Sequence record: OK283619.1
Source: Escherichia phage LPEK22
Reading direction: 5' to 3' (one strand)
DNA: 64,000 nucleotides
In this document: positions 1-64,000 of the stretch, in pieces
How the letters are laid out: the number at the start of each line of letters is the position of its first letter
Numbering within the stretch: the stretch's first letter is position 1
Made by a program: the position numbers and the translations under genes
The notes under the pieces: model-generated
The model's database searches: none
Seen by the model: the letters and a program-made list of their open reading frames with translations, nothing else
Told to the model about the DNA's origin: nothing

Positions 1-3000
1 CCTTCCCCTACGCGTATTGGGGATTCCGTTACTATTTGTGATGCTTATGGGAAATTTGCCACTTACCCATTGACCGTGTCTCCTTCTGGAAATAATTTGT
101 ATGGCTCCACTGAAGACATGGCTATAACAACTGATAACGTATCAGCAACGTTCACTTGGTCTGGACCTGAACAAGGTTGGGTTATCACATCCGGCGTCGG
201 TCTTGGCCAAGGCCGTGTCTACAGTCGTGAAATCTTTACACAAATTTTGGCGTCTGAAACAAGTGCTGTCACTCTCAATACTCCACCAACAATCGTGGAC
301 GTGTATGCTGACGGAAAACGTCTTGCGGAATCCAAATATTCACTAGATGGGAATGTAATCACTTTCAGTCCTTCTTTGCCAGCCAACACAGAACTTCAGG
401 TGATTGAATATACTCCGATTCAATTGGGTAATGGCGGTGGTTCTGGTTCTTCTACGATTACCTGGGTCTATAATGGGGGTTCAGCGATTGGCGGTGAAAC
501 CGAAATCACGTTAGACATCGTTGTTGATGATGTTCCGGCCATTGATATAAACGGAAGTCGCCAGTATAAAAATCTGGGGTTCACATTCGATCCATTAACC
601 AGTAAAATCACTCTTGCGCAAGAACTGGATGCAGAGGATGAAGTTGTTGTAATTATCAATGGAACGCCAAACATCTATAATCAAATTGATTATACTTTGC
701 GGGAAGTGGCTCGTGTAACCAATGTTAAAGATACAGAGGTCGTTTATTTTAGTGTTGGTGCTGTGTTAAGCGGGTATAAAGTTATCTACGATAAAATAAC
801 ACAGAGATCATATTTTATTCCAGAGTTACCGACTGGAACCACGGCAGTCAGCCTTAGTTCTTCGGCTGTGCTTGTACATTCTGCTGGTAGTGTTGATCTG
901 GGCGCATTAGCTGTATCTCGTGAAGAATATGTTACCTTGGCTGGGACATTTGATTCTGGTGCTGTCATCAATACTAAAAATGAATTACTCACCCATACTG
1001 ATGGAAAGTATCGTTGGGATGGTACACTTCCTAAAACTGTAGCTGCTGGCTCAACACCTGCAACAACTGGAGGCGTTGGTTCGGGAGCGTGGTTGAGTGT
1101 TGGTGATGCCACTGCCCGCCAGTGGGTAGCTAATAATTATATCAATAGTAAATTCGAGAAGTTTGGGTCTTTCTTGCAAGGTTCAGTTTTAACCACCAAC
1201 GAGCAAGCTCTTGTTGATTCAAGTGGTCTTTTCTGGGTTAAATATGGTGCTATACAAAGTGGTGGTTATACAGTAGCGCCGGGAACTGTTCCAGACTATC
1301 CCGATTTTTACTGTGTTGGATATTTAACAGATTATGATTGGCAGTCTGTTACAAACTGGGGTGCTGATAACAACTATTCTATCGCAGATAAGATCGGTGT
1401 AGACGCGGTCGATGCTATAAACCTCGCAGGTTATCATGCGGAGAAACGTGCGGAACTATTCGGATCCCAGCAAGTTGTCATGGTTCCTGCTGGCACTTAT
1501 CTGTTGGATAAAACGACTCTTGTGGAAGGCACGGCGCATGGTCTGACTATTTATCGTAATCAGGAAGTTATGATTTTTCTTCGCAACAACGTTACTTTCA
1601 TCGGCGATGGCGACGCAACGTTACTGTATGTTGCCGATGGTGTTGTTGAGCGCAATAAGGAAAACGGGGGCACTAAAGGCTTTGTAGTTTTCGGTGATGG
1701 TATTCGTGAAATTCAGAACGCATATGTCCACGATATGCTAATTGATGAAAATGGTGACAATAACCTTGTCCCGCCATTGAACTGGTCTGGAGCACAAGCT
1801 CATTGTCCAGCAGTAGCTTGTTACGAAGGTAGTAATGGTGTGACTGTTTCTGGAGTTAACGTCAAGAATGCTCCTGGTGCAAACGTAATGGTATTCCAGG
1901 AAGCTCAGGCAGCGTTCAACAGCTACAATACGCGTGTAGAGAATTGCAACTTCTATCGCGTTGCTGACGCTGTGACTGGAAACAGTAACCTAATAGACCA
2001 CTCATCAATAAGAATTCATTCCGATGGCTACGTTATAAATAACGTTAAATGTATCCAGCCAACCATGTCAGACATGTGTACGGTATTTGAGTGTCATGGT
2101 AATGGGATCGTTGATGGATGCATCACCAAAAAAGCTCGCTACCCATTCCTGAAGGCTAACGACGGTGCTACATCGACATCTATAGTCACCTTCACAAATA
2201 ACGTCTGTGAGGACGCAGGTAGTGCTTTGGTTCTGGATACCGTACCTAACGTTACAACTGTTGCCAGATTTATTGGTAATACTGTAACGCTACGATCAGA
2301 AAAGCAAGTTATCGGGTATCCTAATACTGCGGCATTCACAACACAGCAGCCGTCTGTTTTGTCATCTGACCCAACCACTATTAATGCAATTATTTACTCT
2401 GCAAATAATAACATATTGCAAAAAAACAGAGCCGCAGATTGGACAACTGAACAAAAAGCTGCAAACGTTGCTTATGACCTGGACTATTTCAAAGAAGTTG
2501 TTAGTGAAAATAACACTTTCTCAGGTTTTTGGGGGTGTGTTCGCTTGGGTAAACAAAAAACAGGTGCTACTTTCAACAGCAATGACTCTTTTGTCTCTTG
2601 CGGGACCAACGGTTCACCTCAATTATCAGACAACACAGCCATAAGGTTTACCAATAAATTTGCCAACGATTATCTTGTTCACCTTGATGAAATGCATATT
2701 AAATGGAATATGACAAAATGTCAGTTTGGTGGTGTCCTGGGTTTATTGCAACAAGCAGCAGGAGTGACTGTTGGTGTTGTGCAATTCACTGCTGATATTA
2801 AAACAGATAGATGGATGCATCCAGCGCTTGGGATAGCTCCACTATCCGTACAGGATTACTACTTCAACATTGATGTATACAGTGATGTGAATACCAGTGA
2901 ACCTTTATACGGATACGCTGGTATTCATGGGCAAATTAATGTTGACTCGCCAACTCAACCATATGTTAAACAATTTTACAAATACAAACCAAACACCCAG

Positions 3001-3168
3001 AATGGATGGTGGTTTAAAGGCATTTTAGCAACTGACACAACTTCTGTTCCTGACAGGCCTTTTGGTAATGCGTCTGGTGACAGATATGATGTTATTGCTG
3101 GGGCATCAAATATTTTCGGGTATCGACATAATGGTACAACATGGGATGCAATGAAATTTACATCATAG
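1..3168 (+). CDS. Tailspike protein, 5'-partial (reading frame open to window start; track start at 70 is a TTG). Long N-terminal extension, then the shared anchor module, then a C-terminal domain.
   Basis: Frame has no stop from nt 1. Residues about 236-370 (VKDTEVVYFSVG...YRWDGTLPK...GAWLSVGDA) are about 70 percent identical to the N-termini of the ORFs at 3272 and 8300. Beta-helix or depolymerase fold of the C-terminal part is assumed, not shown. Confidence 0.75.
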   Translation, partial: PSPTRIGDSVTICDAYGKFATYPLTVSPSGNNLYGSTEDMAITTDNVSATFTWSGPEQGWVITSGVGLGQGRVYSREIFTQILASETSAVTLNTPPTIVDVYADGKRLAESKYSLDGNVITFSPSLPANTELQVIEYTPIQLGNGGGSGSSTITWVYNGGSAIGGETEITLDIVVDDVPAIDINGSRQYKNLGFTFDPLTSKITLAQELDAEDEVVVIINGTPNIYNQIDYTLREVARVTNVKDTEVVYFSVGAVLSGYKVIYDKITQRSYFIPELPTGTTAVSLSSSAVLVHSAGSVDLGALAVSREEYVTLAGTFDSGAVINTKNELLTHTDGKYRWDGTLPKTVAAGSTPATTGGVGSGAWLSVGDATARQWVANNYINSKFEKFGSFLQGSVLTTNEQALVDSSGLFWVKYGAIQSGGYTVAPGTVPDYPDFYCVGYLTDYDWQSVTNWGADNNYSIADKIGVDAVDAINLAGYHAEKRAELFGSQQVVMVPAGTYLLDKTTLVEGTAHGLTIYRNQEVMIFLRNNVTFIGDGDATLLYVADGVVERNKENGGTKGFVVFGDGIREIQNAYVHDMLIDENGDNNLVPPLNWSGAQAHCPAVACYEGSNGVTVSGVNVKNAPGANVMVFQEAQAAFNSYNTRVENCNFYRVADAVTGNSNLIDHSSIRIHSDGYVINNVKCIQPTMSDMCTVFECHGNGIVDGCITKKARYPFLKANDGATSTSIVTFTNNVCEDAGSALVLDTVPNVTTVARFIGNTVTLRSEKQVIGYPNTAAFTTQQPSVLSSDPTTINAIIYSANNNILQKNRAADWTTEQKAANVAYDLDYFKEVVSENNTFSGFWGCVRLGKQKTGATFNSNDSFVSCGTNGSPQLSDNTAIRFTNKFANDYLVHLDEMHIKWNMTKCQFGGVLGLLQQAAGVTVGVVQFTADIKTDRWMHPALGIAPLSVQDYYFNIDVYSDVNTSEPLYGYAGIHGQINVDSPTQPYVKQFYKYKPNTQNGWWFKGILATDTTSVPDRPFGNASGDRYDVIAGASNIFGYRHNGTTWDAMKFTS

Positions 3169-3170
3169 TA

Positions 3171-3198
3171 AAAACCCCGCTTCGGCGGGGTTCTTATT
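3171..3198 (+). terminator. Rho-independent terminator after the first tailspike gene
   Basis: ccccgcttcggcgggg hairpin plus ttcttatt. Confidence 0.75.
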
Positions 3199-3231
3199 AT
3201 ATCCATGTTTATAAAATTTTGTTAATTCAGA

Positions 3232-3238
3232 CTAAATA
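3232..3238 (+). promoter_or_regulatory. Late-promoter-like motif CTAAATA(cc) upstream of a tailspike gene
   Basis: T4 late promoters are TATAAATA. The variant [C/T]TAAATAcc recurs upstream of many late genes in this window. Confidence 0.45.
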
Positions 3239-3271
3239 CCCCATATTGGTCATCCTTTATGGGGTATTATC

Positions 3272-5368
3272 ATGATTTCTCAATTCAATCAACCACGCGG
3301 CTCCACTTCCATAGAAGTTAACAAACAATCTATCGCTCGAAATTTCGGTGTCAAAGAAGACGAAGTCATTTATTTCACTGTCGGTATTGATCTCAGCGGA
3401 TTTAAAGTAATTTATGATGAGTCTACCCAACGGGCTTATTCTCTTCCTTCAGGTATTGTTTCAGGAACGACTGCGATAAGTCTGAACGAACAAGCCATCC
3501 TTACTCATTCTTCTGGCTCTGTTGATCTCGGGGAATTAGCAGTAAGCCGCGAAGAATATGTGACTTTACCTGGTTCTTTTAATTTCGGCCATACTATTAA
3601 TGTGAAAAATGAACTTCTTGTTCACGATGATGAAAAATATCGATGGGATGGTGCATTACCTAAAGTTGTTCCTGCTGGTTCAACTCCAGCATCAACTGGT
3701 GGCGTTGGTTTAGGTGCTTGGGTTAGTGTTGGTGATGCTGCATTTAGGCAGGAAGCTAATAAGAAATTCAAATATTCAGTAAAGTTATCTGATTATTCTA
3801 CATTACAGGATGCAGCGACAGCAGCCGTAGATGGATTGCTTATTGATGTTGACTACACTTTTACTGCAGATGAGAATGTAGATTTTAGCGGTAAAGTTTT
3901 AATCATTGAATGCAAAGGAAAATTCATTGGCGATGGTATGTTGGTTTGGAATGGTTTGGGTGCGGGCTCAGTAATTAAGAAACCGCACATGCATACTAAA
4001 ACTACGCCGTATACTGTTTACCGATTCGATGCAAACGGTAATTGGGTTACAGACCCAACACAAGTTCTGGCATCTGTTCAGCAGCGTTTGGATGTTGGAT
4101 ATAAGCCAAATATTAACGATTTAGATATTTGGGACGACCTTCCTGATAATGTAAAAAATCAGGTTGCTGGTGCTACTTTGCGAATAATGAGCGGCGATAA
4201 TATCATCGTAGAGAACCCAGAAGCTACATTTGGTGGTTATCTATTTACTTTATGTAATAGGATTCTTGTTAAGAATCCACGCAATTTTATTGCTTTGGAA
4301 TCGGGCATTACATTTGAGAACCATCATACAACTGCATGGGGTACTGGCAACTGGGTTGTTGGGGGTGAGATAAAATATGGCTCTGGTTCCGCTGTACTGT
4401 TCATTCGCAATGATGGTGGTACAGACCATGATGGTGGAGTAAGGGATTTAATCTCATACCGTGTTGGAGAATCAGGTATTAAAACCTATCAGAACGAAAT
4501 TGGAGGTCGTTCAGCCAGGAACTACCGTTTAGTGTTCGACAATATAACTACAATCCAGTGTTACTATGATGGTATTGATGTTAATGCTGACACAGGGTCG
4601 CCAACTGAACGTGTGGATGACTACTCACTCGCAGAGTATCCATGGTTCCACCTACCTACTCAACATATCATCCGTAATATTATTACTCGTGATTGTATGG
4701 GGATTGGTGCTTGGTGGGATGGTCAGAAAAATATTATTGATAATGTTGTTACTTATGAGGCCCATAAGGAAGGCGTCTTCGATAGGGGTACTAACAATGA
4801 TATTACTAACATTACTGTAGTAGGTGCGAATAAGGATTTAACTAACCTAAATCAGCTTACCTGTGAGGGAGGTAGTAGACTTCGTGGTATTAACATCCAT
4901 GCATATACTACACAAGGTTACGCTATATACGCTCCGTCTTCAGAAGTAAGTAATGTTTCCTGTGCTGGTTCCGGTACTAAGAAATTACTATGTACCTATA
5001 TAAGCGATATTCAGGGAGGTAATATCAATGTTCAGCATAGTGCCAACCAAATGACACTTGCAATGCAACCTGCTATGGGTGGTACTACAAACCCATCTTT
5101 GCTTATGACGGCAGATTGCCAGGTTGCTACACCAGGGGGTGAGGCAAGTATTGTCAAGCTTTCGGCAATTCAGGAGGGTGTACGTGTAGGTGAGTTTCAG
5201 CTTAACCGCTTAGGCTTTAAGCATATGAGTATACCTGCTGCCCCTTTACAATTACCAGAGAGCGCTCTGGAACATAATTCATCTATAGGATTCTTCTTCG
5301 GAAGTGACGGAGCATTGAGGTTGCTTGCTAAAAAACCAGATGGAAGTTATGTAACATACACACTTTAA
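3272..5368 (+). CDS. Tailspike protein (698 aa) with N-terminal shared anchor module
   Basis: ATG start. N-terminal 150 aa (VKEDEVIYFTVG...YRWDGALPKVVPAGSTPASTGGVGLGAWVSVGDA) matches the module in the other tailspikes. Preceded by terminator and late-promoter-like motif. Confidence 0.8.
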   Translation: MISQFNQPRGSTSIEVNKQSIARNFGVKEDEVIYFTVGIDLSGFKVIYDESTQRAYSLPSGIVSGTTAISLNEQAILTHSSGSVDLGELAVSREEYVTLPGSFNFGHTINVKNELLVHDDEKYRWDGALPKVVPAGSTPASTGGVGLGAWVSVGDAAFRQEANKKFKYSVKLSDYSTLQDAATAAVDGLLIDVDYTFTADENVDFSGKVLIIECKGKFIGDGMLVWNGLGAGSVIKKPHMHTKTTPYTVYRFDANGNWVTDPTQVLASVQQRLDVGYKPNINDLDIWDDLPDNVKNQVAGATLRIMSGDNIIVENPEATFGGYLFTLCNRILVKNPRNFIALESGITFENHHTTAWGTGNWVVGGEIKYGSGSAVLFIRNDGGTDHDGGVRDLISYRVGESGIKTYQNEIGGRSARNYRLVFDNITTIQCYYDGIDVNADTGSPTERVDDYSLAEYPWFHLPTQHIIRNIITRDCMGIGAWWDGQKNIIDNVVTYEAHKEGVFDRGTNNDITNITVVGANKDLTNLNQLTCEGGSRLRGINIHAYTTQGYAIYAPSSEVSNVSCAGSGTKKLLCTYISDIQGGNINVQHSANQMTLAMQPAMGGTTNPSLLMTADCQVATPGGEASIVKLSAIQEGVRVGEFQLNRLGFKHMSIPAAPLQLPESALEHNSSIGFFFGSDGALRLLAKKPDGSYVTYTL

Positions 5369-5380
5369 TTTATCTTGAGC

Positions 5381-5409
5381 AAAAACCCCGCTTTGGCGGG
5401 GTTCTTATT
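5381..5409 (+). terminator. Rho-independent terminator after the second tailspike gene
   Basis: ccccgctttggcgggg hairpin plus ttcttatt. Confidence 0.75.
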
Positions 5410-5441
5410 ATACCTTTGTTCATAAATTTTATTAGTTCAGA

Positions 5442-5448
5442 CTAAATA
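5442..5448 (+). promoter_or_regulatory. Late-promoter-like motif CTAAATA(cc)
   Basis: Same motif, upstream of the third tailspike gene. Confidence 0.45.
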
Positions 5449-5483
5449 CCCCATATTGGCAAATCCTTATGGGGTATTTTCAA

Positions 5484-8249
5484 ATGACCAGAAATGTAGA
5501 AGAATTATTCGGCGGCGTAATCACAGCTCCCCACCAGATTCCTTTCACGTATAAATCAAATGTCGGTGGAGAAACTTTCCTTTCTTTGCCGTTCCATCCC
5601 GTCACTGGTGTTATCACAATCAACGGTGGTATGCAAGTTCCGTTAGACAACTTTGAAATCGAAGGAAATACATTGAATCTCGGACGCGCATTGTCCAAAG
5701 GCGATGTTGTGTATTGCTTATTCGATAAAATTCTTTCGCCAGAAGATACAGCCAAAGGTATCCGCATATACAAATTTCAGGCCGTAGGAGGTGAAACCGA
5801 GTTCACTCCTGATTTCACATCTTATGGAGTCCAATCTCTTTATATCGGTGGCGAGTACAAAACCCCCGAAATTGAATATTCCTATGACAGTACGACAGGA
5901 AAAGTATCTTTGCAAACTGCACTGACTGCAGGCGTTTGGGTAGTCGCTGAAATGTCTGTTAAACAACCGAATATCAGTCCGGCGTTTGACCGAAGTATTC
6001 AAGAAATCGCCCGTTCTGCTAATGTAAAAGACTCTGAAGTCATCGTTAGTACGGACACCATATCTTTGTTGGATGGGAAGAAAGTTGTTTATGACATAGC
6101 GGCGCAAACCAGTTATGGTTTACCAACCATTCCTGATGGTTCTGTCATTTCTTCTGTATCTGCTGGGAAATTGAATTACAATCCAGGTGATGTGCAGGTT
6201 GATTTGTTGCCTTTAGAAGATTCATTTATTAATGTGATAAACACTCTGGGGCGAAATGATGGTGCCAAGTATATTGGAGAATGCCATTCTGTTGCTGATC
6301 TCAGGAATACTGAACCCACTATGGATGGACAACGCATTATTCTTAAGCAACACACTGCGGGTACTCTTCTTGGTGGAGGGGTATTCCGTGCGTTAATTGA
6401 TGGTACAGGAAAGACTGATAATAACGGTACTGTGATCAAAACTGTTGGCGGCGCAGCATGGTTACGTGTTAATGCTGATAGAGTTAACCCATTCATGTTT
6501 GGTGCTTTGGGTGGTTCTAATGATGATACTATTCCAGTACAATCTTGTGTGGATAGTGGTAAGGCCACACAATTAACTGGTGTACATTACGTTAGCAATA
6601 TCCAGTTAAAATATAATACGTCGTCTATTTATGGGTCTGGATTACATTACTCAAGGTTGCATCAGTTGCCTTCTGCTACTGGGAATTGTATTACCATAAA
6701 AGATACATGCTCCCTTATTGTATTAGACGCCTTTGGGGTATATGGCACAGGTGCACAACAAGGCACGTCATTTACTGCGGGCACAACAGGTATCTATGTA
6801 GAAACTCCTTCAGGTCTCTCAGCCGATTATCCGTTCCACACTACCGCAGACCCAAGACGGGACTTGTGTATTTCTAAGGTCCATATAGCAGGTTTTGATG
6901 AATATGGGTTAAATATTGATAGTGGTAACTTTAGTGTTACTACAGATTCTCTTTTAGTCAACCACATCAATCAGGTGGGTGTCCGTTGTGCTACTACTGA
7001 TTGGACTTGGACAAATATCCAGGTTAATACCTGCGGTAAACAATGTCTAGTTCTTGATGGTTGTGGTAATGGTCGTATTATTGGCGGTAAATTCATTTGG
7101 GCTAACTGGCAACCTTATGGTACAGTAGGACAGTTCCCAGGCATTACTATTAATAACAGCCAGAATATGGTTATTAATGGTATTGAGGTACAAGATTGTG
7201 GCGGGAATGGTATTGAGATTAGCGAGTCATATTCAATTTCCATGAACGGATTGAACACCAATCGTAACGGCATCAATGCTAACAACACTTTCTACAACAT
7301 CGTATTTAACAAAAGTGATGCAGTTATCAACGGATTCGTAGGACTCAATTATGCCGCGAATAGTGGTTCAGGTGCTAACTCTAGTGCAGGCAATTTTCAG
7401 TTCCTGTCTAATGATTGTAGTGTCACCATTAATGGTGTGGTTGAGACTGGTTATATGGGCATTAACTTTATTGGTGATAACAATATTATCAACCCCACCA
7501 ATTCCGACCTGAGCATTAACGGATTGGTTAATTATTCCAAGACTGGTTTGCAAACCATGAACGAGACCCCTACATTTGATGGTGTTAGCACTACACCTGT
7601 TTATGTAAGTGTCCCATCTTCTGTAGGGCAAGTAAATGGTCTGAGACTATCACAAGCCAACAAAGATAAATTACTGTATTCAAGAACAGCAGGTCCAGAA
7701 GGTATTACCATGGCTGCTGTTGTAGTACCCACCATATCTGGAGCTGAAGTATTTAACTTCATGGCCATTGGTTCAGGGTTTAGTGATACATCCAACAGTC
7801 TTCATCTTCAATTAGTTATAGACGCTTCTGGAAAACAAACAATTGCTTTGCTATTGGGGGGCGATGGTACAACCCAAATTTTATCTGGGGATTTACCTAA
7901 CGACCTTAAACTACAAAGTGGTGTACCATATCATATAGCTATTGGTGCTAAACCTGGATATTTCTGGTGGAGTATTCTTAATATTCAGACGGGTAAGAGA
8001 ATCAGACGGTCATTCCGAGGCGCTTATTTAGCCGTACCATTTAATTCTATATTCGGATTAACTTCTTCATTAACATTCTTCTCGGATAGCAATGCTGGTG
8101 GGGATGCTTGTTCTGGGGTGGGCGCTAAAGTGTATGTTGGTATGTTCTCTTCCGAGAACGATTATGTAGCTTCACGATACTACAATCTGATTAATCCGGT
8201 AGACCCTACTAAGTTAATTAGTTACCGTATATTGGATTCTTCTATTTAA
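5484..8249 (+). CDS. Tailspike protein (about 921 aa) with N-terminal extension and a diverged anchor module
   Basis: ATG at 5484 preferred over the in-frame ATG at 5469, which lies inside the upstream hairpin. Residues about 180-250 (ANVKDSEVIV...VVYDIAAQTSYGLP) are a diverged copy of the module. C-terminal domain fold not verified. Confidence 0.7.
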   Translation: MTRNVEELFGGVITAPHQIPFTYKSNVGGETFLSLPFHPVTGVITINGGMQVPLDNFEIEGNTLNLGRALSKGDVVYCLFDKILSPEDTAKGIRIYKFQAVGGETEFTPDFTSYGVQSLYIGGEYKTPEIEYSYDSTTGKVSLQTALTAGVWVVAEMSVKQPNISPAFDRSIQEIARSANVKDSEVIVSTDTISLLDGKKVVYDIAAQTSYGLPTIPDGSVISSVSAGKLNYNPGDVQVDLLPLEDSFINVINTLGRNDGAKYIGECHSVADLRNTEPTMDGQRIILKQHTAGTLLGGGVFRALIDGTGKTDNNGTVIKTVGGAAWLRVNADRVNPFMFGALGGSNDDTIPVQSCVDSGKATQLTGVHYVSNIQLKYNTSSIYGSGLHYSRLHQLPSATGNCITIKDTCSLIVLDAFGVYGTGAQQGTSFTAGTTGIYVETPSGLSADYPFHTTADPRRDLCISKVHIAGFDEYGLNIDSGNFSVTTDSLLVNHINQVGVRCATTDWTWTNIQVNTCGKQCLVLDGCGNGRIIGGKFIWANWQPYGTVGQFPGITINNSQNMVINGIEVQDCGGNGIEISESYSISMNGLNTNRNGINANNTFYNIVFNKSDAVINGFVGLNYAANSGSGANSSAGNFQFLSNDCSVTINGVVETGYMGINFIGDNNIINPTNSDLSINGLVNYSKTGLQTMNETPTFDGVSTTPVYVSVPSSVGQVNGLRLSQANKDKLLYSRTAGPEGITMAAVVVPTISGAEVFNFMAIGSGFSDTSNSLHLQLVIDASGKQTIALLLGGDGTTQILSGDLPNDLKLQSGVPYHIAIGAKPGYFWWSILNIQTGKRIRRSFRGAYLAVPFNSIFGLTSSLTFFSDSNAGGDACSGVGAKVYVGMFSSENDYVASRYYNLINPVDPTKLISYRILDSSI

Positions 8250-8299
8250 AAAATACACCCCTCTTAGGAGGGGCTTACTAGAAAAACAAAGAGGTATGT

Positions 8300-10612
8300 A
8301 TGAACGAGATGTTTAGTCAAGGTGGTAAGGGTTCAACTGGAATCCTAACCAACAAACAAGCAGTAGCTAGACACTTTGGGGTTAAGCAATCTGAGATTGT
8401 TTACTTTTCGGTTGGTGTAGATTTAGGGGGGTATAAAGTTATCTATGACAAGGAAACGCAAAGAGCTTATTCCTTACCTGCTGGTATTGCTTCTGGTACT
8501 ACTGCCGTCAGTCTTAATACTGCTGCTGTACTTGTACATTCAGCAGGTTCTGTAGACTTAGGTGCATTAGCTGTATCTCGTGAAGAATACGTAACCTTAC
8601 CTGGTTCGTTTGATTCTGGCTCTACGCTTAACGTTAAAAATGAATTACTCACTTATACAGATGGTAAGTATCGCTGGGATGGAGCATTACCTAAAGCTGT
8701 CCCTGCCGGTTCAACTCCTGCATCAACTGGTGGTATTGGTCTTGGCGCGTGGGTTAGTGTTGGTGATGCTTCTTTGAGAACACAACTGGCAAACGGCAAT
8801 GGCTCGTTGATTGGAATTCACCCGCAGGGAACGCTAAATAATGTATTAACTGTGCGCACACCTGAACAGTACAATGCGGTAGGCGACGGAATAGATGACG
8901 ATACTTCAAAATTAAAAGAAATGCTTTCAGACATAAACAACGTTCCTGAAACACTTCCTGATGCTGCGGCTGTAAACTCGTACATGGAGCAAGTAGCAGT
9001 AAAAATTAACCTGACCAAGTTATACCGATTCACAGAGACGCTATACATACCCCCAGGTGTTTCAATTGAAATGCCAGCACCAAACTTTTTTACTCGTGAG
9101 TGTAAGCAAGGATTGTTTTATGACCCAGTAGATAAGAATACAGCAGCAATCAGCTTAATGGTGTACCGTAAACAACCTGATGGTTCATACAAACTCAATA
9201 AAGATGTAGATTATTATCCTACTGGGTTAGATATTGATAATGGGTACGCTGTAACATGTGCCAGAAAAATTGATATTAGTAACCTTAACCTGATTACAGC
9301 ACCAGGTGTAAAGGTTGGTGTTAAATGGATAGGTGGGGCAGGTTGCACTACAAAAGGGTTATCTATTGGGGAGAATACAGGGAGCGATATTACAACAGCA
9401 AGACTGCCAAGAGTAGGATTGTTGCAGTCAGCATCATGGGGTTCTGTTCATGAAAATCTACGCATCCTGTATAAAACTCAGGGCGCAGTGTTCATTGACT
9501 CTAATGGCGGTGCTACTGTAAACAATGCTTACATTTCCCGCCTTGGTAATACCAATGGTGAGCTAGAACAAGCGGTGTATAAACCAGCAGGGTTTACTGA
9601 GGTAGGTGATGTTGCCATCACTCAGTTTGCAGGTTCAGAGGTTAAGTTTAATAGCCCAATCATCGAACAAGCATCATTCGACTTTGTTCACGCTGGCCGG
9701 GATACTGATTCCTACGGTTTATTTATGGTTGATAAACCCCACATTGAATCATCTGGTGGGAAGAAAAAACATAGTTTCTACCTGATCAATACCAGTTCAG
9801 ATGTTACGTTGTCAGGGGTAGGTCTTTCCGGACAAGACCCTGATCTAGATAGTATGTACTTCCTTAAAAACTGCCCAGAAACTGCCCGAAATGTTGTCAG
9901 AGGACAAATGCCAGTAGGTGGTTTAAAACTCGTTAGAGGTACTGGTAACTACCCTACATTGGTACTCGACTGTACAAATATGGGAAGTCAATTCCAATTT
10001 GGGGAAGTTGGTGACATTTTCTATATCAAAGATGTTGTTGGTGTAAAAGCAGACACTCTATACATAGATCCTGTAAATGGTAATAACTACAACTGGGGAT
10101 TTAACGGAACCAAACCTATAAGAGAGCTACTTAATATTTCAAAGTTATGCCAGCTATTCAAGTGCAAAAGAGTTTATCTTAACCCAGGTGAGATAGCCAT
10201 TACCTCTAACACGGAGTTGCCGATGGTTAATTTTGAAGGTACTGGTAGCTTGAAGGCAAATTCTGGTAGTAGCTTCCTTATCAAAACCGGTGGGACATTA
10301 TCATTAATTGGGCTTGCTGGTATATCTACAGATGGCGGCCATATGTTTAGAGTCTCCACCACGGAAAAAGTAAACATACATACTAACTGCCCAGTGGATT
10401 CTGGTGCGGCCTATGTTGTACTAAGTGAGATTCAGGGTAATATTGAATACAGGCAATTATTCTATTCTGTAAATTGTTCTAAGTATGTAGGTGCAACAGC
10501 TGGACAAACTATCGCTGGTGTCATGGTTAAGACAGCGTCAAGACCGACAGGAATAGATGCTGATCCAGTTGATGGTAATACTTCTCTAACCTATAAAATT
10601 ATAGGATCATAG
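8300..10612 (+). CDS. Tailspike protein (770 aa) with N-terminal shared anchor module
   Basis: ATG with RBS aaagaggt. N-terminal 150 aa about 75 percent identical to the ORF at 3272. Followed by a strong hairpin plus T-run terminator. Confidence 0.8.
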   Translation: MNEMFSQGGKGSTGILTNKQAVARHFGVKQSEIVYFSVGVDLGGYKVIYDKETQRAYSLPAGIASGTTAVSLNTAAVLVHSAGSVDLGALAVSREEYVTLPGSFDSGSTLNVKNELLTYTDGKYRWDGALPKAVPAGSTPASTGGIGLGAWVSVGDASLRTQLANGNGSLIGIHPQGTLNNVLTVRTPEQYNAVGDGIDDDTSKLKEMLSDINNVPETLPDAAAVNSYMEQVAVKINLTKLYRFTETLYIPPGVSIEMPAPNFFTRECKQGLFYDPVDKNTAAISLMVYRKQPDGSYKLNKDVDYYPTGLDIDNGYAVTCARKIDISNLNLITAPGVKVGVKWIGGAGCTTKGLSIGENTGSDITTARLPRVGLLQSASWGSVHENLRILYKTQGAVFIDSNGGATVNNAYISRLGNTNGELEQAVYKPAGFTEVGDVAITQFAGSEVKFNSPIIEQASFDFVHAGRDTDSYGLFMVDKPHIESSGGKKKHSFYLINTSSDVTLSGVGLSGQDPDLDSMYFLKNCPETARNVVRGQMPVGGLKLVRGTGNYPTLVLDCTNMGSQFQFGEVGDIFYIKDVVGVKADTLYIDPVNGNNYNWGFNGTKPIRELLNISKLCQLFKCKRVYLNPGEIAITSNTELPMVNFEGTGSLKANSGSSFLIKTGGTLSLIGLAGISTDGGHMFRVSTTEKVNIHTNCPVDSGAAYVVLSEIQGNIEYRQLFYSVNCSKYVGATAGQTIAGVMVKTASRPTGIDADPVDGNTSLTYKIIGS

Positions 10613-10613
10613 T

Positions 10614-10644
10614 AAAAACCCCGCTTCGGCGGGGGTTTTATTTC
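10614..10644 (+). terminator. Rho-independent terminator after the fourth tailspike gene
   Basis: ccccgcttcggcggggg hairpin plus ttttatttc. Confidence 0.8.
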
Positions 10645-10666
10645 TATCCTGTTTGTTGGCTGTATA

Positions 10667-10684
10667 CTAAATATCTCTATAAAT
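10667..10684 (+). promoter_or_regulatory. Late-promoter-like motifs (ctaaata and tataaatg) upstream of the 1612-aa gene
   Basis: tactaaatatctctataaatgg. Confidence 0.4.
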
Positions 10685-10705
10685 GGCACTCTATGGAGCA
10701 TCAAA

Positions 10706-13700
10706 ATGCAATCTACAAATTTAAACCGTCGCCCGTATTGGGATGACTGGAATCCTGGGAAACGTTTTTCACGGATTCTTTTTCGTCCGATGCCTATCAA
10801 GGTTCAGACTCGAGAACTGAACCAGATGCAGACTATTCTTCAGGATCAAATTGAAAAACTAGGCAACCATTTGTTCAAAGATGGTTCTATGGTTATCCCT
10901 GGCGGTCTGACGATTACCAATGCCGCAGTCTCTTTGAAATTCACTTTGGCTGGTGGTACTGAATTCACTGATCTGGAAGGTATTTCTGAACTCTACGTTT
11001 TGGGGAAGGACAATAATGCCAAAGCACGTGTGTTGTCTCTTGAACGTGATCTGTCTGCTCCTGATACGATGCTGGCTATCCTTGAGATGACTGAAGCGGG
11101 TAATGCTGACGGATTCCATGTTAACGATAATCTGTATTTCCAGACTTACGACGTGAATGATAATTTCATTCGTATTGGTTATGGTATCGCAGCTGCAGTA
11201 ACTGGTTCTATCGTCGCTCGTATGACGAAAGGCGTTTACTTCATTCGTGGGATGTTCCTAGACGTTGATGACGCAACTCTTATCGTTGATAAAACTTCTA
11301 ACATCACTTCCCACCGCATCGGATTTAAAGTCACCGAAACTATTGTCACCGAAACAGAAGATGAATCCCTTTATTCAAATGCTCAGGGAACGATTAACTC
11401 CAAAGCCCCAGGCGCTCATCGTCTTCGAATAGATCTGGTCTTATCTCGATTTGATTATGACGCCGTGGTTGAAGATTTTGTTGAACTGGCCAAAGTTCGT
11501 GATGGTAAAATCCAGTCTATGGTGACTCAGTCCACCTATAATATTCTGGAAGACACGTTGGCCCAACGGACGTATGAAACCAACGGCGATTACAACGTTT
11601 CAACGCACCAGATCGACATCCGCGAACACCTGAAAGTCAATAACAATGGCGGGGTATTCAATGCCGCTGATGGCGGTGACGAGAGCAAATTTGTTTCTGT
11701 GATGAAACCAGGCATCTCCTATGTTCGCGGTCGACGTATCGAAAATGTCGGGGAAGAACTGGTTATTGTCGACAAGGCGCGGGATACCGATGTCCTGAAT
11801 AACACCCCTGTTGCGGTGGCCACAGGCAATTATCTGGTCACTAAGAATTCTAAAGGTGTGCCAGTGATATCCCGCACCGTTCGATACAAATTACTGAATG
11901 CTTCAGGCGTTACCCAGGCTACAGCACTTTGTATATCAGCTGAACGTAATTCAACAGAATTTCGTCTGTATATGCGCGACCTGGTCGTTACTGGCGATGC
12001 ATCCACTATCACCAAAGTGTCTTACGAAGAAAGCGGTATCACCATGTTCTCTGCTGAACTGGAATCCAATCAGTTTAACCAGAGTTCTATGATAGATCTG
12101 ATCTTCTCTCTTCCGGTATTCGGTGTCAAGACTTTAGCACCAACTGGCTCCGTGGATATCAACTACACTGTTCTCAGAACGTATAAAGTGACGTTGGACA
12201 ACAGCGGCGCGGGTTCTATTTCTGCTCCATTGGGATATAGTTTTTCCCCAGAATTTTCGTTGTACTCTGCAGCGAAATCTGATGGTTCTGAAGCGCAGTT
12301 CGATATCTCTGGTTCTTTGTCTTTGACTGGTTCTCCGGTCGGTTCGGCGCTGCAGATTTCTCTGGGCAGTGGTAATGCTAACCAGTCAATCAATTTGCTG
12401 GCGCTGATGATTCGTACCACGGCCACAATCAAAACGAAGACCATCACTGAAACAACTGAAACAGTGACATTCACCTCGCAGACTAGCCGTCCTTTGGCGA
12501 ATCACGATGGTTGGAAATTGGTGTCGGTCAAAAACGATACTGGCGCAGACGTGACCTCCAGCTTCGTCCTAGATGGCGGACAGCGTGATGCAGGGTATTA
12601 CAAGTCTAACTTGTTATCCAGCGCTGGAGCAATCTCAGGGACGTATACAGTGGTGTATCAATACTTCGCCCACAGTTCCGGTGATTTCTTCTCTGCTGAT
12701 TCGTATACTTCGATGGATTATAAAGATATCCCGAATTATACATCTTCTACATCAGGCGCGGTGTACGGCCTGGCAGATAGTTTGGATTTCCGTCCGAAAA
12801 TCACCAACGGAACTTCTGACACAGATATGGTTCGTCCAAACACTGCAGTTATTCTGGACACAGAATATTATCTGCCGCGTATCGACGCGATTTATCTGGC
12901 AGACAACGGCGTGTTTGGTGTGGCTCGTGGCATCAGTTCTAATAATCTGGCTTCTCCAGCAATCCCAGCGAACGCCATGCGTTTGTATGAATTGTTGATC
13001 CCGCCGTATACACCGAATATTGATGATATCCAAATTCGAACTATTGATAATCGTCGTTATACAATGCGCGATATCGGTAAACTGGAAACCCGTATTTCCA
13101 ATGTTGAATACTATACCTCTCTGTCACAGCTGGAATCTTCAGCGATGACACAGCAAGTGTTCGACCCCATTACGGGTAATCCTCGTTTCAAAAATGGTAT
13201 CGCAGCTGATCCGTTCAAAGACTTCCGGTTGATTGATGACTTGTCTGAAGATTGGATGGGTTCTATCGATACCGAAAACGGACGTCTGCGCCCGTTTGTA
13301 CAACAAAACGTTGTTGACATGACTCCGGTTGGCTGGAACAAAGTGATGGATGGGATGGTGGTTTGTAATTACACGCCTGAAATCTCGGTGAACCAAGAAT
13401 ATGCGACGACGACGATCAACGTTAACCCGTATGCAGTATTCAATTGGGAAGGTTTCTTGAAGATTAACCCGACCACAGACTACTGGTTCGAAAACTATTA
13501 TGTTGCGCCGCGTATTATCAATGAAACGATCAACACCCGTGGTACTGTACAAGAAGGTTCAGTGTACGGAACATGGCGTACTGTTTCTGTTTCTGATCGT
13601 GTTTGGGAACCGCATGGTGCTGGTGGTGTGTGGTGGGGATATCGTTACCGCACGACTGTTTCTGCCCGTGATGTCACCACATATACATACACGGACAAAA

Positions 13701-15544
13701 CAACCACGACCATGACTGGTGAACAGATTGTGGAGACGCAAGTTATCCCATACATGCGCGAGATCGATATTTCTTTCGACGCATCTGGGCTGCGACCTTT
13801 CACTCGTATGTATGCGTTCTTCTCTGGTCGTGACGTCAATCTGTATTGCAAACCGAATGGTGGTAATTTCGGAGACCCAATCACCACTGATGCCAATGGT
13901 GCTGTTAAAGGTGTATTCCGCGTTCCACAGAACGATACAATCAAGTTCAACACAGGCGACAACGTGTTCCGCTTAACGGATAGCCCTGTTGACAGTAAAT
14001 CTGCGGATGATACACTGACCAATGCAGAAATTGTTCATAAATCTTTCGGTAAGAAACAAGGTATTCAAAAGACCTTTGTCAACACTCGTGTCCTGGGTTA
14101 CACTGCTAGTACTCGCACCGAAACTTCTACTTCTGAAGTGGTTGTTGATCAATGGCGTGATCCGATTGCCCAATCGTTTATGGTGGCGACTAAGATTGGC
14201 GGCGAGTATATCGAAGGCGTGGAAGTATTCTTCTCTACCAAGTCACGTGATGTTCCGATCACTCTGGAAATTCGCGAGATGGAGAATGGCTTACCTTCTC
14301 ATACAGTCATTACTCGTAAAACTTTGAACCCGTCTGAAGTGACGATCTCTACAGACTCTTCCGGCGGTACGAAGTTCACCTTTGATTATCCGGTGTATCT
14401 GCAAGCATCGACTGAGTTTGCTATCGTTTTGTTGGCGAATACTCAGGATTACAACGCGTATATCGCGGAAATGGGCAAGAAAAACCTTCTGTCCAACGAA
14501 TATATCGCCAAACAACCGTATACAGGGGTGTTCTTCACTTCTTCAAACGGTTCTACATGGTCTCCAAACCAAATGGCTGATATGAAATTCCGCATATATC
14601 GTTGTAACTTCGCTGCGGGACAGAACGTTGTAACATTTGATCCGAAGCTCGGGCCAAAACAACGTCCGTTGGGATTGAACACTCTGAACTGCGTAAGCGG
14701 GTCTTCTGTTGTGACTGTGTTTGCAACTGGTCATGGTTTGGTTGCTGGGAACAATGTTACTCTTTCTGAATTGACAGGCGGTTGTGGCTTTACTCCTGAA
14801 CAACTTAACAAAACGTTTACTGTGACAGATGCGAGCTATACTTCATTCAAGATTGACGTCGGTACGGCAGCAGACAGCAATGGACAAATCGGTGGAGATA
14901 ATGCTTCTTTCTTGGGCAATTATCTAGTTGATATGTTCTATGCCAGCGTTACCAATTCGGCTCTGGAAGGTTCAATTCTGAAATTGGAATACCGTTATCG
15001 CGATGCCACTTCAAATTCTATGTCTGATTGGGCTGAGTTTGAAACTGACACTGACGTGGCATTGCCGACTGAAGGTATCTATCGCCAGGTCGGGGATTTC
15101 CAAATCCGAGCCACCATGACGCGTAGTGAAAACAACGTGTACACTGCTCCAATGATTGATGGCGATGACCTGAGCGTAATCTTCAACTCATACGGTGTGG
15201 ATCCATTTGAAGATGTCTTCAAATACGTGACAAAGGACATCGGATTTGATAATCCGTGTTCTACTGTGAAGTTGTTCTTTGGTGCAATGCTCCCATCTCA
15301 GTCTTCGATGAAGGTGCAGGTGAAACTTCTACGAGCAGGGCAAGAGATGGATAGTGTGGCTTGGGAAGACGTCACCCCAACTTCGCCTCTGGTTAACGAC
15401 GGTTCCACATTCTTTGAATATGAGTATGACAAGACTGTGGCGAGCAATAACCCGTTTGTTGGCCTGAAAGTCCGAGCGCTTGTACGGGGGAACCGCGTTG
15501 CTCCTCCATCATTCAAAGACTTCCGTCTTATTGCTCTGGCATAA
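10706..15544 (+). CDS. Very large virion-associated structural protein (1612 aa), function unassigned
   Basis: Uninterrupted 4.8-kb ORF, ATG with GGAG RBS, late-promoter-like ctaaata and tataaatg upstream. T/S/N/G-rich fiber-like composition. Sits between the tailspikes and the neck genes. Confidence 0.6.
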   Translation: MQSTNLNRRPYWDDWNPGKRFSRILFRPMPIKVQTRELNQMQTILQDQIEKLGNHLFKDGSMVIPGGLTITNAAVSLKFTLAGGTEFTDLEGISELYVLGKDNNAKARVLSLERDLSAPDTMLAILEMTEAGNADGFHVNDNLYFQTYDVNDNFIRIGYGIAAAVTGSIVARMTKGVYFIRGMFLDVDDATLIVDKTSNITSHRIGFKVTETIVTETEDESLYSNAQGTINSKAPGAHRLRIDLVLSRFDYDAVVEDFVELAKVRDGKIQSMVTQSTYNILEDTLAQRTYETNGDYNVSTHQIDIREHLKVNNNGGVFNAADGGDESKFVSVMKPGISYVRGRRIENVGEELVIVDKARDTDVLNNTPVAVATGNYLVTKNSKGVPVISRTVRYKLLNASGVTQATALCISAERNSTEFRLYMRDLVVTGDASTITKVSYEESGITMFSAELESNQFNQSSMIDLIFSLPVFGVKTLAPTGSVDINYTVLRTYKVTLDNSGAGSISAPLGYSFSPEFSLYSAAKSDGSEAQFDISGSLSLTGSPVGSALQISLGSGNANQSINLLALMIRTTATIKTKTITETTETVTFTSQTSRPLANHDGWKLVSVKNDTGADVTSSFVLDGGQRDAGYYKSNLLSSAGAISGTYTVVYQYFAHSSGDFFSADSYTSMDYKDIPNYTSSTSGAVYGLADSLDFRPKITNGTSDTDMVRPNTAVILDTEYYLPRIDAIYLADNGVFGVARGISSNNLASPAIPANAMRLYELLIPPYTPNIDDIQIRTIDNRRYTMRDIGKLETRISNVEYYTSLSQLESSAMTQQVFDPITGNPRFKNGIAADPFKDFRLIDDLSEDWMGSIDTENGRLRPFVQQNVVDMTPVGWNKVMDGMVVCNYTPEISVNQEYATTTINVNPYAVFNWEGFLKINPTTDYWFENYYVAPRIINETINTRGTVQEGSVYGTWRTVSVSDRVWEPHGAGGVWWGYRYRTTVSARDVTTYTYTDKTTTTMTGEQIVETQVIPYMREIDISFDASGLRPFTRMYAFFSGRDVNLYCKPNGGNFGDPITTDANGAVKGVFRVPQNDTIKFNTGDNVFRLTDSPVDSKSADDTLTNAEIVHKSFGKKQGIQKTFVNTRVLGYTASTRTETSTSEVVVDQWRDPIAQSFMVATKIGGEYIEGVEVFFSTKSRDVPITLEIREMENGLPSHTVITRKTLNPSEVTISTDSSGGTKFTFDYPVYLQASTEFAIVLLANTQDYNAYIAEMGKKNLLSNEYIAKQPYTGVFFTSSNGSTWSPNQMADMKFRIYRCNFAAGQNVVTFDPKLGPKQRPLGLNTLNCVSGSSVVTVFATGHGLVAGNNVTLSELTGGCGFTPEQLNKTFTVTDASYTSFKIDVGTAADSNGQIGGDNASFLGNYLVDMFYASVTNSALEGSILKLEYRYRDATSNSMSDWAEFETDTDVALPTEGIYRQVGDFQIRATMTRSENNVYTAPMIDGDDLSVIFNSYGVDPFEDVFKYVTKDIGFDNPCSTVKLFFGAMLPSQSSMKVQVKLLRAGQEMDSVAWEDVTPTSPLVNDGSTFFEYEYDKTVASNNPFVGLKVRALVRGNRVAPPSFKDFRLIALA

Positions 15545-15596
15545 ATAATGTTGAAAGGTGGGCGTAAAGCCCACCAAACCAATAGAGGATAAAGAT

Positions 15597-15845
15597 ATGC
15601 GTGGAGTGAAAGTACAGGGGCACGCATCCATGTTGAGAAGCAGTTCTTGCCCTGGCGCGATTATTTGCACCGATCACGCCGCTGGCATGGCTGCATTGCA
15701 AGCCCGTCAACGCAATGAAACCCGTGAAGCCACCATTGTTGAACAATCAAACCAGATATCTAATCTGGAGGCGACAATCAAAATGATGGCCGAAAAGTTG
15801 GGGATCGAAATCCCCGAAGGAGGTCAGAATGGCGACGCAAGCTGA
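15597..15845 (+). CDS. Hypothetical protein (82 aa)
   Basis: ATG at 15597 with aggat RBS, downstream of a hairpin. Track start at 15558 is an alternative start codon. Confidence 0.35.
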   Translation: MRGVKVQGHASMLRSSSCPGAIICTDHAAGMAALQARQRNETREATIVEQSNQISNLEATIKMMAEKLGIEIPEGGQNGDAS

Positions 15846-16170
15846 AAGAACGGGGCTTGACATCCGTGGTATCTTAACCGCTGTCGTGGCTTCTGCATTG
15901 GTCTCGGCAGCATCGTTCCTTTGGTTCATGGGCGGGATGGAAACGCGCGTGAATGTATTGGAACGAGATTCCAACAAGATGGATCAAGTTCTTCAGAAAG
16001 TGAATGACATGAGTGAACGTATGGCGATCATGAATACTGACCTCGCATATGTCAAACAAAACATGGCTGAGTTAAAACTCAATAGCAGCAGTCTTTCAGA
16101 TGATGTTCGCACACTGCGGATTACTGTATCTGATTTGCAGCAAAAGGGGAATAACAATGGCCGTCAATAA
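15829..16170 (+). CDS. Hypothetical membrane-anchored coiled-coil protein (113 aa)
   Basis: ATG with strong RBS gaaggagg. One hydrophobic helix (ILTAVVASALVSAASFLWFM) followed by a heptad-like region. Confidence 0.45.
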   Translation: MATQAERTGLDIRGILTAVVASALVSAASFLWFMGGMETRVNVLERDSNKMDQVLQKVNDMSERMAIMNTDLAYVKQNMAELKLNSSSLSDDVRTLRITVSDLQQKGNNNGRQ

Positions 16171-16909
16171 GATTCGAGACAAAAAATCTTTTATGAATTA
16201 TGTCTTGCGTAAATTGGGTGCTCCTGTGATCCAAATTAACCTTGACAGTTCACAAGTCGAAGATGCAGTCGATGATGCTCTGCAGAAATTTTGGGAATAT
16301 CATCGTGATGGTAGCCAAGATGCGTTCTTCCTGTACCAAGTTAAACAAGAAGATATCGACAAGGGATATATAGAATTTCCCGATGATATTGACGATGTGA
16401 TTGAAGTTATCCCTGGACCTCCTATTGAGTCAATCGGAAACTGGGCAACTCCTCAATGGCAAATGGCTCAAGCAATGCTTGTCCCCAAAGCAGCGCTGGT
16501 TTCTATTCGTCTCATTGATTATGTTTCCATGCAACAACGCCTGTCGGATATCACAAGCGTCTTAAATGTTCGCCGTAATTTTGTGTACAAGAAGTTCCAG
16601 CGACGCCTTTACCCGCAGTTTGCTGCCATTGTTGATGAAACTCTGGCTTTTCGTTGTTATCAAAATATCGACCCCGAATCGGAAGAAAACGCTGAAGCAT
16701 GGAATGATATGTGGTTGAAAGCGTATGCGACTGCATTGGTCAAGCGCCGTTGGGCAGAGGTGCTTAAGAAGGCAAGAGGCATCCGTCTCCCTGGTGGTAT
16801 CGAACTGGATGGTGATAGTATGTTCAGTGAGGCCGAGACCGAGATAGAGCGGCTGGAGGAAGAATTGCGTACTGGTCAGCAATACCCCATTGATTTTATG
16901 ATGGGATAA
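16157..16909 (+). CDS. Neck protein, T4 gp13-like
   Basis: ATG at 16157 with RBS aagggga. N-terminus (VLRKLGAPVIQINLDSSQVEDAVDDALQKFWEYHRDG) and C-terminus (YATALVKRRW...LPGGIELDG) align with T4 gp13 as recalled. Confidence 0.8.
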   Translation: MAVNKIRDKKSFMNYVLRKLGAPVIQINLDSSQVEDAVDDALQKFWEYHRDGSQDAFFLYQVKQEDIDKGYIEFPDDIDDVIEVIPGPPIESIGNWATPQWQMAQAMLVPKAALVSIRLIDYVSMQQRLSDITSVLNVRRNFVYKKFQRRLYPQFAAIVDETLAFRCYQNIDPESEENAEAWNDMWLKAYATALVKRRWAEVLKKARGIRLPGGIELDGDSMFSEAETEIERLEEELRTGQQYPIDFMMG

Positions 16910-16913
16910 GAGA

Positions 16914-16939
16914 AGGCGGGTTATCCCGCCTTTCTTTTT
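16914..16939. terminator. Bidirectional rho-independent terminator between convergent genes
   Basis: aaggcgggttatcccgcc hairpin followed by tttcttttta. Confidence 0.7.
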
Positions 16940-17150
16940 ATAACTTGATGTCGCGTCCGGAAGGATCTGAATTTGCTAGAATATAACCATCAACCACGTT
17001 CTTTTCGTCCCACCATTCAATAAAATCATTTCCCTTTTCGCCTTTGATAAGACCCACAATGTTATATGAACCATCGGCGATTTTAGCATCTACACAGATA
17101 ATTCTCACACGCCTTCCGTCACGAGTTTCTTTAATATCTTCAACCTTCAT
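16938..17150 (-). CDS. Hypothetical protein (70 aa), antisense to the structural operon
   Basis: ATG on minus strand with good RBS (gagga, 9 nt upstream). Ends at the bidirectional terminator. Confidence 0.45.
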   Translation of the reverse strand: MKVEDIKETRDGRRVRIICVDAKIADGSYNIVGLIKGEKGNDFIEWWDEKNVVDGYILANSDPSGRDIKL

Positions 17151-17181
17151 TTATCAATTCCTCAAAAGAATTAATGATTGA

Positions 17182-17188
17182 CTAAATA
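17182..17188 (+). promoter_or_regulatory. Late-promoter-like motif upstream of the gp14-like gene
   Basis: gactaaatacc. Confidence 0.45.
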
Positions 17189-17211
17189 CCTTCAAAATTG
17201 AGGGTAAAGTC

Positions 17212-17853
17212 ATGGCTACTTCAAAATATTTCAACTATACAGCACATCAAGGTACTCAAAAATTAATTGATGACTTGGTGGTCGAGATGATACAATTGCG
17301 TGGGATTGACGTCAAGTATATCCCACGTTCTATTGTTGAAAAATACCCAATTTTAAACGAGGCCGAACACAAATTCGACCAAGCGTTTGACATCGAAGTG
17401 TATATGCAGGATTATCAAGGCTTCAACACACAGATGTGGGAAAAGTTCGGCGGTATCCAATTACAAGATGAAGTGACATTCACTATTGCTCGTCGTCGTT
17501 TTTCAGAAGTTATTGGTAATGGTCCAGGCCTTGAACAAATGCCTCAAGAAGGTGATTTGATATATCTGCCTATGGCTAACAAAATATTTAAAGTGAATAA
17601 CCCGAATAACGATGAAGAATTCATGCAATTTGGGAAATGGTACACATATTCCCTACCATGTACGTTGTTCCAATACGGTAACGAAGATTTCGATACAGGT
17701 GTATCTGAAATAGACGATATTGATAAACGATTGCAGGATCTGGAAGGAGACGGTGTGTACAAAGACGCCAGCCTGCAAACGGATAACCAATTTGCGGACG
17801 AAATAGAGAAAGATCTTTCGCCCAATAAAATGAAGATAGACTTCGGGGAATAA
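17212..17853 (+). CDS. Neck protein, T4 gp14-like
   Basis: LIDDLVVEMIQLRGIDVKYIPRS, LQDEVTFTIARRRF and PQEGDLIYLPMANKIFKVN align with T4 gp14 as recalled. gactaaatacc motif upstream. Confidence 0.8.
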   Translation: MATSKYFNYTAHQGTQKLIDDLVVEMIQLRGIDVKYIPRSIVEKYPILNEAEHKFDQAFDIEVYMQDYQGFNTQMWEKFGGIQLQDEVTFTIARRRFSEVIGNGPGLEQMPQEGDLIYLPMANKIFKVNNPNNDEEFMQFGKWYTYSLPCTLFQYGNEDFDTGVSEIDDIDKRLQDLEGDGVYKDASLQTDNQFADEIEKDLSPNKMKIDFGE

Positions 17854-17855
17854 TC

Positions 17856-18554
17856 ATGGCCAGACCATTTGAAAAATATTTCTATCATGAATCATTGTTG
17901 AAATACATACATGTGTTCAACGCTATCATGTCAGATTTAAAAGTCAAAACCGAACGTGGCTTGATGGAAATCCCGCTGCATATGGCCATTGGCCGCCGTA
18001 ATGACCTCAACAGGAACGTGCCAGCCAATATGCTGCCATTTGCAACAATGTCCTTTGGTCAGTTCGAAATCAATAAACAGGTGACGAAGTCATACCACAA
18101 CCAAATATCGACCGCTACGGCACGGTCCAAACAACGCATTCCGATCATTATAGATTTTGAATACAATATCAGAACTAAAAAATTGGTCGAAATGTTGCAA
18201 GTATTAGAACAAATTTATTCTGTGTTCACTCCTTCTGTTGACTGTCAGATAAAGGACAACGATACTTTATCTCAAGATCAGAACGTGAAGATAATGTTGG
18301 TAAATCACACGATTTCTGACAACTGGGAAGGGGACGCAACAGAATCACCACACATAGATTGTTCATTCAATTTTCAATTACATGGTCACATCTATGGAGA
18401 AGATTATTGGGTTGATGATGGTTCGGGCGGTGGGGATCCAAACGTCATCAAAGAGATAATTATTGAAATGTCTAATGATTTGAACATGCCATGGTCGGAA
18501 CTTCCTGAGTGGTTCCGAGTTGATAAAGACGGCATACATCATCCGGAGGATTGA
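17856..18554 (+). CDS. Tail sheath stabilizer / tail completion protein, T4 gp15-like
   Basis: N-terminus (FEKYFYHESLLKY...) and FEYNIRTKKLVEMLQVLEQIYSVFTP resemble T4 gp15 as recalled. Position between gp14 and terminase. Confidence 0.75.
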   Translation: MARPFEKYFYHESLLKYIHVFNAIMSDLKVKTERGLMEIPLHMAIGRRNDLNRNVPANMLPFATMSFGQFEINKQVTKSYHNQISTATARSKQRIPIIIDFEYNIRTKKLVEMLQVLEQIYSVFTPSVDCQIKDNDTLSQDQNVKIMLVNHTISDNWEGDATESPHIDCSFNFQLHGHIYGEDYWVDDGSGGGDPNVIKEIIIEMSNDLNMPWSELPEWFRVDKDGIHHPED

Positions 18555-18556
18555 TC

Positions 18557-19237
18557 ATGAGCAATATGTCAGAAAGGTTACTCGCCACGCTTGATGCAGT
18601 GACCGCCCGAGACGAAGTCGGGAAGGAGGCGATGGAGGCTGTCGCCCCTCGTCCAGGTATTGACTTCGATGAAAATACAGGTGAATGGTTTGGTGAACGT
18701 CCGGAAGGGTATCAGCCGATTCCTGAACCTCCTTCATTGGAGGATATTGCTTCCAAGGAATCCAAAGTACCTGAGTTTGCGGACACTGATGCTACAACGG
18801 ATTACAAACGGATACGCGACACAACATATGCCATGCAAGAAGCCACAATGTTCATGATGGGACAAGCCGCTAAATTGGCTGCATCCACAGAAGCTCCGCG
18901 AGCATTTTCTGTTTTCCGTGAATTGGGTGAACTCATGCGCGGTCTGAATAAAGACTTGATGGAAAACCAGAAAACCATCAAGGCAGTAACAGGTGATAAA
19001 GAACCACCTGTTGATGACACGACAGTGGATGTTACAACTTCACCAGACGGAACAACAACAGTATCGGTTGGGAAAAAGGCGCGATCTTCTCGCGATTTAT
19101 TGAAGACGATTGAAGATGCCCGCCGTCGCGCTGAAGAAAGATCACAAGCAAAGGCCGCACAACAACCAGAAGATGAAATCATTGATGGTGAAACAGTTGA
19201 TGTGAAGGAAGAAGACGATGGCGTATCAGAAGCGTGA
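18557..19237 (+). CDS. Terminase small subunit, T4 gp16-like
   Basis: ATG at 18557 after RBS ggagga (track start at 18551 is TTG). Position immediately upstream of, and overlapping, the large terminase. Weak similarity to T4 gp16. Confidence 0.65.
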   Translation: MSNMSERLLATLDAVTARDEVGKEAMEAVAPRPGIDFDENTGEWFGERPEGYQPIPEPPSLEDIASKESKVPEFADTDATTDYKRIRDTTYAMQEATMFMMGQAAKLAASTEAPRAFSVFRELGELMRGLNKDLMENQKTIKAVTGDKEPPVDDTTVDVTTSPDGTTTVSVGKKARSSRDLLKTIEDARRRAEERSQAKAAQQPEDEIIDGETVDVKEEDDGVSEA

Positions 19238-21428
19238 TATAGAATATGCCCCAATTAAAACGGGGTTCAAAATAGACGATGTGAAATTGCGTATGGACCA
19301 AACGTTCATGCGCAAACCTTCTGTGCGTGCTCCCCGAGTCGAGTTAATGCTGACAGATGAACAAGAAGACGAATTCGTTGAATGTTCAATGGACGCGCAT
19401 TACTTCGCCGCCAACTATTACAAGATAACCACGATCGATAAAGGCTTTATCCTTTTCGATATGCATGATTATCAGAAGCAGTTGTTCCATGACTTTCAGG
19501 ACTATCGATTCAATGCGGTCGTCCAGGCTCGTCAGTCCGGTAAATGCGTCCGTGGTGATACTCTTGTTTATGTCTATGATACAATCAGTCAACAAGAGTT
19601 GCATCTCACCATAGAAGAGCTTCACAAGCGCTTCGAAGGACCTAACCATGCTGTGCCACTGAATACCATTGGCAACCACAATAAGTTTGTAGACAGCCGT
19701 TTCGGGAAACGATATTTTGTTGAGTCCGACACTGGCTGGGTTCCGGTTATTGCCGCTCATAAAACGAAAGAATACGCTGAATACGTTGTCAGGACTGAAA
19801 CCGGACGCACAATTCATGTCGCAGATGAGCACATGTTCTTCAATGAATATGGGCGCGAAGTATTTGCTAAAGACATGGAGGCCGGAGATGCCATAATGAC
19901 CCAGGAGGGAATAGAATTCATCTCTGAGATCTGGGAGACTGGTGAGTACCACCACATGTATGACTTGCAAGTCAAGTCCAGCGATCAACGTTATTACACG
20001 AATGGGTTCCTCAGCCATAATACCACGGTCGTGGCTGCGTTTCTTCTTTGGTATGCGATGTTCCACTCAGACAAAGAAATCGCGGTACTGGCAAACAAAG
20101 AGAAACAAGCGATTGAAATTCTTGACCGTATCAGGAAGGCGTATCAGGACCTCCCATTCTTCCTTCAGCAGGGTTGTGAGAAGTTTGGTTCTACACTGAT
20201 AGAGTTTGAGAACGGCTCTAAGATATATGCTTATGCAACGTCTTCGGACTCTATTCGTGGTCGTTCTGTATCTCTCTTGTACGTGGACGAAGTAGCGTTC
20301 ATCGAAAATGACTTTGAATTTTGGGAATCAACATTCCCAGCGATCGCATCTGCTGATACTTCACGTTGTATCCTGACCAGTACTCCGAAAGGCCAGCGAG
20401 GGTTGTTCTACGATATCGTTACAAAAGCCGACCCACGCCATCCACAATACAACGATTTCCATCTTACCGAAGTCCCTTGGTACAAGGTTCCGGCGTACAC
20501 CAAAGACCCTGATTGGGAAACCAAACAACGCGCTCGTCTGGGGGATGCTCGTTTCGATCAAGAATTTGGCATTAAGTTCCGTGGTTCCGTGGGTTCATTG
20601 ATTCCGGCCAAATGCTTAGATAAAATGACGTCCAAGTTGTATCGGGAACCTAATGAATTCACCAAGATTTATAAGGAATACGACCCACAACGTCTCTACT
20701 TTGGGATTGCGGACACTGGGAAGGGGGTGGAAGGAGATTATTCCGTCTTAACAATTCTGGATATAACTGAATATCCGCATGTCATAGCAGCCAAGTACAG
20801 GAATAACACGATACCTCCTATGATGTATGCATACACGATAGCTGATATGTGCACCGAATACGGGGAATGCCCTGTCCTTGTTGAAACAAACAACGACGTC
20901 GGTGGACAGGTTATCACGATCTTGTATCAAGAAATTGAGTATCCAGAGATCATATTCACGTCGACGGATAACAAAGGGACAGGGAAACGGATTGGTGGTC
21001 GTAAACCAGAGCCAGGCATTAACACCAACAGGAAAGTGCGATCTATTGGTTGTGCTAACCTGAAAGCGCTTATTGAGAAAGAAATGTTGGTGATCGAAGA
21101 CCAAGACACGATAGATGAACTCAGCACATTCGTGTTCCGTGGTGCGCGTTATGAAGCAGATGATGGATGCCACGACGACTGCGTTATGCCGTTGGTATTA
21201 TATTCTTGGGCAGTTAAACAAGAATGGTTCAGTGATCTGACTTCTACCAGTATTTCTCAAGACATGAGAAATAGAATGTCTTCGACTGAGTCACAACAAG
21301 TATTCCCGTTTGGTGGTTTAGTCGTGGGAGACACTCCATCTGGAACTGAGCATCTCCCTGGGTTCGGTGGTGTTCAAGTCTTCGACGAACGTTCAGGGAT
21401 GACAATGGACGAGTGGTTTAAGAATTGA
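19218..21428 (+). CDS. Terminase large subunit, T4 gp17-like, interrupted by an in-frame mini-intein
   Basis: Exteins join as ARQSGK|TTVVAAFLLW, matching the T4 gp17 Walker A (SRQLGKTTVVAIFL). Downstream ATPase and nuclease regions are colinear with gp17. Confidence 0.9.
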   Translation: MAYQKRDIEYAPIKTGFKIDDVKLRMDQTFMRKPSVRAPRVELMLTDEQEDEFVECSMDAHYFAANYYKITTIDKGFILFDMHDYQKQLFHDFQDYRFNAVVQARQSGKCVRGDTLVYVYDTISQQELHLTIEELHKRFEGPNHAVPLNTIGNHNKFVDSRFGKRYFVESDTGWVPVIAAHKTKEYAEYVVRTETGRTIHVADEHMFFNEYGREVFAKDMEAGDAIMTQEGIEFISEIWETGEYHHMYDLQVKSSDQRYYTNGFLSHNTTVVAAFLLWYAMFHSDKEIAVLANKEKQAIEILDRIRKAYQDLPFFLQQGCEKFGSTLIEFENGSKIYAYATSSDSIRGRSVSLLYVDEVAFIENDFEFWESTFPAIASADTSRCILTSTPKGQRGLFYDIVTKADPRHPQYNDFHLTEVPWYKVPAYTKDPDWETKQRARLGDARFDQEFGIKFRGSVGSLIPAKCLDKMTSKLYREPNEFTKIYKEYDPQRLYFGIADTGKGVEGDYSVLTILDITEYPHVIAAKYRNNTIPPMMYAYTIADMCTEYGECPVLVETNNDVGGQVITILYQEIEYPEIIFTSTDNKGTGKRIGGRKPEPGINTNRKVRSIGCANLKALIEKEMLVIEDQDTIDELSTFVFRGARYEADDGCHDDCVMPLVLYSWAVKQEWFSDLTSTSISQDMRNRMSSTESQQVFPFGGLVVGDTPSGTEHLPGFGGVQVFDERSGMTMDEWFKN
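19545..20021 (+). mobile_element. Mini-intein (159 aa) inserted between the Lys and Thr of the terminase P-loop
   Basis: Begins with Cys (CVRGDTLVYVYD), ends with His-Asn (NGFLSHN), +1 residue is Thr. Contains a TxxH-type block B (GRTIHVADEH). No LAGLIDADG or HNH endonuclease domain evident. Confidence 0.85.
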
Positions 21429-21431
21429 TCA

Positions 21432-21438
21432 CTAAATA
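21432..21438 (+). promoter_or_regulatory. Late-promoter-like motif upstream of the sheath gene
   Basis: cactaaatatc. Confidence 0.45.
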
Positions 21439-21480
21439 TCTTTCAAATTGAGCGAAACTCTACCGAGAAGGAATAACATT

Positions 21481-23376
21481 ATGGCAACTCAAAGCTTCAG
21501 CGTTGCGCCGTCCGTTCAGTGGACTGAGCGTGATGCCACGCTTCAGACGTCCCCGTCCGTTGTTGTTCAGGGCGCGACCGTCGGCAAATTTCAATGGGGT
21601 GAAGTTGAACTTCCAGTGCTGGTGACTGGTGGTGAGACAGGTTTGGTGAAGAAATTCTTCAAACCCAACGACAGTACTGCGACAGATTTCCTTGTGATTG
21701 CAGACTTTTTGTCTTACAGCTCTATGGCATGGGTGACTCGTGTTGTTGGTCCTCTGGCCAAGAACTCTGTCACCAAAGGCCAGACAGCCATCACGATCAA
21801 AAACAAGCTGGATTTTGAAACAGCAAGTCCGTCAGCGTCTATCACTTGGGCTGGTCGTTATCCAGGTTCCCTGGGTAATGATATTGCTATCAATGTTTGT
21901 GACTCCGCTGGATTTCCGACCTGGGAATTCCGCAACAACTTTGCGTACGCACCTCAGTCTGGTGAATTCCATGTTGTGGTTGTAGACAAAGTTGGGCGCA
22001 TTACTGACTCTGAAGGCGCAGTCGGTCAGGTTGATCGTATATCTGTTTCTGGCACGGCAACTGCAGCTGGCACCATCAGTGTGGCAGGTGAAGATATTGC
22101 ATATCTGGATACTGATACTCCGGCCACTTTGGCGACCAAAATCGGCGCGGCGCTGACGGCGCTGACAGATGTTTATTCTTCTGTCGTTGTTAAGTCTAAC
22201 ACTGTCATCGTGACCCATAAAGCTATTGGTCCCCAGACAGTTACTGCTATTGTTCCAGATGATAAGGGGCTGACTGCAACCGCCGTGATTACCACTGTTG
22301 GCGCATCTGGTTCTATTATCGAAAAATACGAACTCATGCAGAACACACAGGGTTCCAAAAAGTCCGATGGCGCGAATGCGTACTTCAAAGATGTCATCAA
22401 TGATACATCAAATTGGGTGTACACCTTCGCTACCGCTCTGGCCGCAGGTGTTGTTGAATTAGAAGGCGGCGTAGACGATTATAACATCAACCGCGTGGCG
22501 GCTATCCAAGTCTTGAACAATGCCGAAGCATATGATGCGAAGCCAGTATTTGCATACTGTGAAGAGTTGATTGAGCAACAAGCATTGATCGACTTATCTA
22601 CTGAGCGAAAAGATACAGTATCTTTCGTATCCCCGCTCCGTGATACGGTTGTTGGCAACCGTGGTCGTGAAATGGATGATGTCGTTGCTTGGCGTGAAAG
22701 CCTTGTTCGCGACTCTTCTTATTTCTTCATGGATGATAACTGGGCATATGTGTACGACAAGTACAACGACAAAATGCGTTGGATTCCGGCTTGTGGTGGC
22801 ACCGCAGGTGTTTGGGCGCGAAGCATTGAAATCGCGGGTATCTACAAATCTCCGGCGTTCCACAACCGTGGTAAATACAACAACTATAATCGAATGGCGT
22901 GGTCTGCGTCTTCTGATGAACGTGCTGTGTTGTACCGCAATCAGATCAACAGCATCGTAACCTTCTCCAATGAAGGCATCGTCCTGTATGGTGACAAAAC
23001 TGGCCTGACCCGCCCGTCGGCGTTTGACCGTATCAACGTTCGTGGCCTGTTCATCATGGCTGAGCAGAACATCGCCGCAATCGCCAAATACTATCTTGGT
23101 GAGAACAATGACGCGTTTACACGTAGTCTGTTCAGCAATGCGGTTCGTCCATATATTCGCCAGCTGGCAAATATGGGCGCGATTTACGATGGTAAAGTCA
23201 AGTGTGATGAAGATAACAACACTGCTGATGTCATTGCGGCAAACCAAATGGTTGCTGGTATCTGGTTGAAGCCTGAGTACAGCATAAATTGGGTGTATCT
23301 TGACTTTGCTGCAGTTCGACCAGATATGGAGTTCAGCGAAATCGAATCCGGTGGCGGCATCGTTGCTGCTTCATAA
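21481..23376 (+). CDS. Tail sheath protein, T4 gp18-like
   Basis: YDKYNDKMRWIP and LYGDKTGLTRPSAFDRINVRGLF match T4 gp18 motifs as recalled. ATG at 21481 with RBS gaagga (track start at 21448 is TTG). Confidence 0.9.
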   Translation: MATQSFSVAPSVQWTERDATLQTSPSVVVQGATVGKFQWGEVELPVLVTGGETGLVKKFFKPNDSTATDFLVIADFLSYSSMAWVTRVVGPLAKNSVTKGQTAITIKNKLDFETASPSASITWAGRYPGSLGNDIAINVCDSAGFPTWEFRNNFAYAPQSGEFHVVVVDKVGRITDSEGAVGQVDRISVSGTATAAGTISVAGEDIAYLDTDTPATLATKIGAALTALTDVYSSVVVKSNTVIVTHKAIGPQTVTAIVPDDKGLTATAVITTVGASGSIIEKYELMQNTQGSKKSDGANAYFKDVINDTSNWVYTFATALAAGVVELEGGVDDYNINRVAAIQVLNNAEAYDAKPVFAYCEELIEQQALIDLSTERKDTVSFVSPLRDTVVGNRGREMDDVVAWRESLVRDSSYFFMDDNWAYVYDKYNDKMRWIPACGGTAGVWARSIEIAGIYKSPAFHNRGKYNNYNRMAWSASSDERAVLYRNQINSIVTFSNEGIVLYGDKTGLTRPSAFDRINVRGLFIMAEQNIAAIAKYYLGENNDAFTRSLFSNAVRPYIRQLANMGAIYDGKVKCDEDNNTADVIAANQMVAGIWLKPEYSINWVYLDFAAVRPDMEFSEIESGGGIVAAS

Positions 23377-23384
23377 AAATGACC

Positions 23385-23411
23385 AACCCCGCTTCGGCGG
23401 GGTTTTCCTTT
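23385..23411 (+). terminator. Rho-independent terminator after the sheath gene
   Basis: ccccgcttcggcgggg hairpin plus T-run. Confidence 0.8.
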
Positions 23412-23434
23412 GTCTTATTGATTTGAGTTATTGA

Positions 23435-23893
23435 ATGATATACGCATACAAAATTGAAACGATAACTAATGGAAAGGTCTACATCGGTGTGACCAATCAC
23501 CCACAACGAAGATATGATCAGCATTTTGCGAATGCTTTTCATCATGGAGTCCAAAGTGAATTGTATGATGCTATGCGTAAGTATGGAACATCTGGATTTA
23601 CTTTCGTTGTAATTGCTCAGACCGATGAAGTCCATAAATGGGAATTAGAGAAGCAACTCATCGCTCAATATAATTCTTATGAGATGGGTTACAACATGAA
23701 TAAAGGCGGTAATGATGGAAGTCATATGCTGGGTAAAACTGCAGCAAAATTGACATCCACAGGTGAACACATTGGTCTTGTTTCTCTCATAGATCCCCGT
23801 TGGGAATTGTGTGAAATCGAACCTGTTTCAAGTAATGTTCATCATGGTTTCGATCTTTCTTCCATGAAGATTAAAAGATTGACGACTAATTAG
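23435..23893 (+). CDS. Free-standing GIY-YIG homing-endonuclease-like protein (152 aa)
   Basis: N-terminal IYAYKIETITNGKVYIGVTNHPQRRYDQH carries the GIY...YIG...R...H core. Inserted between the sheath and tube genes, downstream of a terminator. Confidence 0.7.
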   Translation: MIYAYKIETITNGKVYIGVTNHPQRRYDQHFANAFHHGVQSELYDAMRKYGTSGFTFVVIAQTDEVHKWELEKQLIAQYNSYEMGYNMNKGGNDGSHMLGKTAAKLTSTGEHIGLVSLIDPRWELCEIEPVSSNVHHGFDLSSMKIKRLTTN

Positions 23894-23923
23894 AATTGTG
23901 TACTCTTATTTGGAGATATAAAA

Positions 23924-24457
23924 ATGGCGACAGTCAATGAGTTTCGCGCAGCCATGTCACGAGGGGGCGGCGTACAACGCCAACACCGCTGGCGTGTGAC
24001 TGTAAACTTTCCTTCTTTTGTTGCTGGTTCCGACACAATTCGTGACGTGTCCTTGCTGGCTGTAACCACCAACACCCCAACAGGTCAGCTGGGCGAAATT
24101 CTGGTGCCCTGGGGTGGTCGTGAACTTCCGTTCCCAGGGGATCGTCGTTTCGAAGCGCTTCCTGTGACGTTCATTAACGTGGTGAACAACGCTCCATACA
24201 ATGCTTTTGAAGTGTGGCAGCAATTCATCAACGGTAGTGAAAACAACCGCGCCAGCGCGAATCCAGATGATTATTTCCGTGATATCATCATGGAACTTCT
24301 GGACGCGAATGACAACGTGACTAAGACATGGACTTTACAGGGCGGCTGGCCTCAAAACCTCGGCCAACTGGAACTCGATATGTCGGCAATGGACTCTTAC
24401 ACACAGTTCACTGTCGACTTGCGTTATTTCCAAGCCGTTTCTGACAAGTCATTGTAA
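23924..24457 (+). CDS. Tail tube protein, T4 gp19-like
   Basis: C-terminal WTLQGGWPQNLGQLELDMSAMDSYTQFTVDLRYFQA parallels T4 gp19 (GLWPTNVGELQLDWDS...FEVTLALDYWE). RBS tggagat. Confidence 0.8.
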   Translation: MATVNEFRAAMSRGGGVQRQHRWRVTVNFPSFVAGSDTIRDVSLLAVTTNTPTGQLGEILVPWGGRELPFPGDRRFEALPVTFINVVNNAPYNAFEVWQQFINGSENNRASANPDDYFRDIIMELLDANDNVTKTWTLQGGWPQNLGQLELDMSAMDSYTQFTVDLRYFQAVSDKSL

Positions 24458-24524
24458 TGTCCTCGGTGCTGGGGGAATGTTATTCCCCCTCACTAATTAC
24501 AAGAAAACGTTGAGGACTTAGATC

Positions 24525-26207
24525 ATGGCTGGATACGGCATGGGGTTCTTCGGTTTGTTTGGTGGCGGCGGTTTAGTCAATGCCAAAGTCGACACCGATA
24601 AGTTAGCCCAAAAACAAGATGAATTGTTGCTCACCAAGGCGACAGTTGTTGCTCTGGACGATGCTCAAGACGGTTCTATAATCCTTCAGGGCGGTGCAAA
24701 CACCTACAACTATGTTGGCGTTGAGAGTGAACTTCTCAGCGTTAAAACAGTTGTGGAAGAATATCAGTCCATGGCTCAACAGCCTGAAATTCGCAAAGCT
24801 GTGGACATTATTGTCAATGATGTTGTCACCTGTGAGGAAGATGAAACTCCAGTGACAGTAAACCTTGACAAAGTTGAAGGGATATCTGATACTGTTAAAG
24901 AATCTATCACCGAATGCTTCAAAGAAGTTATGCACTTGATGGACTTTGACAATACAGCATATCAGAAGATCCGGAAATGGTATGTTGACGGTCGACAAGC
25001 ATATCATGTCATCGTTGATCCCACGAATAAAAAAGGCGGGATCAAGAAATTGGTTATGCTTGATTCTCGTTGCATTCGTCCTGTCTATATCGTTGAGAAG
25101 GCGATGCGTGAAGGCGGTATTGAAGCAATAGAATCTGTAACATTGAAGTATTATTACAACCCGAATTATAATCGAAACCAATTCACTGGCCAATCTGGTA
25201 CTTCTCAAAACTTCCAGCCTTCACAGCAAGAACTCGTATTCGATGACGAAAGCATTGTTTACATCGATAGTGGTGAAGAGCCATTGGCCAATGGTATTGT
25301 CCCAGGCCTTTTAAATCCTGCTATCCGTCCGTTGAACAACCTGGTTACGACTGAAGATGCGACTGTAATTTATGCCATCACTCGCGCCCCTGAGAAACGC
25401 GCATTCTATCTTGACGTCGGTACTCTCGGTAAGAAATCTGCTGAAGAATACATGACCATGATGATGGGTAAATTCAAAAACCGCAACGCATATGACCGCA
25501 CCACTGGTAAGATAACAGGTAATGCCCATCTTATGGGTATTGCAGAGGATTATTGGTTGCCGCGCCGCGAAGGTCAGAATGCTACAGAGATTGCGACTGT
25601 TGGGGGTGGGAATCAATTGGGCGAAATGGATCACGTGAACTATTTCCGTGAAAAACTCTATGATGCTCTAATGATCCCTAAGAGCCGCCTCCAAGAGGAA
25701 GGATCTATTAACATTGGGGGTTCTAACCTTGCGGAGATTACACAGGAAGAGCTGCGCTTCAGCAAGTTCTGTGCTGGGTTACGACGCCGTTACTCCCATT
25801 TCTTTATGGAATTCTTGCGCCGCCAGTTAATTTTGAAAGGCGTTACGGATGAAAAGGATTGGAATGAGAAGATCAAACCGTTTATAAAGTTTGAATTCAC
25901 ATCCGATAGTTACATTCGTGAACAACAAGAAAACGCTATCTTGAATGATCGTCTGGCTTCATTGAACACTGTTGAGCCATTTGTTGGTTCCATTTTCTCC
26001 ATAGACTACGTCATGAGAAATGTATTGCGTATGTCTGATGAAGAAGTTAAAGAACAACAAACGAAGATCGCGGAAGAGAAGAAGAAAGGTCTCTATCCGA
26101 AGGTTCAAGCAGATGAAACTGGCAATTATAGCGGTTCAGATGTTAGTCCGTTGAAGTTTAAACCTGAGACTATCCCATTCTCCGGTTCAACAGACGATAG
26201 TATTTAA
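24525..26207 (+). CDS. Portal protein, T4 gp20-like
   Basis: AITRAPEKRAFYLDVGTLGKKSAEEYM...YDRTTGKITGN...EDYWLPRREGQNATEI aligns with T4 gp20 as recalled. Confidence 0.9.
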   Translation: MAGYGMGFFGLFGGGGLVNAKVDTDKLAQKQDELLLTKATVVALDDAQDGSIILQGGANTYNYVGVESELLSVKTVVEEYQSMAQQPEIRKAVDIIVNDVVTCEEDETPVTVNLDKVEGISDTVKESITECFKEVMHLMDFDNTAYQKIRKWYVDGRQAYHVIVDPTNKKGGIKKLVMLDSRCIRPVYIVEKAMREGGIEAIESVTLKYYYNPNYNRNQFTGQSGTSQNFQPSQQELVFDDESIVYIDSGEEPLANGIVPGLLNPAIRPLNNLVTTEDATVIYAITRAPEKRAFYLDVGTLGKKSAEEYMTMMMGKFKNRNAYDRTTGKITGNAHLMGIAEDYWLPRREGQNATEIATVGGGNQLGEMDHVNYFREKLYDALMIPKSRLQEEGSINIGGSNLAEITQEELRFSKFCAGLRRRYSHFFMEFLRRQLILKGVTDEKDWNEKIKPFIKFEFTSDSYIREQQENAILNDRLASLNTVEPFVGSIFSIDYVMRNVLRMSDEEVKEQQTKIAEEKKKGLYPKVQADETGNYSGSDVSPLKFKPETIPFSGSTDDSI

Positions 26208-26214
26208 AGTTCAA

Positions 26215-26221
26215 CTAAATA
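26215..26221 (+). promoter_or_regulatory. Late-promoter-like motif upstream of the prohead core genes
   Basis: aactaaatata. Confidence 0.4.
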
Positions 26222-26248
26222 TAGAAAATTAATTCGGAGATCAAAATC

Positions 26249-26419
26249 ATGAGCGCAATTGATATCGTTCGTGCAGTAATTGACGGTGACACTGAAACTG
26301 CTGTTGCAGAATGCAACATGGAACTTGATGCACGTAGTCAAGAACTATTAAACCAAGGCACAGCATATGTTCTGGATTCTATCGCAGCTGATATGAATTC
26401 AAACAACAACGGCCAGTAA
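26249..26419 (+). CDS. Small acidic protein (56 aa), prohead core gp67-like by position
   Basis: ATG with RBS, between portal and protease as in T4 (20-67-68-21). Not in the ORF track because it is under 60 aa. Confidence 0.35.
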   Translation: MSAIDIVRAVIDGDTETAVAECNMELDARSQELLNQGTAYVLDSIAADMNSNNNGQ

Positions 26420-26427
26420 GGAGATGC

Positions 26428-26745
26428 ATGATGGAAATCACAGAGATCGCCACGTTCGCTGATTTCCTGGCCTCTCGTATGGACGAGCAGCGAGTCATCG
26501 ATAAAGTGAACGCTCGTGGTAAACGCCGCCGCCGCTTGAAATGTGCCCCTGGGTTCAAATTGTCGGCTGATGGTTCACGTTGTGAAGTCATGGATGCCAG
26601 CGAACGTCGTGTGCGCAAAATCGGCAACCGAAAAGCTCTTCGCTCCAAAAAGCGTATGGGTATGGGCTACCAACGAAAAATCGAGCGTCGTAAGAAAAAG
26701 GCTATGAAGTTCCGCAAAATGATGGGACTGAGTAAGAACAAGTAA
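26428..26745 (+). CDS. Highly basic small protein (105 aa), prohead core / internal protein (gp68-like by position)
   Basis: Very high Arg/Lys content (RGKRRRRLK...RKKKAMKFRK). RBS aaggag. Confidence 0.5.
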   Translation: MMEITEIATFADFLASRMDEQRVIDKVNARGKRRRRLKCAPGFKLSADGSRCEVMDASERRVRKIGNRKALRSKKRMGMGYQRKIERRKKKAMKFRKMMGLSKNK

Positions 26746-26752
26746 GGAGTTT

Positions 26753-27421
26753 ATGATGAAACTGTTGCGTGAGATCACAGCGATAGGGAAGGATCTTCAA
26801 ATCGGTGAGGATACGACCTCAACTGGTGGGAAGGCCATGTTCATCGAAGGTCCGTTTGTGATGTGTAACCAAGTAAACCGGAACGGGCGTAACTATGATC
26901 TACAGAAAGTGGGTATCCCTGCTGTCGAAGCATATGACAAAGAGTATATCCAAGATCGTCGCGCAATCGGTGAAGTCACACATCCTGACTATCCTTTCCC
27001 TAATCTGGTGGAAGCAGCGCTCAAAACCGAATCCCTTCGCTGGGAAGGCACCAATGCCATCGGTCGGGCGCGAATTTTAAATACACCAAAAGGCCAAATC
27101 ATACGTGCATTGGCTGAAGCAGACTTCAATCTGGCCGTGTCTACACGTGGTCTGGGTGAGACCAAGTCAGTAAACGGTTATGACGACGTTCAACCTGGCT
27201 TTATGCTCACCGCTGTTGATGCAGTCGACCGTCCTTCTGGACAAGTTTGTTATGTTAAGGCTGTGAGTGAATCTGTTGAATGGCAGCTTGATGAGGCTTC
27301 TGGTATTTGGATGCCTCGGGATGTTAAAGGAAACGTTGTTGATCAGTTGGTGAAAGCCAATATTCAAGTAGAAGACGACTTCCTGCGCCGCCTTGATGCA
27401 GCATTGAATCATCTGGGCTGA
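26753..27421 (+). CDS. Prohead core protease, T4 gp21-like
   Basis: AIGEVTHP, GRARIL and VSTRGLGE parallel T4 gp21 (ALGELNHP, GRARVI, VSSRGLGS). Confidence 0.85.
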   Translation: MMKLLREITAIGKDLQIGEDTTSTGGKAMFIEGPFVMCNQVNRNGRNYDLQKVGIPAVEAYDKEYIQDRRAIGEVTHPDYPFPNLVEAALKTESLRWEGTNAIGRARILNTPKGQIIRALAEADFNLAVSTRGLGETKSVNGYDDVQPGFMLTAVDAVDRPSGQVCYVKAVSESVEWQLDEASGIWMPRDVKGNVVDQLVKANIQVEDDFLRRLDAALNHLG

Positions 27422-27432
27422 AATTCAGCTCA

Positions 27433-27439
27433 CTAAATA
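27433..27439 (+). promoter_or_regulatory. Late-promoter-like motif upstream of the scaffold gene
   Basis: cactaaatact. Confidence 0.45.
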
Positions 27440-27467
27440 CTGAAAAATCGTTCAGAAGGAAACTATC

Positions 27468-28307
27468 ATGAAACCTGAATTGCAAAAACTGTTTGAAGGC
27501 GTTAATGGCCTCAGCACCGATTTCTTGGACAAAGTATCTGGTCTGCTGGAATCTAAAGTTGAAGCCGCCCGTCTGCAAGCTATTCAAGAAACTGAAGCGG
27601 CTGGTAACGTTGAGCGCCTGACTCTGGTAGAAGCCCACCAGAAAGAAGTCGCAGACCTTAAAGAAAATTTCACTCTTCAGTTGGCGGAAAAAGTTGATTC
27701 GTTCCTCAACGCGGTTGTTGAAGAATGGGCTAACAAAAATGCTCCGGCTATTGACGCTCAGATCAAAACCGAAGCTGCTGAACGCTTCCTCACTGGTTTC
27801 TCTAATGTTCTGAAAGAAGCAGGTGTTAGTTTCGCCACTGACCCAGACGGTCAGATTGCAGCTCTCACCAACCGCCTGGCTGAAGCAGAGCAACGCGCCA
27901 GCATTGCCAATACTGAATTGGCTCAGCTCAAAGAAAGTGAAACCAAACGCCAGCGCAATGATGTCATTGATCGTATTTGTGAAGGTATGGTTGACACCAA
28001 GAAAGACACTGTTGTCAACCTGCTGGAAGGTATTGAATTCCAGACCGAGTCTGAATTTGAATCCCGTGTGCGCACCTTCCGTAACCTGGTAGAAGGCAAA
28101 GATGACTTCTCTGATAAAGTCGGCAAAGACAATGAAAAAGGCAAGCCGGATGGCGACAAGTCTGAAAAAGACATCAAAGAAGGTAAAAAACCGAAGAAAG
28201 AAGGTGAAGCCGACGATGATGACGATGACGATGATGACAAAGACGAAGTTGGCAAAGAAGTCAACGAAGCCGTCCGTCGCCAGATCAGTGCTTTGCTGAA
28301 CGGCTAA
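27468..28307 (+). CDS. Prohead scaffolding protein, T4 gp22-like
   Basis: Alpha-helical, acidic, with a C-terminal poly-Asp tract. Position between protease and major capsid gene. Confidence 0.7.
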   Translation: MKPELQKLFEGVNGLSTDFLDKVSGLLESKVEAARLQAIQETEAAGNVERLTLVEAHQKEVADLKENFTLQLAEKVDSFLNAVVEEWANKNAPAIDAQIKTEAAERFLTGFSNVLKEAGVSFATDPDGQIAALTNRLAEAEQRASIANTELAQLKESETKRQRNDVIDRICEGMVDTKKDTVVNLLEGIEFQTESEFESRVRTFRNLVEGKDDFSDKVGKDNEKGKPDGDKSEKDIKEGKKPKKEGEADDDDDDDDDKDEVGKEVNEAVRRQISALLNG

Positions 28308-28398
28308 TTTTAGCAGCCACAGCCCTCGAAAGGGGGCTTGATTTTGAACTACTAAGTAATTTCAACTTAACTGAATATCAATGTAAGGAACGAGCATC

Positions 28399-29721
28399 AT
28401 GACTAAGAAACTTGTAACCGAAGAAATGCGCAAACAGTGGCTGCCAGTTCTCCAAAAAGAATCTGAAGCTATTCAACCTCTGTCTGCCGAAAACGTAACC
28501 ATCCGTCTGATGCAGAACCAGGCTGAATGGAACGCAAAAAACCTGGGCGAATCTGACGCACCTGGTTCTGTGAACAGCACTGTCGGTAAATGGCAGCCAG
28601 TTCTGATCGACATGGCAAAACGTCTGGCGCCGATCAACATCGCGATGGACTTCTTCGGTGTTCAGCCGCTGTCTGGTCCTGACGGTCAGATCTTTGCACT
28701 GCGCGCTCGCCAGGGTATTGGTGACAGTTCCAACACCGCACAGTCTCGTAAAGAACTGTTCATGCAGGAAGCCGATTCCGGCTATTCCGGTGATGGTACT
28801 GTACAGGCTGGCGACCCGTCAGGCTTTAGTCAGGCTGAGATCGAAGGTTCCGGCTCTGGCGTGACCACTATCGGTAAAGGTATGCCGTCAACCGACGCGG
28901 AACTGCTGGGTACTACCACCAATCCGTGGGCGCGTGTTGGTATCACCGTTCAGAAAGCGACCGTTACTGCCAAGTCTCGCGGCCTGTATGCTGATTACAG
29001 CCATGAACTGCGTCAGGATATGATGGCAATTCACGGCGAAGACGTGGATAATATCCTGTCTGACGTGATGGTAACTGAAATTCAGGCGGAAATGAACCGT
29101 GAATTCATCCGTACCATGAACTTCAGTGCTGTTCGCTTCAAAAAATTCGGCACCAACGGTGTTGTTGATATCGCGCAGGACATCTCTGGTCGTTGGGCGC
29201 TGGAAAAATGGAAGTTCCTGACTTTCATGCTGGAAGTTGAAGCGAACGGTATCGGTGTTGACACCCGTCGTGGTAAAGGCAACCGTGTTCTGTGTTCTCC
29301 GAACGTGGCATCCGCTCTGGCGATGTCTGGCATGCTGGACTATGCTCCAGTTCTGCAGGAAAACACTAAACTGGCTGTTGACCCGACTGGCCAGACCTTC
29401 GCTGGTGTTCTGTCCAACGGTATGCGCGTCTATGTTGACCCGTATGCTGTAGCAGAATATATCACTCTGGCATACAAAGGCGCAACTGCGCTGGATGCCG
29501 GTATCTTCTTCGCGCCGTATGTGCCGCTGGAAATGTACCGCACCCAGGGTGAAACCACCTTCGCTCCGCGTATGGCGTTCAAAACCCGTTACGGCATCTG
29601 TGCTAACCCGTTCGTACAGATTCCGGCTAACCAAGACCCGCAGGTTTACGTGACTGCTGACGGTATTGCTCAAGACAGCAACCCGTATTTCCGCAAAGGT
29701 CTGATCAAATCTCTGTTCTAA
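28399..29721 (+). CDS. Major capsid protein, T4 gp23-like
   Basis: DFFGVQPLSGPDGQIFALRARQG parallels T4 gp23 (FDICGVQPMNSPTGQVFALRAVYG). Strong codon bias. Followed by a terminator. Confidence 0.9.
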   Translation: MTKKLVTEEMRKQWLPVLQKESEAIQPLSAENVTIRLMQNQAEWNAKNLGESDAPGSVNSTVGKWQPVLIDMAKRLAPINIAMDFFGVQPLSGPDGQIFALRARQGIGDSSNTAQSRKELFMQEADSGYSGDGTVQAGDPSGFSQAEIEGSGSGVTTIGKGMPSTDAELLGTTTNPWARVGITVQKATVTAKSRGLYADYSHELRQDMMAIHGEDVDNILSDVMVTEIQAEMNREFIRTMNFSAVRFKKFGTNGVVDIAQDISGRWALEKWKFLTFMLEVEANGIGVDTRRGKGNRVLCSPNVASALAMSGMLDYAPVLQENTKLAVDPTGQTFAGVLSNGMRVYVDPYAVAEYITLAYKGATALDAGIFFAPYVPLEMYRTQGETTFAPRMAFKTRYGICANPFVQIPANQDPQVYVTADGIAQDSNPYFRKGLIKSLF

Positions 29722-29739
29722 TCGACAGGTTTTGATAAC

Positions 29740-29768
29740 AAACCCCGCTTCGGCGGGGTTTTTCTTTA
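29740..29768 (+). terminator. Rho-independent terminator after the major capsid gene
   Basis: aaccccgcttcggcggggtt hairpin plus tttctttat. Confidence 0.8.
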
Positions 29769-29815
29769 TAGGGATATGTAAGATAATAAAGCCTCATTTA
29801 TCAAAGGAGGTTAAA

Positions 29816-30052
29816 ATGTCTCATCAATTATCTGGCGGTGCAGTCGATACTCTATTCGTTCTTTTCTGGTTTGGACCTCGTGAAGCTGGGGAAATACCTG
29901 CTAAATCTGGAGAAGCCGAATTGGCCTCCCTGGGGTTTTGTAAACGAGTTGATGTTAAAAACGTACCAAAAGGTCGAGATACACATCTGTGTGTACTCAC
30001 CGAGGAAGGTTACAAATACGCATATCTGAAATATGTTTCTCAAAATGCGTGA
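29816..30052 (+). CDS. Hypothetical protein (78 aa)
   Basis: ATG after RBS aaaggagg (track start upstream is an alternative start). Confidence 0.45.
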   Translation: MSHQLSGGAVDTLFVLFWFGPREAGEIPAKSGEAELASLGFCKRVDVKNVPKGRDTHLCVLTEEGYKYAYLKYVSQNA

Positions 30053-30139
30053 TTGTTTATCGTAACGATTTAATACGCGAATAGTTCAATAACAATTCCT
30101 GTTGTACGATATAACTTTCTTACAACAGGAGTATCAGTC

Positions 30140-30454
30140 ATGACAACCCGAAATATTACCTCTGAACAATCCGTGTCACAAATCCTCATTAATTCCCGCA
30201 CCCAAAAAGAACGTCTTTTTGACATCCTCACTAATGTGATCAATATTCGTCGACAATTAGATGGTGAATTTCCCGAATCTGATTCTGAAGAAAAATCAAC
30301 ACACAATCCAGGTCTTGTTGGTGCTATCCTTAACATACAAGGAGAGCAGGACGATATCATCGATAGAATCAATGCCCACATGGACGTCATCCATACTAAA
30401 CTGGGAACGTTTTATCACCCAAATTGTGAAGACGAGTCTAAAGATAATTGTTAA
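30140..30454 (+). CDS. Hypothetical protein (104 aa)
   Basis: ATG. RBS aggag lies in the 3' arm of a hairpin (30098-30129). Confidence 0.45.
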   Translation: MTTRNITSEQSVSQILINSRTQKERLFDILTNVINIRRQLDGEFPESDSEEKSTHNPGLVGAILNIQGEQDDIIDRINAHMDVIHTKLGTFYHPNCEDESKDNC

Positions 30455-30515
30455 TGTTTTCAATAAATGGGTAATGAACCATCATTACCCAACTTTCACA
30501 ATAGGAATACAACTC

Positions 30516-30710
30516 ATGGCAAAAGAAACTCTTAACAATGAAAACTCCAACTTTGCAGAATGGCATACCGAATTAGAGCGCGTTGCCCGTTCTCAACATG
30601 GTTCTGCCGCTGATGCAGATGCTTGGCGTGAAGATTATGAATCTGGAAAAACTCCACGTCAGGCTTGGGAAGACGAATGGGGGTGGGATGATGCCGACTC
30701 TAATCCGTAA
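30516..30710 (+). CDS. Hypothetical small protein (64 aa)
   Basis: ATG at 30516. The longer track ORF from 30261 overlaps the ORF at 30140 out of frame and is probably not its true start. Confidence 0.3.
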   Translation: MAKETLNNENSNFAEWHTELERVARSQHGSAADADAWREDYESGKTPRQAWEDEWGWDDADSNP

Positions 30711-30921
30711 GATATATCTGGATAAGAACTATTTGGAATCTAAAATCGAAGTTTTCACGGCTCAAAAAATATTTGAAGACGGTGAAACGAGATATTATCT
30801 GAATCCAGACCTTTATCTCCCAGGAAGTAATTTGAATCGCGACATATCCCAAATAGACGGCACAATCATTCGTTGGGAAATAGCGACGCAAGAAGACAAC
30901 TGTCACAACATAACACTTTGA
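30685..30921 (+). CDS. Hypothetical small protein (78 aa)
   Basis: ATG at 30685 after a G-rich RBS. The upstream part of the track ORF overlaps the previous gene. Confidence 0.3.
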   Translation, partial: GMMPTLIRKIYLDKNYLESKIEVFTAQKIFEDGETRYYLNPDLYLPGSNLNRDISQIDGTIIRWEIATQEDNCHNITL

Positions 30922-30936
30922 AGAGAGAACTACATC

Positions 30937-31383
30937 ATGTCTAAACAAAATTATATCTTTATTAGTCCAGGACGTTCCCAGTTTTTTCGTAGCGACATCG
31001 ATACACCTATCGAAGGTTTTCGCATTTTCAAATGCTATAAATTGGCCAGCGGTGACATTGATTATCAAAGTCACGACAATGACCGCCAAGACTTGGTTGA
31101 TAACGGTTGGGAAGAAATAGATTCTCCTCAATATCTGACCGTCAACCTTTATTATATGAAGGAAAGCGGTAAATATTATTCGACTGGGGAGTTGAAAATC
31201 CGAGTTTCAGAAGCCCAATCCAATCCAGCAAAAAGTTGGTATGACACGCAAGAGTTAGTGCGTGATCTCCTGAAGAAAGGCGAACTGCCTGGCTTGGTTA
31301 AAGGTTCCCGTTTTGATACCTTCATGTCCTGTGAACAACACCCGTGCTATGTTCCGACTTTATTTAAAATCAGCAACATGTGA
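30937..31383 (+). CDS. Hypothetical protein (148 aa)
   Basis: ATG with upstream gagagaactacatcATG context shared with the ORF at 32106. Confidence 0.5.
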   Translation: MSKQNYIFISPGRSQFFRSDIDTPIEGFRIFKCYKLASGDIDYQSHDNDRQDLVDNGWEEIDSPQYLTVNLYYMKESGKYYSTGELKIRVSEAQSNPAKSWYDTQELVRDLLKKGELPGLVKGSRFDTFMSCEQHPCYVPTLFKISNM

Positions 31384-31394
31384 GAGATTAATAT

Positions 31395-31769
31395 ATGAGC
31401 AATTTACCACTGCTTCAAGTCGGCGATGTGTTCGTTCTCACAGAAGAAATGACCATTGAAACTCAGGTGCCTAAGCATTTCTTGTATTCTAATTGCAAGG
31501 GAGATTGGCAAACGGACTCTGGTTATATCACCCCTGAGGGATTCTTCGGTTACATGCAAGGGCATTATGTCGTTACCAAAACAGCTCTACAAGGAGGTAG
31601 CGCTGGTCACGACCCATACCCAGACGGTCATCATGTTTGGGCACAGCATACCGAAAATGAACGCATCAGGATCTGTTTTTATCAGACAGGCAGCTTCAGA
31701 AACATGCACCGTAACGTTCCAGTAGTCGGAAAAGCCAAGGCGCAAACATGGACTTGGGAGAAATTATGA
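31395..31769 (+). CDS. Hypothetical protein (124 aa)
   Basis: ATG with RBS gagag. ATGA overlap with the next ORF. Confidence 0.5.
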   Translation: MSNLPLLQVGDVFVLTEEMTIETQVPKHFLYSNCKGDWQTDSGYITPEGFFGYMQGHYVVTKTALQGGSAGHDPYPDGHHVWAQHTENERIRICFYQTGSFRNMHRNVPVVGKAKAQTWTWEKL

Positions 31770-32002
31770 GAATCAAAAAGATTGGAGCAAGCCCGTTGAC
31801 GGGCACTATCTTCCAAGGTACATTGAATACCAAAACCAGTATGTGGGTAGGTGAGAAGACCGACGTGACTAACGACTGTGTAGCGGCTACGGCTGAACAT
31901 ATGCGCCACATCAAGAAAGACTACTGCTTCCCTACTAAAGACGGCAAGTTCCTGGTGCTGAGCGCTGAGGTTCACGACACTCTTCCTGATCGCTTCAAAT
32001 AA
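31766..32002 (+). CDS. Hypothetical protein (78 aa)
   Basis: ATG at 31766 after gggagaaatt. Confidence 0.45.
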   Translation: MRIKKIGASPLTGTIFQGTLNTKTSMWVGEKTDVTNDCVAATAEHMRHIKKDYCFPTKDGKFLVLSAEVHDTLPDRFK

Positions 32003-32105
32003 ATTTAAAATTTATTCAATAAACGGGGTTTACTTCTTCAATAAACCCCGTATACTTCATTCCATAAGCAGCACAACACTGACTCTGAAATGAAGGAACT
32101 ACATC

Positions 32106-32570
32106 ATGACAACCGTAAAAATCTCCGTCTGGGCATTCAACAATTTCACCAAATTTGACGCGTTTGTTAAAAACGCTCTGGGCATCACCAACATAGAATC
32201 TTTCACTTCTTATGACCGCGAAGATCAGGTCAAAATGCTTCGTCCTGAAATCGACCTTGACGCAATGCTGAACGCCATCAAGAATCACGATGACAACCTG
32301 GCTGAATTCGAAAACCTCCGCACCTCTATCTTCAAAAAGAACGGTGGCATTCGTAAGCTGAGCAACAAAACCATCAAATATGTCACCGAAGGGTTCTTTG
32401 TGGTGTTCGACTTCATAGAAACCAAGCCGAACGAACTTCGTAAAGATTTAGACGGCAACGTTATCACCCTGAAAATATTTGGCGAAGCCAAAGCCGATAT
32501 GATGCGTGACGGCCTATGTGATGAGACATTCACATACGACGAATATTGCGATCAGTGCCAAGATCTGTAA
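32106..32570 (+). CDS. Hypothetical protein (154 aa)
   Basis: ATG with RBS aaggaa. Preceded by a hairpin at 32023-32051. Confidence 0.5.
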   Translation: MTTVKISVWAFNNFTKFDAFVKNALGITNIESFTSYDREDQVKMLRPEIDLDAMLNAIKNHDDNLAEFENLRTSIFKKNGGIRKLSNKTIKYVTEGFFVVFDFIETKPNELRKDLDGNVITLKIFGEAKADMMRDGLCDETFTYDEYCDQCQDL

Positions 32571-32638
32571 TTTGTTCTAAACCATTTGAACGGGTATGTT
32601 AAAATCATACCCAACCCCTACAAATAGAGGACTATAAC

Positions 32639-32956
32639 ATGGCTTGTAAAACACCAGAAATGAAATTAGTTGTTTCGTCAAAGGGACGTCGCAGCCGCAG
32701 TCGAAATCTCATCACCCGTTTAGATATTCTACGTCAAAAATATCAAGGTCACAGCGTGTTCACGCGCATCCGTAACGCATTAAAGGAAGGGCGAACCGAG
32801 TTGGAGCTATATCGTCCAAACGGTTCGACTCGTGCGTATCAGACCACCGACGGTTTGCTGGAACTGATCCGCCTCTCGGGAATGAGCATAGAACCTCGTT
32901 CATCAGGGACTCCCTTGTGCAGCCTGTATGTAATCGGCAATCTTGGGGCGCTGTGA
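32639..32956 (+). CDS. Hypothetical basic protein (105 aa)
   Basis: ATG with RBS agagga. Confidence 0.45.
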   Translation: MACKTPEMKLVVSSKGRRSRSRNLITRLDILRQKYQGHSVFTRIRNALKEGRTELELYRPNGSTRAYQTTDGLLELIRLSGMSIEPRSSGTPLCSLYVIGNLGAL

Positions 32957-32961
32957 GTTCT

Positions 32962-33384
32962 ATGAAGAAGTATATCGTTCTTATAACGGGTTCCCGTTCT
33001 ATAACTGAGCGGGATAAAATCTTCGCCAAACTGGATGAACTGTTAGATCCCCACGAGATCGAAACTTTTATAGAAGGTGAAGCGGTTGGTGTGGACTTGA
33101 TATCTCGTGATTGGTGTGAAATCAATTATGTCCATGTTACACCAATGGAGATCCCTAAGAATTATCACACGATATATGGGAAAGGCGCAGGAAACCAACG
33201 TAACAAAGATATGTTAGACAAAGCTATGACCCTGGCCAAACAAAAAGGTCTTGAGGTCTTTGGAATTGCATTATGGGATGGTTCGTCTACTGGGACGCAA
33301 GACATGATTACCCGCATGAAAAAAGCAGGTGTCAATGTCAATATCACTCTCATGGGCAAACCCAAAACCAAACGATTGTTATAA
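32962..33384 (+). CDS. SLOG / DprA-like Rossmann-fold protein (DUF2493-like), 140 aa, tentative
   Basis: MKKYIVLITGSRSITE...IETFIEGEAVGVD...GKGAGNQRNKDM resembles the SLOG (Smf/DprA/LOG) fold pattern. Recognition by eye only. Confidence 0.4.
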   Translation: MKKYIVLITGSRSITERDKIFAKLDELLDPHEIETFIEGEAVGVDLISRDWCEINYVHVTPMEIPKNYHTIYGKGAGNQRNKDMLDKAMTLAKQKGLEVFGIALWDGSSTGTQDMITRMKKAGVNVNITLMGKPKTKRLL

Positions 33385-33418
33385 ATATGTTTGCCTTCAC
33401 ACCCATATGGAGTTAGCT

Positions 33419-33589
33419 ATGCTGCAATTAATTTTGATTCTTTGCGTCGCTTTTACCATGTACTTTCTGGCGCGAATCAGTTATATCACACTAAATGATC
33501 TGAAAAATACACCACGCGAACCTAAATTTATATTTCTAAAGAAATACACCAAAAAGTTCTGCGAGAATTTTATCTATCATCTTCCGTGA
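33419..33589 (+). CDS. Small hydrophobic membrane protein (56 aa)
   Basis: One predicted TM helix (LQLILILCVAFTMYFLA). Start uncertain. Confidence 0.25.
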   Translation: MLQLILILCVAFTMYFLARISYITLNDLKNTPREPKFIFLKKYTKKFCENFIYHLP

Positions 33590-33590
33590 T

Positions 33591-33618
33591 TATAAATACC
33601 CCCAAAATTGGGGGTATT
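33591..33618 (+). promoter_or_regulatory. TATAAATA late-promoter-like box fused to a 9-bp-stem hairpin immediately upstream of the ATG at 33621
   Basis: tataaataccccc aaaatt gggggtattt. Arms aataccccc / gggggtatt. Confidence 0.45.
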
Positions 33619-33620
33619 TT

Positions 33621-34349
33621 ATGAACGCACAAATCTACGATGTCCTTTCCTCTGGTAATGCATTTAGCAACCCGCTTCCGTCCCTCTCCGGTCCCTCACA
33701 GGATTTAATCACCAGTGGTAGTACCAATATACCATTGATAACTGCCAACGCGACTCCGGAGATGCAGGCGGCTATGGTTGCTGGTGGACTAACACCAGAA
33801 AAACTCACAGCAGCCACCACCATGTATAGCGCCGCCAACACGGGGATAACGACACTGAACACATATGGCGACCAAAGTATCAATGACGCGTATTCTCGCA
33901 TCGGTACTTCCGTGTCATACAAATCAGGTCTGAAGGGTATATCACGAGAGCCAAACAATTGTGATTTGATCAACAAGGCTTTTGGTGTTGTTCAGGATTT
34001 AGGACGCCAATGGCTGAATGCTATGGAAGGTGCTCTACAGACCGTAACAAACAAGATATCGGAATTGTATGACATGATTATGGAAGGTGCCTCAGAAGGG
34101 ATGGCAAAACTACAGCAATTGGCTGCTGAAGTAACAGGACATATCAATGAGGCAATAACCGCAGTCAACGGGGTTATAAGTGATATTACAGATGGTATAG
34201 CCGCAGAACTTGCTCACATTGAAAGCATGATCAAAGAATGTCTAAACTTCTCTTTTGCGAATGTTCTTGGAGAATGGGCTAAAGATCTCTGTGCTGGAGG
34301 CGTTATTGATAAAATAGGGACTCCAGAATTAAAAGAGTCCCTGAAATAA
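33621..34349 (+). CDS. Hypothetical protein (242 aa)
   Basis: ATG immediately after the TATAAATA plus hairpin element at 33591-33618. Confidence 0.5.
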   Translation: MNAQIYDVLSSGNAFSNPLPSLSGPSQDLITSGSTNIPLITANATPEMQAAMVAGGLTPEKLTAATTMYSAANTGITTLNTYGDQSINDAYSRIGTSVSYKSGLKGISREPNNCDLINKAFGVVQDLGRQWLNAMEGALQTVTNKISELYDMIMEGASEGMAKLQQLAAEVTGHINEAITAVNGVISDITDGIAAELAHIESMIKECLNFSFANVLGEWAKDLCAGGVIDKIGTPELKESLK

Positions 34350-34970
34350 TTAATGTCTAGCGGGGAGAACTCCCACTGGTTCGATACCTTCCATCACCAG
34401 GGAGTTCACCCCAACATCACTCATTCGAATCCATACTTTACCGCCTGGTCTTATTTCATAGATGTTCATTTCATTACCCACAGCAGATCCATTAACGAAA
34501 ACACCCTGAGTGGCAATTCGGATCGGAGATTTGGTGTTATTAACTATCTGAAATGATATTGCAACGTCTCTGGTGATTTCTACGTCCCTTGCTTGAGTAT
34601 TCCTTCTGAGTTTGTCAAAGAAAGAAGGGTTGAAAGTCGCTATGATGCTATTATTCTGAGAGTAATAAATACTTGCGGATAGATATGGGATCTTTCCTTC
34701 GTCACCTTTCCTCAATAGGGGAATCGTGGTTTTCCAGTATGGTCTCAGTGACTGGTTGTTATCATCAAAACAACCAACAGCTTGAAGAGTCTGGAAGTTC
34801 TGAAAATCAGATACTACTTGATTCAGAATATTTTTATTGCATTTATCAATGTCGGCTGAGATGTTAACAGGTATGGTTCTGATTTCAGGATCCCAGAGGT
34901 CGGTTACAGAAATGACGGACGTGACAAAGATACGGCAACTTGTGAGTGCAAGCACCATTATCATCGTCAT
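34350..34970 (-). CDS. Hypothetical secreted or membrane protein (about 206 aa), antisense to the flanking genes
   Basis: Minus-strand ORF. ATG at 34970 gives a hydrophobic N-terminus (MTMIMVLALTSCRIF). The track start at 35048 is a TTG. Confidence 0.4.
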   Translation of the reverse strand: MTMIMVLALTSCRIFVTSVISVTDLWDPEIRTIPVNISADIDKCNKNILNQVVSDFQNFQTLQAVGCFDDNNQSLRPYWKTTIPLLRKGDEGKIPYLSASIYYSQNNSIIATFNPSFFDKLRRNTQARDVEITRDVAISFQIVNNTKSPIRIATQGVFVNGSAVGNEMNIYEIRPGGKVWIRMSDVGVNSLVMEGIEPVGVLPARH

Positions 34971-35033
34971 GATCCATTTTCTGAATCCGCGTATCAGGAA
35001 CACTAAAACGTTCTCCACAGCAAAGGTGCTAAC

Positions 35034-35531
35034 ATGACAGGTGTACAATTCAAAAACGAAAATCCTAATTTCGCGGCTTCCGATAAATGGCGCTTAACTA
35101 TCGGAGACCTGATATTGCTTACTCGTTCAATACATGACTTCAGTATTCCTGGAGTGTATTCTGAAGGTATCGAGGGACCATCCCCTGGCGATGTGCTCAA
35201 CTCCATACCTTCAGAACGTCTCACGTATGACCCCATCGTATTTACGTTCGTTATCGATGAGAGTTGGTACAACTGGGAACAGATTTACAATTGGATTGCG
35301 TCCAATGCTGGATCTGATTTAGCTGTTAGCCGTGACATCACCATCGACCTTCTTGATAACATGAATCGCCCTGTTGGTCTACAATTGTTGTTGGAAGAAG
35401 CCCGTCCCACAGCTTTGGACAACGTATTGGTGGATGTGGATGCTGCGGTTCCCCAACTGGTCACGACTGTCACGTTCAAATATTTGAAACTGACTCCGAC
35501 TCGCGTCACCCGCGAAATTGATAAACAATAA
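35034..35531 (+). CDS. Hypothetical protein (165 aa)
   Basis: ATG with RBS aaggtg. Confidence 0.5.
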   Translation: MTGVQFKNENPNFAASDKWRLTIGDLILLTRSIHDFSIPGVYSEGIEGPSPGDVLNSIPSERLTYDPIVFTFVIDESWYNWEQIYNWIASNAGSDLAVSRDITIDLLDNMNRPVGLQLLLEEARPTALDNVLVDVDAAVPQLVTTVTFKYLKLTPTRVTREIDKQ

Positions 35532-35569
35532 GTTATAATACAGAGAGTTGAAACAGCAGGGAATAAATC

Positions 35570-36025
35570 ATGAGCGAAACAAAACTTGAAACGATGAAAA
35601 CCGAAGATATAATGGCAGAATTGGAGCCTCTTATTTCGGTAAATCCTGAAGACATGAACTTAGACCAAATGTCATTGAAAATTGGTCGTTCGTGGATGAC
35701 TGTGCAACGCCATTATATTCGTGAAGGAAGATATCTGGAGTATCTAACTGGCAAATTCCGCCAAATAGATCTCTATTTACGCCGATTTTATGCAGGGGAA
35801 TTGCCGCCCAACGTTTATGTTGAACGCCCATTAAAAGTTCGACCCCTGAAATCTGATATAGATGTATGGGTAAAAGCAGATGATGATTATATCGAATTGT
35901 CTAGCATGCTTCAAGAGCAGAAAGCCAAAGTCAAGTTCATCGAAAGTTGCTTAGATCGTTTGAACAAACTCGGATATGAAGTGAAGAATGCTATTGATTG
36001 GCGAAAATATTTGGATGGGATGTAA
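35570..36025 (+). CDS. Hypothetical protein (151 aa)
   Basis: ATG with RBS caggga. TAATG overlap with the next gene. Confidence 0.5.
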   Translation: MSETKLETMKTEDIMAELEPLISVNPEDMNLDQMSLKIGRSWMTVQRHYIREGRYLEYLTGKFRQIDLYLRRFYAGELPPNVYVERPLKVRPLKSDIDVWVKADDDYIELSSMLQEQKAKVKFIESCLDRLNKLGYEVKNAIDWRKYLDGM

Positions 36026-36771
36026 TGGTTTCTCTACAGGCTTTGCGCAAACTTAATGACTTTGAAAATCGTCATCATACATTTCAGCAATATTCCTTGC
36101 CGTTTAAGGAACTGACTTGCGTAACTACCGAAAATGGTCGTCACTATGTTTCCCCCACTGGAGTCAAACTAACTTCAGTGACGACCATGTTAGGGCGTAC
36201 TGGTGACCACACATGGTTAGAAGCCTGGCGGGACAAGTTGGGGCATGAAGCTGCTGATATAGAAACACATCGTTGCGCAGACCGTGGGGAAAAACTTCAT
36301 TTGGCTTGTGAGTTGTATCTCAAAAACAGACCAATGAAGGAAGTTCTGGAAGCTGCAGGGGAATACGTGTTTATGTTCAAACAGGTTTTCCCCTACCTTA
36401 ACAAAATGAGCAAGATATATGCACAAGAGATTCCATTATATAGCGAAGTCCTGGGTCTTGCTGGTCGTGTTGACCTCATCGGGGTTTACGAAGGAATTCC
36501 AAGCATAATCGATTTCAAAACATCTAACACCCTAAAAACTCGAAGCATGATAGAAGATTATAGTATTCAATTGTGTCTATACTCAGTCATGTTTCAACAA
36601 ATGTTTAATGTCAAGATAGAGCGTTTAATCAATATTATATCCAACGAAAATGCCCTTGTTCCCACCATAATCGAATTCGATCGCAAAGACGTTATTTCTA
36701 AAATGTTTGACCGTGTCCGTCTGTATCACAAAATGAACAAAGAACAGAACGGAATCTGGGCGGATCGCTAA
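36025..36771 (+). CDS. PD-(D/E)XK family nuclease (RecB/Cas4-like exonuclease fold), tentative
   Basis: GRVDLIGVYEGIPSIIDFKTS fits the D...(D/E)xK catalytic core. ATG at 36025 overlaps the upstream stop. Confidence 0.55.
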   Translation: MVSLQALRKLNDFENRHHTFQQYSLPFKELTCVTTENGRHYVSPTGVKLTSVTTMLGRTGDHTWLEAWRDKLGHEAADIETHRCADRGEKLHLACELYLKNRPMKEVLEAAGEYVFMFKQVFPYLNKMSKIYAQEIPLYSEVLGLAGRVDLIGVYEGIPSIIDFKTSNTLKTRSMIEDYSIQLCLYSVMFQQMFNVKIERLINIISNENALVPTIIEFDRKDVISKMFDRVRLYHKMNKEQNGIWADR

Positions 36772-36774
36772 ATA
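36768..36774 (+). promoter_or_regulatory. Late-promoter-like motif upstream of uvsW
   Basis: gctaaatactc, about 27 nt before the uvsW ATG. Confidence 0.4.
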
Positions 36775-36800
36775 CTCCATAATATTGGGGGAAATTAGTG

Positions 36801-38300
36801 ATGTCTGAGATCCAAATAGTCAAAGTGAACGAAGTTAGAATGCGGATCCTTACCGAGGATTATATCCGTGAAGAACTCAACGATTACTTCAAATTTGAAG
36901 ATCCTAATTTCCAACCGAATCCGTTCAGTAAATGGGACGGCGTAGTGCGGCTGTTCACAAAGAGTTCTGGGCTTATCGACATCGGCCTGTTATTTGAGGT
37001 GTTCAAATTCTGTAAGATGAACGGTTACACCATCAAATTAGATCCGACCTTAAAATATATTCAAGATATTCCGGATGAAGAAATTCATGCGTTCATCGAT
37101 ACATTGAATGCGGTGTACCGAGACGAAAACAAACAATATCAAAAAGCGATTGTCCGCGATTATCAATTTGATTCTGTTGCCACAGCAATACGCCAAAGCA
37201 GATGTGTCCTCGAAGCTGCCACGAGTGCTGGCAAATCCTTTATTTTGTACATCATGGCGCGTTACTACAGGCAACGCAGAGATGCCCTCGAAAGTAATCT
37301 GAGGACGTTAATTGTTGTACCATCCATTCATTTGGTGACTCAGTTGTATGACAACTTCGAAGAATATAGCCACGGGACAGAATGGAAGCCATTGATGAAC
37401 GTCCAGACAATATACGAAGGGGCAACGAAAGAGATTTTCAAACCCATAGTTATTTCAACTTGGCAAGGTATCCAGAACCAACCCAAAGAGTGGTTCCATC
37501 AATTTGGAGATATCGTCGTCGACGAAGTACATACATCAAAATCAGATAAATTGTCTTACATCTTGAACAACTGTATTAACGCTGATCAACGTTTGGGAGT
37601 AACCGGAACCCTGGCGAATACAAAGGTCGCAGGGTTACAAGTCGTTGCTCACTTTGGCGCATATCATAAAATTATTACAGCGCGCGATTTAATCGATCTA
37701 GGATATGCGGTAGACATCAATGTTAATATGATTGAAGTCATACATCCTATGGCAGACTGTATTGAAATGCACGGTGCTGAGTATCAAAAGGAAATAGAAT
37801 TCCTCATTGCTAACGAACGCCGCAATGAATTGATAGCCCGAATGGCTCTATCTTTGAAAGGGAACGTCGCAGTCATGTTCGAACGTATCGATGCACACAT
37901 GATGTTGGTTTATGAAATGCTATCGGCAGTCAAGAAAAACGTATTCGTCATCAACGGGGAAGTCAAGACAGAAGTTCGTAAACAGATTCAGGCTGCTATG
38001 GAAGAAGGGGAAGATATAACACTGTTGGCATCATATGGTACTATGCAACAGGGCGTATCTATCAAAAAACTCCATCATCTGATATTGGCCCATCCCAGCA
38101 AATCTTATATCCGTGTTATACAGACATTGGGGCGTTTGATGCGCCAGCATTCCTCTAAGGATGTTGCGCGAATCTGGGACCTGGTAGACAACCTGCGTTA
38201 CAACGGTTCCTACAACCATGCTCTCAGGCATTCTCATGAGAGATATAAATTTTATCTTATGGAGCGCCACCCTGTTAAAATGAAAAAAGTGGCGCTCTAA
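36801..38300 (+). CDS. uvsW: UvsW-like DNA helicase
   Basis: KWDGVVRL, ATSAGKSF (Walker A), STWQGIQNQPKEWFHQFG, DEVH, ASYGTMQQGVSIKKLHHLILAH, QTLGRLMR and WDLVD align along the length with T4 UvsW as recalled. ATG at 36801 (track start is GTG). Confidence 0.9.
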   Translation: MSEIQIVKVNEVRMRILTEDYIREELNDYFKFEDPNFQPNPFSKWDGVVRLFTKSSGLIDIGLLFEVFKFCKMNGYTIKLDPTLKYIQDIPDEEIHAFIDTLNAVYRDENKQYQKAIVRDYQFDSVATAIRQSRCVLEAATSAGKSFILYIMARYYRQRRDALESNLRTLIVVPSIHLVTQLYDNFEEYSHGTEWKPLMNVQTIYEGATKEIFKPIVISTWQGIQNQPKEWFHQFGDIVVDEVHTSKSDKLSYILNNCINADQRLGVTGTLANTKVAGLQVVAHFGAYHKIITARDLIDLGYAVDINVNMIEVIHPMADCIEMHGAEYQKEIEFLIANERRNELIARMALSLKGNVAVMFERIDAHMMLVYEMLSAVKKNVFVINGEVKTEVRKQIQAAMEEGEDITLLASYGTMQQGVSIKKLHHLILAHPSKSYIRVIQTLGRLMRQHSSKDVARIWDLVDNLRYNGSYNHALRHSHERYKFYLMERHPVKMKKVAL

Positions 38301-38305
38301 CCATT

Positions 38306-38671
38306 TCAAAGATCTTGGTTCACATAGGCGGGGGTTGCCTCGCCTTCTTTGTTGGAACCAAATAAACAGTCGATCGTGCCAATACATTGTTGTAGCACTT
38401 TCGGCTCAAGAATCTGAGAAAACAATTCTTCATTAGATGCCAGCAGTGGAACAACTTTCACTTCCCGCGCCTGGCCTTGTTGAATAATGCCAACATACAG
38501 ACCTTTGTTATTTGGGAGTAATGGTATCACCAACATCGGTGACACAATAAACCCCGATGTACAGAAAAGACTTTGTAAATAAACGCCTTTTAATGACGGA
38601 CGTTGTTCTGCTATGGAAAGAATTACTTCTTGGTCTTCCCCTACTGCGTATAAACCAACAAATTGCTTCAT
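38306..38671 (-). CDS. Hypothetical protein (121 aa), minus strand, divergent from the clamp gene
   Basis: ATG on minus strand, convergent with uvsW. Function unknown. Confidence 0.45.
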   Translation of the reverse strand: MKQFVGLYAVGEDQEVILSIAEQRPSLKGVYLQSLFCTSGFIVSPMLVIPLLPNNKGLYVGIIQQGQAREVKVVPLLASNEELFSQILEPKVLQQCIGTIDCLFGSNKEGEATPAYVNQDL

Positions 38672-39010
38672 ATATTATTTCTCACGTGTTAGCAAACTTG
38701 ACTACATAATAATGTCATGTTCTGTTTAGACCAAATAAAATATTTTAATTGTTGAATAAAAATCGCTTTCTTGTTGAACAATCCGTGCGTAATATACGAG
38801 TTGTGAGCTTTGCGAGCAACGAGTATTATCACGAGCGAAGCGAGTAGACTGATAAAGAAAGGTTTTATTAAAACAGAATATTATAAATGCCGTCAGGCAT
38901 TTATTTATCGCGCGTAGGGCAATTTATCACTTGTTCTATAACTACAAACACGCGATACTAATTTGCGTCAAATATGACTTGAACCCCACTATATTTTGAG
39001 GATACAACTA
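38672..39010. promoter_or_regulatory. Long AT-rich divergent intergenic region (about 340 bp) with short direct repeats
   Basis: Largest non-coding gap in the window. Lies between the divergent minus ORF at 38306-38671 and the clamp gene. Contains TTGTTGAA twice and a cluster of ACGAG/GCGAG repeats at 38796-38844. Confidence 0.4.
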
Positions 39011-39679
39011 ATGCAAGAGATCACTCTCTCCGAACGCACTTTACAACTGCTGGCTAACTTTGAAACCATCTGCCCCTCTATCGTTCTGGCACCTGGTAAA
39101 AAGTTGCGCACTGTTAACGATTCCAGTACAGTTATCGCTATTGCCGACATTGACGAAGACTTCCCGTTCGAATTCCCGATTCTGGATCTGACCAAATTGC
39201 TGGCAATCCAGCGTCTGCCGAGTTTTAAAGGCGGTAAAATTGAAATGTCGGAAGACCACATTTTGCTGAAAGGTGAAAACTCCCAACTGCAATTCTGGCG
39301 TTCCGCTAAAGAACTGACTGTCGTTCCGGCAGACAGCATCGATCTCCCGTCTGTAGAATTTGAAGCAACAGTCACTCCTGAAAAAATGAAAGAGCTGACC
39401 CGCGCATGTTCTACTCTGGGCCACAAAACTGTACGCCTGGTTGCCAGCGGCGGTAAAACTCGTCTGGTGGGCACGACCACTACTATCGACAATTCCAACG
39501 ATTACACTGTTGAGTTGGGTGAAACAACTCTGGGTGATTTTGCTATGCCTGTTGATGTGGTCAACCTGAAAATGATCGAAGGCAACTACGTGATCCGCGC
39601 CTGTGCCGAAATGCAACTGGTTAACTTCCAATCCGCAGACGGCACCATCAACTATTACGTCGGCATGCAGCTGGATTAA
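39011..39679 (+). CDS. Sliding clamp, T4 gp45-like
   Basis: LQLLANFETICPSIVLAPG parallels T4 gp45 (LLKNFATINSGIMLKSG). ATG at 39011 with RBS gagga (track start is TTG). Lies upstream of the clamp loader. Confidence 0.8.
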   Translation: MQEITLSERTLQLLANFETICPSIVLAPGKKLRTVNDSSTVIAIADIDEDFPFEFPILDLTKLLAIQRLPSFKGGKIEMSEDHILLKGENSQLQFWRSAKELTVVPADSIDLPSVEFEATVTPEKMKELTRACSTLGHKTVRLVASGGKTRLVGTTTTIDNSNDYTVELGETTLGDFAMPVDVVNLKMIEGNYVIRACAEMQLVNFQSADGTINYYVGMQLD

Positions 39680-39708
39680 TCAATAACGATTCGGCGCTTT
39701 ATTATCGG

Positions 39709-39740
39709 TGGCGGGGGTTTCCCCGCCCTTTGAAACGTTT
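39709..39740 (+). terminator. Hairpin, possible attenuator or terminator between clamp and clamp loader
   Basis: gcgggggtttccccgc hairpin followed by an interrupted T-run. Confidence 0.45.
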
Positions 39741-39757
39741 TATCTAAAGAGGCTGCA

Positions 39758-40747
39758 ATGTCTAACATCACTATCGTCACAGATCAATACGCGTGGGAAA
39801 ACAAATATCGTCCTGACAATCTGGATGAGATCGTCCTCCCTTCAGACGTCCGTGCAAAAATCCATGGCTATGTTACATCAGGCAATGGAAACATCCCCTC
39901 AATGCTGTTCTATTCCCCTCAGCCTGGTACGGGCAAGACTACTTCTGCTCTGGCTGTGTGTAACGAAATCGGTTGTATCAAACCGTTGATGATCAATGCG
40001 TCACTGGATAACAGCATTGATGTCATCCGTGACCGTGTTATTCAATACGCAACTGGCGTCAGTGTTTTCGGTGGCCGCAAAGTCGTTATCCTCGATGAAG
40101 TTGAGCGACTTTCCATGGCGGCGCAGGAATCCCTGAAAGGCATCGTAGAGAAAGTCTCAAAAAACTGCTCCTTCATCCTGACGACTAATGCGAAACAGCG
40201 CGTTAACGAACCTCTGCGTTCCCGCTGTCGTGAAATTGATTTTATCTGGTCTGAAAAGGAAGCAGATGAAGTTAAACTTCAATTCATGCGTCGTTGCGCA
40301 ACTATCCTGACAGAGGAAGGCATTCCGTATGAAGCTGGTGTAATTGCTTCCATTGTGAAATCATATTTCCCAGATAATCGCAAAATTATGGGAACTCTTC
40401 AGGATAATGCCACCACGTTTGGTAAAATCGATGAACGCGCTCTGGCACAGGTTAAAGCAGGGGAATTCCAAGCGTTGGTGGATTTCCTAAAAACCAATGA
40501 TTGGGCTGGGATGAAGCAGTGGGTGACCGACAACCAAAACTACATCACTGAAGATTTTTATTCCCGTTTCTTCCATTTCTGCGTTCCCCAGAACAAGGAA
40601 AAGACTCCTTTGATTCAAAACGAGTCAATCCCTGATCTGGTATGCGTATGTGGTCAGTCTCAGATTGAACATCGTTCCGTCGGCGACGTCTGGTTACACG
40701 GCGTTTACTTCTTGACTAACGTCATGCTCAACATCAAATGGAAGTAA
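39758..40747 (+). CDS. Clamp loader large subunit (AAA+), T4 gp44-like
   Basis: Walker A PQPGTGKTT, Walker B ILDEVERL, RFC-box-like SRC. Confidence 0.9.
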   Translation: MSNITIVTDQYAWENKYRPDNLDEIVLPSDVRAKIHGYVTSGNGNIPSMLFYSPQPGTGKTTSALAVCNEIGCIKPLMINASLDNSIDVIRDRVIQYATGVSVFGGRKVVILDEVERLSMAAQESLKGIVEKVSKNCSFILTTNAKQRVNEPLRSRCREIDFIWSEKEADEVKLQFMRRCATILTEEGIPYEAGVIASIVKSYFPDNRKIMGTLQDNATTFGKIDERALAQVKAGEFQALVDFLKTNDWAGMKQWVTDNQNYITEDFYSRFFHFCVPQNKEKTPLIQNESIPDLVCVCGQSQIEHRSVGDVWLHGVYFLTNVMLNIKWK

Positions 40748-40751
40748 TATT

Positions 40752-41174
40752 ATGGCCGCTCCGTCACTGTTCGATTACCTCGGTGCGTTGAATAGCACCA
40801 AAGAGAATCTGTTGATGACCGAAGACCCCGAAATCAGAAAGGCTTTTGATCCTTTCATGACTCGGCGCGGCCTTGCTCAGAGTAAAGACACGCTTGTGGT
40901 TGCCGAACAAATGAACCGCTTCCATGCCATTACTCCTTGGATGCAATGGAACCTGGCGTTTCATAGCATTCCGGCAAAACGTCGCTATGACAAGTGGTCT
41001 AAGAAGGGAGCTATGGATCCTGATGTGAAATTGATTTCTGAGTATTATTACATCAGTCCTGAAAAGGCTTCAGAATATGTTCGATTCCTGCCGAAAGAAG
41101 TCCTGGCTGAAATCAAGGCGAAGGTCGAACGTTCCAACAGCAACGAAAAAGCCAAACCGCGCAAGGCTAAGTAA
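40752..41174 (+). CDS. Clamp loader small subunit, T4 gp62-like
   Basis: IPAKRRYDKWSK parallels T4 gp62 (VPRGKRYGKWAK). Position immediately after the gp44-like gene. Confidence 0.7.
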   Translation: MAAPSLFDYLGALNSTKENLLMTEDPEIRKAFDPFMTRRGLAQSKDTLVVAEQMNRFHAITPWMQWNLAFHSIPAKRRYDKWSKKGAMDPDVKLISEYYYISPEKASEYVRFLPKEVLAEIKAKVERSNSNEKAKPRKAK

Positions 41175-41203
41175 TTCAAATAATTGTTAAAGGGGTATGA
41201 GTC

Positions 41204-41668
41204 ATGGCGCGTAATACGCTGGACATCTTAAAACTTTCAGCTGTCAACGATGAGGCCAGCATTGTTGACTGTATGGTTGAAGTTCAATTGAACCAAGACA
41301 AACCAGGGATTTTCCTGGGTATCAAGGAAACGCTGAGTCGGATAGGGGTTAACACTCGTCAAGAGCCTAACACCTTGTATCAAACGTGCCATATTCTGCA
41401 TAAATTTGGCAGATATCACATCGTGCATTTCAAGCATCTTTTCATGCTAGATGGGCACTACAACGGCTTTACGCGTGAAGATGTCCTGCGTATGAATCGG
41501 ATTATACGGCTTCTGGAGCAATGGAATATGGTTAAGATCTTGCATCCGGAACAAATAACCGAAGTGGCTGACATGTCTCGGATCAAAGTTGTAAAACATG
41601 ACCAAGTTTCTGAGTGGAAACTGGTTCCAAAATACACCATTCGCCCAAGTCGGGCAAAAAGCGAATAA
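41204..41668 (+). CDS. regA: RegA-like translational repressor
   Basis: LYQTCHILHKFGRYHIVHFKHLFMLDG and EWKLVPKYTI match T4 RegA (LYQSCHILQKKGLYYIVHFKEM, EWKLVPKYTI) as recalled. Confidence 0.85.
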   Translation: MARNTLDILKLSAVNDEASIVDCMVEVQLNQDKPGIFLGIKETLSRIGVNTRQEPNTLYQTCHILHKFGRYHIVHFKHLFMLDGHYNGFTREDVLRMNRIIRLLEQWNMVKILHPEQITEVADMSRIKVVKHDQVSEWKLVPKYTIRPSRAKSE

Positions 41669-41684
41669 CTGGAGTCGCTATATT

Positions 41685-42548
41685 ATGACAACTACATTTA
41701 ATAAAAACGTGAGATTGAATTTGGCTTTTGGTAATGCGGCTGGAGATATTACAGCCCCTGACTTCGGTAAAATTCGCAATCAGGCCAAACTGGTTCTGGA
41801 AGAGACCCGCGAATTACTGGAAGCGGCTTATTTCGATCATGACATCAAACTTGAGCTGGTGGCAACTCCAAAAGAAGACACCGATGATGTTGATATGGAT
41901 AAAATCCTGAAAGCCATCATGGACGCTCAGGGTGATATCACAACTGTTAATGACGGCGTGGCCCATATCGCTGGTTTTAATGGTGATGAATGTTTACAAC
42001 GCGTGTTTGCCTCTAACATGAGCAAATTTATTCGCTCAGAAGATGAAGTCGGTCCGGCACTGGAATATTATTATTCACGCGGTTTCCCAGATGGCCAGTT
42101 ACGCGTTGAAGGTGAATTCCCTCAGGCATGCATCAAAGTGAATGAGACTGTGATGTGGAATGGCAAAGAATATCCGAAAGGAAAATTCCTGAAAAACATG
42201 GCTGTGTTCAAAGAGCCTGATTTCTCTGATATGCTGACGAATACCCCTTCCCGTCAGATCAATGACATCGTTGCCAGCATGGCAATTGAAGAAGGTCAGG
42301 TATTTGTTGATGATATGAACGGCGTGGCGTTGGTATCTCCAAAAACGTTGGAAGTAATTCTTTCTATGGCAGTTGAAAAATCTTCTCGACCCGTAGATGT
42401 TAACGGCCAAATTGAAAGTTATGTGCCAGCGTATATCATTAACGATACCAATATGCCTAAGCTGTGTGGGGTGTGGGGTGCTAATGTTCGTGTATACGCG
42501 TGCGCACCTGTTCAAAACACTGTGACACACCTCTCTCGCTTCGATTAA
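41685..42548 (+). CDS. Hypothetical protein (287 aa); N-terminal region is possibly a MazG/HisE-like nucleotide pyrophosphohydrolase
   Basis: ATG at 41685 with GGAG RBS (track start at 41598 overlaps regA). LVLEETRELLEAA resembles the EExxE metal-binding helix of MazG-type all-alpha NTP pyrophosphatases. Weak. Confidence 0.45.
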   Translation: MTTTFNKNVRLNLAFGNAAGDITAPDFGKIRNQAKLVLEETRELLEAAYFDHDIKLELVATPKEDTDDVDMDKILKAIMDAQGDITTVNDGVAHIAGFNGDECLQRVFASNMSKFIRSEDEVGPALEYYYSRGFPDGQLRVEGEFPQACIKVNETVMWNGKEYPKGKFLKNMAVFKEPDFSDMLTNTPSRQINDIVASMAIEEGQVFVDDMNGVALVSPKTLEVILSMAVEKSSRPVDVNGQIESYVPAYIINDTNMPKLCGVWGANVRVYACAPVQNTVTHLSRFD

Positions 42549-42572
42549 TATAATCCGTTATTCACTAAACAA

Positions 42573-42600
42573 CAGAGGCTATAATGGCCTCTGTTTTTGT
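42573..42600 (+). terminator. Rho-independent terminator
   Basis: cagaggc/gcctctg stem with tataatg loop, followed by tttttg. Confidence 0.7.
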
Positions 42601-42617
42601 ATTCTAGAGAGGATACC

Positions 42618-43823
42618 ATGAAAGATAAACCACATGACATCCCATATTGCGGTGTCCGTGAAACCAAAATCAAATCAGCCCATCCTATGTTAAGTTCATT
42701 CCACCGCCAGCTGGCATATGAATGGATGAGGGATCGTTATGCGATACATGTCAAGAAGGACGTGCAATGCCTTCCAGCGCCATGGACGGATAATCCGGTA
42801 TTACGCCAAGTCAAGTTTTGTAACGTGCGGAGAGAGCACGATAGGCAGTCTCGAAATTTGATCAATAATATCATCCTCGATCAGGATCTCACGCTATCTG
42901 ACAAAATGTTCAACTGTGTATTGTTCCGCATGTACAACATGTGGGAACCTATACAGGCTTTGGGTGGTCCATGGACGATCGAAGAATTCGGAAACATAAA
43001 TCTTGAATGGTGTCGAGATGTTCTTCAGGAATTCGAATCTAAAGGTGGCAAAGTTTTCACCAATGCGTTTAATACAGGCGGTCTGAAACAATGCCTGGCT
43101 TTCCCTGAACTAGTTGTCAACCACAAGGAGCAACGCTTTGGCGGCATGAAGGTAAAAGTCCATCGGGTTGGCGGTGTTATAGATGAAATGGATTACAAGG
43201 TTGCCAAGAAGCTGGCCGAAGATAATCCTGGTGAATACAAAATAGAAGGCTGGGAACCATACATGCCGATGCGAGTCATCCGCTCTTTGAAGGCATTCGT
43301 CAACAAACACCCTCATTACTTTGATCGCCTCAGGGAATTTAGCCGTCCCGACTCTGTTTACCAGGCGATGTATGACGACATTGAGGGGCTTGGACCATTC
43401 TTGGCATACCAGATTTGGGTTGATTTTACATACATCGATGAATATCCATTCAGTGAAAACCACTTCACTATCGCTGGTCCAGGTTGCCGTGCTGGTATCG
43501 ATCTGTTATTTTTGGACAAGGACGGCATGACGCATGAAGAATGCATATTCTGGGTTCGTGATCATCAAGATCAATTGTTCGCTCAGTACGGGTATAAACG
43601 TAATGAATTTTGGTCGGCAGAAGAACCGGAAGACCGTTGCATGAATGTTATGCAGTTGGAGAACATGTTCTGTGAACTTCAGAAATATACCCGCTGCGTT
43701 GAGGCGGTGATGCGCGGGGAGAAACCTCGAGGAAAGGTGGGGTATAATGGTGGTGAAGTTAATCAGCCATTACAGAAGACTCCCGTTCGTTCTATTAATC
43801 TGTTAGAGAAGATGAAAAAATGA
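42618..43823 (+). CDS. Hypothetical protein (401 aa), unassigned enzyme-sized ORF
   Basis: ATG at 42618 with RBS agagagga (track start is TTG). No P-loop, no thymidylate-synthase or ThyX motif seen. Confidence 0.55.
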   Translation: MKDKPHDIPYCGVRETKIKSAHPMLSSFHRQLAYEWMRDRYAIHVKKDVQCLPAPWTDNPVLRQVKFCNVRREHDRQSRNLINNIILDQDLTLSDKMFNCVLFRMYNMWEPIQALGGPWTIEEFGNINLEWCRDVLQEFESKGGKVFTNAFNTGGLKQCLAFPELVVNHKEQRFGGMKVKVHRVGGVIDEMDYKVAKKLAEDNPGEYKIEGWEPYMPMRVIRSLKAFVNKHPHYFDRLREFSRPDSVYQAMYDDIEGLGPFLAYQIWVDFTYIDEYPFSENHFTIAGPGCRAGIDLLFLDKDGMTHEECIFWVRDHQDQLFAQYGYKRNEFWSAEEPEDRCMNVMQLENMFCELQKYTRCVEAVMRGEKPRGKVGYNGGEVNQPLQKTPVRSINLLEKMKK

Positions 43824-44227
43824 AACCCGTAAAACATCATCGTTCATGGAAAGTATGCCCAGCGTGTTCAAGTCGGGCGACAAAATTGTTCAACATGAAT
43901 ACTGGGAAATATGAATGTCAAGTCTGTCGGCATCATTATGATGATCCAAAATGTCGATCTTTGGTCGACAAAATTTATAAATTTATCATTTTGTTGGGTA
44001 ATTGCGAGCAATATCAATATACCGTGTATGGTGATAGTTTAAGCCAGATCGATAAACATCTTTTGAAATTGATTTCGAAATACGATAAAGAAAGCAAGCG
44101 CCCTGTGCGCGTTGTGAGTACTCCAAAGGGTTATCCAAAGGGAACAAGATCAGTTACGGTTGTTGGTTACACCAGTTATGACGGGAAACGGTTCAGAAGT
44201 ATTCGAGTAAACATGATTCCCGTTTAA
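43820..44227 (+). CDS. Zinc-ribbon protein (135 aa)
   Basis: CPAC...CQVC pattern. ATGA overlap with the upstream gene. Confidence 0.5.
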   Translation: MKPVKHHRSWKVCPACSSRATKLFNMNTGKYECQVCRHHYDDPKCRSLVDKIYKFIILLGNCEQYQYTVYGDSLSQIDKHLLKLISKYDKESKRPVRVVSTPKGYPKGTRSVTVVGYTSYDGKRFRSIRVNMIPV

Positions 44228-44323
44228 ACTTTTCAATAAATCTTTTCAGCGTATATTGACCTCACTTTAACGACGCGCCCCGATAAGGGCGCTCACTTTG
44301 AACTGAAACAGGAAGACTATACC

Positions 44324-46342
44324 ATGGCAGAATTCAAACCCTTCGCAACGGCAGTTAATAACAACGTGCTGGCGATGTCCGCAACTGGTCTGTTCATGAC
44401 CAATATCGATAAAGATGCTCTTTGGGATCTGTATCTGGCATCTTTCCCTGCTGGTACTAACCCGCTGTACCGCGAACGTACTGAACACGATTGCACCTGC
44501 TGTAAACAATTCATCCGTAACATCGGCGGTGTTGTCACCATCGATTCAGAACTGAACGTAATTTCTATCTGGGACAACATTGATCTGGGTAATGAATATG
44601 ACGTGGTGGCTGCGGCTCTTTCCGCGTATGTCAAACAACACGCAATCGTCGATGTTTATTTTAACGATTCTGCCAAAGTCGGCCTGTCTCACAATCACGA
44701 ATCTGGTGAAGATGGCAAAATCCGTACTTACAATCATTTCCATACCCAATTACTTGGTAGCTATGTTCTGCGTCCGGACGCAATCGCTTCGAAAAAAGGT
44801 GAAATCCGCCAGGCTATTGAATTGTTTGAACGCGGTCTGCGTGAAATTACTCTGGAATCAGCTGAAATCGTTCTGGAACTGATTGACCAGAATTCTCTGT
44901 ATCGCGGCGCAGAACACAAAGCAGCAGTGAAGGGATTTGTTGAAACCAAAAAGGCATATGAACAAGTCCCCGAATCAGCCCGTTCTCTTTGGGCATGGCA
45001 TACTGGATACCGTTCAAACAATCATGTTCCACACGGCATCCGCAACACAGTTATCGGCACTCTGCTGACAGATATCAGCGAAGGCGTGGAACTGGAAAAG
45101 GCTGTTAAATCGTTTGAATCCAAAGTTGCTCCGGCGAACTACAAACGTCCGACAGCGCTGGTTTCAAAATCCATGATCGAAAACGCTCAGAAAGAAGTTA
45201 TTGCTCTGGGTTTGGAAGACTCACTGGCGCGTCGTTATGCGGTTTACGATGATCTGACAATCAACAACGTTCTGTTCGCAGATCTGGCCGCTCAGAAAGC
45301 GATGGATCCGTTTGCACAGCTGGCCGCCGAAGTGAAAACTCCGACCAAATCCCTGGAAAAAGTTGAAGAGATCAGCGTTGATGATTTCCTGAGCAATGTT
45401 CTGCCAAAAGCGCATTCAATGGAAGTGCTTGTAGAGAATTCTCATACTAGCAACCTGATGTCCCTGGTTGCTCCGGCGAACCCAGATGCGCCTAACCTGT
45501 TCAAGTGGAACAACGGTTTCTCCTGGTCTTACAACGGTGAAGTGACCGATTCCATTAAAGAACGTGTAAAGGCTGCTGGTGGTAAAGTTGACGGGTATCT
45601 GCGCGTTTCCTTGGCGTGGCACAACAACGACGACCTCGATCTGCATATGTTCAACAACATGGAGCACGTTTACTTCCGTGATCGCCGCTCTATGACAGGT
45701 GCCCATCTGGATATCGATATGAACGGTATGGATGGTATTGATCCAAACCGCGCTCCGGTGGAAAATATCATCTTTACAGATGAAAGCAAGCTGCGCGATG
45801 GTGAATACCGTTTCGAAATCCACAACTACAATCAACGTGAAAAAATCGACGAAGGGTTTGAAGTCGAAGTAGAATACAAAGGCGCAACGCATCGTTTCAG
45901 CCATCCTGGCCTGAAAGATCAGGGGCGTATCACTGCAGTCATCCTGACTGTTAAAGACAAACAAGTTGTTGGCATTAAGTCCGAACTGGCTAATGTTGAT
46001 AAGTCTAAAGAAGTTTGGGGTATCAAGACCGCGACCTTCCAGAAAGTACAGCTGGTTCTGAATTCACCAAACCATTGGGATGGGGAGCAAACTGGTAACA
46101 AGCATGTGTTCTTCATTCTTGAAGGCTGTGCTAATCCTGAAGGTACTCGTGGTTTCTACAACGAATATCTGAAGCCGGAACTGGATAAACATCGTAAGGT
46201 TTTTGAAATGTTGGGTAGTAAAATGAAAGTCCAGCCGAATGAAAACCAACTGTCCGGTCTGGGATTCTCGACGACGCAACGCAACCACGTGTTCGTCAAA
46301 GTGTCCGGCGCGTTTAACCGTACTGTAAAAGTCATTTTCTAA
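44324..46342 (+). CDS. Hypothetical protein (672 aa), unassigned
   Basis: Long clean ORF with ATG and upstream caggaagactataccATG context. No motif recognised by eye. Confidence 0.6.
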   Translation: MAEFKPFATAVNNNVLAMSATGLFMTNIDKDALWDLYLASFPAGTNPLYRERTEHDCTCCKQFIRNIGGVVTIDSELNVISIWDNIDLGNEYDVVAAALSAYVKQHAIVDVYFNDSAKVGLSHNHESGEDGKIRTYNHFHTQLLGSYVLRPDAIASKKGEIRQAIELFERGLREITLESAEIVLELIDQNSLYRGAEHKAAVKGFVETKKAYEQVPESARSLWAWHTGYRSNNHVPHGIRNTVIGTLLTDISEGVELEKAVKSFESKVAPANYKRPTALVSKSMIENAQKEVIALGLEDSLARRYAVYDDLTINNVLFADLAAQKAMDPFAQLAAEVKTPTKSLEKVEEISVDDFLSNVLPKAHSMEVLVENSHTSNLMSLVAPANPDAPNLFKWNNGFSWSYNGEVTDSIKERVKAAGGKVDGYLRVSLAWHNNDDLDLHMFNNMEHVYFRDRRSMTGAHLDIDMNGMDGIDPNRAPVENIIFTDESKLRDGEYRFEIHNYNQREKIDEGFEVEVEYKGATHRFSHPGLKDQGRITAVILTVKDKQVVGIKSELANVDKSKEVWGIKTATFQKVQLVLNSPNHWDGEQTGNKHVFFILEGCANPEGTRGFYNEYLKPELDKHRKVFEMLGSKMKVQPNENQLSGLGFSTTQRNHVFVKVSGAFNRTVKVIF

Positions 46343-46379
46343 TTGATTTGACCACAAATTCGTAATAAGGAACAATGAA

Positions 46380-46751
46380 ATGTTTGATCAAGCAACCCGT
46401 TTAAAACTGCGTTTCAACTCTAACAAAGGTCTGCTGTCTGTTGAGCAGGTTTGGGATCTGAACCTGAATGCCCTAAACGAACTGGCGAAAGACCTCAGCC
46501 GTCAGGTGAAGGAAGCCGCCAGCGATGAAGAAGATTTCATCGGCGTGAAAAGCGCAGTCGACTCTCAGTTACAACTGCGTTTCGATATCGTGAAAGCGAT
46601 CATCGGTGTCAAACTGAAAGAACGTGACGAAAGCGCAACCGCCGCCGAACGTAAAGCGAACAACCAGGTTATTCTGGAACTGATCCAGCGTAAGAAACAG
46701 CAGGAGCTTGAAGGTAAATCTGTTGAAGAACTGGAAGCGCTGTTGAAATAA
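46380..46751 (+). CDS. Hypothetical coiled-coil protein (123 aa)
   Basis: ATG with RBS taaggaa. Followed by a strong terminator. Confidence 0.5.
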   Translation: MFDQATRLKLRFNSNKGLLSVEQVWDLNLNALNELAKDLSRQVKEAASDEEDFIGVKSAVDSQLQLRFDIVKAIIGVKLKERDESATAAERKANNQVILELIQRKKQQELEGKSVEELEALLK

Positions 46752-46771
46752 TCTGTCGGCTCCGGCCTGAG

Positions 46772-46800
46772 CAACCCCGCCTTGTGCGGGGTTTCTTTTG
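46772..46800 (+). terminator. Rho-independent terminator
   Basis: ccccgccttgtgcgggg hairpin plus tttcttttg. Confidence 0.75.
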
Positions 46801-46810
46801 GAGAAATATT

Positions 46811-47047
46811 ATGAAACAAATTACTAAGACAGTACAAATCACCCAATATCAAACGGATGACGGCAGAGTGTTCGATACTCTTGGTCAGGCCGAACATTAT
46901 GAGAAGATGAAGTCCGGTATTCGCAAGGTATGCCCTTCTTGTGATGGCAAAGGTCGCGACTCTCCGTCTGGCGACGGGCGTGATATGACGACTTGTCATT
47001 ATTGTGGTGGTAAAGGCTGGGTAGAAAAGAAAGAGATATGGGGTTAA
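46811..47047 (+). CDS. Small zinc-ribbon protein (78 aa)
   Basis: ATG at 46811 (track start is GTG). CPSCDGKG...CHYCGGKG. Confidence 0.4.
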   Translation: MKQITKTVQITQYQTDDGRVFDTLGQAEHYEKMKSGIRKVCPSCDGKGRDSPSGDGRDMTTCHYCGGKGWVEKKEIWG

Positions 47048-47457
47048 TGAAACCTGTCATCTGTGATTACTGCGGCCTTCCTGCCAAATACGTCGGGGGT
47101 GATGTTGTATACCCCCACCGCCCTGAACTCCGCAATCTGAAGTTCTGGGTGTGCACTCCATGTGACGCCCGAGTCGGTTGCCATAAACATGGTGATGGAA
47201 AGACCCCTATGGGAAGGATGGCGAATGCCGCTCTCCGTGCTGCTAAGCAGGAAGCTCATAGGTCGTTTGACCCTATCTGGAAAAGTGGGCAGAGGAGCAG
47301 GAGTGATGCTTACAGCTGGCTGGCTCATAATCTGGGGATCAAGAAGCGCGATTGCCATATCGGCTTGTTCGATATCGACACGTGCCGTAAAGTAATATCT
47401 GTGTGTGACCAACTAGAGGTGTCAAACGATGTCAAAGGAAATACAAGAATCTTTTGA
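47047..47457 (+). CDS. Cys-rich hypothetical protein (about 136 aa)
   Basis: ATG overlapping the upstream stop (TAATG). CDYCG...CTPCD pattern. Confidence 0.4.
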   Translation: MKPVICDYCGLPAKYVGGDVVYPHRPELRNLKFWVCTPCDARVGCHKHGDGKTPMGRMANAALRAAKQEAHRSFDPIWKSGQRSRSDAYSWLAHNLGIKKRDCHIGLFDIDTCRKVISVCDQLEVSNDVKGNTRIF

Positions 47458-47680
47458 AAAGTTATCTCAGGTAATGACCGATTGCAACCGCCGAAATTAT
47501 TGCGATGAAGCGTATACGCAATTGAAAACCGTCGTCGAATCTGAGTTGAATAACCTTTCAACTTTTAAAGATATTCAGACCGAAGTGCTATATCTGTCGG
47601 ATGAAGATTTAAGGCGTTGTCCCCGCAAGATTTACCAATTACTGGATCGTTTGGTGAAAGTGGGGGTGGATAATGGGTAA
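47429..47680 (+). CDS. Hypothetical protein (83 aa)
   Basis: ATG with RBS gaggtg. Confidence 0.4.
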   Translation: MSKEIQESFEKLSQVMTDCNRRNYCDEAYTQLKTVVESELNNLSTFKDIQTEVLYLSDEDLRRCPRKIYQLLDRLVKVGVDNG

Positions 47681-48398
47681 TCGTGAAGGGATTAAACTCA
47701 CTCCAGAACTTCTAAAGTCCCACATCGCCGAAGTGATTTATGAAGACCGTGAAGTCGGTGGTCATCGTGTCATTACATGCCACTTCAAGATGGACAATGG
47801 CTTCGTCGTCTGGGGGAAGAATAGTTCAACTTCTATCGACCCAGCCAACTTTGATGAAGAGTTGGGTAAGAAACTGGCCTATGAAAAGACCTTCTCCCAG
47901 CTGTGGGAACTGGAAGCATATCGCGCGATGGTAGAAAAGCAGATCATCGATGTGTCCGTCAAAGATGCTAAGATCAACATTGATGAATATGTGTCAGAAA
48001 GGGAAGCGATACATGAGATGGGTGGTTCTGAATTCCTTAAGGGTAAAGGACAATCTGTCGTGTTTCGTCATCCCAAGGATCCAAGTCGGGGATTTCGAGT
48101 TGAATTTGTTCGCACCGATAACGAACGTTATAACGAACGACGTAATGGTGAAGCAAGATCTTTGGTGGAAGCGTATCTTCGCTCGTTCATGACTTCTGAA
48201 GAACTAAATTCTGAACTTGTTTTGCGTTTGGCGAAAACGTGTAATGCTGCTTCAGGGGATTATCCGTGGTGTGACCTGTCAGAAGACAAACGCCAAGCAG
48301 CTTGTGATCGTGTTAAGAAATTCTTGTTAGATCCGAAAGCCGAACCTGATGATTCCGTGGGGGCGCTGTATAGAGCCATCGTGGTGTCATACTTGTGA
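47673..48398 (+). CDS. Hypothetical protein (241 aa) with N-terminal phage Gp49/gp66-like domain, tentative
   Basis: LTPELLKSHIAEVIYEDREVGGHRVITCHFKMDNGFVVWG...LAYEKTFSQLWELEAY resembles the N4 gp49 / Sf6 gp66 family pattern as recalled. Confidence 0.45.
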   Translation: MGNREGIKLTPELLKSHIAEVIYEDREVGGHRVITCHFKMDNGFVVWGKNSSTSIDPANFDEELGKKLAYEKTFSQLWELEAYRAMVEKQIIDVSVKDAKINIDEYVSEREAIHEMGGSEFLKGKGQSVVFRHPKDPSRGFRVEFVRTDNERYNERRNGEARSLVEAYLRSFMTSEELNSELVLRLAKTCNAASGDYPWCDLSEDKRQAACDRVKKFLLDPKAEPDDSVGALYRAIVVSYL

Positions 48399-48497
48399 TT
48401 TTCAAAAGTCTTTCAAAATCAATAACGTCCGGCAAATTGCTGGGCGTTTCAATTAACAAGCCAAGGTATAATGGTCTAATTGTAAAGCGAGGAAATC

Positions 48498-48857
48498 ATG
48501 TCCGTAAAAATGAAAGGTGTTGAATTCAACGCCTACTATAACGATGACGAATATTGGGAAAAGGGTGCTTGGCACGATGATCATTGCGTCAAAGTTAATG
48601 GAGAATACCGTGAAGAACTCGATGAAAATATTCCAGACGATGCTGATGTCGTAATTGAGTCAGGCACAGTTTATATCCCTGTAGCTGGAGAAAGTGGTGC
48701 TGAAGAGAAAGATATCCAGTTGGTCACTCATTTCAAGAATTGGCGTAAGAAAAAGAACTTTTCTTTCATTGTTGTGATTGTAAAGAAAGATAAGGCGTCG
48801 GAAGTCCGTGAAGCCCTGAAGAATATTTCTGGTGTCATGGAAGTGAAAGGGAATTGA
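48498..48857 (+). CDS. Hypothetical protein (119 aa)
   Basis: ATG with RBS gaggaa. Confidence 0.45.
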   Translation: MSVKMKGVEFNAYYNDDEYWEKGAWHDDHCVKVNGEYREELDENIPDDADVVIESGTVYIPVAGESGAEEKDIQLVTHFKNWRKKKNFSFIVVIVKKDKASEVREALKNISGVMEVKGN

Positions 48858-48858
48858 T

Positions 48859-49029
48859 ATGACCAAACCATTTTTGCGTTCAGGAGTTGACTCTCTTGAC
48901 TCACAGTTTAAACCCAGCGAAGTTTTAATCCAACAGATTGAAACTAATCGCGAATTCATAGAACACATGCTGGCGAAGCCGGAAGGTGAAGCCGTCCATA
49001 CCACTAAAGAAGGTAATAACGATGATTGA
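48859..49029 (+). CDS. Possible small ORF (56 aa)
   Basis: ATG with RBS aaggga. Overlaps the start of the vWA gene. Under 60 aa, so absent from the track. Confidence 0.2.
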   Translation: MTKPFLRSGVDSLDSQFKPSEVLIQQIETNREFIEHMLAKPEGEAVHTTKEGNNDD

Positions 49030-51238
49030 ATCATTAACATTTAAGAATGCGGTTGCGACCGTCGCGCCGTCTAACCATGTAATCGTTGTGGATATCTCCG
49101 GTTCCATGTATCGTTCACTTCCAGAAGTCCGTAAGCATCTGAAGGAGAACCTGCCTTCCCTGGTGAAACCGGAAGATACTGTGAGCATCCTTTACTTTTC
49201 ATCTCGCGGTGATTTCGGAACGGTATTTGCCGGACGTCAGATTAACAGTGCAACTGACCTCAGTGAGATCAATAATCTAATTGACCGTTTCCTGAAGCCT
49301 TCTGGTTGTACTGGTTTTGTTGAGCCGCTGAAACTGGCTGCGGAAACTGCCATTAGCCTGAATAAACCTGGTTATGTTAACAACCTGGCATTCATGACCG
49401 ACGGGTATGACAACTGCTGGCGTTCTAATGAAATCCTGGATGCCGCTGAAGTACTGCCCAAAGCGTTTGATAACATTACCTTCATCGAATACGGTTGGTA
49501 TTGTAATCGCGAACTGCTGGGGCTAATGGCAGAACGTTCTGGTGCGACCCACGTATTCGCCGAAGGACAGAATGAATATCAGACCGAATTGGAAAACGTG
49601 CTGAAAACTTCTTCACCGAAAGTTGTAGTCGATGTTCCTCTGGTTTATACCCATGCCATTTATGTTGAAAATGGCGTGGCGACTGTTTTAGCTGTGCATC
49701 CTGATGAAGAGCACCCTATTGGCCACGTCAGCATCCCTGAAAGCGTTTCTCAGCTGTGGGTTGTAAACCCCAACATGATCGACCAGCTGGATAATCTGGC
49801 AGACATCCAAGCGGCATACGTGCTGGCATTTTACGGCGTGTATACCATGGACGCCGATCTGGTCTGGGCCGCGCTGAAGAAGACGGGTGACGTCCGCTTC
49901 ATCAAACAGTACAGCAACTGTTTCACCAAGCAGGACTATTCCAACATCAAAGTCGATCTGACTCAGGCTATCGTAGACGAATCTCTGCGAGGAGTTGATG
50001 GCATCGATTATAATATGGTTCCGGCTGAAGACGCCACCACCATTGTTGATGTTCTGACGTATCTGGCTGAAGCAGATGTCTCTATCGTCACCAAGCATCC
50101 ACTATTCTCTTACAAGAGCATTGGGCGCGGTACTGTACAGAAAGTTGATGACACCGAAGACAAGTTGGCCGAAGAGATTGCGAATGCGACTTCTAAAGAA
50201 GAGCGTAAAGCCCTGGCGCTCAAACTGGCCGAGCACGAAGATTGGACCCCCGAATTCAATCCGGTTGATGATAAAGGGATTGTCCCGATCAGCAATTTGG
50301 TCTACAATTCAGAACGTCCTAACATCAGTGTGCAGACAGTTCAACACGGAACGGTTGTTGTGCCTGAGTTTGTACAGAAGAAATATGAACTTCCTGAAGA
50401 GCTGGGGACCTGGCGTTATCGCAATTACACCATTGTCAAGGATGGTATCATCAACCTGAAAACAATGCCTATCACTGCAGATTCTCCGATTGTTCGGGCT
50501 AAGGTGGCACAGGATTTGACTGCCATGGGTGTTCATGTGTTTGGTGGACCGGAAGTCTTCATTGTAAATCTGGAAAGTGTCCCAATGGTTAACCGCGCCA
50601 TGACAAAGAATATCAGTGCTGCTGAATTCTTTGCAGACAATGTGCGCCGTGAAGCATTGAAGGCAAAACAGAAAGTTCTGAAATTCTACCGTGATGAACT
50701 GGTTGGTAAAGGCAACGCTACTGGTCTGGCTTCAAAATATGGCAAAGAAGCAGCTGATTTCCTGTCAGCAAACGGAATTCGCGACTATGGATTTTCACCG
50801 AAGACTTCTTCTGTAGAATCAACCGATGTCTATATGAGTCGTGAATTGAATGTGAAAATCAAAGGCGCATCTTCACTGCCGAGCATCGCGTCTGTTATCA
50901 AAAAACAGACGGACGGTAAAAAACTGAATGTCGCTGATCAGCTGATCGCTAATGCCCTGGCTGAATACAATGCATTTGTTAAATCGCCGATGATCACCAG
51001 CGTACCGGAAGAGACTCAGAAAAAGCTGATTGAAAGCTGGATCGGAGACGCAGCAAAAGCGGCCATTAACGAAGTCCGCGCCCTGAACAAAACGCTGTCC
51101 AAGGTAGTTTATGGGATTGTTGCAGGCCATGGTTGGTTTACCGACCTGGATTTGGAAGAATCCACTATGGATGTGGAAGTTGATGGGGTGAAATACACCG
51201 TCACTGCCGAACTGGCTGAAAAAGAAGTCAAAATCTAA
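49022..51238 (+). CDS. von Willebrand factor A (vWA) domain protein with MIDAS motif (738 aa)
   Basis: ATG at 49022 with RBS aaagaaggt (track start is GTG). N-terminal VVDISGSM...FMTDG fits the MIDAS pattern (DxSxS...T...D). Long C-terminal region unassigned. Confidence 0.7.
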   Translation: MIESLTFKNAVATVAPSNHVIVVDISGSMYRSLPEVRKHLKENLPSLVKPEDTVSILYFSSRGDFGTVFAGRQINSATDLSEINNLIDRFLKPSGCTGFVEPLKLAAETAISLNKPGYVNNLAFMTDGYDNCWRSNEILDAAEVLPKAFDNITFIEYGWYCNRELLGLMAERSGATHVFAEGQNEYQTELENVLKTSSPKVVVDVPLVYTHAIYVENGVATVLAVHPDEEHPIGHVSIPESVSQLWVVNPNMIDQLDNLADIQAAYVLAFYGVYTMDADLVWAALKKTGDVRFIKQYSNCFTKQDYSNIKVDLTQAIVDESLRGVDGIDYNMVPAEDATTIVDVLTYLAEADVSIVTKHPLFSYKSIGRGTVQKVDDTEDKLAEEIANATSKEERKALALKLAEHEDWTPEFNPVDDKGIVPISNLVYNSERPNISVQTVQHGTVVVPEFVQKKYELPEELGTWRYRNYTIVKDGIINLKTMPITADSPIVRAKVAQDLTAMGVHVFGGPEVFIVNLESVPMVNRAMTKNISAAEFFADNVRREALKAKQKVLKFYRDELVGKGNATGLASKYGKEAADFLSANGIRDYGFSPKTSSVESTDVYMSRELNVKIKGASSLPSIASVIKKQTDGKKLNVADQLIANALAEYNAFVKSPMITSVPEETQKKLIESWIGDAAKAAINEVRALNKTLSKVVYGIVAGHGWFTDLDLEESTMDVEVDGVKYTVTAELAEKEVKI

Positions 51239-51244
51239 ATTCAA

Positions 51245-51272
51245 CTGGCGGGGAAACCCGCCTTCATTTTGA
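51245..51272 (+). terminator. Rho-independent terminator
   Basis: ggcggggaaacccgcc hairpin plus ttcattttg. Confidence 0.7.
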
Positions 51273-51275
51273 GAT

Positions 51276-51593
51276 ATGCTTATGTCAAACAAACCAACTT
51301 ATGTTGAAGTAATGCGTGTTCTGGCTCAGTACGCTTGTGACAACCTGAACATGGAAACCTGGCGCAACGGGGATCACAAGGACAAGTTTGATAACATTGA
51401 TGATAATATCGATGCTTTAGCGCCGTTACGGGTTAAGAATGATCTCGGCGGTGACGATCTTGACATGATTGAGCTGGTCATGGAAATCGAAGAAGAGTAC
51501 GATGTAGAAATTAGTGACGAGTGGGTGGGTAAACATGGAGATGATCCTACCCTCGGAGAGTTAGCTGAACTCGTCGTTGTTCTCTGCAAATAA
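51276..51593 (+). CDS. Acyl-carrier-protein-like protein lacking the phosphopantetheine-site Ser (Ser to Asp)
   Basis: DLGGDDLDMIELVMEIEEEYDVEISDE aligns with the ACP helix II region ([20 protein letters not shown]..EIPDE). The position of the conserved Ser is Asp. Confidence 0.6.
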   Translation: MLMSNKPTYVEVMRVLAQYACDNLNMETWRNGDHKDKFDNIDDNIDALAPLRVKNDLGGDDLDMIELVMEIEEEYDVEISDEWVGKHGDDPTLGELAELVVVLCK

Positions 51594-51602
51594 TAATCCA
51601 TG

Positions 51603-51632
51603 AAATCCCCAATAATTATTGGGGATTTTTAC
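51603..51632 (+). terminator. Rho-independent terminator
   Basis: aaatcccca/tggggattt stem followed by a T-run. Confidence 0.75.
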
Positions 51633-51724
51633 TTTCAAAGGCTTTACTTGAATAAACATTTGCCGTATTATTCAATAACTGGCTAACGTGGGGTTGGTCA
51701 GAAATTGAATAGGTTGATTATAAC

Positions 51725-51964
51725 ATGTCAAACAAGAAAGTAGAAACGGCAGTAGAAATAGACCGCAATTGGGGCTTGCTCCGCGCTAAAGGATTCCGCC
51801 GTGTGTACATGACTAAGGAAGTCTATGCTTCGCGCCGAGATGTTATCATTAGCAAGAAAGGAAAAGTATGGGTTGCTGAAGAGGTTGATGCCGAAACGGG
51901 TGTCGTCGGTAAGGTTAAAGCCAAGGCGAATATTCTTTTCGCTCTTCTGAAGCATATCAATTAA
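51725..51964 (+). CDS. Hypothetical protein (79 aa)
   Basis: ATG start. Confidence 0.4.
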   Translation: MSNKKVETAVEIDRNWGLLRAKGFRRVYMTKEVYASRRDVIISKKGKVWVAEEVDAETGVVGKVKAKANILFALLKHIN

Positions 51965-52023
51965 TTCTATAAATTATGGCGGGGTATGATTACCCCGCCG
52001 ATTTGAAATGCAGGAACTATACC

Positions 52024-52479
52024 ATGACCCGTATCAATGTTATTCCCGTTGAATCTCTTTGCGACCAACACCTCCTTGCCGAGTACAAAGAACTTGCGCC
52101 AGTTGTCCTTAACGTGGTGAATGGAAAACGCCGTAATCTCAAGGGCGCTCCAAAGCAGTACAAACTCAACGAAGGTCATGTGCTGTTCTTCCGCGACAAA
52201 CTCATTTATCTGATCGAGCGCTACGATCAGCTTGTTGCCGAACTGATTTCTCGTGGGTATGTTGTCAACTATCCTTCGCTCCGCAATCAGGTGACGTCTG
52301 ACAATCGACAGGAACTCGCGATCTATTTGAACGATTACCAACCGACCCAGGCAGCAGTAGAAGAGAATGCCGAGCGCATTGTCGAACGTCTGAATGGCAT
52401 GGGCAAGATCACGTATAACAGAACACCAGTAGATCCATCCTACATGGTGAACGTTATGAAACAAACATTCCAATTTTGA
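52024..52479 (+). CDS. denV: Pyrimidine-dimer DNA glycosylase, T4 endonuclease V (DenV)-like
   Basis: N-terminus MTRINVIPVESLCDQHLLAEYKEL parallels T4 DenV ([24 protein letters not shown]). ATG at 52024 with RBS (track start upstream is an alternative start). Confidence 0.85.
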   Translation: MTRINVIPVESLCDQHLLAEYKELAPVVLNVVNGKRRNLKGAPKQYKLNEGHVLFFRDKLIYLIERYDQLVAELISRGYVVNYPSLRNQVTSDNRQELAIYLNDYQPTQAAVEENAERIVERLNGMGKITYNRTPVDPSYMVNVMKQTFQF

Positions 52480-52491
52480 AGAGACTATATC

Positions 52492-52770
52492 ATGACAGAT
52501 CAAAGAAGTATTGCTCGTTCGGAAATCAAAGATATTATACAGAGCAAAACCAACGAAACTCATGCTCAATCCAGAATGCTATCTCGATTTGTTGAAATTA
52601 AGTTTGACATTGAAGAGAATAACAATCGGAGAGCGCTGGAGGGAATGTTGGCGATTATCTTGGGCCATGTCACCAATTCAGCATACGACATGGATGATTT
52701 AACTCGTTTGTTGAACGCCCAGAATAACGTTGGGAATTCTGTTCGCGAATTGCTGTTTAAGTCCGAATGA
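52492..52770 (+). CDS. Hypothetical protein (92 aa)
   Basis: ATG start. Confidence 0.4.
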   Translation: MTDQRSIARSEIKDIIQSKTNETHAQSRMLSRFVEIKFDIEENNNRRALEGMLAIILGHVTNSAYDMDDLTRLLNAQNNVGNSVRELLFKSE

Positions 52771-52807
52771 ACTAACTAAGGGATAATCCTATATCCCGAG
52801 GTGTGTC

Positions 52808-53257
52808 ATGTTCCTTACATCCTTTATTGACTGGATGAATATCATAAATGGCCTGAGGATTCCTGTTGGGAACCTCGGGCTTTCTCGTTCTTCTATGCCG
52901 CAAATCGATGCCGACAAACAAGAAGATTTTCACAAATATCTTGAAGACAACGGCGTGTCCATAGATGCTGCGCAAGTGCCCATCAAAATGCTTCGTCTTA
53001 CCCAGAACGAAATCAATAAAATGAAGGTCTGGAAGATTATGAAGCAGATCAGAAATAAGAAGCCCATGGGTCGAGTTTGGGTGTCTTCTGACAATTACGT
53101 TGTTGACGGGTCTCACCGATTTGTCGCTGCGTTGAACATGGACGGCAAACAGCGCATGAAGGTCTACAAAGTTGATTTGCCAGCGATGGAATTTGTTAAA
53201 CTCGCTAAACAGTTTCAGGGTGTGCGATACAGAACGGTCAGCGATACCCGTTTCTGA
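52808..53257 (+). CDS. ParB/Srx-like nuclease-domain protein (149 aa), tentative
   Basis: VVDGSHRFVAA resembles the DGxHR core of the ParB N-terminal domain. RBS gaggtg. Confidence 0.45.
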   Translation: MFLTSFIDWMNIINGLRIPVGNLGLSRSSMPQIDADKQEDFHKYLEDNGVSIDAAQVPIKMLRLTQNEINKMKVWKIMKQIRNKKPMGRVWVSSDNYVVDGSHRFVAALNMDGKQRMKVYKVDLPAMEFVKLAKQFQGVRYRTVSDTRF

Positions 53258-53336
53258 ATACGATAGTTTATTGAAACCCTTTACTCAACATGGTGACAGC
53301 CCTATCATTTTATCCAATGAAATAAGGAGAATCACC

Positions 53337-54026
53337 ATGAAACGTTTAATCATCGGGGTTGTGCTGGCTGGTCTGGCACTTCCTGCCACCGCCAAGCTGA
53401 ACTCCACAGGTGAAAAACTGTGGTCTGATCTTTCCTACTGTGCTGGGTTCTCCCAAGCCGTCGCTATAGACAAAACTGGTTCCATAGAGAACTTTGCTGA
53501 ACTCTGGACCACAGGTAATGTCACAGATGCCGTTGTAAATGCTGGTATTGAGTTTAATCGATATAAGCAAGGCGCGTTCAACCTGAAAGGATATATGAAC
53601 GACAAAGAATTTAACCGAGGAGGCATGGAGGCTGGCGATCTTATTATGACTGGTCGTATGGGTACACAAGGACGAATGACCGTAAGACAGTGCCGTTCTC
53701 TTCCTTCTCCAGCATTACAAAAAGGTGTGCAGGTTGGCCGACGTCAGCTGGATCTCATCAATGATGGCAACCAATGCATCAAGGTGTTTGAATATAGTGC
53801 CGACCAAGAATCAGATCGACGTTTGAAAAAGGAATGGCGGACTCGCGCCCTTGGCCTGAGAGCATGGCTGGTGGAAAATGATCATTATTATGAAGACCGT
53901 GTTCAGAATGGTTTGAAAGATCTTTCCACTAATTTGTCTGTCAATCTTGATGATCCAAGGCTTTCCCGTGAACTCAAGCAAACAAGAATTGACTGTGATA
54001 ATATGATGAAGGAGAACGAAAGATGA
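53337..54026 (+). CDS. Secreted / periplasmic protein with signal peptide (229 aa)
   Basis: ATG at 53337 after RBS aaggaga. N-terminus MKRLIIGVVLAGLALPATA is signal-peptide-like. Confidence 0.5.
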   Translation: MKRLIIGVVLAGLALPATAKLNSTGEKLWSDLSYCAGFSQAVAIDKTGSIENFAELWTTGNVTDAVVNAGIEFNRYKQGAFNLKGYMNDKEFNRGGMEAGDLIMTGRMGTQGRMTVRQCRSLPSPALQKGVQVGRRQLDLINDGNQCIKVFEYSADQESDRRLKKEWRTRALGLRAWLVENDHYYEDRVQNGLKDLSTNLSVNLDDPRLSRELKQTRIDCDNMMKENER

Positions 54027-54343
54027 AAATCAAAATCTTATTGTTATTCCTGTGCACTTTCATGTCTTCCCAAGTATTGGCAGCTCCGGCCAGTAAGTTG
54101 AATATTTGTGCTGCTTGGTTGTCTACATATCAACAATTCCATCCGGATGATAAGGATACATCAATTCTTTTATCTGATTATGAAGGTGAATTGAAACGCC
54201 TTGATCTCTATAGTGTGGACCAGATAGAGAATGCGCTTGATTTATCTATGATGGAATCTGCCGCAGACAACAGCAAACAGACTATTAAAGATCTGACGAT
54301 GTGTCGTGAAATTGCAACTAATTTCGTTGGAAATCAAAGATAG
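54023..54343 (+). CDS. Small secreted protein with signal peptide (106 aa)
   Basis: MKIKILLLFLCTFMSSQVLAAP signal-peptide-like. RBS gaaggag. Confidence 0.45.
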   Translation: MKIKILLLFLCTFMSSQVLAAPASKLNICAAWLSTYQQFHPDDKDTSILLSDYEGELKRLDLYSVDQIENALDLSMMESAADNSKQTIKDLTMCREIATNFVGNQR

Positions 54344-54392
54344 TTTCAGGTTAAAATTTTATTCCCCATTGAACTGAAAGGTGTATTTCGTG

Positions 54393-55184
54393 ATGATCAT
54401 TACCAAAAAGATCGCTGAGGCGATCGTTGAAAAGAATAAAATGTTCGCACCTAACAAAGCAAAGGTTATTCTGATCCATGATGATGGTCGCGTGGTCTTC
54501 GCTGAAAAATTTGAGCAAGGGTGCGCTTTCTGGTTTGCAGACACGATGCGTGAAAGCAAGCTACAGGGCATCATTTACAAATTAACTCTGGTTGCCAAGC
54601 GCAACGACCAGGGTGACTGGGTTACGGTTTGTGATTTCAGCTCCAAGGTTGATACTCGACCAAAATCTCGCCAAGAGAGAATTCTGGAAGCTCAGGAAAA
54701 ACTTGTTGCTGCTCGTACTTCACCAGTCATTAAGCCAGCAGTCATCTCCCCTTCTATTGATCTGCCGCCTGTCAGCCAAAAGGCTGTTGAGCAATATGCA
54801 GAAAAACGAAAAGAAGAACCCGTGAAGTCTCCGGTTGAGAATAAAGAAGAATCTGAATTTATTTCAATCAGGCAGTTATGTCCGCAAGAAAGGCGATTTT
54901 CTTCACCAAATGATTTATTCGTGTCTTTCCGGTCTAATGGGAAGATTATATTGTGCAAAACCCTACGGGAACAATTGCAGTGGCCTAACATCAATATGAT
55001 GGTGAGTCGGAACTTCAAACGATTCGCAATCGGTGAAGGTAAAGATTATCCTGTTAATAAGAGCGGAACATATGCAAATCGTCATATGTGCGACAAATTG
55101 TCTTTCCCAAACGATTCTGGCACTATTCGTGTTCGTTTAGAATGGGATGAAAGTTTGAACATGTATGTCGGTGATATAAAATAA
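54393..55184 (+). CDS. Hypothetical protein (263 aa)
   Basis: ATG at 54393 (track start is GTG). Followed by a terminator at 55207-55238. Confidence 0.5.
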   Translation: MIITKKIAEAIVEKNKMFAPNKAKVILIHDDGRVVFAEKFEQGCAFWFADTMRESKLQGIIYKLTLVAKRNDQGDWVTVCDFSSKVDTRPKSRQERILEAQEKLVAARTSPVIKPAVISPSIDLPPVSQKAVEQYAEKRKEEPVKSPVENKEESEFISIRQLCPQERRFSSPNDLFVSFRSNGKIILCKTLREQLQWPNINMMVSRNFKRFAIGEGKDYPVNKSGTYANRHMCDKLSFPNDSGTIRVRLEWDESLNMYVGDIK

Positions 55185-55206
55185 TTCAATAACATTAGGG
55201 CGGTTA

Positions 55207-55238
55207 TTATTAAACCGCCTTTTATTTGAGAGATCTAT
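55207..55238 (+). terminator. Rho-independent terminator
   Basis: ggcggtt/aaccgcc stem plus ttttatttg. Confidence 0.7.
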
Positions 55239-55241
55239 ATT

Positions 55242-55910
55242 ATGAACAACAAGAGCCGTATTATCATCGGGGCTGACCAGGGTAATTTATATTTTGAAAG
55301 ATCTGATGTTGTCGCCCACGCTATCCTTCCCACTGGAATTTCCGTTTATTGTGTGGAACATCCTGACCCTGCAGTTAAACGTCTTTGCTATGTCTCCCGT
55401 GAAAATGGACTAATTGTATTGCCAGAAGGCGCGATTATGCGCGCTCGTTTTTGGCCGATCGATTTTAATTCCATGAGCAATAGGGAGATCGACGCCCGTT
55501 TCTTCGTACATAATATGAACCGGACTCTGAAAAATGAAACTCAGAGAGTTGTTCATTTCGACAATGAAACTCATGGAGTGACGTTAGAATTCAGAACTCG
55601 TGGTGAAGCTCTTCAGGTGAAGAAATCAAGCTGGAAAACTGAAGGGACGTTCACATATGATTATGCGTTAATCGACAAATTGTGTAATCAGTTTCGCATT
55701 AGCCTGACTGCCAACGACGATTTAGGTCAGTATGTTGTATGGACAGCCCGTTCACCACATATGAACGGTATCATGATGGAGAGTGAAACTCGTAATCGCG
55801 CTGTGCTCCAACTGCTGCTGTTAGACGCGTATTCTCGCAACCCGTTGGAATATCTGTCTCGGGAACAGATTGATAACGCGCTTTCTCATTGTAACCGTCT
55901 GGAGGTGTAA
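55242..55910 (+). CDS. Hypothetical protein (222 aa)
   Basis: ATG start. Confidence 0.5.
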   Translation: MNNKSRIIIGADQGNLYFERSDVVAHAILPTGISVYCVEHPDPAVKRLCYVSRENGLIVLPEGAIMRARFWPIDFNSMSNREIDARFFVHNMNRTLKNETQRVVHFDNETHGVTLEFRTRGEALQVKKSSWKTEGTFTYDYALIDKLCNQFRISLTANDDLGQYVVWTARSPHMNGIMMESETRNRAVLQLLLLDAYSRNPLEYLSREQIDNALSHCNRLEV

Positions 55911-55911
55911 T

Positions 55912-56199
55912 ATGTCCGGCGTATGGTGTGATGTATTGTTGGTAAGATTTTCAAACGGGATGGATAATCAGATCATTTCATTCTTTTATCCTGTTCCCTT
56001 TTCTTCTATGGGTCTGACTGTCAAGCGCGTTCTTGACATAGAAGAAAAACTCAACACGATGCCGTATATGGCGCGACCACACGTGCTGGGTTGTGAACTG
56101 TTAAACGAAATGATGATTGACGAGAATCTTGTTGAAACAATTATCACGCGTGAACAGATGAAAACCATACTGTCTCAGGGAGAACCCCATGTCGAATAA
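55912..56199 (+). CDS. Hypothetical protein (95 aa)
   Basis: ATG at 55912 after RBS ggaggtg. Confidence 0.4.
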   Translation: MSGVWCDVLLVRFSNGMDNQIISFFYPVPFSSMGLTVKRVLDIEEKLNTMPYMARPHVLGCELLNEMMIDENLVETIITREQMKTILSQGEPHVE

Positions 56200-56509
56200 A
56201 CCGTTTGAACTTAAATTTCGCGTTTGGCATATTCCCCAGGTTCCTGGGATCGCTTTTCATGTTGAGGTTCCAACATTTGAAGAAGCGCAGCGCCTGAAGA
56301 ATACTCTGGCTGATTACGACCTGTTTCAGTATAACAATAACATCAAGCCGGATTATTGTAATGCTTCCGGCGTTCAAATATACCAACATGATCTGACTGA
56401 AGAAGATCTAAATGATATGGGTCTGGATGATCGTTGGGTTGATATCGAAGATATTGACGAACTCAACGATTATTTTGATCATCTGCGTAGCACAGGGTGG
56501 GAAATATGA
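56189..56509 (+). CDS. Hypothetical acidic protein (106 aa)
   Basis: ATG start. ATGA overlap with the downstream gene. Confidence 0.45.
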   Translation: MSNKPFELKFRVWHIPQVPGIAFHVEVPTFEEAQRLKNTLADYDLFQYNNNIKPDYCNASGVQIYQHDLTEEDLNDMGLDDRWVDIEDIDELNDYFDHLRSTGWEI

Positions 56510-56715
56510 TCGGGTTAATCCGTTATCTGTTCATATTCGTAATTTCAACATTCATTTTATTTTTCTTTTTCAAATACTTGAAAGAGACTAAAATCTACCG
56601 AAGTAAACGTTGGCGTAAACGGGTGAGGGTAACTTTCCTGCTGCTGATTTCTTCGGTTACAATAACCGCACTCACATTGGGTGCATATATCTACATTTTT
56701 GAAGGGGTACATTGA
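56506..56715 (+). CDS. Small membrane protein with two predicted TM helices (69 aa)
   Basis: ATG at 56506. Hydrophobic stretches flank a basic loop (RSKRWRKRVR). Confidence 0.4.
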   Translation: MIGLIRYLFIFVISTFILFFFFKYLKETKIYRSKRWRKRVRVTFLLLISSVTITALTLGAYIYIFEGVH

Positions 56716-57506
56716 TGTTCAAGAAATTGGTGTTTGGTGCAATTATGGTTCTGGCTGCAAGTCTACTTTCTGGTTGTGGTGGCGTTATCGATGAAGGTAA
56801 TGTCGGCGTTCGCACCCAATGGGGTGAAGTAGACATGAACCCTGTAACAGCGGGGATCTACACCAGCTTTGTTTCAAGCGTGGATGTTTACACGACCAAA
56901 GAAGCCGTTGTGAGTCTGACGAAAATGACGCCAAAGGCCAAAGACAACCTGACCTTGGAAGATCTGGATGTGGACGTTTATTACACACCGAACGTCGCGA
57001 AGGTTCCTTGGTTCCATACCAAATTTGCAGGTCAGAGCGCTGAACTCGGTGACGGCACGATAGCGGTGGGATTCAACCTGGTTAAAACCGCCGCAGCATC
57101 CTCAACGATGGACGCCGTTTCCTCTTTGGATTCTATGACAATTCACACCCAACGGGCTGAGTTAGAAAAGATGATCAAGGAACGCACCCAGCAGCAATTG
57201 GAAACTGCTGCGCCTGGCATGTTCACAATCACACGTGTGTTGGTGAAAAAGGCGCTGACAGATCCTTCGATTGAGCAATCTATCCGTGATAATGTCATGG
57301 CCGACAAACGTTTGGATACAGCAAGAAAGAACGTTGAAATTCGAGACCAAGAAGCCAGGGCGAATCAGAAACTGACGACATCTCTGACACCTGAATATTT
57401 ACAACACGAATATAACATGGTGTTGCAATCTTGCGCCAACAGCGGGAAATGTACTCTGATTGTTGATGGTTCAGGCTCAAGTAAAATGCTAAACGTCGGC
57501 AAATAA
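56715..57506 (+). CDS. Lipoprotein, possibly SPFH/band-7-like (263 aa)
   Basis: Signal peptide plus lipobox (AASLLSGCGG). RBS gaagggg. The SPFH resemblance (NVGVRTQWGEV...) is by eye only. Confidence 0.5.
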   Translation: MFKKLVFGAIMVLAASLLSGCGGVIDEGNVGVRTQWGEVDMNPVTAGIYTSFVSSVDVYTTKEAVVSLTKMTPKAKDNLTLEDLDVDVYYTPNVAKVPWFHTKFAGQSAELGDGTIAVGFNLVKTAAASSTMDAVSSLDSMTIHTQRAELEKMIKERTQQQLETAAPGMFTITRVLVKKALTDPSIEQSIRDNVMADKRLDTARKNVEIRDQEARANQKLTTSLTPEYLQHEYNMVLQSCANSGKCTLIVDGSGSSKMLNVGK

Positions 57507-57589
57507 ACGCTTTATTCAATAGTATTTGTTAGGTAAGCTGTAGTCCTCTTGTAGTGAAACATCGTAAACAACTAACTGGAGTAATCCGA

Positions 57590-57868
57590 ATGAACCGTAC
57601 TGATTTTATCGCTCACATCGCTCAAACCCAGGGTATGACCAAAGGCGAAGCTGAGAAAATCGTTGCATCTTTTATCAATGGCGTGAAAACTGCAGTCGCG
57701 GCTGGCCAATCTGTCCAATTCGTAGGCTTCGGCGCGTTCGAAGTTAAACATCAGGAAGCGCGCACTGGCCGCAACCCGCTGAACGGACAACAGATCCAGA
57801 TCGAAGCGAAAAATGTAGTTAAATTCAAAGTCGGTGAAGGTCTGAAAGCTGCTGCCAACGGCCAGTAA
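57590..57868 (+). CDS. HU/IHF-family histone-like DNA-binding protein
   Basis: MNRTDFIAHIAQ...VQFVGFGAFEVKHQEARTGRNPLNGQQIQIEAKNV aligns along the length with bacterial HU (...[35 protein letters not shown]). ATG at 57590 with GGAG RBS. Confidence 0.85.
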   Translation: MNRTDFIAHIAQTQGMTKGEAEKIVASFINGVKTAVAAGQSVQFVGFGAFEVKHQEARTGRNPLNGQQIQIEAKNVVKFKVGEGLKAAANGQ

Positions 57869-57928
57869 TCACACCAGGCGTCGGCTCAGCGCATGTCTGC
57901 AGTGCAGCGGCGCAAGGCTAAAAGGAGA

Positions 57929-57956
57929 AGCCGAGGTTAATGCCTCGGCTTTTTCG
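57929..57956 (+). terminator. Rho-independent terminator after the HU-like gene
   Basis: agccgagg/cctcggct stem plus ttttt. Confidence 0.8.
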
Positions 57957-58003
57957 TTGTTGGGATTCGGGTAAACTATAACAGAATCCAAAGGAGGAAC
58001 AAC

Positions 58004-59725
58004 GTGACAGCATTTAATCAACACCGAAAGGCGATTGACGCCATAGGCCGTAAGGTTCCTGTGGAAGAAATACAACGCCTTACCAAAGATGAATTCCCAT
58101 ATGACAAAGCGAACCCAGGCCAGATGGAATGCATCGTCGAAGCCATAGATGCGCTTATCAACAAAAAGGTTAAACATGTCATCATTGAAGCTCCGACAGG
58201 TGTCGGTAAATCTTTGATTGGCACTACCATTCATAAAGTGATTCGCCATCTAGTTTTACAGGCTGATCCTTATGGGCAATTTCGCACTTCTATCAGCACC
58301 CCGACCAAAGGTCTGCAAGATCAGTATGCTGCTGAAAAGGCGGTGGCGATAGACATCCTAAAAGGCAAGAAGAACTATCGTTGCCACGTACATCCAGATG
58401 TGTATTACAATGCTGTCCAATGCCGTATAGCATGCCGTGACGGGCATTGTAGCAAACGCCGCTGTCCTTATGTACAGGCGCGTAATTTGTGGACGGATAT
58501 TTCATCATTGCGTTGTACTAATGCTGCCATGATGATCGAAATGTGTACAACCATCTGCATGAAGCCCGAAAACCGTTCCGATATGCTGATCCTTGACGAG
58601 TGCCATAAAATGCCCTCTACGCTCCTAGAGCACACGATCATGGAATACAATACAAAGGCCGTGGAGGGGCTGCGTTCTATCCCTGATGGCAAGGAGATCG
58701 TCTCTACCATTGGTGATATCGTAGAACGCACCAAGGACTATGTCCTGGGCAAGTTATATTCCTTGTCTGGTGAACTACATTCAATGTTTGAAGACCTCCA
58801 TCTCAAAGTAGAAAATTTGTTGGAAGTTCTTGAAGAATTGGTCGAAGATGATCGCTTGAGTGAAAGCCAAGTGATGAAACTCGCCGACATTATAGATGTC
58901 TTGCATAACTTGAGTGATTATTGCGGTATTATGTCTCAGACAAAGGCCAGCACCTTTATCGTACAGGAAAAGGGAGATGACTTTATTCGGTTTAAACCCG
59001 TTATGCCTTCTGATGTAAGTGAATTCGGGTTATTCCGAAAAGCTGATTATCACGTTCATATGTCAGCAACGATCTGTGGTATAGATTCGTATGCTCGTTC
59101 ATTGGGTATTCGACAGGGGGATTATCATTCCATTCAGATCGGCAACCCTATCCCGATTGAAAACAGAAAAGTCAACTATATGCCCATAGTGAAGATGACT
59201 AACAATATGGGTGACTATGAAATGAAAAGGTTGACGGAATATATTGATGAAATAATCGCGTTCCACCCAGGTCAGTCCGGTATTATCCATACAGTGAGTT
59301 ATGATCGCGCGTTGGCAATACAAAAATTCAGCAAATATCAGAATTTTATCCATGTTCCGCGCACCCGAAAGGCGTTGATGGATATTATGGAAAATGCTTT
59401 TAGAACAAAGTCCCCATGCGTCATTGCCAGTCCTGCCATGGAAGAAGGTTATGATTTCAAAGGGGATTACAGCCGTTTCCAAATACTGATCAAAGTCCCT
59501 TATGATTATCTGGGCGATCCACTGATAGCACATATCAATTCAGTGGATCCGTCGGCATATTTCCGCAATGCAGTACTGCGCATTGTTCAAATGTGTGGGC
59601 GTTCGGTCAGGGGTGTTGATGACTGGGCTGCGACATACATCATTGATTCATCTTTTGAATCTCTTATGATGCGCAACCCAGAATTCTTCCCAACCTGGTT
59701 CACCGATGCAGTGTTTGAGGTTTAA
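58004..59725 (+). CDS. DinG/Rad3 (XPD)-family Fe-S helicase, GTG start
   Basis: Walker A EAPTGVGKS, DEAH-type box ILDECH, four-Cys cluster between them (C..C....C....C). Strong RBS aaggagg 6 nt before the GTG. Confidence 0.8.
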   Translation: MTAFNQHRKAIDAIGRKVPVEEIQRLTKDEFPYDKANPGQMECIVEAIDALINKKVKHVIIEAPTGVGKSLIGTTIHKVIRHLVLQADPYGQFRTSISTPTKGLQDQYAAEKAVAIDILKGKKNYRCHVHPDVYYNAVQCRIACRDGHCSKRRCPYVQARNLWTDISSLRCTNAAMMIEMCTTICMKPENRSDMLILDECHKMPSTLLEHTIMEYNTKAVEGLRSIPDGKEIVSTIGDIVERTKDYVLGKLYSLSGELHSMFEDLHLKVENLLEVLEELVEDDRLSESQVMKLADIIDVLHNLSDYCGIMSQTKASTFIVQEKGDDFIRFKPVMPSDVSEFGLFRKADYHVHMSATICGIDSYARSLGIRQGDYHSIQIGNPIPIENRKVNYMPIVKMTNNMGDYEMKRLTEYIDEIIAFHPGQSGIIHTVSYDRALAIQKFSKYQNFIHVPRTRKALMDIMENAFRTKSPCVIASPAMEEGYDFKGDYSRFQILIKVPYDYLGDPLIAHINSVDPSAYFRNAVLRIVQMCGRSVRGVDDWAATYIIDSSFESLMMRNPEFFPTWFTDAVFEV

Positions 59726-60489
59726 TAACCCGCAATAAACGATAAATGGCACTTGATATTTGGTTCAAGTGTCGTTATCGTGATAATCATATTGTCCACA
59801 TCTTGGCTGAAAGATATATTTGCGATCGGTTTGGTTTGAACATGATTATACAGGCTATAAATCAGATCTTCACCACGATAACCGATTTTGCCATCAGTGT
59901 CCTGCCAATGACCGAGGGTAGACTCTCGAGCGTGTACTCGGAATTCGACCATATGAAACAATGCTTTTGGGATTGTCTTCAGTATGCTGGTCCCAACAAC
60001 CGGAATATCAATAGAAGAGTCGTTGGAGTTTCCTTCATAAACAGATTCCCAACCAAATATTGGATCACCTCCTGCCACAGGAGTTCTTTTCCAGTATTGG
60101 AATTCTGGGTTGCCCGAAGCGTTCTTTTGTAGGAGGATTACTTCACCGCCTTCAAAATTGGAAGTGTCTATATCGTCCCTTGCTAATAAATCTGCCGGAG
60201 AACCAATAAATTTCCAAGTTTCGCGATCTAAAATAGACTTATAATAATCGGTGAATACGTTGCTGTCGTTAGCTGCATTGATTGCGTCTTTAAGACCTTC
60301 ACCTGTGACCATCTCATTAAGTTTTAGCCACATGTTTTTGACAGCTGACGCAGCTGCGACTTGACCTTCAGTCCCACCCGCCGTGTAGTCATAAATGATG
60401 TCCAGCTTTTGTATGGAATCATTTATAGACAAGAGCAAACGCTCAATTTCTGGGGCGGTCAGACTGAAACGATATGCGCGTTCTGACAT
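59722..60489 (-). CDS. Hypothetical protein (255 aa), minus strand
   Basis: ATG on minus strand with RBS gaggaa. Its stop overlaps the helicase stop tail-to-tail (ttaa). Confidence 0.5.
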   Translation of the reverse strand: MSERAYRFSLTAPEIERLLLSINDSIQKLDIIYDYTAGGTEGQVAAASAVKNMWLKLNEMVTGEGLKDAINAANDSNVFTDYYKSILDRETWKFIGSPADLLARDDIDTSNFEGGEVILLQKNASGNPEFQYWKRTPVAGGDPIFGWESVYEGNSNDSSIDIPVVGTSILKTIPKALFHMVEFRVHARESTLGHWQDTDGKIGYRGEDLIYSLYNHVQTKPIANISFSQDVDNMIITITTLEPNIKCHLSFIAGY

Positions 60490-60531
60490 GATTCGTTCCT
60501 CATCGATAAAACCAGTTTGGGATACTTATAC

Positions 60532-61059
60532 ATGATTGAAATATACACTGACGGGGCATCATCCCCTCAGAAGACACGAGCCGCTGGTTGGGCATTTGCC
60601 ATCAGTCCAATCACTGGAGAGCAATGGAAAGTGTTTTATGGGTATTTACCCCCGCCGTCAACGAACAATATAGCTGAGTTACTCGGGGTTATAAACGCAA
60701 TGAAGATCCTATGGAAATTCTCTAATTGCGGTGAACGCTGCATTCCCCCAGCCCGCATCATATCCGACAGCCAATATGTTATCAATAGCGTTTTGGAGTG
60801 GCGTCGTAAATGGGAATATGAAGGAATGCCGCCTAAGAACACAGAACTTCTGCTCGAGTTGTTCGATTATTATGACAAAGTTTGTTCAATTTGTGAACTT
60901 GAATTAAAATGGGTGAAAGGTCATGCAGGAACGATGGGCAACGAAATTGCGGATCAGTGGAGCGTTAGAGCCAAAGAAGATAGTTCAATGGTTCTTGAAA
61001 ATAACCGTTTCTCGGTCAAGAAAGTCGTTGGTTCTTTCAATGAATTCATTGGTATTTGA
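60532..61059 (+). CDS. Ribonuclease HI (RNase H1-type)
   Basis: IYTDGAS...AGWAF...NNIAELLGVINAM...SDSQYVIN...WVKGHAG..GNE.AD carries the catalytic-residue pattern of RNase HI. ATG at 60532 (track start is TTG). Confidence 0.85.
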   Translation: MIEIYTDGASSPQKTRAAGWAFAISPITGEQWKVFYGYLPPPSTNNIAELLGVINAMKILWKFSNCGERCIPPARIISDSQYVINSVLEWRRKWEYEGMPPKNTELLLELFDYYDKVCSICELELKWVKGHAGTMGNEIADQWSVRAKEDSSMVLENNRFSVKKVVGSFNEFIGI

Positions 61060-61070
61060 GGATTATCACG

Positions 61071-61862
61071 ATGGGTATGAATTTTGTAGACAGGGGTGAT
61101 AACGTCACCAAATATTTCACAGACGAAGATAATGACCGTGTTGTTGGAATATTGAGAGATTGGATTCCGGCTCGCAAAAAGGCTTTGGCCGAAGGAACAC
61201 CCCTACCAAGAATCCCCAATTATGTGGCCATGAATGTTCAGATGATTATTAAGAACATGAGTATGCGCTACAACTATCGTGATTATCCATACCGCGAAGA
61301 CATGGTCAGTGAGGCCGTTGTCAACATCCTTCGTTACCTCCATACATTTGACGTCAGTCATATCGGCAAGAAAGGAAAAATCAATTTCTTCTCTTGGGTA
61401 ACGATGTGCGCCGATCGTTCATTCGCCAAGAAACTCACCAGTGAAGAAGAACACAATTATATCAAGTTGCGTTCATTTGAAGAAGCAGGTGGTTTCGCTG
61501 CATTATCAGATGACCCAGACTTCCAGCAACAGACATTCGTAGACAGCACTGGTATAACAATGGACTTCCGTGAGCGTATCGGAAATTTTGAAACTAAGAA
61601 AGAAGCACAGCGCGAAAAGGAACGCCAAAAGCAAATCGCCATCAAAGAAGAGGAAAAGAATAAGAAAATTCCTCGCGGTATACTTCAATGTCTCACAAAG
61701 AGTGAAAATACCATTACCGCCGACGCCGAAGATAATTCAGACTATGACTTCGGCTCTACTCAATTCAATCTGGAAGACGAAATATGTTCTATGGAACCAG
61801 ATTGGGAAGAAGCAAAGAAACGAGCATTAGAACGGGAGCAACAAAATAATGGCGATTGCTAA
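61071..61862 (+). CDS. Late-transcription sigma factor, T4 gp55-like, with C-terminal extension
   Basis: QMIIKNMSMRYNYRDYPYREDMVSEAVVNILRYLHTFD and INFFSWVTMCADRSFAKKLTSEEE parallel T4 gp55 as recalled. 263 aa against about 185 aa in T4; extra Lys/Glu-rich C-terminal region. Confidence 0.75.
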   Translation: MGMNFVDRGDNVTKYFTDEDNDRVVGILRDWIPARKKALAEGTPLPRIPNYVAMNVQMIIKNMSMRYNYRDYPYREDMVSEAVVNILRYLHTFDVSHIGKKGKINFFSWVTMCADRSFAKKLTSEEEHNYIKLRSFEEAGGFAALSDDPDFQQQTFVDSTGITMDFRERIGNFETKKEAQREKERQKQIAIKEEEKNKKIPRGILQCLTKSENTITADAEDNSDYDFGSTQFNLEDEICSMEPDWEEAKKRALEREQQNNGDC

Positions 61863-62964
61863 AATAGGCGATTTACATATCGGGAGCCGTAATGGTTCCC
61901 GTTACGTTCGAGAATTCATAAAGAATTATCTCATCAATTATTTTATTCCAGAATTGGTTGACGCCGATATTAAAGAAGTGTGGCAATTTGGTGATACGTT
62001 TGATGTTCGCAAATTCATGTATGGTCGCGATAAAGATTGGTTGAAAGATGAATTGACGCCAGCGCTGCGCAAAGCAGGTATTAAATGGAATGGCATCGTC
62101 GGCAACCATGATATCACGTTAGAAGAGTCCAATCGCATTAACTGGCCTTCTTATCTTAATGAATTGGCACCGGATGTTTATCATTATTACAGCGAACCAA
62201 CTGAAGTAATGATTGAAGGTGTCAAGACCCTCCTACTGCCGTGGATTAACAAAGAGAACTATGATGCGTCCATTAAAGCGATACAAGATACAGACGCCAA
62301 GTACTGTTTTGCGCATCTGGAGTTGGCAGGGTTCAAAATGTATCAGTCCTCTATATGTGATAAAGGTCAGATCGACGTGGCGCTCCTTTCGAAATTCGAG
62401 CGCGTGGATACCGGACATTTCCATACCCGTTCGATGGAAGGTAACATTCAGTATATTGGGACTCCTTATCACCTTACCTGGGAAGACCACAAAGACGGGA
62501 CGAACCGAGGATTCTATGTAGACGACATGAATGGCGGGGAATTGTTTATCCCCAACAACGAACAACAAACGTTGTTCCGGTTCGTGGAATACGACTACAC
62601 GCAAATGTCTTCTGACACCGAAGGTAATTGGATCGACCCCGATTGGTTAAACAATGTTTTGGGTATTGAAGGGCAAATCGTTAAGGTGATTGTACAGAAC
62701 CGTGACAATGCCAAGCATTATGAAAAGTTCTGTGACGCATTGAAGCGCTGTAAATGCATCGATTACAACTTCATCGATCGGACGATTACTGTTGCTTCCG
62801 AGAAGGTAGAAGTCACTGAAGAGATGGTGGCGACTGATGCTGTGGAAGTCCTGAAGAAAGATATCCGCGCCGCCAATAATATCCAGCGCCCTGAAAATGT
62901 TTGCAAATTAGCAGAACAATTCTATAATGCTGCCCAACAACGCCTGAACACATTGGATGCATAA
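61849..62964 (+). CDS. Recombination nuclease subunit, T4 gp47-like (Mre11/SbcD family)
   Basis: Phosphoesterase motifs GDLHIG, GDTFD, VGNHD, GHFH and YIGTP, colinear with T4 gp47. Confidence 0.9.
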   Translation: MAIAKIGDLHIGSRNGSRYVREFIKNYLINYFIPELVDADIKEVWQFGDTFDVRKFMYGRDKDWLKDELTPALRKAGIKWNGIVGNHDITLEESNRINWPSYLNELAPDVYHYYSEPTEVMIEGVKTLLLPWINKENYDASIKAIQDTDAKYCFAHLELAGFKMYQSSICDKGQIDVALLSKFERVDTGHFHTRSMEGNIQYIGTPYHLTWEDHKDGTNRGFYVDDMNGGELFIPNNEQQTLFRFVEYDYTQMSSDTEGNWIDPDWLNNVLGIEGQIVKVIVQNRDNAKHYEKFCDALKRCKCIDYNFIDRTITVASEKVEVTEEMVATDAVEVLKKDIRAANNIQRPENVCKLAEQFYNAAQQRLNTLDA

Positions 62965-62966
62965 TA

Positions 62967-64000
62967 ATGAACAATGTAGACCTATTATCAAAATTTGGTT
63001 CGCTGTTGAAAGAAGCGGACACTCCTGTTTCTGTTGAAGCACCATTTGAAATCCGTGGGGAAATTACCCACAAACTGACTTTCCATCGCGGTCGCGCTAA
63101 AAACTTTCGTTCTATCGGTAATGAATTCATGGAAATTGATTACCAACGCAACCCTGCAACCTTGGTTACATCCGATGACAATGGCGCTGGTAAATCCACC
63201 ATGCTTGTCTGGCTGCTGTTCTTCGTTCTGTATAATGACACATATAGCAAGAAAGAAAAGAAAGCCGGATTAGTCAATTCCCAAAACAAAAAGGAATGCG
63301 TGGGTGAAGTTGAGTTCTCCACTCGAGGAAGTGAATGGAAAGTCCGTCGTGGTATCAAACCTGATTTCGTAGAAGTCTATCAGATGGTAGACGGTGAGTG
63401 GAAGCAGGTCGTGAATGATGCGGCCAAAGCCGACATGAACAAATATATTGTGAACCTGATTGGCGTAGACCAGAAGATGTTTGAGAACTCCCTGGTTCTG
63501 GGCAAAGAGAAGTTCATCCCATTCACGGAAATGTACACTGCCGACCGTCGCGCTATGGTAGAGACAATCTGGGATTTGGGGTTCTTCAGTCTGATGAATG
63601 AAGATGTAAAAGCATCTATCAAGACAGTAACGAATGAACTCACGACGGTCACCAATGATTACGCCTTTCATGATGTAAATTTAAAAGGCCAGCAATCGCA
63701 GTTGGAACAGATCAATAATTCCAATGCGATGATCCAGCAACAATCTGCTGATATCCTTGTCCAAGAGAAGGAACGTCTGAATAGCCTGAATTCAGATATC
63801 AGCGCAGTGCAGGAACAACTGACAGAGTCCCGTGCTCAAGACTCTAAATTGGAATCAGAATTATCAGAAGTCCGTAATCGCCTGAATGCCGAAATGAAAG
63901 GGGATATCGATGCCATCAATGAAGAGTATGCGGCCAAAATCCAAGCAGTTCAGGATGAAGCCGATACCAAGGCTGAAGATTATGAACGCATAGAAGTATC
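62967..64000 (+). CDS. Recombination ATPase subunit, T4 gp46-like (Rad50/SbcC family), 3'-partial at window end
   Basis: Walker A DNGAGKSTML and NSQNKKE parallel T4 gp46, then coiled-coil. Frame open to nt 64000. Confidence 0.85.
   Translation, partial: MNNVDLLSKFGSLLKEADTPVSVEAPFEIRGEITHKLTFHRGRAKNFRSIGNEFMEIDYQRNPATLVTSDDNGAGKSTMLVWLLFFVLYNDTYSKKEKKAGLVNSQNKKECVGEVEFSTRGSEWKVRRGIKPDFVEVYQMVDGEWKQVVNDAAKADMNKYIVNLIGVDQKMFENSLVLGKEKFIPFTEMYTADRRAMVETIWDLGFFSLMNEDVKASIKTVTNELTTVTNDYAFHDVNLKGQQSQLEQINNSNAMIQQQSADILVQEKERLNSLNSDISAVQEQLTESRAQDSKLESELSEVRNRLNAEMKGDIDAINEEYAAKIQAVQDEADTKAEDYERIEV

What the first reader, a model, noticed from the sequence alone, without database searches (positions are those of the whole stretch)
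42618..43823. Unassigned 401-aa ORF between regA and denV
This is an enzyme-sized ORF with a good RBS in the nucleotide-metabolism neighbourhood. It has no P-loop and no thymidylate-synthase or ThyX signature by eye. If the phage is Vi1-like, it is expected to carry hydroxymethyl-uracil-derived DNA hypermodification (recollection of that family, not seen in this window), and this ORF would be a candidate for one of those steps. That link is a hypothesis only.
Basis: inference. Interest (0 to 1): 0.5.

Follow-up and report, generated by a model that had tools for sequence, protein, structure and literature searches.

The report
Orphan enzyme of phage thymidine hypermodification
The ORF is the Cba120/ViI "gp160" gene, a known but biochemically unassigned DNA-base-flipping enzyme of the pathway that decorates thymines in this phage's DNA, and comparison across phages makes it a testable candidate for the missing step that turns leftover 5-hydroxymethyluracil back into thymine.

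Summary
The 401-aa ORF (42618-43823, +) is real. It is 100% identical to Cba120 orf156 and 78% identical to Salmonella phage ViI gp160, and it is under strong purifying selection (dN/dS 0.07). It is a confident member of Pfam PF18723 (E = 1.6e-83), formerly aGPT-Pplase clade 1 and now called "5-hmdU DNA kinase helical domain".

It is not the kinase (no P-loop), and it is not the characterised serine:DNA transferase gp247 (PF18724). Purified kinase, gp247 and gp226 rebuild 5-NeOmdU without gp160, so its reaction is unassigned.

My analysis found the following:
- An E-N-x-x-C-E-x-x-K motif parallels the clade-2 metal/Cys site. C352, E353 and K356 are invariant in 141 of 141 homologs.
- The residue after the Cys sets donor specificity in clade 2, but it is always Glu here, whatever base the phage makes.
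- The gene lies next to or is fused with the kinase in M6, PaMx11 and SP10. It is present in all six phages of known chemistry I checked.

Best reading: a Cys-dependent enzyme acting on 5-phosphomethyl-dU in DNA. The most likely specific role, which is inferred and not shown, is conversion of non-hypermodified sites to thymine.

The parts
42618..43823 (+). 401-aa CDS. Ortholog of ViI gp160 / Cba120 orf156. Member of PF18723 (aGPT-Pplase clade 1, 'HMUDK_hel').
   Evidence: ORF list and sequence. Pfam E = 1.6e-83. phrog_2396 E = 2e-155. 100% identity to Cba120 orf156. 78% identity to ViI gp160. AF2 pLDDT 87.6.
42606..42613 (+). Ribosome-binding site AGAGAGGA, 4 nt before the ATG.
   Evidence: Read directly from the sequence.
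42571..42605 (+). Terminator-like hairpin (11-bp stem, loop inside GGCTATAATGGCC) followed by a T-rich tail, between the MazG-like gene and this ORF.
   Evidence: Consensus scan. Function not shown.
42816..42845 (+). N-terminal conserved block F67-C-N-V-R-R72-E-H-D75-R. R72 and D75 are invariant in 141 of 141 homologs.
   Evidence: Alignments.
43116..43247 (+). Lineage-specific insert, residues 167-210. Predicted as a small beta-sheet plus helix. Present in fewer than 40% of family members.
   Evidence: Column occupancy. Two-stretch matches of shorter homologs. DSSP strands 178-192 and 207-209.
43380..43505 (+). Two helix-hairpin-helix-like elements, residues 255-296 (GLGPFLAYQIWVD269 and AGPGCRAGIDLL). 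F261, D269, G287, G289 and G293 are 99-100% conserved.
43659..43685 (+). Putative active-site helix motif E348-N349-M-F-C352-E353-L-Q-K356. C352, E353 and K356 are invariant; E348 is 89% and N349 is 94% conserved.
   Evidence: It is the only profile-profile alignment to the clade-2 E-T-x-x-C motif. Roles of the clade-2 residues come from PMC11472151 and PMC13458397.
41679..42548 (+). Context: upstream MazG-like nucleotide pyrophosphatase (Cba120 orf157, ViI Vi01_131c).
   Evidence: phrog_2144 E = 4.9e-136. Annotations.
43820..44227 (+). Context: 135-aa Zn-ribbon ORF whose ATG overlaps the stop of the CDS (ATGA). Function unknown.
   Evidence: Weak Zn-ribbon Pfam hits. phrog_16119.

Best explanation
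The ORF encodes the clade-1 'aGPT-Pplase' (PF18723) of the Kuttervirus thymidine-hypermodification system. The phage replicates with 5-hydroxymethyl-dU in place of T. P-loop kinases then phosphorylate the hydroxymethyl group on the DNA, and gp247 plus gp226 turn a subset of sites into 5-NeOmdU (all shown by others). I propose that this protein is a second, catalytically active, DNA-base-flipping enzyme of the same fold as gp247. It would bind duplex DNA through its HhH hairpins and flip out 5-phosphomethyl-dU. Its invariant Cys352 would attack C6. With the E348/N349 (metal) and E353/K356 residues it would expel phosphate to give the exocyclic-methylene intermediate. Unlike clade 2, it would then carry out one donor-independent reaction common to all these phages. 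The most likely such reaction is reduction of the intermediate to thymidine at the sites that are not hypermodified, which would explain why virion DNA contains T and the hypermodified base but no 5-hmdU. Shown here: family membership, orthology, fold, motif invariance and gene linkage. Inferred: catalysis, substrate, and above all the thymine-forming outcome. The confidence value of 0.6 is for 'active Cys enzyme on activated 5-hmdU in DNA within this pathway'. I put the specific thymine-forming reaction at about 0.3-0.35.
For: - Membership and orthology.
- Motif: C352, E353, K356, R40, R72, D75, G287 and G289 are invariant in 141 unique sequences with about 26% mean column identity. The only hhalign match to clade 2 superposes E348/C352 on the clade-2 metal-ligand Glu and catalytic Cys (roles).
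- Common reaction: the C+1 residue is K, G or W in the Gly-, diamine- and Ser-specific clade-2 enzymes, and swapping it together with one other pocket residue reprogrammes the donor. In clade 1 it is Glu in 141 of 141 sequences, across phages making five different bases.
- Link to the kinase product: KIN-C1 adjacency in M6 and PaMx11, with the stop overlapping the start in PaMx11. Fusions in SP10 gp186, Goe26, P0122 and L035. KIN-C2-C1 clusters in myovirus contigs.
- Present in all six phages of known chemistry: ViI/Cba120, M6, PaMx11, SP10, PhiW-14 gp72 and 15599_00016. All have T plus a hypermodified base and no hmU (PMC8989533; PMC13458397).
- Chemistry: the clade-2 methylene intermediate is reduced to dT by borohydride.
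- Dispensable for 5-NeOmdU synthesis in vitro, yet as widespread as gp247 in Ackermannviridae (identical record counts per host genus) with dN/dS 0.07.
- Absent from Mycobacterium phage Prince, which makes hmU post-replicatively with a T-dioxygenase and has clade 2 plus a kinase. 0 of 18 related loci have clade 1.
Against: - No assay of any clade-1 protein exists in the literature I could reach.
- No hydride-donor or cofactor-binding domain is recognisable (no Rossmann motif; the only Pfam domain is PF18723).
- SP10 has clade 1 but no detectable clade 2 and still makes alpha-glutamylthymidine. So clade 1 may be a transferase there, or an unrecognised enzyme such as the 896-aa gp185 does that step.
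- The clade 1 to clade 2 sequence relationship is not statistically significant (hhalign E = 0.067).
- The T-dioxygenase contrast rests on essentially one lineage.
- Isolated kinases work without clade 1, which fits my proposal but equally fits an accessory role.
- Pfam's curators now treat the domain as a helical domain of the kinase.
Confidence: 0.6

Rival explanations
1. It is a second nucleophile:DNA transferase (AADT-like). It would add its own donor, for example an amino acid or other small nucleophile, to 5-PmdU. The product would be a minor or transient base, or the same base in other sequence contexts.
For: Same fold and the same Cys/Glu-type motif as the clade-2 transferases. SP10 makes alpha-glutamylthymidine yet has only clade 1, fused to its kinase, and no clade 2. 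The original computational prediction named all clades as pyrophosphorylases/transferases (cited in PMC8989533).
Against: ViI and Cba120 virion DNA is reported to contain only T and 5-NeOmdU in place of T. gp160 is not needed for 5-NeOmdU synthesis. The pocket residue that varies with donor in clade 2 is an invariant Glu in clade 1 across phages with five different modifications, which is unexpected for donor-specific transferases.
Confidence: 0.2
2. It is a non-catalytic or regulatory partner of the 5-hmdU DNA kinase. As a DNA-binding, base-flipping 'helical domain', it would present 5-hmdU to the kinase or set which sequence contexts are phosphorylated.
For: Pfam's present name and description. 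Recurrent fusion and adjacency with the HMUD1-type kinase. M6 gp54 alone phosphorylated only about 23% of 5-hmdU in vitro, so there is room for a specificity or efficiency factor.
Against: Kinases, including the SP10 kinase domain with the C-domain deleted, are active alone. An absolutely invariant Cys-Glu-x-x-Lys, together with invariant Asp and Arg residues, in a family with 26% mean identity is the signature of an active site rather than a scaffold. The motif also mirrors the clade-2 catalytic site.
Confidence: 0.13
3. It is a genuine HhH-type DNA glycosylase. It would excise leftover 5-hmdU/5-PmdU, or uracil, so that repair synthesis installs T.
Against: No hit to any glycosylase Pfam family. 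The family's hallmark is a Cys motif shared with a transferase rather than with glycosylases. Classical labelling work, as summarised in PMC8989533, says thymine arises from 5-hmdU at the polymer level rather than by replacement. Excising up to about 60% of T positions would be very costly.
Confidence: 0.05

Closest known systems
Salmonella phage ViI gp160 (Vi01_130c, YP_004327501) / Escherichia phage Cba120 orf156 (AEM91856)
   Same: Orthologs: 78% identity with ViI gp160 and 100% with Cba120 orf156 over the full length. Same start, and the same position next to the MazG-like gene and regA. ViI gp160 was one of the five lysates that reconstituted 5-NeOmdU (PMC5889632).
   Different: Nothing of substance. 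The window's gene is the Cba120-type allele. No individual function has been published for gp160.
Pfam PF18723 (HMUDK_hel; formerly aGPT-Pplase clade 1): M6 gp55, PaMx11 gp50, SP10 gp186 C-domain, PhiW-14 gp72, Acinetobacter phage 15599 gene 00016
   Same: Same family by HMM and the same invariant residues. The same genomic association with the kinase, the TS-like hydroxymethylase and clade 2.
   Different: The Kuttervirus protein carries a 44-residue insert (167-210) and lies far from the kinases and from gp247. In M6 and PaMx11 the gene is adjacent to the kinase, and in SP10 it is fused to it.
Amino-acid:DNA transferases, PF18724 (aGPT-Pplase clade 2): ViI gp247, M6 gp51, PaMx11 gp46/PUGT (PDB 8Z2M/8Z2N), YuA and 15599 Pplase2
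   Different: No significant sequence similarity (BLASTP E = 0.16; hhalign E = 0.067). E-N instead of E-T. C+1 is an invariant Glu instead of a donor-specific K/G/W. Not required for the hypermodified base in vitro. Fused to kinases, which was not seen for clade 2 in my samples.
HhH-GPD DNA glycosylases (MutY/MUTYH, AlkA, Ogg, EndoIII) and the queuine-salvage enzyme DUF2419/Qng1
   Different: About 10% identity and no Pfam match. The hallmark residues differ (Cys-Glu-Lys motif), and there is no evidence of glycosylase chemistry.

Membership tests
PF18723 / aGPT-Pplase clade 1 (HMUDK_hel) | Scores above the curated Pfam gathering threshold over most of the model | tested here: met
   280.8 bits against a cutoff of 25. 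Model positions 5-278 of 281, residues 31-363.
PF18723 / aGPT-Pplase clade 1 (HMUDK_hel) | All-alpha, HhH/DNA-glycosylase-like fold | tested here: met
PF18723 / aGPT-Pplase clade 1 (HMUDK_hel) | Family-invariant residues present (R40, R72, D75, G287, G289, C352, E353, K356) | tested here: met
   All are present in the query and invariant in 141 of 141 sequences.
PF18723 / aGPT-Pplase clade 1 (HMUDK_hel) | Genome also encodes a 5-hmdU DNA kinase and the means to put 5-hmdU into DNA | tested here: met
   These genes are not in the 64-kb window. In ViI, gp243 is PF18747 and gp67 is a kinase (PMC8989533). Genomes with an identical copy of this ORF (kage, Se-U, Se_EM3) also carry the gp247 ortholog. 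Cba120 makes 5-NeOmdU.
Amino-acid:DNA transferase, PF18724 (clade 2) | Match to the PF18724 HMM or significant similarity to characterised members | tested here: not met
   No PF18724 hit at E <= 1. BLASTP against gp247 E = 0.16. hhalign E = 0.067. No PDB sequence hit to 8Z2M.
Amino-acid:DNA transferase, PF18724 (clade 2) | E-T metal ligands followed by the catalytic Cys | tested here: inconclusive
   The query has E348-N349-x-x-C352 with the same spacing as E243-T244-x-x-C247 of PUGT. The correspondence rests on a non-significant alignment and could not be checked in 3D.
Amino-acid:DNA transferase, PF18724 (clade 2) | Transfers a free amino acid or amine to 5-PmdU in DNA | not testable with these tools
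   Needs an enzyme assay.
5-hmdU DNA kinase (P-loop; PF18748/PF18747) | Walker A P-loop and a kinase-domain HMM match | tested here: not met
   No [AG]x4GK[ST] motif. No kinase family hit. ViI gp243 and M6 gp54 do hit the kinase families.
HhH-GPD DNA glycosylase superfamily | HhH-GPD sequence profile with the catalytic Asp/Lys arrangement | tested here: inconclusive
   No such hits in Pfam, NCBIfam or PHROGs.

The most novel reading that the evidence does not exclude
Clade-1 'aGPT-Pplase' (this ORF, ViI gp160, M6 gp55, PaMx11 gp50, SP10 gp186C, PhiW-14 gp72) is the long-sought polymer-level thymine-forming enzyme. It would be a Cys-dependent, base-flipping '5-phosphomethyl-dU reductase' that converts every activated 5-hmdU not captured by the transferase into ordinary thymidine inside duplex DNA. 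This step has been inferred since about 1980 for PhiW-14 and SP10, and no gene has ever been assigned to it.
Probability: 0.3. Interest if true: 0.75.

Novelty: already known. Interest (0 to 1): 0.42.

Why it matters
The gene itself is not new. It is in Pfam, it was cloned from ViI in 2018, and at least one GenBank record labels it Pplase1. It still matters because it is a conserved member of the thymidine-hypermodification gene set that has no assigned reaction. Separately, the pathway has a reaction with no assigned gene: the conversion of leftover 5-hmdU to thymine.

Three papers reconstructed these pathways without mentioning the clade-1 gene that sits next to the genes they studied:
- the 2021 pathway paper,
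- the 2024 PaMx11 structural paper,
- the 2026 Acinetobacter phage paper.

If clade 1 performs the thymine-forming step, or any other defined chemistry on DNA, it would complete the pathway. It would help explain how the modified fraction is set, and it would add a new DNA-editing activity (hmU to T in duplex DNA) to the enzymatic toolbox. In practical terms, most database records call this gene 'hypothetical protein', 'terminase small subunit' or even 'ABC transporter', and these labels should be corrected.

Tried and rejected
- NCBIfam gave no hit.
- Sequence searches of the PDB found nothing, with either the single sequence or the family profile.
- hhalign of clade 1 against clade 2 gave only a non-significant local match. 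I therefore do not claim sequence homology between the clades.
- My first neighbourhood survey (77 IMG/VR loci, +/-10 kb) suggested that most clade-1 genes lack a nearby kinase or clade 2. I nearly concluded that a whole podovirus class lacks them. Extending one contig showed clade 2, kinase and TS just outside the window, and 7 clade-2 hits are cut by locus edges. I rejected that conclusion as a window artefact.
- The search for related loci with the broad alignment failed because no stretch was conserved enough.
- Contig walking by exact patterns is limited by fixed storage stretches.
- The classical SP10 and PhiW-14 papers, Iyer et al. 2013 and the EcoSal review are not held. The Lee 2021 supplements, which hold the drop-out figures, are not held either. 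I could not see whether a gp160 drop-out changed dT.
- The T-dioxygenase contrast could only be widened to one mycobacteriophage lineage.
- I first read 'GPGCRA' as a possible Rossmann-type motif. I rejected this because it is a canonical HhH hairpin.
- The phrog_800 'terminase small subunit' hit is a propagated misannotation and not evidence of a packaging role.

Full report
**1. The observation**

The ORF exists exactly as described. It has an ATG at 42618, a stop ending at 43823, and encodes 401 codons. An AGAGAGGA ribosome-binding site lies at 42606-42613. An 11-bp-stem terminator-like hairpin at 42571-42595 separates it from the upstream gene. Its TGA overlaps the ATG of the next ORF (ATGA at 43820-43823).

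It is a real, selected gene:
- The DNA is 100% identical in dozens of Kuttervirus genomes, including Escherichia phage Cba120, where it is orf156, 'conserved hypothetical phage protein'.
- The protein has more than 900 homologs in the 90%-clustered collection and 2,359 clusters at 50% identity.
- dN/dS against the ViI ortholog is 0.07, with synonymous sites saturated.

The immediate neighbours are a MazG-like pyrophosphatase (41679-42548, phrog_2144) upstream and a 135-aa Zn-ribbon ORF downstream. regA (41204-41668, phrog_242) lies one gene further upstream.

**2. Identity**

Pfam places residues 31-363 in PF18723 (E = 1.6e-83, 280.8 bits against a cutoff of 25). PHROGs gives phrog_2396, function unknown.

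PF18723 is now named 'HMUDK_hel, 5-hmdU DNA kinase helical domain'. GenBank and the literature still use the older name for it, 'alpha-glutamyl/putrescinyl thymine pyrophosphorylase clade 1' (for example phage Guerrero; SN1 and SW16-7).

The gp numbers used by Lee et al. follow the orf00xxx notes of the ViI record. gp160 is therefore Vi01_130c. That gene sits beside the MazG-like gene and regA, just as the query does, and it is 78% identical to the query over its full length.

ViI gp160 was one of five lysates (gp67, gp160, gp226, gp243, gp247) that together converted 5-hmdU DNA into 5-NeOmdU (PMC5889632). Cba120 'natively synthesizes 5-NeOmdU' (PMC8989533).

**3. What it is not**

- It is not a kinase. 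It has no P-loop and no kinase HMM hit, whereas ViI gp243 is PF18747 and M6 gp54 is PF18748.
- It is not the proven transferase. ViI gp247, M6 gp51 and PaMx11 gp46 are PF18724 (ADDT). The query shows no significant similarity to them (BLASTP E = 0.16; profile-profile E = 0.067).
- Lee et al. 2021 rebuilt 5-NeOmdU from purified kinase, gp247 (serine:DNA transferase) and gp226 (PLP decarboxylase). Their table of characterised proteins omits gp160, M6 gp55 and every other clade-1 protein.

I found no later paper that assigns a reaction to clade 1. [quoted passage not shown]

**4. Fold**

No clade-1 protein has a solved structure.

Residues 167-210 are an insert present in fewer than 40% of family members.

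**5. Active-site signature**

I aligned 141 unique clade-1 sequences: distant representatives, 77 IMG/VR loci, and the proteins of six phages with known DNA chemistry.
- R40, R72, D75, G287, G289, C352, E353 and K356 are invariant.
- F67, R104, F261, D269 and G293 are at least 99% conserved.
- N349 is 94% conserved and E348 is 89% conserved.

The motif E348-N349-x-x-C352-E353-x-x-K356 has the same spacing as the clade-2 motif E243-T244-x-x-C247-K248 of PUGT and M6 gp51. In clade 2 the Glu-Thr pair binds the essential metal and the Cys attacks C6 of 5-PmdU, expelling phosphate to give an exocyclic methylene (PMC11472151; PMC13458397; PMC8989533). The only local alignment hhalign finds between the clades is this helix.

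This degree of invariance, in a family with about 26% mean column identity, indicates an enzyme rather than a passive 'helical domain'.

**6. A donor-independent reaction**

In clade 2 the residue after the Cys is a proven donor-specificity determinant:
- Lys in the glycine enzymes,
- Gly in the 1,3-diaminopropane enzyme,
- Trp in the ViI serine enzyme.

The G227K/D238Y double swap reprogrammes the donor (PMC13458397; sequences).

In clade 1 that position is Glu in 141 of 141 sequences. This holds whether the phage makes a Ser-derived (ViI/Cba120), Gly-derived (M6, PaMx11), putrescine (PhiW-14), diaminopropane (15599) or glutamate (SP10) base. I infer that clade 1 performs one reaction common to all these phages.

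**7. Gene linkage**

- Clade 1 follows the kinase directly in M6 (gp54-gp55) and PaMx11 (gp49-gp50, with stop and start overlapping).
- It is fused to the kinase in SP10 gp186, Bacillus phage Goe26, metagenomic P0122 and L035.
- It lies in KIN-C2-C1 clusters in large myovirus contigs and Vibrio Ackermannviridae.
- Within Ackermannviridae, the record counts for gp160 and gp247 homologs are identical for most host genera: Salmonella 164/164, Vibrio 62/62, Klebsiella 45/45.

A first survey suggested that many podovirus contigs lack a kinase and clade 2 near clade 1. Extending one contig showed them 10-14 kb away, so I withdrew that inference.

Clade-1 genes that the pathway papers do not mention exist in PaMx11 (gp50) and in Acinetobacter phage 15599. 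In 15599 the gene is SHAb15599_00016 (E = 5.7e-46), next to the dUMP hydroxymethylase and the dTTPase gp18.

**8. Proposed function**

Virion DNA of SP10, PhiW-14, M6 and ViI contains no 5-hmdU. Sites that are not hypermodified become canonical thymine (PMC8989533). Phage 15599 DNA likewise shows dT and dapT, with no 5hmdU reported. No enzyme has been assigned to that conversion.

The clade-2 methylene intermediate can be reduced chemically to dT. The following observations fit a thymine-forming role for clade 1:
- It has a conserved, donor-independent, Cys-type active site.
- It is coupled to the kinase.
- It is present in all six phages that show T plus a hypermodified base.
- It is dispensable for the hypermodified base itself.
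- It is absent from a phage that makes 5-hmdU only at selected sites by a T-dioxygenase. That phage is Mycobacterium phage Prince, with the gene order ParB, hydroxylase, clade 2, kinase, and with no clade 1 and no TS-like gene. In addition, 0 of 18 related loci have clade 1.

This is an inference and not a demonstration.

The main objections are these:
- No reductant-binding feature is visible.
- SP10 has no detectable clade 2, so its clade-1 domain may itself add glutamate.

I therefore give about 0.6 to 'active Cys enzyme on activated 5-hmdU in DNA' and about 0.3 to the specific thymine-forming reaction. The rivals are a second transferase (0.2), a kinase accessory or specificity factor (0.13) and a glycosylase (0.05).

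**9. Verdict**

The finding is a correct call on a gene that is already catalogued (Pfam family, ViI gp160), so its novelty is 'already known'. Its remaining interest is that the family is an orphan within an otherwise solved pathway. The comparative evidence assembled here turns an old open question, how these phages regenerate thymine from 5-hmdU in DNA, into a direct experiment on this protein.

Noticed in passing
window 44324-46342 (+): A 672-aa conserved ORF (Cba120 orf153) has no Pfam hit and only unknown-function PHROGs. In the ViI record the syntenic region is annotated as two overlapping CDSs (Vi01_128c and Vi01_129c), which suggests a frameshift, a split gene or an annotation difference between the two phages.
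   Followed up: partly
window 41679-42548 (+): The upstream neighbour is a MazG-like pyrophosphatase (phrog_2144, E = 5e-136) with no Pfam hit. MazG-like genes also recur next to clade 1 in about 48 of 77 viral loci. It could be the dTTP/dUTP-clearing enzyme of the pre-replicative arm, by analogy with gp18 of phage 15599. The mechanical ORF starts at 41598 and overlaps regA, while the Cba120 annotation starts at 41679.
   Followed up: partly
window 43820-44227 (+): A 135-aa Zn-ribbon ORF (CxxC...CxxC; phrog_16119, function unknown) is translationally coupled to the clade-1 gene through an ATGA overlap. Any functional link to the clade-1 protein is unknown.
   Followed up: no
window 42571-42605 (+): The terminator-like hairpin upstream of the ORF carries TATAAT in its loop (GGCTATAATGGCC). 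It may act as a terminator, a promoter element or both.
   Followed up: no
L093:8961-9926 (Acinetobacter phage SH-Ab 15599, SHAb15599_00016) and L085:6022-6909 (PaMx11 gp50): Both phages, whose hypermodification pathways were published as complete, carry a clade-1 (PF18723) gene next to the studied genes. The papers do not mention it. In 15599 the clade-2 gene occupies the clamp-loader/regA-adjacent slot that clade 1 occupies in Kuttervirus.
   Followed up: yes
L088:15651-18341 (SP10 gp185): The 896-aa protein just upstream of the SP10 kinase-clade-1 fusion has no Pfam hit at E <= 0.001, although it was listed as a radical-SAM candidate in 2018. SP10 has no detectable clade-2 gene, so gp185 is a candidate for the missing glutamyl-transfer or tailoring activity.
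   Followed up: partly
L014, L022, L025 and about 17 other IMG/VR loci, within about 0.5 kb of clade 1: A TET-associated-glycosyltransferase-like protein (PF20691) sits directly beside clade 1 in about 20 podovirus-type contigs, together with dCMP deaminase, an HD-domain protein and the MazG-like gene. This hints at glycosylated hmU derivatives in those phages.
   Followed up: partly
database records for homologs: Misannotations are widespread. The 5-hmdU DNA kinases of M6, PaMx11, SP10 and PhiW-14, and some clade-1 genes, are labelled 'terminase small subunit'. One Klebsiella phage clade-1 protein is labelled 'phospholipid-lipopolysaccharide ABC transporter'. The 2018 paper's PPlase1/PPlase2 columns do not correspond to the Pfam clades: M6 gp51 is Pfam clade 2.
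   Followed up: yes
Microbacterium phages, e.g. MG925347 36863-37207: About 33 small Microbacterium siphophages have ORFs that match only the C-terminal third of the query (residues ~250-375, about 30% identity), the part that carries the HhH hairpins and the Cys motif. They may represent a minimal or divergent version of the family.
   Followed up: no
L097:1-3465 (Mycobacterium phage Prince): A compact four-gene module (ParB-like, thymidine hydroxylase, clade-2 'DNA glycosylase', kinase) lies at the genome left end, next to the terminase. The genome has no clade 1 and no TS-like gene.
   Followed up: yes

What the first reader, a model, noticed from the sequence alone, without database searches (positions are those of the whole stretch)
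44324..46342. Unassigned 672-aa ORF
A long, clean ORF with ATG and RBS and no motif I could place. It is followed by a coiled-coil protein and then a strong terminator, so the genes from 42618 to 46751 may form one transcription unit of unknown function. Its size and position make it the best candidate in the window for an undescribed enzymatic activity.
Basis: inference. Interest (0 to 1): 0.5.

Follow-up and report, generated by a model that had tools for sequence, protein, structure and literature searches.

The report
Conserved unknown phage protein pair
The 672-aa ORF is real and belongs to DUF8224, a very large family of unknown function found in phages and bacteria; its core matches no solved protein fold and it is almost always followed by one small partner gene, but what it does is still not known.

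Summary
The ORF (44324..46342, +, ATG, 672 aa) is confirmed. The window is a Kuttervirus (ViI/Cba120-like) genome.

**Family.** The protein belongs to Pfam PF26675 (DUF8224). The family has more than 4,400 clusters at 50% identity and is typically 40-50% identical over the full length across unrelated large phages and many bacterial phyla.

**What I found:**
- The 123-aa gene downstream (46380..46751) is the only conserved neighbour. It follows DUF8224 in 142 of 147 loci.
- A short form lacks the insert, and the partner is absent from all 7 short-form loci examined.
- C57-x-x-C60, H138 and several Arg/Glu are invariant in both forms.
- The "DNA-directed RNA polymerase" label in some GenBank records has no support.
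- The upstream 5-hmdU DNA kinase is not evolutionarily linked to the ORF.

**Function.** Not determined. My best guess (about 0.3) is a metal- or redox-dependent factor of nucleic-acid or nucleotide metabolism, possibly an accessory to end repair. RtcB, RNA ligase, Thg1-like and RlaP genes lie next to it in a few loci, but the enrichment is not significant once the discovery loci are excluded (p ~0.1).

The parts
44310..44315 (+). Shine-Dalgarno-like AGGAAG, 8 nt upstream of the ATG
   Evidence: Read directly from the sequence.
44324..46342 (+). DUF8224 (PF26675) family protein, long form, 672 aa
   Evidence: ORF. PHROG 1735 matches over the full length. Homologues at 49-97% identity carry the PF26675 tag. 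AF2 model has pLDDT 85.
44324..44773 (+). N-terminal alpha/beta domain of the core (aa 1-150), holding the invariant C57-x-x-C60 and H138
   Evidence: AF2 secondary structure. Invariant columns in the long + short alignment A5.
44492..44503 (+). Codons for C57-T58-C59-C60: a CxxC at the N-cap of helix 58-67. C57 and C60 are invariant in long and short forms; C59 is not.
44735..44737 (+). Codon for H138, invariant in long and short forms
44774..45223 (+). All-helical domain (aa ~151-300), with conserved R170, W225, Y273, R275
45224..45532 (+). First half of the C-proximal alpha/beta domain of the core (aa ~301-403), with R303, R304, W395, N397, W401. It includes a low-confidence loop at aa 332-346.
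45533..46015 (+). TerD-like beta-sandwich insert (aa ~404-564). It carries an acidic cluster (D437, D439, D463, D465, E480, N481) and is absent from short-form homologues.
46016..46342 (+). C-terminal part of the core (aa 565-672, plus the stop codon), with W565, P582, W585, E614, E628, G645
   Evidence: Aligns to the C-terminus of the short form. Invariant columns.
46380..46751 (+). Conserved 123-aa partner protein (PHROG 2018); no Pfam family
   Evidence: Lies directly downstream on the same strand in 82 of 84 loci and 60 of 63 viral loci. It is 36-47% identical across unrelated phages. It is absent from 7 of 7 short-form loci.
46773..46803 (+). Terminator-like hairpin plus T-run that ends the pair

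Best explanation
The ORF encodes a long-form DUF8224 protein.

Shown:
- It has a compact core built from the N-terminal ~400 and C-terminal ~110 residues, and this core matches no solved fold.
- The core carries an invariant CxxC (C57, C60) at a helix N-cap, an invariant His (H138), and invariant or nearly invariant Arg and Glu residues (R52, R170, R275, R303, R304, E614, E628).
- A TerD-like beta-sandwich is inserted at about residues 404-564.
- The gene forms an autonomous two-gene module with the ~125-aa gene immediately downstream. That partner was found next to long forms and in none of the short-form loci examined.

Inferred:
- The CxxC/His centre binds a metal (Zn or Fe) or is redox-active.
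- The Arg-rich conserved surface binds a phosphate-bearing ligand, either a nucleic-acid end or a nucleotide.
- The TerD-like insert together with the partner acts as a regulatory or adaptor unit, for example sensing Ca2+ or a nucleotide-derived ligand, as has been proposed for TerD domains.

Most likely role: a factor in phage nucleic-acid or nucleotide metabolism expressed with the replication genes. My specific guess is an accessory to the 'healing and sealing' of broken RNA or DNA ends, working alongside ligases and end-modifying nucleotidyltransferases, possibly to counter host nucleases.
For: Conservation and size of the family:
- More than 7,500 clusters at 90% identity and 4,493 at 50%.
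- 558 phage records from unrelated lineages.
- 158 hits in bacterial and archaeal genomes, at 39-49% identity over the full length.
- Micromonosporaceae copies are a median 88% identical to each other.

Module:
- The partner is adjacent in 142 of 147 loci, and no other neighbour is conserved.

Architecture:
- AF2 models: long form pLDDT 85, short form pLDDT 91 with pTM 0.74.
- The short form aligns to query residues 24-401 and 565-666 only.
- The partner profile hits 4 of 4 long-form control loci and 0 of 7 short-form loci.
- Invariant residues come from the joint long + short alignment.

Context:
- In the window the ORF sits among clamp loader, RegA, MazG and 5-hmdU kinase genes.
- In viral contigs it sits among PolA, DnaB, a UvrD-type helicase and ATP-dependent ligases.
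- Tight same-strand adjacency occurs in a few loci: RtcB - module - HD - RlaP in Bradyrhizobium; Thg1-like - RlaP - module in a Siminovitchia prophage; DUF8224 - RNA ligase - partner - Macro in a Lachnospiraceae contig; module - HD - RlaP in a viral contig; and short form - x - PNK - ligase in Bosavirus.
- Repair/ligase-category genes are concentrated within 1.5 kb of the module (14 of 30 genes against 22% expected, p = 0.003).
- The literature treats TerD domains as putative ligand sensors (PMC7824862 and PMC7159879).
Against: - No catalytic or binding activity has been shown, and no known fold supports a nucleic-acid role.
- The repair/ligase enrichment is post hoc. With the loci that supplied the seed sequences removed, it is not significant (p = 0.12 by gene, 0.08 by locus).
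- About 90% of non-redundant loci have no such gene within 1.5 kb.
- An unbiased Pfam census of 146 immediate neighbours is heterogeneous. The top family is Macro, in 3 of 146.
- Large phages commonly carry ligases and RlaP, so some proximity is expected by chance.
- Other contexts point to nucleotide or NAD metabolism instead: RNR, DHFR, NAMPT, NMNAT, Nudix.
- Metal binding by the CxxC/His centre and Ca2+ binding by the insert are inferred, not tested. The insert lacks a Pfam TerD match.
Confidence: 0.3

Rival explanations
1. It is a nucleotide-pool or NAD-related enzyme, or a redox partner. The CxxC centre would work on nucleotide metabolism, for example by supporting ribonucleotide reductase or by countering host nucleotide or NAD+ depletion, rather than on polynucleotide ends.
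For: - Short forms lie directly after RNR genes in Bosavirus and Pamexvirus.
- They lie near DHFR, NMNAT and PnuC, and Nudix-NrtR and NAMPT.
- In the window the ORF follows MazG and the 5-hmdU kinase.
- A dUTPase is among the immediate neighbours in one locus.
- The CxxC sits at a helix N-cap, as in thiol-disulfide oxidoreductases.
- Weak Rdx-family Pfam hits appear in 6 of 69 members.
- In Pigmentiphaga the gene lies near DsbB and DsbA-like genes.
Against: - These neighbours are even less consistent than the repair genes, and I did not test them for enrichment.
- A protein of 540-670 aa is very large for a redoxin.
- The Rdx hits are near noise (best E 0.02).
Confidence: 0.2
2. It is a non-enzymatic sensor, sponge or adaptor in phage-host conflict. 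The TerD-like insert and the conserved pocket would bind a signalling nucleotide or Ca2+, and the pair would sequester or relay that signal, as defence in bacteria and as counter-defence in phages.
For: - It is an autonomous two-gene module in non-syntenic, variable contexts.
- Its neighbours include type I R-M genes, McrBC, Imm68 and Macro.
- It occurs in both phages and bacteria, including lineages that are rich in conflict systems.
- TerD domains have been proposed to recognise specialised nucleotide derivatives (PMC7159879).
Against: - There is no hit to any PADLOC defence model.
- 40-50% identity across phyla is unusually high for conflict proteins, which typically diversify quickly.
- The short form lacks the putative sensor insert but keeps all the invariant core residues, so the core must have a function of its own.
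Confidence: 0.15
3. It is an extra component of the ViI-type thymidine hypermodification pathway, because it lies two genes downstream of a 5-hmdU DNA kinase.
For: - The upstream gene is a 5-hmdU DNA kinase (PF18723, E 1.6e-83).
- Terminator-like hairpins bracket the kinase-to-partner stretch, so the genes may be co-transcribed.
- Some other carriers are phages with hypermodified thymine (SP-15, Pamexvirus). This last link rests on my own background knowledge.
Against: - The ViI modification 5-NeOmdU was reconstituted from kinases gp67/gp243, transferase gp247 and decarboxylase gp226 without this protein (PMC8989533).
- No kinase-like cluster is conserved next to DUF8224 in 147 loci.
- The family is widespread in bacteria and in phages where no such kinase is adjacent.
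Confidence: 0.04
4. It is a DNA-directed RNA polymerase, as annotated in some GenBank and RefSeq Kuttervirus records.
For: Only the product names in records such as Se-B YP_009948979.1, FrontPhageNews QPX74303.1 and pSC20. In the FrontPhageNews paper, putative functions for hypothetical proteins came from Phyre2 structure prediction, and no specific basis for this label is given (PMC10892097).
Against: - No polymerase family hit in Pfam, NCBIfam or PHROGs.
- No polymerase hit in PDB sequence searches.
- There is no DxDGD-type catalytic loop inside a double-psi barrel. The Asp-rich motifs lie in the TerD-like sandwich, which short forms lack altogether.
- Most records call the protein hypothetical.
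- A 2024 review of the Ackermannviridae does not mention any phage RNA polymerase.
Confidence: 0.01

Closest known systems
TerD-family Ca2+-binding beta-sandwich proteins (Klebsiella TerD, PDB 2KXT; Streptomyces SCO6318, PDB 2QZ7)
   Different: The similarity covers only about a quarter of the protein, as an insert inside an unrelated core. There is no sequence-level match to a TerD Pfam model. No ter operon genes are nearby. Ca2+ binding has not been tested.
DUF2135 / YfaP (COG4676)
   Same: Weak sequence similarity: 9 of 69 family members hit PF09906. The Bcp1 homologue carries a COG4676 note.
   Different: All hits fall below the curated threshold (best E 0.018), and the window protein itself gives no hit. 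DUF2135 is itself of unknown function.
Accessory or scaffold components of RNA-repair operons (systems built around RtcB or Rnl ligases with RlaP and Thg1-like nucleotidyltransferases)
   Same: In a few loci the module is embedded in, or directly flanked by, RtcB, an RNA ligase, Thg1-like, RlaP, HD and Macro genes on the same strand.
   Different: It has no fold or sequence similarity to any known repair protein. The association appears in only about 10% of loci and is not significant once the discovery loci are removed. The module is otherwise autonomous.
CxxC thiol-disulfide oxidoreductases and zinc-knuckle sites
   Same: An invariant CxxC sits at the N-terminus of a helix, with a conserved His nearby in the sequence.
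Pneumovirus M2-1 core domain (PDB 5NKX)

Membership tests
Pfam PF26675 (DUF8224) | Match to the family model over the conserved core | tested here: met
   This is indirect. The local Pfam copy lacks the model. Homologues from 97% down to 49% identity, and the short forms, all carry the precomputed PF26675 tag, named DUF8224. PHROG 1735 matches residues 1-672.
TerD family | TerD beta-sandwich fold | tested here: met
TerD family | Sequence match to the TerD Pfam model | tested here: not met
   No TerD-family hit appears for the query, or among the 25 families listed for its 69 relatives, even at E <= 1. Only sub-threshold DUF2135 hits appear.
TerD family | Ca2+ binding by acidic loops | not testable with these tools
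   Conserved D437, D439, D463, D465, E480 and N481 are compatible with metal binding, but no binding was measured or modelled.
DNA-directed RNA polymerase (multisubunit/YonO-type double-psi barrel, or T7-type right hand) | Polymerase catalytic fold and catalytic Asp motif | tested here: not met
RNA-repair system component | Consistent operonic linkage to an RNA ligase and end-modifying enzymes | tested here: inconclusive
   Tight linkage exists in L017, L030, L032 and L151. At least one repair/ligase-category gene lies within 1.5 kb in 10 of 105 non-redundant loci (p = 0.003 overall), but p = 0.12 and 0.08 once the discovery loci are excluded.
ViI-type thymidine hypermodification pathway | Needed for the modification, or co-inherited with 5-hmdU DNA kinase / aGPT-Pplase genes | tested here: not met
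   The pathway was reconstituted without this protein (PMC8989533). The kinase is adjacent in Ackermannviridae only, and no kinase cluster is found among the neighbours in 147 loci.
Known anti-phage defence systems (PADLOC-DB v2) | Match to any defence protein model | tested here: not met
   No hit for the ORF or for the partner at E <= 0.1.
Thioredoxin-fold CxxC oxidoreductases | CxxC at the N-cap of helix alpha-1 within a thioredoxin fold | tested here: not met

The most novel reading that the evidence does not exclude
DUF8224 and its small partner form a previously unrecognised two-component system built on a new protein fold. It would be a metal- or redox-dependent enzyme that acts on damaged nucleic-acid ends or on a nucleotide-derived molecule. 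A TerD-like insert, bound by the partner, would switch it on or off. The system would be shared by many large lytic phages and by several bacterial phyla as part of the phage-host conflict over nucleic-acid integrity.
Probability: 0.3. Interest if true: 0.75.

Novelty: categorically new. Interest (0 to 1): 0.55.

Why it matters
This is one of the larger uncharacterised protein families in tailed phages: thousands of sequence clusters, and 558 cultured-phage genomes that include therapeutic Kuttervirus and Klebsiella phages. It is conserved at a level usually seen for core enzymes, yet it has no assignable fold or function.

The work here turns a bare "hypothetical protein" into a defined experimental target:
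- a fixed partner protein;
- a removable TerD-like module;
- a short list of invariant residues.

It also removes a misleading "RNA polymerase" annotation that is spreading through databases. If the protein proves to be an enzyme or a sensor of nucleic-acid or nucleotide metabolism, it would add a new fold and a new activity to phage biology. It could also explain part of how large phages cope with host nucleases or nucleotide-depleting defences.

The family already exists in Pfam as a DUF. The novelty therefore lies in fold, module structure and function, and the function is still unproven.

Tried and rejected
1. **Family scans.** Pfam, NCBIfam and PADLOC scans of the ORF gave nothing. PHROGs gave only families of unknown function.
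2. **PDB sequence searches**, with the single sequence and with a profile, gave nothing meaningful.
3. **Foldseek against the PDB** gave only generic Ig and PLAT sandwiches, none at E <= 1e-3.
5. **RNA polymerase annotation** was rejected (see rivals).
6. **Functional link to the 5-hmdU kinase** was rejected on comparative and literature grounds.
7. **The 750-aa vWA protein (48986-51238) as a third component** was rejected. Its phage distribution differs: KP15-like, Karam-like and Rhizobium phages.
8. **H55 and C59 as metal ligands** are not supported, because they are not invariant.
9. **An apparent 39 of 63 partner linkage in viral contigs** was an artefact. My ORF picker chose antisense shadow ORFs. 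The corrected figure is 60 of 63.
10. **Enrichment of repair/ligase genes** looked significant (p = 0.003) but is not once the discovery loci are excluded.
11. **Literature searches** for PF26675, DUF8224, TerD in phages and Kuttervirus transcriptomics found no experimental data on this protein. The Burroughs & Aravind 2016 RNA-repair paper (PMC5062991) is not in the library.
13. **The word-index search for the partner** found only 144 close relatives, none with a name.
Full report
**Observation.** The ORF is exactly as described: 44324..46342 on the + strand, ATG start, 672 aa. An AGGAAG hexamer lies 8 nt upstream of the start. A 123-aa ORF follows at 46380..46751, and then a terminator-like hairpin at 46773-46793. 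A second terminator-like hairpin lies at 42571-42595, ahead of the upstream kinase gene, and the scan finds no other + strand terminator between the two. Co-transcription of about 42.6-46.8 kb is therefore possible. A GC-rich hairpin without a T-run sits in the 96-nt gap before the ORF (44275-44292).

**Source.** The window is a Kuttervirus (Ackermannviridae; ViI/Cba120-like). The 4.4-kb stretch around the ORF is 99.8% identical to Salmonella phages Se-F and Se-G. The protein is 100% identical to Cba120 orf153. The surrounding genes are a T4-like replication block: clamp and clamp loader, RegA, MazG, helicases. The gene two positions upstream is a 5-hmdU DNA kinase (PF18723, E 1.6e-83).

**Family.**
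- The local Pfam copy, NCBIfam and PADLOC gave no hit. PHROGs gave only 'unknown function' families.
- Homologues carry the precomputed Pfam tag PF26675, named DUF8224.
- The family is very large. More than 7,500 clusters at 90% identity scored E <= 1e-3. There are 4,493 clusters at 50% identity, 1,237 of them at E <= 1e-30, and the top 150 are all full-length proteins of about 660-700 aa at 40-52% identity.
- It is present in 558 cultured-phage records from unrelated lineages: Ackermannviridae, 145-kb Klebsiella and Erwinia myoviruses, Caulobacter phiCbK-like phages, Bacillus Bcp1, TsarBomba and SP-15, roseophages, a cyanophage and Aeromonas phages.
- It is present in at least 577 IMG/VR contigs.
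- It has 158 hits in bacterial and archaeal genomes at 39-49% identity. These include many Micromonosporaceae, plus Myxococcota, Lachnospiraceae, cyanobacteria and Bradyrhizobium.
- Micromonosporaceae copies are 77-98% identical to each other (median 88%). Their GC content is close to that of the host, yet their flanks are not syntenic.

**The conserved unit is two genes.**
- I clustered all flanking ORFs in 84 loci. The only shared neighbour is the small downstream protein: 82 of 84 loci, same strand, with a gap of typically about 10-30 nt. The two exceptions end, or nearly end, at a contig edge.
- In 63 divergent viral contigs a partner profile finds it directly downstream in 60. An earlier count of 39 was an ORF-picking artefact.
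- The partner is 36-47% identical across unrelated phages. It has no Pfam family and no informative name in any source.
- Neither the kinase nor the zinc-ribbon gene upstream, nor the vWA protein downstream, travels with the ORF.

**Architecture.**
- The AF2 model of the window protein has pLDDT 85 and pTM 0.54.
- Sub-threshold DUF2135 hits in 9 of 69 members and a COG4676 note on the Bcp1 homologue are consistent with that assignment.
- A short form of 525-560 aa carries the same Pfam tag. It occurs in Bosavirus, Pamexvirus, Vibrio and jumbo Serratia phages and in some bacteria. It aligns to query residues 24-401 and 565-666 only.
- The sandwich (~404-564) is therefore an insertion into a conserved N+C core.
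- The partner profile hits all four long-form control loci (E 1e-34 to 1e-51). It hits none of seven short-form loci, even at E <= 10. The partner therefore co-varies with the insert.

**Conserved residues.**
- In an alignment of 12 long and 5 short forms the invariant polar residues are C57, C60, H138, R275, R303, N397, E614 and E628.
- R52, R170, R304, Y273 and several Trp are nearly invariant.
- C57-x-x-C60 sits at the N-cap of helix 58-67.
- H55 and C59 are not invariant.
- Within the insert, D437, D439, D463, D465, E480 and N481 are invariant among 69 long-form relatives.
- I infer a metal or redox centre next to an Arg-rich site that binds a phosphate-bearing ligand, and a possible divalent-cation site in the insert. 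None of this has been tested.

**Existing annotation.**
- Several Kuttervirus records name the ORF 'DNA-directed RNA polymerase'. The paper behind one of them assigned putative functions from Phyre2 predictions and gives no specific basis for this label (PMC10892097).
- No sequence or fold search supports a polymerase. I regard the label as wrong.
- That paper also reports 1-3 spectra for proteins so labelled in purified Sajous1 virions. Its authors note that low peptide counts may reflect contamination.

**Functional clues from context.**
- An unbiased Pfam census of 146 immediate neighbours is heterogeneous. Macro appears in 3, and RtcB, McrBC, Imm68, dUTPase and others appear once each.
- Some arrangements are striking:
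  - Bradyrhizobium: RtcB - DUF8224 - partner - HD(SpoT-like) - RlaP.
  - A Siminovitchia prophage: DnaB - primase-like - x - Thg1-like - RlaP - DUF8224 - partner.
  - A Lachnospiraceae contig: DUF8224 - RNA ligase - partner - Macro - HsdM - HsdS.
  - A viral contig: module - HD - RlaP.
  - Five viral contigs: a ~550-aa ATP-dependent ligase directly after the partner.
  - Bosaviruses: RNR - short form - x - PNK - DNA ligase.
  - A 121-kb phage contig: short form - Nudix - x - NAMPT ... HD - RlaP.
- Across 105 non-redundant loci, 14 of 30 repair/ligase-category genes lie within 1.5 kb of the module, against 22% expected (p = 0.003).
- I chose the seed families after seeing three of these loci. 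Without those loci the test gives p = 0.12 by gene and 0.08 by locus. The repair link is a lead, not a result.
- Nucleotide and NAD-metabolism neighbours (RNR, DHFR, NMNAT, NAMPT, MazG) are an alternative theme.
- The ViI thymidine hypermodification pathway was reconstituted without this protein (PMC8989533).

**Interpretation.**
- Solid: this is a real, deeply conserved, autonomous two-gene module. Its core has no recognisable fold, it carries an optional TerD-like insert, and the partner tracks that insert.
- Inferred: the protein is a metal- or redox-dependent factor in phage nucleic-acid or nucleotide metabolism, and the insert plus partner act as a regulatory or adaptor unit.
- My preferred specific reading is an accessory to end 'healing and sealing'. 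I put it at about 0.3.
- The rivals are a nucleotide-pool, NAD or redox role (0.2), a non-enzymatic sensor or sponge in conflict (0.15), a hypermodification accessory (0.04) and an RNA polymerase (0.01).

**Novelty and scores.**
- The sequence and the family are already in databases as a hypothetical protein and as DUF8224. No function, structure or publication exists for them.
- In fold and system organisation the module lies outside every characterised kind that I could test. I therefore rate it categorically new, with the caveat that its function is unproven.
- Interest is 0.55. It is a large, well-defined piece of phage 'dark matter' with concrete handles for experiments, but so far without a demonstrated or surprising mechanism.

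Noticed in passing
window 42618-43823 (+): This is a 5-hmdU DNA kinase (PF18723, E 1.6e-83). It marks the phage as one that hypermodifies thymidine, as ViI does. Most records annotate it only as hypothetical.
   Followed up: partly
window 44275-44292 (+): A GC-rich hairpin (GCGCCC-N6-GGGCGC) lies in the 96-nt gap before the ORF. It has no T-run and the scan does not call it a terminator. The fold z-score for the whole gap is -2.3. It could be an RNA processing or stability element, or a regulatory site.
   Followed up: partly
window 44324-46342; GenBank records Se-B (YP_009948979.1), FrontPhageNews (QPX74303.1), vB_SenAc-pSC20: A 'DNA-directed RNA polymerase' product name is attached to this ORF in some records. 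No sequence or fold evidence supports it.
   Followed up: yes
window 46784-47047 (+) and 47038-47457 (+): Two small zinc-finger proteins follow the terminator. One is an 87-aa DnaJ-type CxxCxGxG protein, labelled 'chaperone' in some records (weak PF00684). The other is a DUF3268 zinc-finger protein (E 1e-37).
   Followed up: no
window 48986-51238 (+): A 750-aa vWA-domain protein (PHROG 2426). It is shared with KP15-like and Karam-like T4-type phages and with Rhizobium phages. Its distribution differs from that of DUF8224. An acyl-carrier-protein-like gene follows it.
   Followed up: partly
L017:10512-12000, L151:3063-4545, L175:12313-13919: A SpoT-like HD (HD_4) gene directly followed by an RlaP nucleotidyltransferase gene recurs as a pair in a Bradyrhizobium chromosome and in two unrelated viral contigs. 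Each time it lies close to DUF8224.
   Followed up: partly
L032:2-7050: In a Lachnospiraceae MAG contig an RNA ligase gene sits between DUF8224 and its partner. A Macro-domain gene and type I R-M genes (HsdM, HsdS) follow. The arrangement looks like a defence island.
   Followed up: partly
L049-L085 (Micromonosporaceae loci): The DUF8224 + partner pair is 77-98% identical (median 88%) across genera such as Actinoplanes, Micromonospora, Salinispora and Dactylosporangium. Its GC content is 65% against 69% in the flanks. The flanking genes show no synteny. This combination of strong conservation and variable location is unexplained.
   Followed up: partly
L087:6552-7631 (Bacillus phage Bcp1): In Bcp1 an AAA-type ATPase gene directly follows the partner. 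This was not seen in the other lineages examined.
   Followed up: no

What the first reader, a model, noticed from the sequence alone, without database searches (positions are those of the whole stretch)
49022..51238. Large vWA/MIDAS protein with an unassigned C-terminal 500 aa
VVDISGSM...FMTDG at the N-terminus is a clear MIDAS-type vWA signature. No AAA+ MoxR/CobS partner is adjacent. vWA proteins in phages are uncommon and often act as adaptors in ATPase-driven systems or in counter-defence. A possible 56-aa ORF overlaps its start.
Basis: partly seen in the sequence, partly recalled or inferred. Interest (0 to 1): 0.55.

Follow-up and report, generated by a model that had tools for sequence, protein, structure and literature searches.

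The report
Phage vWA/MIDAS protein with orphan C-terminus
This is a real, strongly conserved gene of large lytic phages: a metal-dependent protein-binding (vWA) domain permanently fused to a roughly 490-residue module that resembles nothing in the libraries I could search. Its function is unknown, and databases already annotate the family as vWA-containing.

Summary
The window is a ViI-like Salmonella phage (Kuttervirus, Ackermannviridae). ORF 49022..51238 (+) encodes a 738-aa protein.

**What it is**
- The five MIDAS residues (D24, S26, S28, T97, D127) are invariant down to 21-25% identity.
- Residues 197-250 form a β-sandwich like the one next to the vWA domain in ArnB.

**Distribution and context**
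- The family is large: 503 phage genomes, and 1,364 clusters at 50% identity.
- The two parts were fused in all 150 best matches apart from some ten short ones, and the family is almost entirely phage-borne.
- It has no recurrent neighbour gene. No MoxR/CobS ATPase is annotated anywhere in a near-identical phage genome.
- The overlapping 56-aa ORF is a real gene, but it is specific to Ackermannviridae.

**Verdict**
- The idea of an adaptor for an ATPase or for counter-defence is unsupported.
- My best guess is a stand-alone, metal-dependent protein-binding adaptor or scaffold with a new second module.
- Novelty is modest, because the vWA annotation already exists and no function emerged.

The parts
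49022..51238 (+). Gene for the 738-aa vWA/MIDAS protein (PHROG 2426; orthologue of RB43 ORF119c, AR9 g068 and kage_55)
   Evidence: ORF list. 99.3% DNA identity to Kuttervirus genomes. 237 mostly full-length homologues. PHROG 2426 matches end to end.
49070..49609 (+). vWA domain (aa 17-196)
49091..49105 (+). MIDAS DxSxS motif (D24-I-S26-G-S28). The other two MIDAS residues are T97 (49310..49312) and D127 (49400..49402).
   Evidence: All five are invariant in alignment A3, which includes PBS1, RP13 and RL38J1 homologues at 21-25% identity. Codons were read directly.
49610..49771 (+). Small β-sandwich (aa 197-250), of the type that sits next to the vWA domain in ArnB
49772..51235 (+). Orphan C-terminal module (aa 251-738): helical, β-rich and long-helix segments. 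Invariant residues are D290, N434, S436, R467, D474, K551, D602, Y604, K614, S617 and K633.
48859..49029 (+). 56-aa ORF overlapping the vWA start by 8 nt. It is specific to Ackermannviridae and ends in an acidic ...NNDD tail.
   Evidence: phrog_8656 at E=4e-40. Annotated as kage_54. The ORFs directly upstream in RB43, RP13, RL38J1 and two metagenomic loci show no visible resemblance and gave no BLAST match.
51247..51262 (+). Terminator-like GC hairpin (GGCGGGGAAACCCGCC followed by a T-rich tail), 9 nt after the stop codon
   Evidence: Consensus scan. This is a pattern match only.

Best explanation
The gene encodes a cytoplasmic phage protein that does not appear to be a virion component and that works as one fused unit. 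The N-terminal third is a vWA domain with a complete metal-ion-dependent adhesion site (MIDAS), backed by a β-sandwich like the one in archaeal ArnB. It most likely holds Mg2+ or Mn2+ and captures an acidic side chain or carboxylate of a protein ligand, from either the host or the phage. The C-terminal two-thirds is a conserved module with no known relative. It supplies a second activity, either a further binding or oligomerisation surface or a catalytic site. The protein would therefore act as a self-contained bivalent adaptor or scaffold during intracellular development of large lytic myoviruses, without a phage-encoded AAA+ partner. Shown: gene, fold, intact MIDAS, constant fusion, phage restriction, lack of linked partners. 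Inferred: metal binding, a protein ligand, and the adaptor role.
For: The vWA fold and Pfam membership are established. All five MIDAS residues are invariant across homologues at 21-50% identity from phages of Salmonella, E. coli, Shewanella, Bacillus, Ralstonia and Rhizobium. The C-terminal motifs RYRNYTIVKDGI, KIKGxSSLP and GIRDYGFSPK are as conserved as the MIDAS loops. Of the 150 best matches to a C-terminus-only profile, all but about ten short proteins (375-611 aa) place that module after a ~200-aa N-terminus, and ten unusually long members carry no extra Pfam domain. There is no signal peptide or membrane segment on reading the sequence. No recurrent neighbour appears across 12 loci. 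No MoxR/CobS is annotated in the phage, and the seven largest unannotated proteins and two structural ones gave no AAA+ hit. Virion proteomics gave one peptide in a Vi01-like phage (PMC10892097), and the homologue is not mentioned in the BpSp virion-proteome paper (PMC4870245).
Against: No ligand, partner or phenotype is known, and the adaptor role rests only on what vWA/MIDAS domains generally do. The invariant polar residues in the C-terminus would fit an enzyme equally well. Expression timing is inconsistent. The AR9 homologue g068 is a late gene (0.96, 105.6 and 431.5 at 5, 20 and 40 min; PMC5312081 supplement). Here the gene lies among replication and nucleotide-metabolism genes and lacks the late-promoter-like motif ACTAAATA. 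I could not inspect model coordinates, so the spatial relation of the MIDAS site to the conserved C-terminal patches is unknown.
Confidence: 0.45

Rival explanations
1. The C-terminal module is an enzyme of a new fold, and the vWA domain only targets it to a substrate. The precedent is complement factors B and C2, where a vWA domain is joined to a protease.
For: About 11 invariant polar residues persist at 21-25% identity (D290, N434, S436, R467, D474, K551, D602, Y604, K614, S617, K633). The strongest conservation in the whole protein lies in C-terminal motifs. Conservation this deep suits a fixed chemistry better than an evolving interface.
Confidence: 0.2
2. It is a cochaperone that recruits a host MoxR-type AAA+ ATPase (for example RavA in enterobacteria), replacing the host vWA partner.
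For: Many prokaryotic vWA/MIDAS proteins work with MoxR ATPases, and phage and archaeal-virus MoxR-vWA pairs are described (PMC7824862). MoxR ATPases are widespread in bacteria (my own knowledge), so an unlinked host partner is possible.
Confidence: 0.1
3. It is a morphogenesis factor or a minor virion or tail component.
For: The AR9 homologue is transcribed from a late promoter. Some GenBank records label homologues 'minor tail protein'.
Against: The homologue gp143 is not mentioned in the BpSp virion-proteome paper. Only one peptide was found in a Vi01-like preparation. Phage kage's annotation, which labels other genes 'unknown structural protein [Dickeya virus Limestone]', gives this one no structural label. 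In this window the gene lies outside the structural module and lacks the ACTAAATA motif found before structural genes. PHROG 2426 carries no function.
Confidence: 0.1
4. It is a counter-defence protein that sequesters a host immune component through the MIDAS site.
For: The family is phage-restricted and, in several phages, sits in accessory regions of early genes. Three metagenomic loci carry RNA-repair genes nearby: Tpt1, RtcB and a CCA-adding enzyme.
Against: The protein is conserved full-length, with many invariant residues, across phages of distantly related hosts, which is unlike typical anti-defence genes. There is no PADLOC similarity. It appears near-universal in the Ackermannviridae sampled rather than sporadic.
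Confidence: 0.1

Closest known systems
ArnB and its paralogue VWA2 of Sulfolobus (PDB 8s05_B, 5a8j), the archaeal 'Sec23/24 core motif'
   Different: ArnB is 380 aa and works with the FHA/zinc-ribbon protein ArnA under kinase control. The phage protein adds an unrelated ~490-aa module, and no ArnA-like partner is linked. Sequence identity is 6-17%.
4fx5_A, an uncharacterised vWA protein of Catenulispora acidiphila
   Different: It is 426 aa, has no known function, shares 13% identity and lacks the C-terminal module.
Sec23/Sec24 of the eukaryotic COPII coat
   Different: No match to the Sec23/24 helical or gelsolin domains appeared in the C-terminal search. As far as I know, the Sec23/24 trunk has no functional MIDAS, whereas here it is complete.
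vWA proteins that partner MoxR or related AAA+ ATPases (ViaA, NorD, CbbO, CoxE, BchD/ChlD, CobT)
   Same: A prokaryotic cytoplasmic vWA domain with a complete MIDAS.
   Different: Their defining linked AAA+ gene is absent. Structural similarity is lower than to the ArnB/ITIH group. The architecture differs.
Complement factor B and C2
   Same: An N-terminal MIDAS vWA domain fused to a C-terminal effector domain, as a concept.

Membership tests
vWA superfamily (Pfam PF00092, clan vWA-like) | Sequence match above the Pfam gathering score | tested here: met
   30.9 bits against a cut-off of 23.8, aa 20-182. VWA_2 matched 36 of 39 family members, VWA_3 20 and VWA 18.
vWA superfamily | The α/β vWA fold | tested here: met
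MIDAS-bearing vWA domains | DxSxS, T and D metal-coordinating residues present and conserved | tested here: met
   D24, S26, S28, T97 and D127 are invariant in A3 (13 sequences, down to 21% identity) and at least 90% conserved in A1. Metal binding itself was not tested.
ArnB / Sec23/24-type core | A β-sandwich packed against the vWA domain | tested here: met
ArnB / Sec23/24-type core | A zinc-ribbon/FHA partner (ArnA), or the zinc-finger, helical and gelsolin domains of Sec23/24 | tested here: not met
   No Sec23/24 helical or gelsolin match. No recurrent neighbour. Zinc-ribbon genes lie upstream in this window but are not conserved next to homologues.
MoxR/CobS-associated vWA (ViaA, NorD, CoxE, CbbO, CobT, ChlD) | A linked AAA+ MoxR/CobS/ChlI-type ATPase gene, or a fused AAA+ domain | tested here: not met
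   None is annotated in the whole kage genome. Its large unannotated proteins have no AAA+ hit. None appears in 12 loci.
Ku70/Ku80 and INTS13/14 type | vWA followed by a ring-forming β-barrel and a helical arm | tested here: not met
Ro60/Rsr (TROVE plus vWA) | An N-terminal HEAT-repeat TROVE ring with a C-terminal vWA | tested here: not met
Ter system vWA (TerY/TerF) | A Ter operon context (TerD, TerC, TelA, kinase/phosphatase triad) | tested here: not met
   No such neighbours are annotated or matched in the window or related loci.
Known anti-phage defence or counter-defence components (PADLOC-DB) | A match to a PADLOC model | tested here: not met
   No hit at E<=0.1.

The most novel reading that the evidence does not exclude
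Residues ~251-738 are a new protein fold with its own biochemical activity, either enzymatic or in assembling a higher-order structure. The MIDAS domain would aim that activity at a conserved bacterial or phage target. If so, this family of more than 1,300 clusters would be an unrecognised, widespread functional module of large lytic phages.
Probability: 0.25. Interest if true: 0.7.

Novelty: new variant of a known kind. Interest (0 to 1): 0.33.

Why it matters
The family is among the larger conserved proteins of unknown function in Ackermannviridae. That group includes phage-therapy and biocontrol candidates against Salmonella, E. coli O157, Klebsiella and Dickeya. The family also occurs in RB43-like and Klebsiella T4-like phages, PBS1/AR9 and Rhizobium phages. 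Deep conservation, a constant two-part architecture and restriction to phages argue for a defined role in infection. The confidently modelled C-terminal module has no counterpart in PDB or BFVD, which makes it a good target for structure determination and interaction mapping. As it stands this is a well-defined unknown, not a discovery of mechanism.

Tried and rejected
- **AlphaFold database.** The afdb50 library was not available.
[quoted passage not shown] I rejected a link for two reasons. The pathway was reconstituted with extracts expressing five ViI proteins (gp67, gp160, gp226, gp243, gp247), and the four with assigned roles are two kinases, the transferase and the decarboxylase (PMC8989533). 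The vWA family also occurs in RB43, which has a cytosine methylase nearby, and in PBS1, which has uracil DNA.
- **The upstream 672-aa protein as a partner.** Rejected, because its phage distribution is different (N4-like, phiCbK-like and others).
- **The 56-aa ORF or the ACP-like gene as family-wide partners.** Rejected, because both are confined to Ackermannviridae-like phages.
- **Cellular homologues as a clue.** Only 5 loci turned up in 185,579 species genomes. One is an RB43-like phage contig inside a Flagellimonas assembly. Two chromosomal copies share a gene with a jumbo-phage-like contig.
- **Extra domains in unusually long members.** None found.
- **Charge profile.** The protein is acidic overall (pI about 5-6), with two basic helical segments. 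That is no strong hint of nucleic-acid binding.
- **T4 late promoter.** TATAAATA is not enriched in the window.

Full report
**Origin of the window.** The DNA of 49022..51238 is 99.3% identical to Salmonella phages of the genus Kuttervirus (Ackermannviridae, ViI-like, about 157 kb) and matches 218 phage records by megablast. I used the annotation of the near-identical phage kage as a map. The finding lies in a block of rightward genes for replication and nucleotide metabolism: sliding clamp, clamp loader, a RegA-like repressor, an NTP pyrophosphohydrolase and, downstream, a pyrimidine-dimer glycosylase (Pfam hit). Upstream at 42597..43823 sits a 5-hmdU DNA kinase (PF18723, E=1.7e-83). It corresponds to ViI gp67 of the thymidine hypermodification pathway (PMC8989533).

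**Check of the observation.** The mechanical ORF runs 48986..51238 from a GTG. The ATG at 49022 is the likely start. It follows a GAAGG site by 8 nt, PHROG 2426 aligns residues 1-738 end to end, and homologues begin there. 'VVDISGSM' (aa 21-28) and 'FMTDG' (aa 124-128) are present. Pfam VWA passes its gathering score, 30.9 against 23.8 bits. The 56-aa ORF 48859..49029 overlaps the start by 8 nt (ATGATTGA). It matches phrog_8656 at E=4e-40 and is an annotated CDS in relatives. A GC hairpin with a T-rich tail follows the stop codon at 51247..51262.

- Alignments to 4fx5, ArnB and Sec24 span 267-309 residues, against about 170-180 for isolated vWA domains.
- Residues 1-250 are therefore a vWA-plus-β-sandwich core of the ArnB type, which the PDB entry title calls the 'Sec23/24 core motif'.

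**MIDAS conservation.** In 39 homologues, T97 and D127 are invariant and D24, S26 and S28 are at least 90% conserved. I then aligned 13 sequences that include Bacillus phage PBS1 gp259, Ralstonia phage RP13 ORF156 and Rhizobium phage RL38J1 gp126, at 21-25% identity. All five MIDAS residues are invariant there. Metal-dependent ligand binding is very probably essential to the function, though metal binding itself is inferred.

**The C-terminal ~490 residues.**
- A separate model of aa 196-738 is confident (pLDDT 87.4, pTM 0.79).
- Foldseek against BFVD finds four significant hits: two named or sized like family members, an uncharacterised protein of an uncultured phage, and a Bacillus phage SP-15 protein.
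- A profile search of PDB sequences finds nothing below E=0.45.
- Pfam, NCBIfam and PADLOC give nothing. A permissive per-member Pfam scan shows no recurrent weak hit.
- The module is nonetheless under strong constraint. The most conserved 15-residue window in the protein is RYRNYTIVKDGIINL (465-479). SRELNVKIKGASSLP (606-620) and LSANGIRDYGFSPK (581-595) rank with the MIDAS loops.
- Invariant polar residues at 21-25% identity are D290, N434, S436, R467, D474, K551, D602, Y604, K614, S617 and K633.
- The afdb50 library was unavailable. 'Orphan' therefore means no relative in PDB, BFVD, Pfam or NCBIfam.

**Size, architecture and distribution of the family.**
- tblastn finds the protein in 503 of 50,697 phage records. 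These include Ackermannviridae of Salmonella, Escherichia, Shigella, Klebsiella, Dickeya, Serratia, Erwinia and Aeromonas. They also include T4-like phages such as RB43 (ORF119c) and similar phages of Klebsiella, Enterobacter, Citrobacter and Cronobacter. Beyond these are Shewanella phage Thanatos, Pseudomonas phage pf16, PBS1/AR9-like Bacillus phages, Ralstonia RP13 and Rhizobium phages.
- A profile of the C-terminal module alone, searched against 1.84 billion cluster representatives, gives 1,364 hits at E<=0.001 and 877 at E<=1e-30. Of the 150 best, all but about ten short proteins (375-611 aa, probably truncated) place the module after a ~200-250-residue N-terminus.
- Ten unusually long members carry no additional Pfam domain. 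The fusion of the two parts is effectively constant.
- Among 185,579 species genomes only five loci were found. One, labelled Flagellimonas, is in fact an RB43-like phage contig. Two rumen MAG contigs are short. Two betaproteobacterial chromosomal copies share an HD-domain gene with a jumbo-phage-like metagenomic contig.
- The family is in practice phage-specific.

**Partners and context.** No gene travels with it.
- Window neighbours have no counterparts near the homologues in RB43, PBS1 or two metagenomic loci. An all-against-all comparison of flanks in 12 loci shows only lineage synteny.
- The upstream 672-aa protein has a different phage distribution.
- The 56-aa ORF and the downstream ACP-like gene were found only in Ackermannviridae-like phages.
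- No MoxR, CobS or ChlI-type ATPase is annotated anywhere in phage kage. The seven largest unannotated proteins and two structural ones gave no AAA+ hit. Two of them are instead the amino acid:DNA transferase and the second 5-hmdU kinase.
- Neighbouring genes in other phages are typical of regions for nucleotide metabolism or RNA repair: ribonucleotide reductase, dUTPase, 5' nucleotidase, Tpt1, RtcB and a CCA-adding enzyme. That gives no specific lead.

**Timing and location.**
- In Bacillus phage AR9 the homologue g068 is a late gene with its own late-promoter start site. Expression is 0.96, 105.6 and 431.5 at 5, 20 and 40 min (PMC5312081 supplementary files 4 and 5).
- In this window a motif ACTAAATA occurs seven times, all on the + strand between 3 and 28 kb. 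None of 100 shuffles reaches seven. At least five copies lie in gaps upstream of annotated structural genes. None precedes the vWA gene, even with one mismatch.
- Timing may therefore differ between lineages, or the gene is expressed from mid-infection on.
- The BpSp homologue gp143 is not mentioned in the paper that identified 23 virion proteins (PMC4870245). A Vi01-like phage preparation gave a single peptide (PMC10892097). Phage kage's annotation, which marks other genes as 'unknown structural protein [Dickeya virus Limestone]', gives this one no structural label. It is probably not a virion component.

**Mechanism.** What is shown is a stand-alone, phage-specific, cytoplasmic-looking protein. 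It has an intact MIDAS vWA-plus-sandwich core, fused without known exception to an equally conserved orphan module.
- My best inference (about 0.45) is a metal-dependent protein-capture adaptor or scaffold whose second module provides a further binding, oligomerisation or catalytic function.
- The leading rival (about 0.2) is that the C-terminus is an enzyme of a new fold, with the vWA domain as its targeting device.
- Use of a host MoxR ATPase, a morphogenesis role and counter-defence each remain possible at about 0.1. The evidence on each is given in the rival list.
- A role in thymidine hypermodification is rejected. The pathway was reconstituted from other proteins, and the family occurs in phages with other DNA chemistries.

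**Comparison with known systems and novelty.** Membership of the vWA superfamily, with a MIDAS, is met. Membership of the MoxR-associated, CobT/ChlD, Ku, Ro60, Ter and known-defence groups is tested and not met. The closest structural relatives are the ArnB/4fx5-type vWA-plus-sandwich proteins, and they lack the C-terminal module. The vWA annotation for this family already exists: RB43 ORF119c in 2006 (PMC1524935), and 'putative vWa containing protein' in LIMEstone1 and kage. The finding is not new as an annotation. This analysis adds five points: the MIDAS is invariant, the architecture is fixed, the family is very large and phage-restricted, it has no linked partner, and its C-terminal two-thirds has no relative in the libraries available. 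I rate it a new variant of a known kind, with modest interest (0.33).

Noticed in passing
window 51276..51593 (+): The gene annotated 'acyl carrier protein' (PF00550, E=3.8e-7) lacks the phosphopantetheine-attachment serine. It cannot be a conventional holo-ACP and may be an ACP mimic. All homologues whose contig is long enough to judge sit on ~152-159 kb Ackermannviridae-like contigs.
   Followed up: partly
window 42597..43823 (+): 5-hmdU DNA kinase (PF18723, E=1.7e-83), corresponding to ViI gp67 of the 5-NeOmdU thymidine hypermodification pathway. In the related phage kage the other pathway genes lie far away: amino acid:DNA transferase PF18724, 5-hmdU kinase 2 PF18747, and a gene annotated 'putative threonine ammonia lyase' that is probably the PLP enzyme.
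   Followed up: partly
window 44324..46342 (+): A 672-aa protein with no Pfam, NCBIfam or PADLOC hit (phrog_1735). It is present in 558 phage records of very different types (Ackermannviridae, N4-like, phiCbK-like, cyanophage and others). A few records label it 'DNA-directed RNA polymerase', which looks unsupported.
   Followed up: partly
window 3231, 5441, 10666, 17181, 21431, 26214, 27432 (all + strand): The motif ACTAAATA occurs 7 times and 0 of 100 shuffles reach that number. At least five copies lie in gaps upstream of annotated structural genes (tail spikes, VrlC, neck, prohead scaffold). It is a candidate Ackermannviridae late promoter, resembling T4 TATAAATA. The T4 consensus itself is not enriched.
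   Followed up: partly
window 30085, 30459, 32015, 32037, 44232, 51671, 55185: TTCAATAA recurs in gaps between genes of the non-structural region, often before a gene start. It may be part of an early or middle promoter, or a regulatory site.
   Followed up: no
L012 (NZ_JBHSCL010000010.1, Flagellimonas marina assembly, 178 kb contig): This 'bacterial genome' contig is collinear with coliphage RB43, and many of its proteins are 80-98% identical. It is most likely a T4-like enterobacterial phage contaminating the assembly.
   Followed up: partly
window 43820..44227, 46784..47047, 47038..47457 (+): A run of small zinc-ribbon or zinc-finger proteins lies upstream of the vWA gene: a 135-aa protein with weak zinc-ribbon hits, an 87-aa protein with two CxxCxGxG motifs, and DUF3268 (E=1e-37). 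ArnB-type vWA cores bind a zinc-ribbon partner. However, these genes are not conserved next to vWA homologues elsewhere.
   Followed up: partly
L013 14345..14869, L014 15032..15574, L004 15989..16522: A ~175-aa HD_4 (RelA/SpoT-type hydrolase-like) protein lies about 4-6 kb downstream of the vWA homologue in two betaproteobacterial chromosomes and in a jumbo-phage-like metagenomic contig, at 61-66% identity. This suggests the chromosomal copies derive from such a phage.
   Followed up: no
L021 2634..3182, L023 1828..3273, L004 16765..18009: RNA-repair or tRNA-maintenance genes (Tpt1/PTS_2-RNA, RtcB, a CCA-adding enzyme) lie within a few kb of divergent vWA homologues in three metagenomic phage contigs. 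This may simply reflect how often such genes occur in accessory regions of large phages.
   Followed up: no
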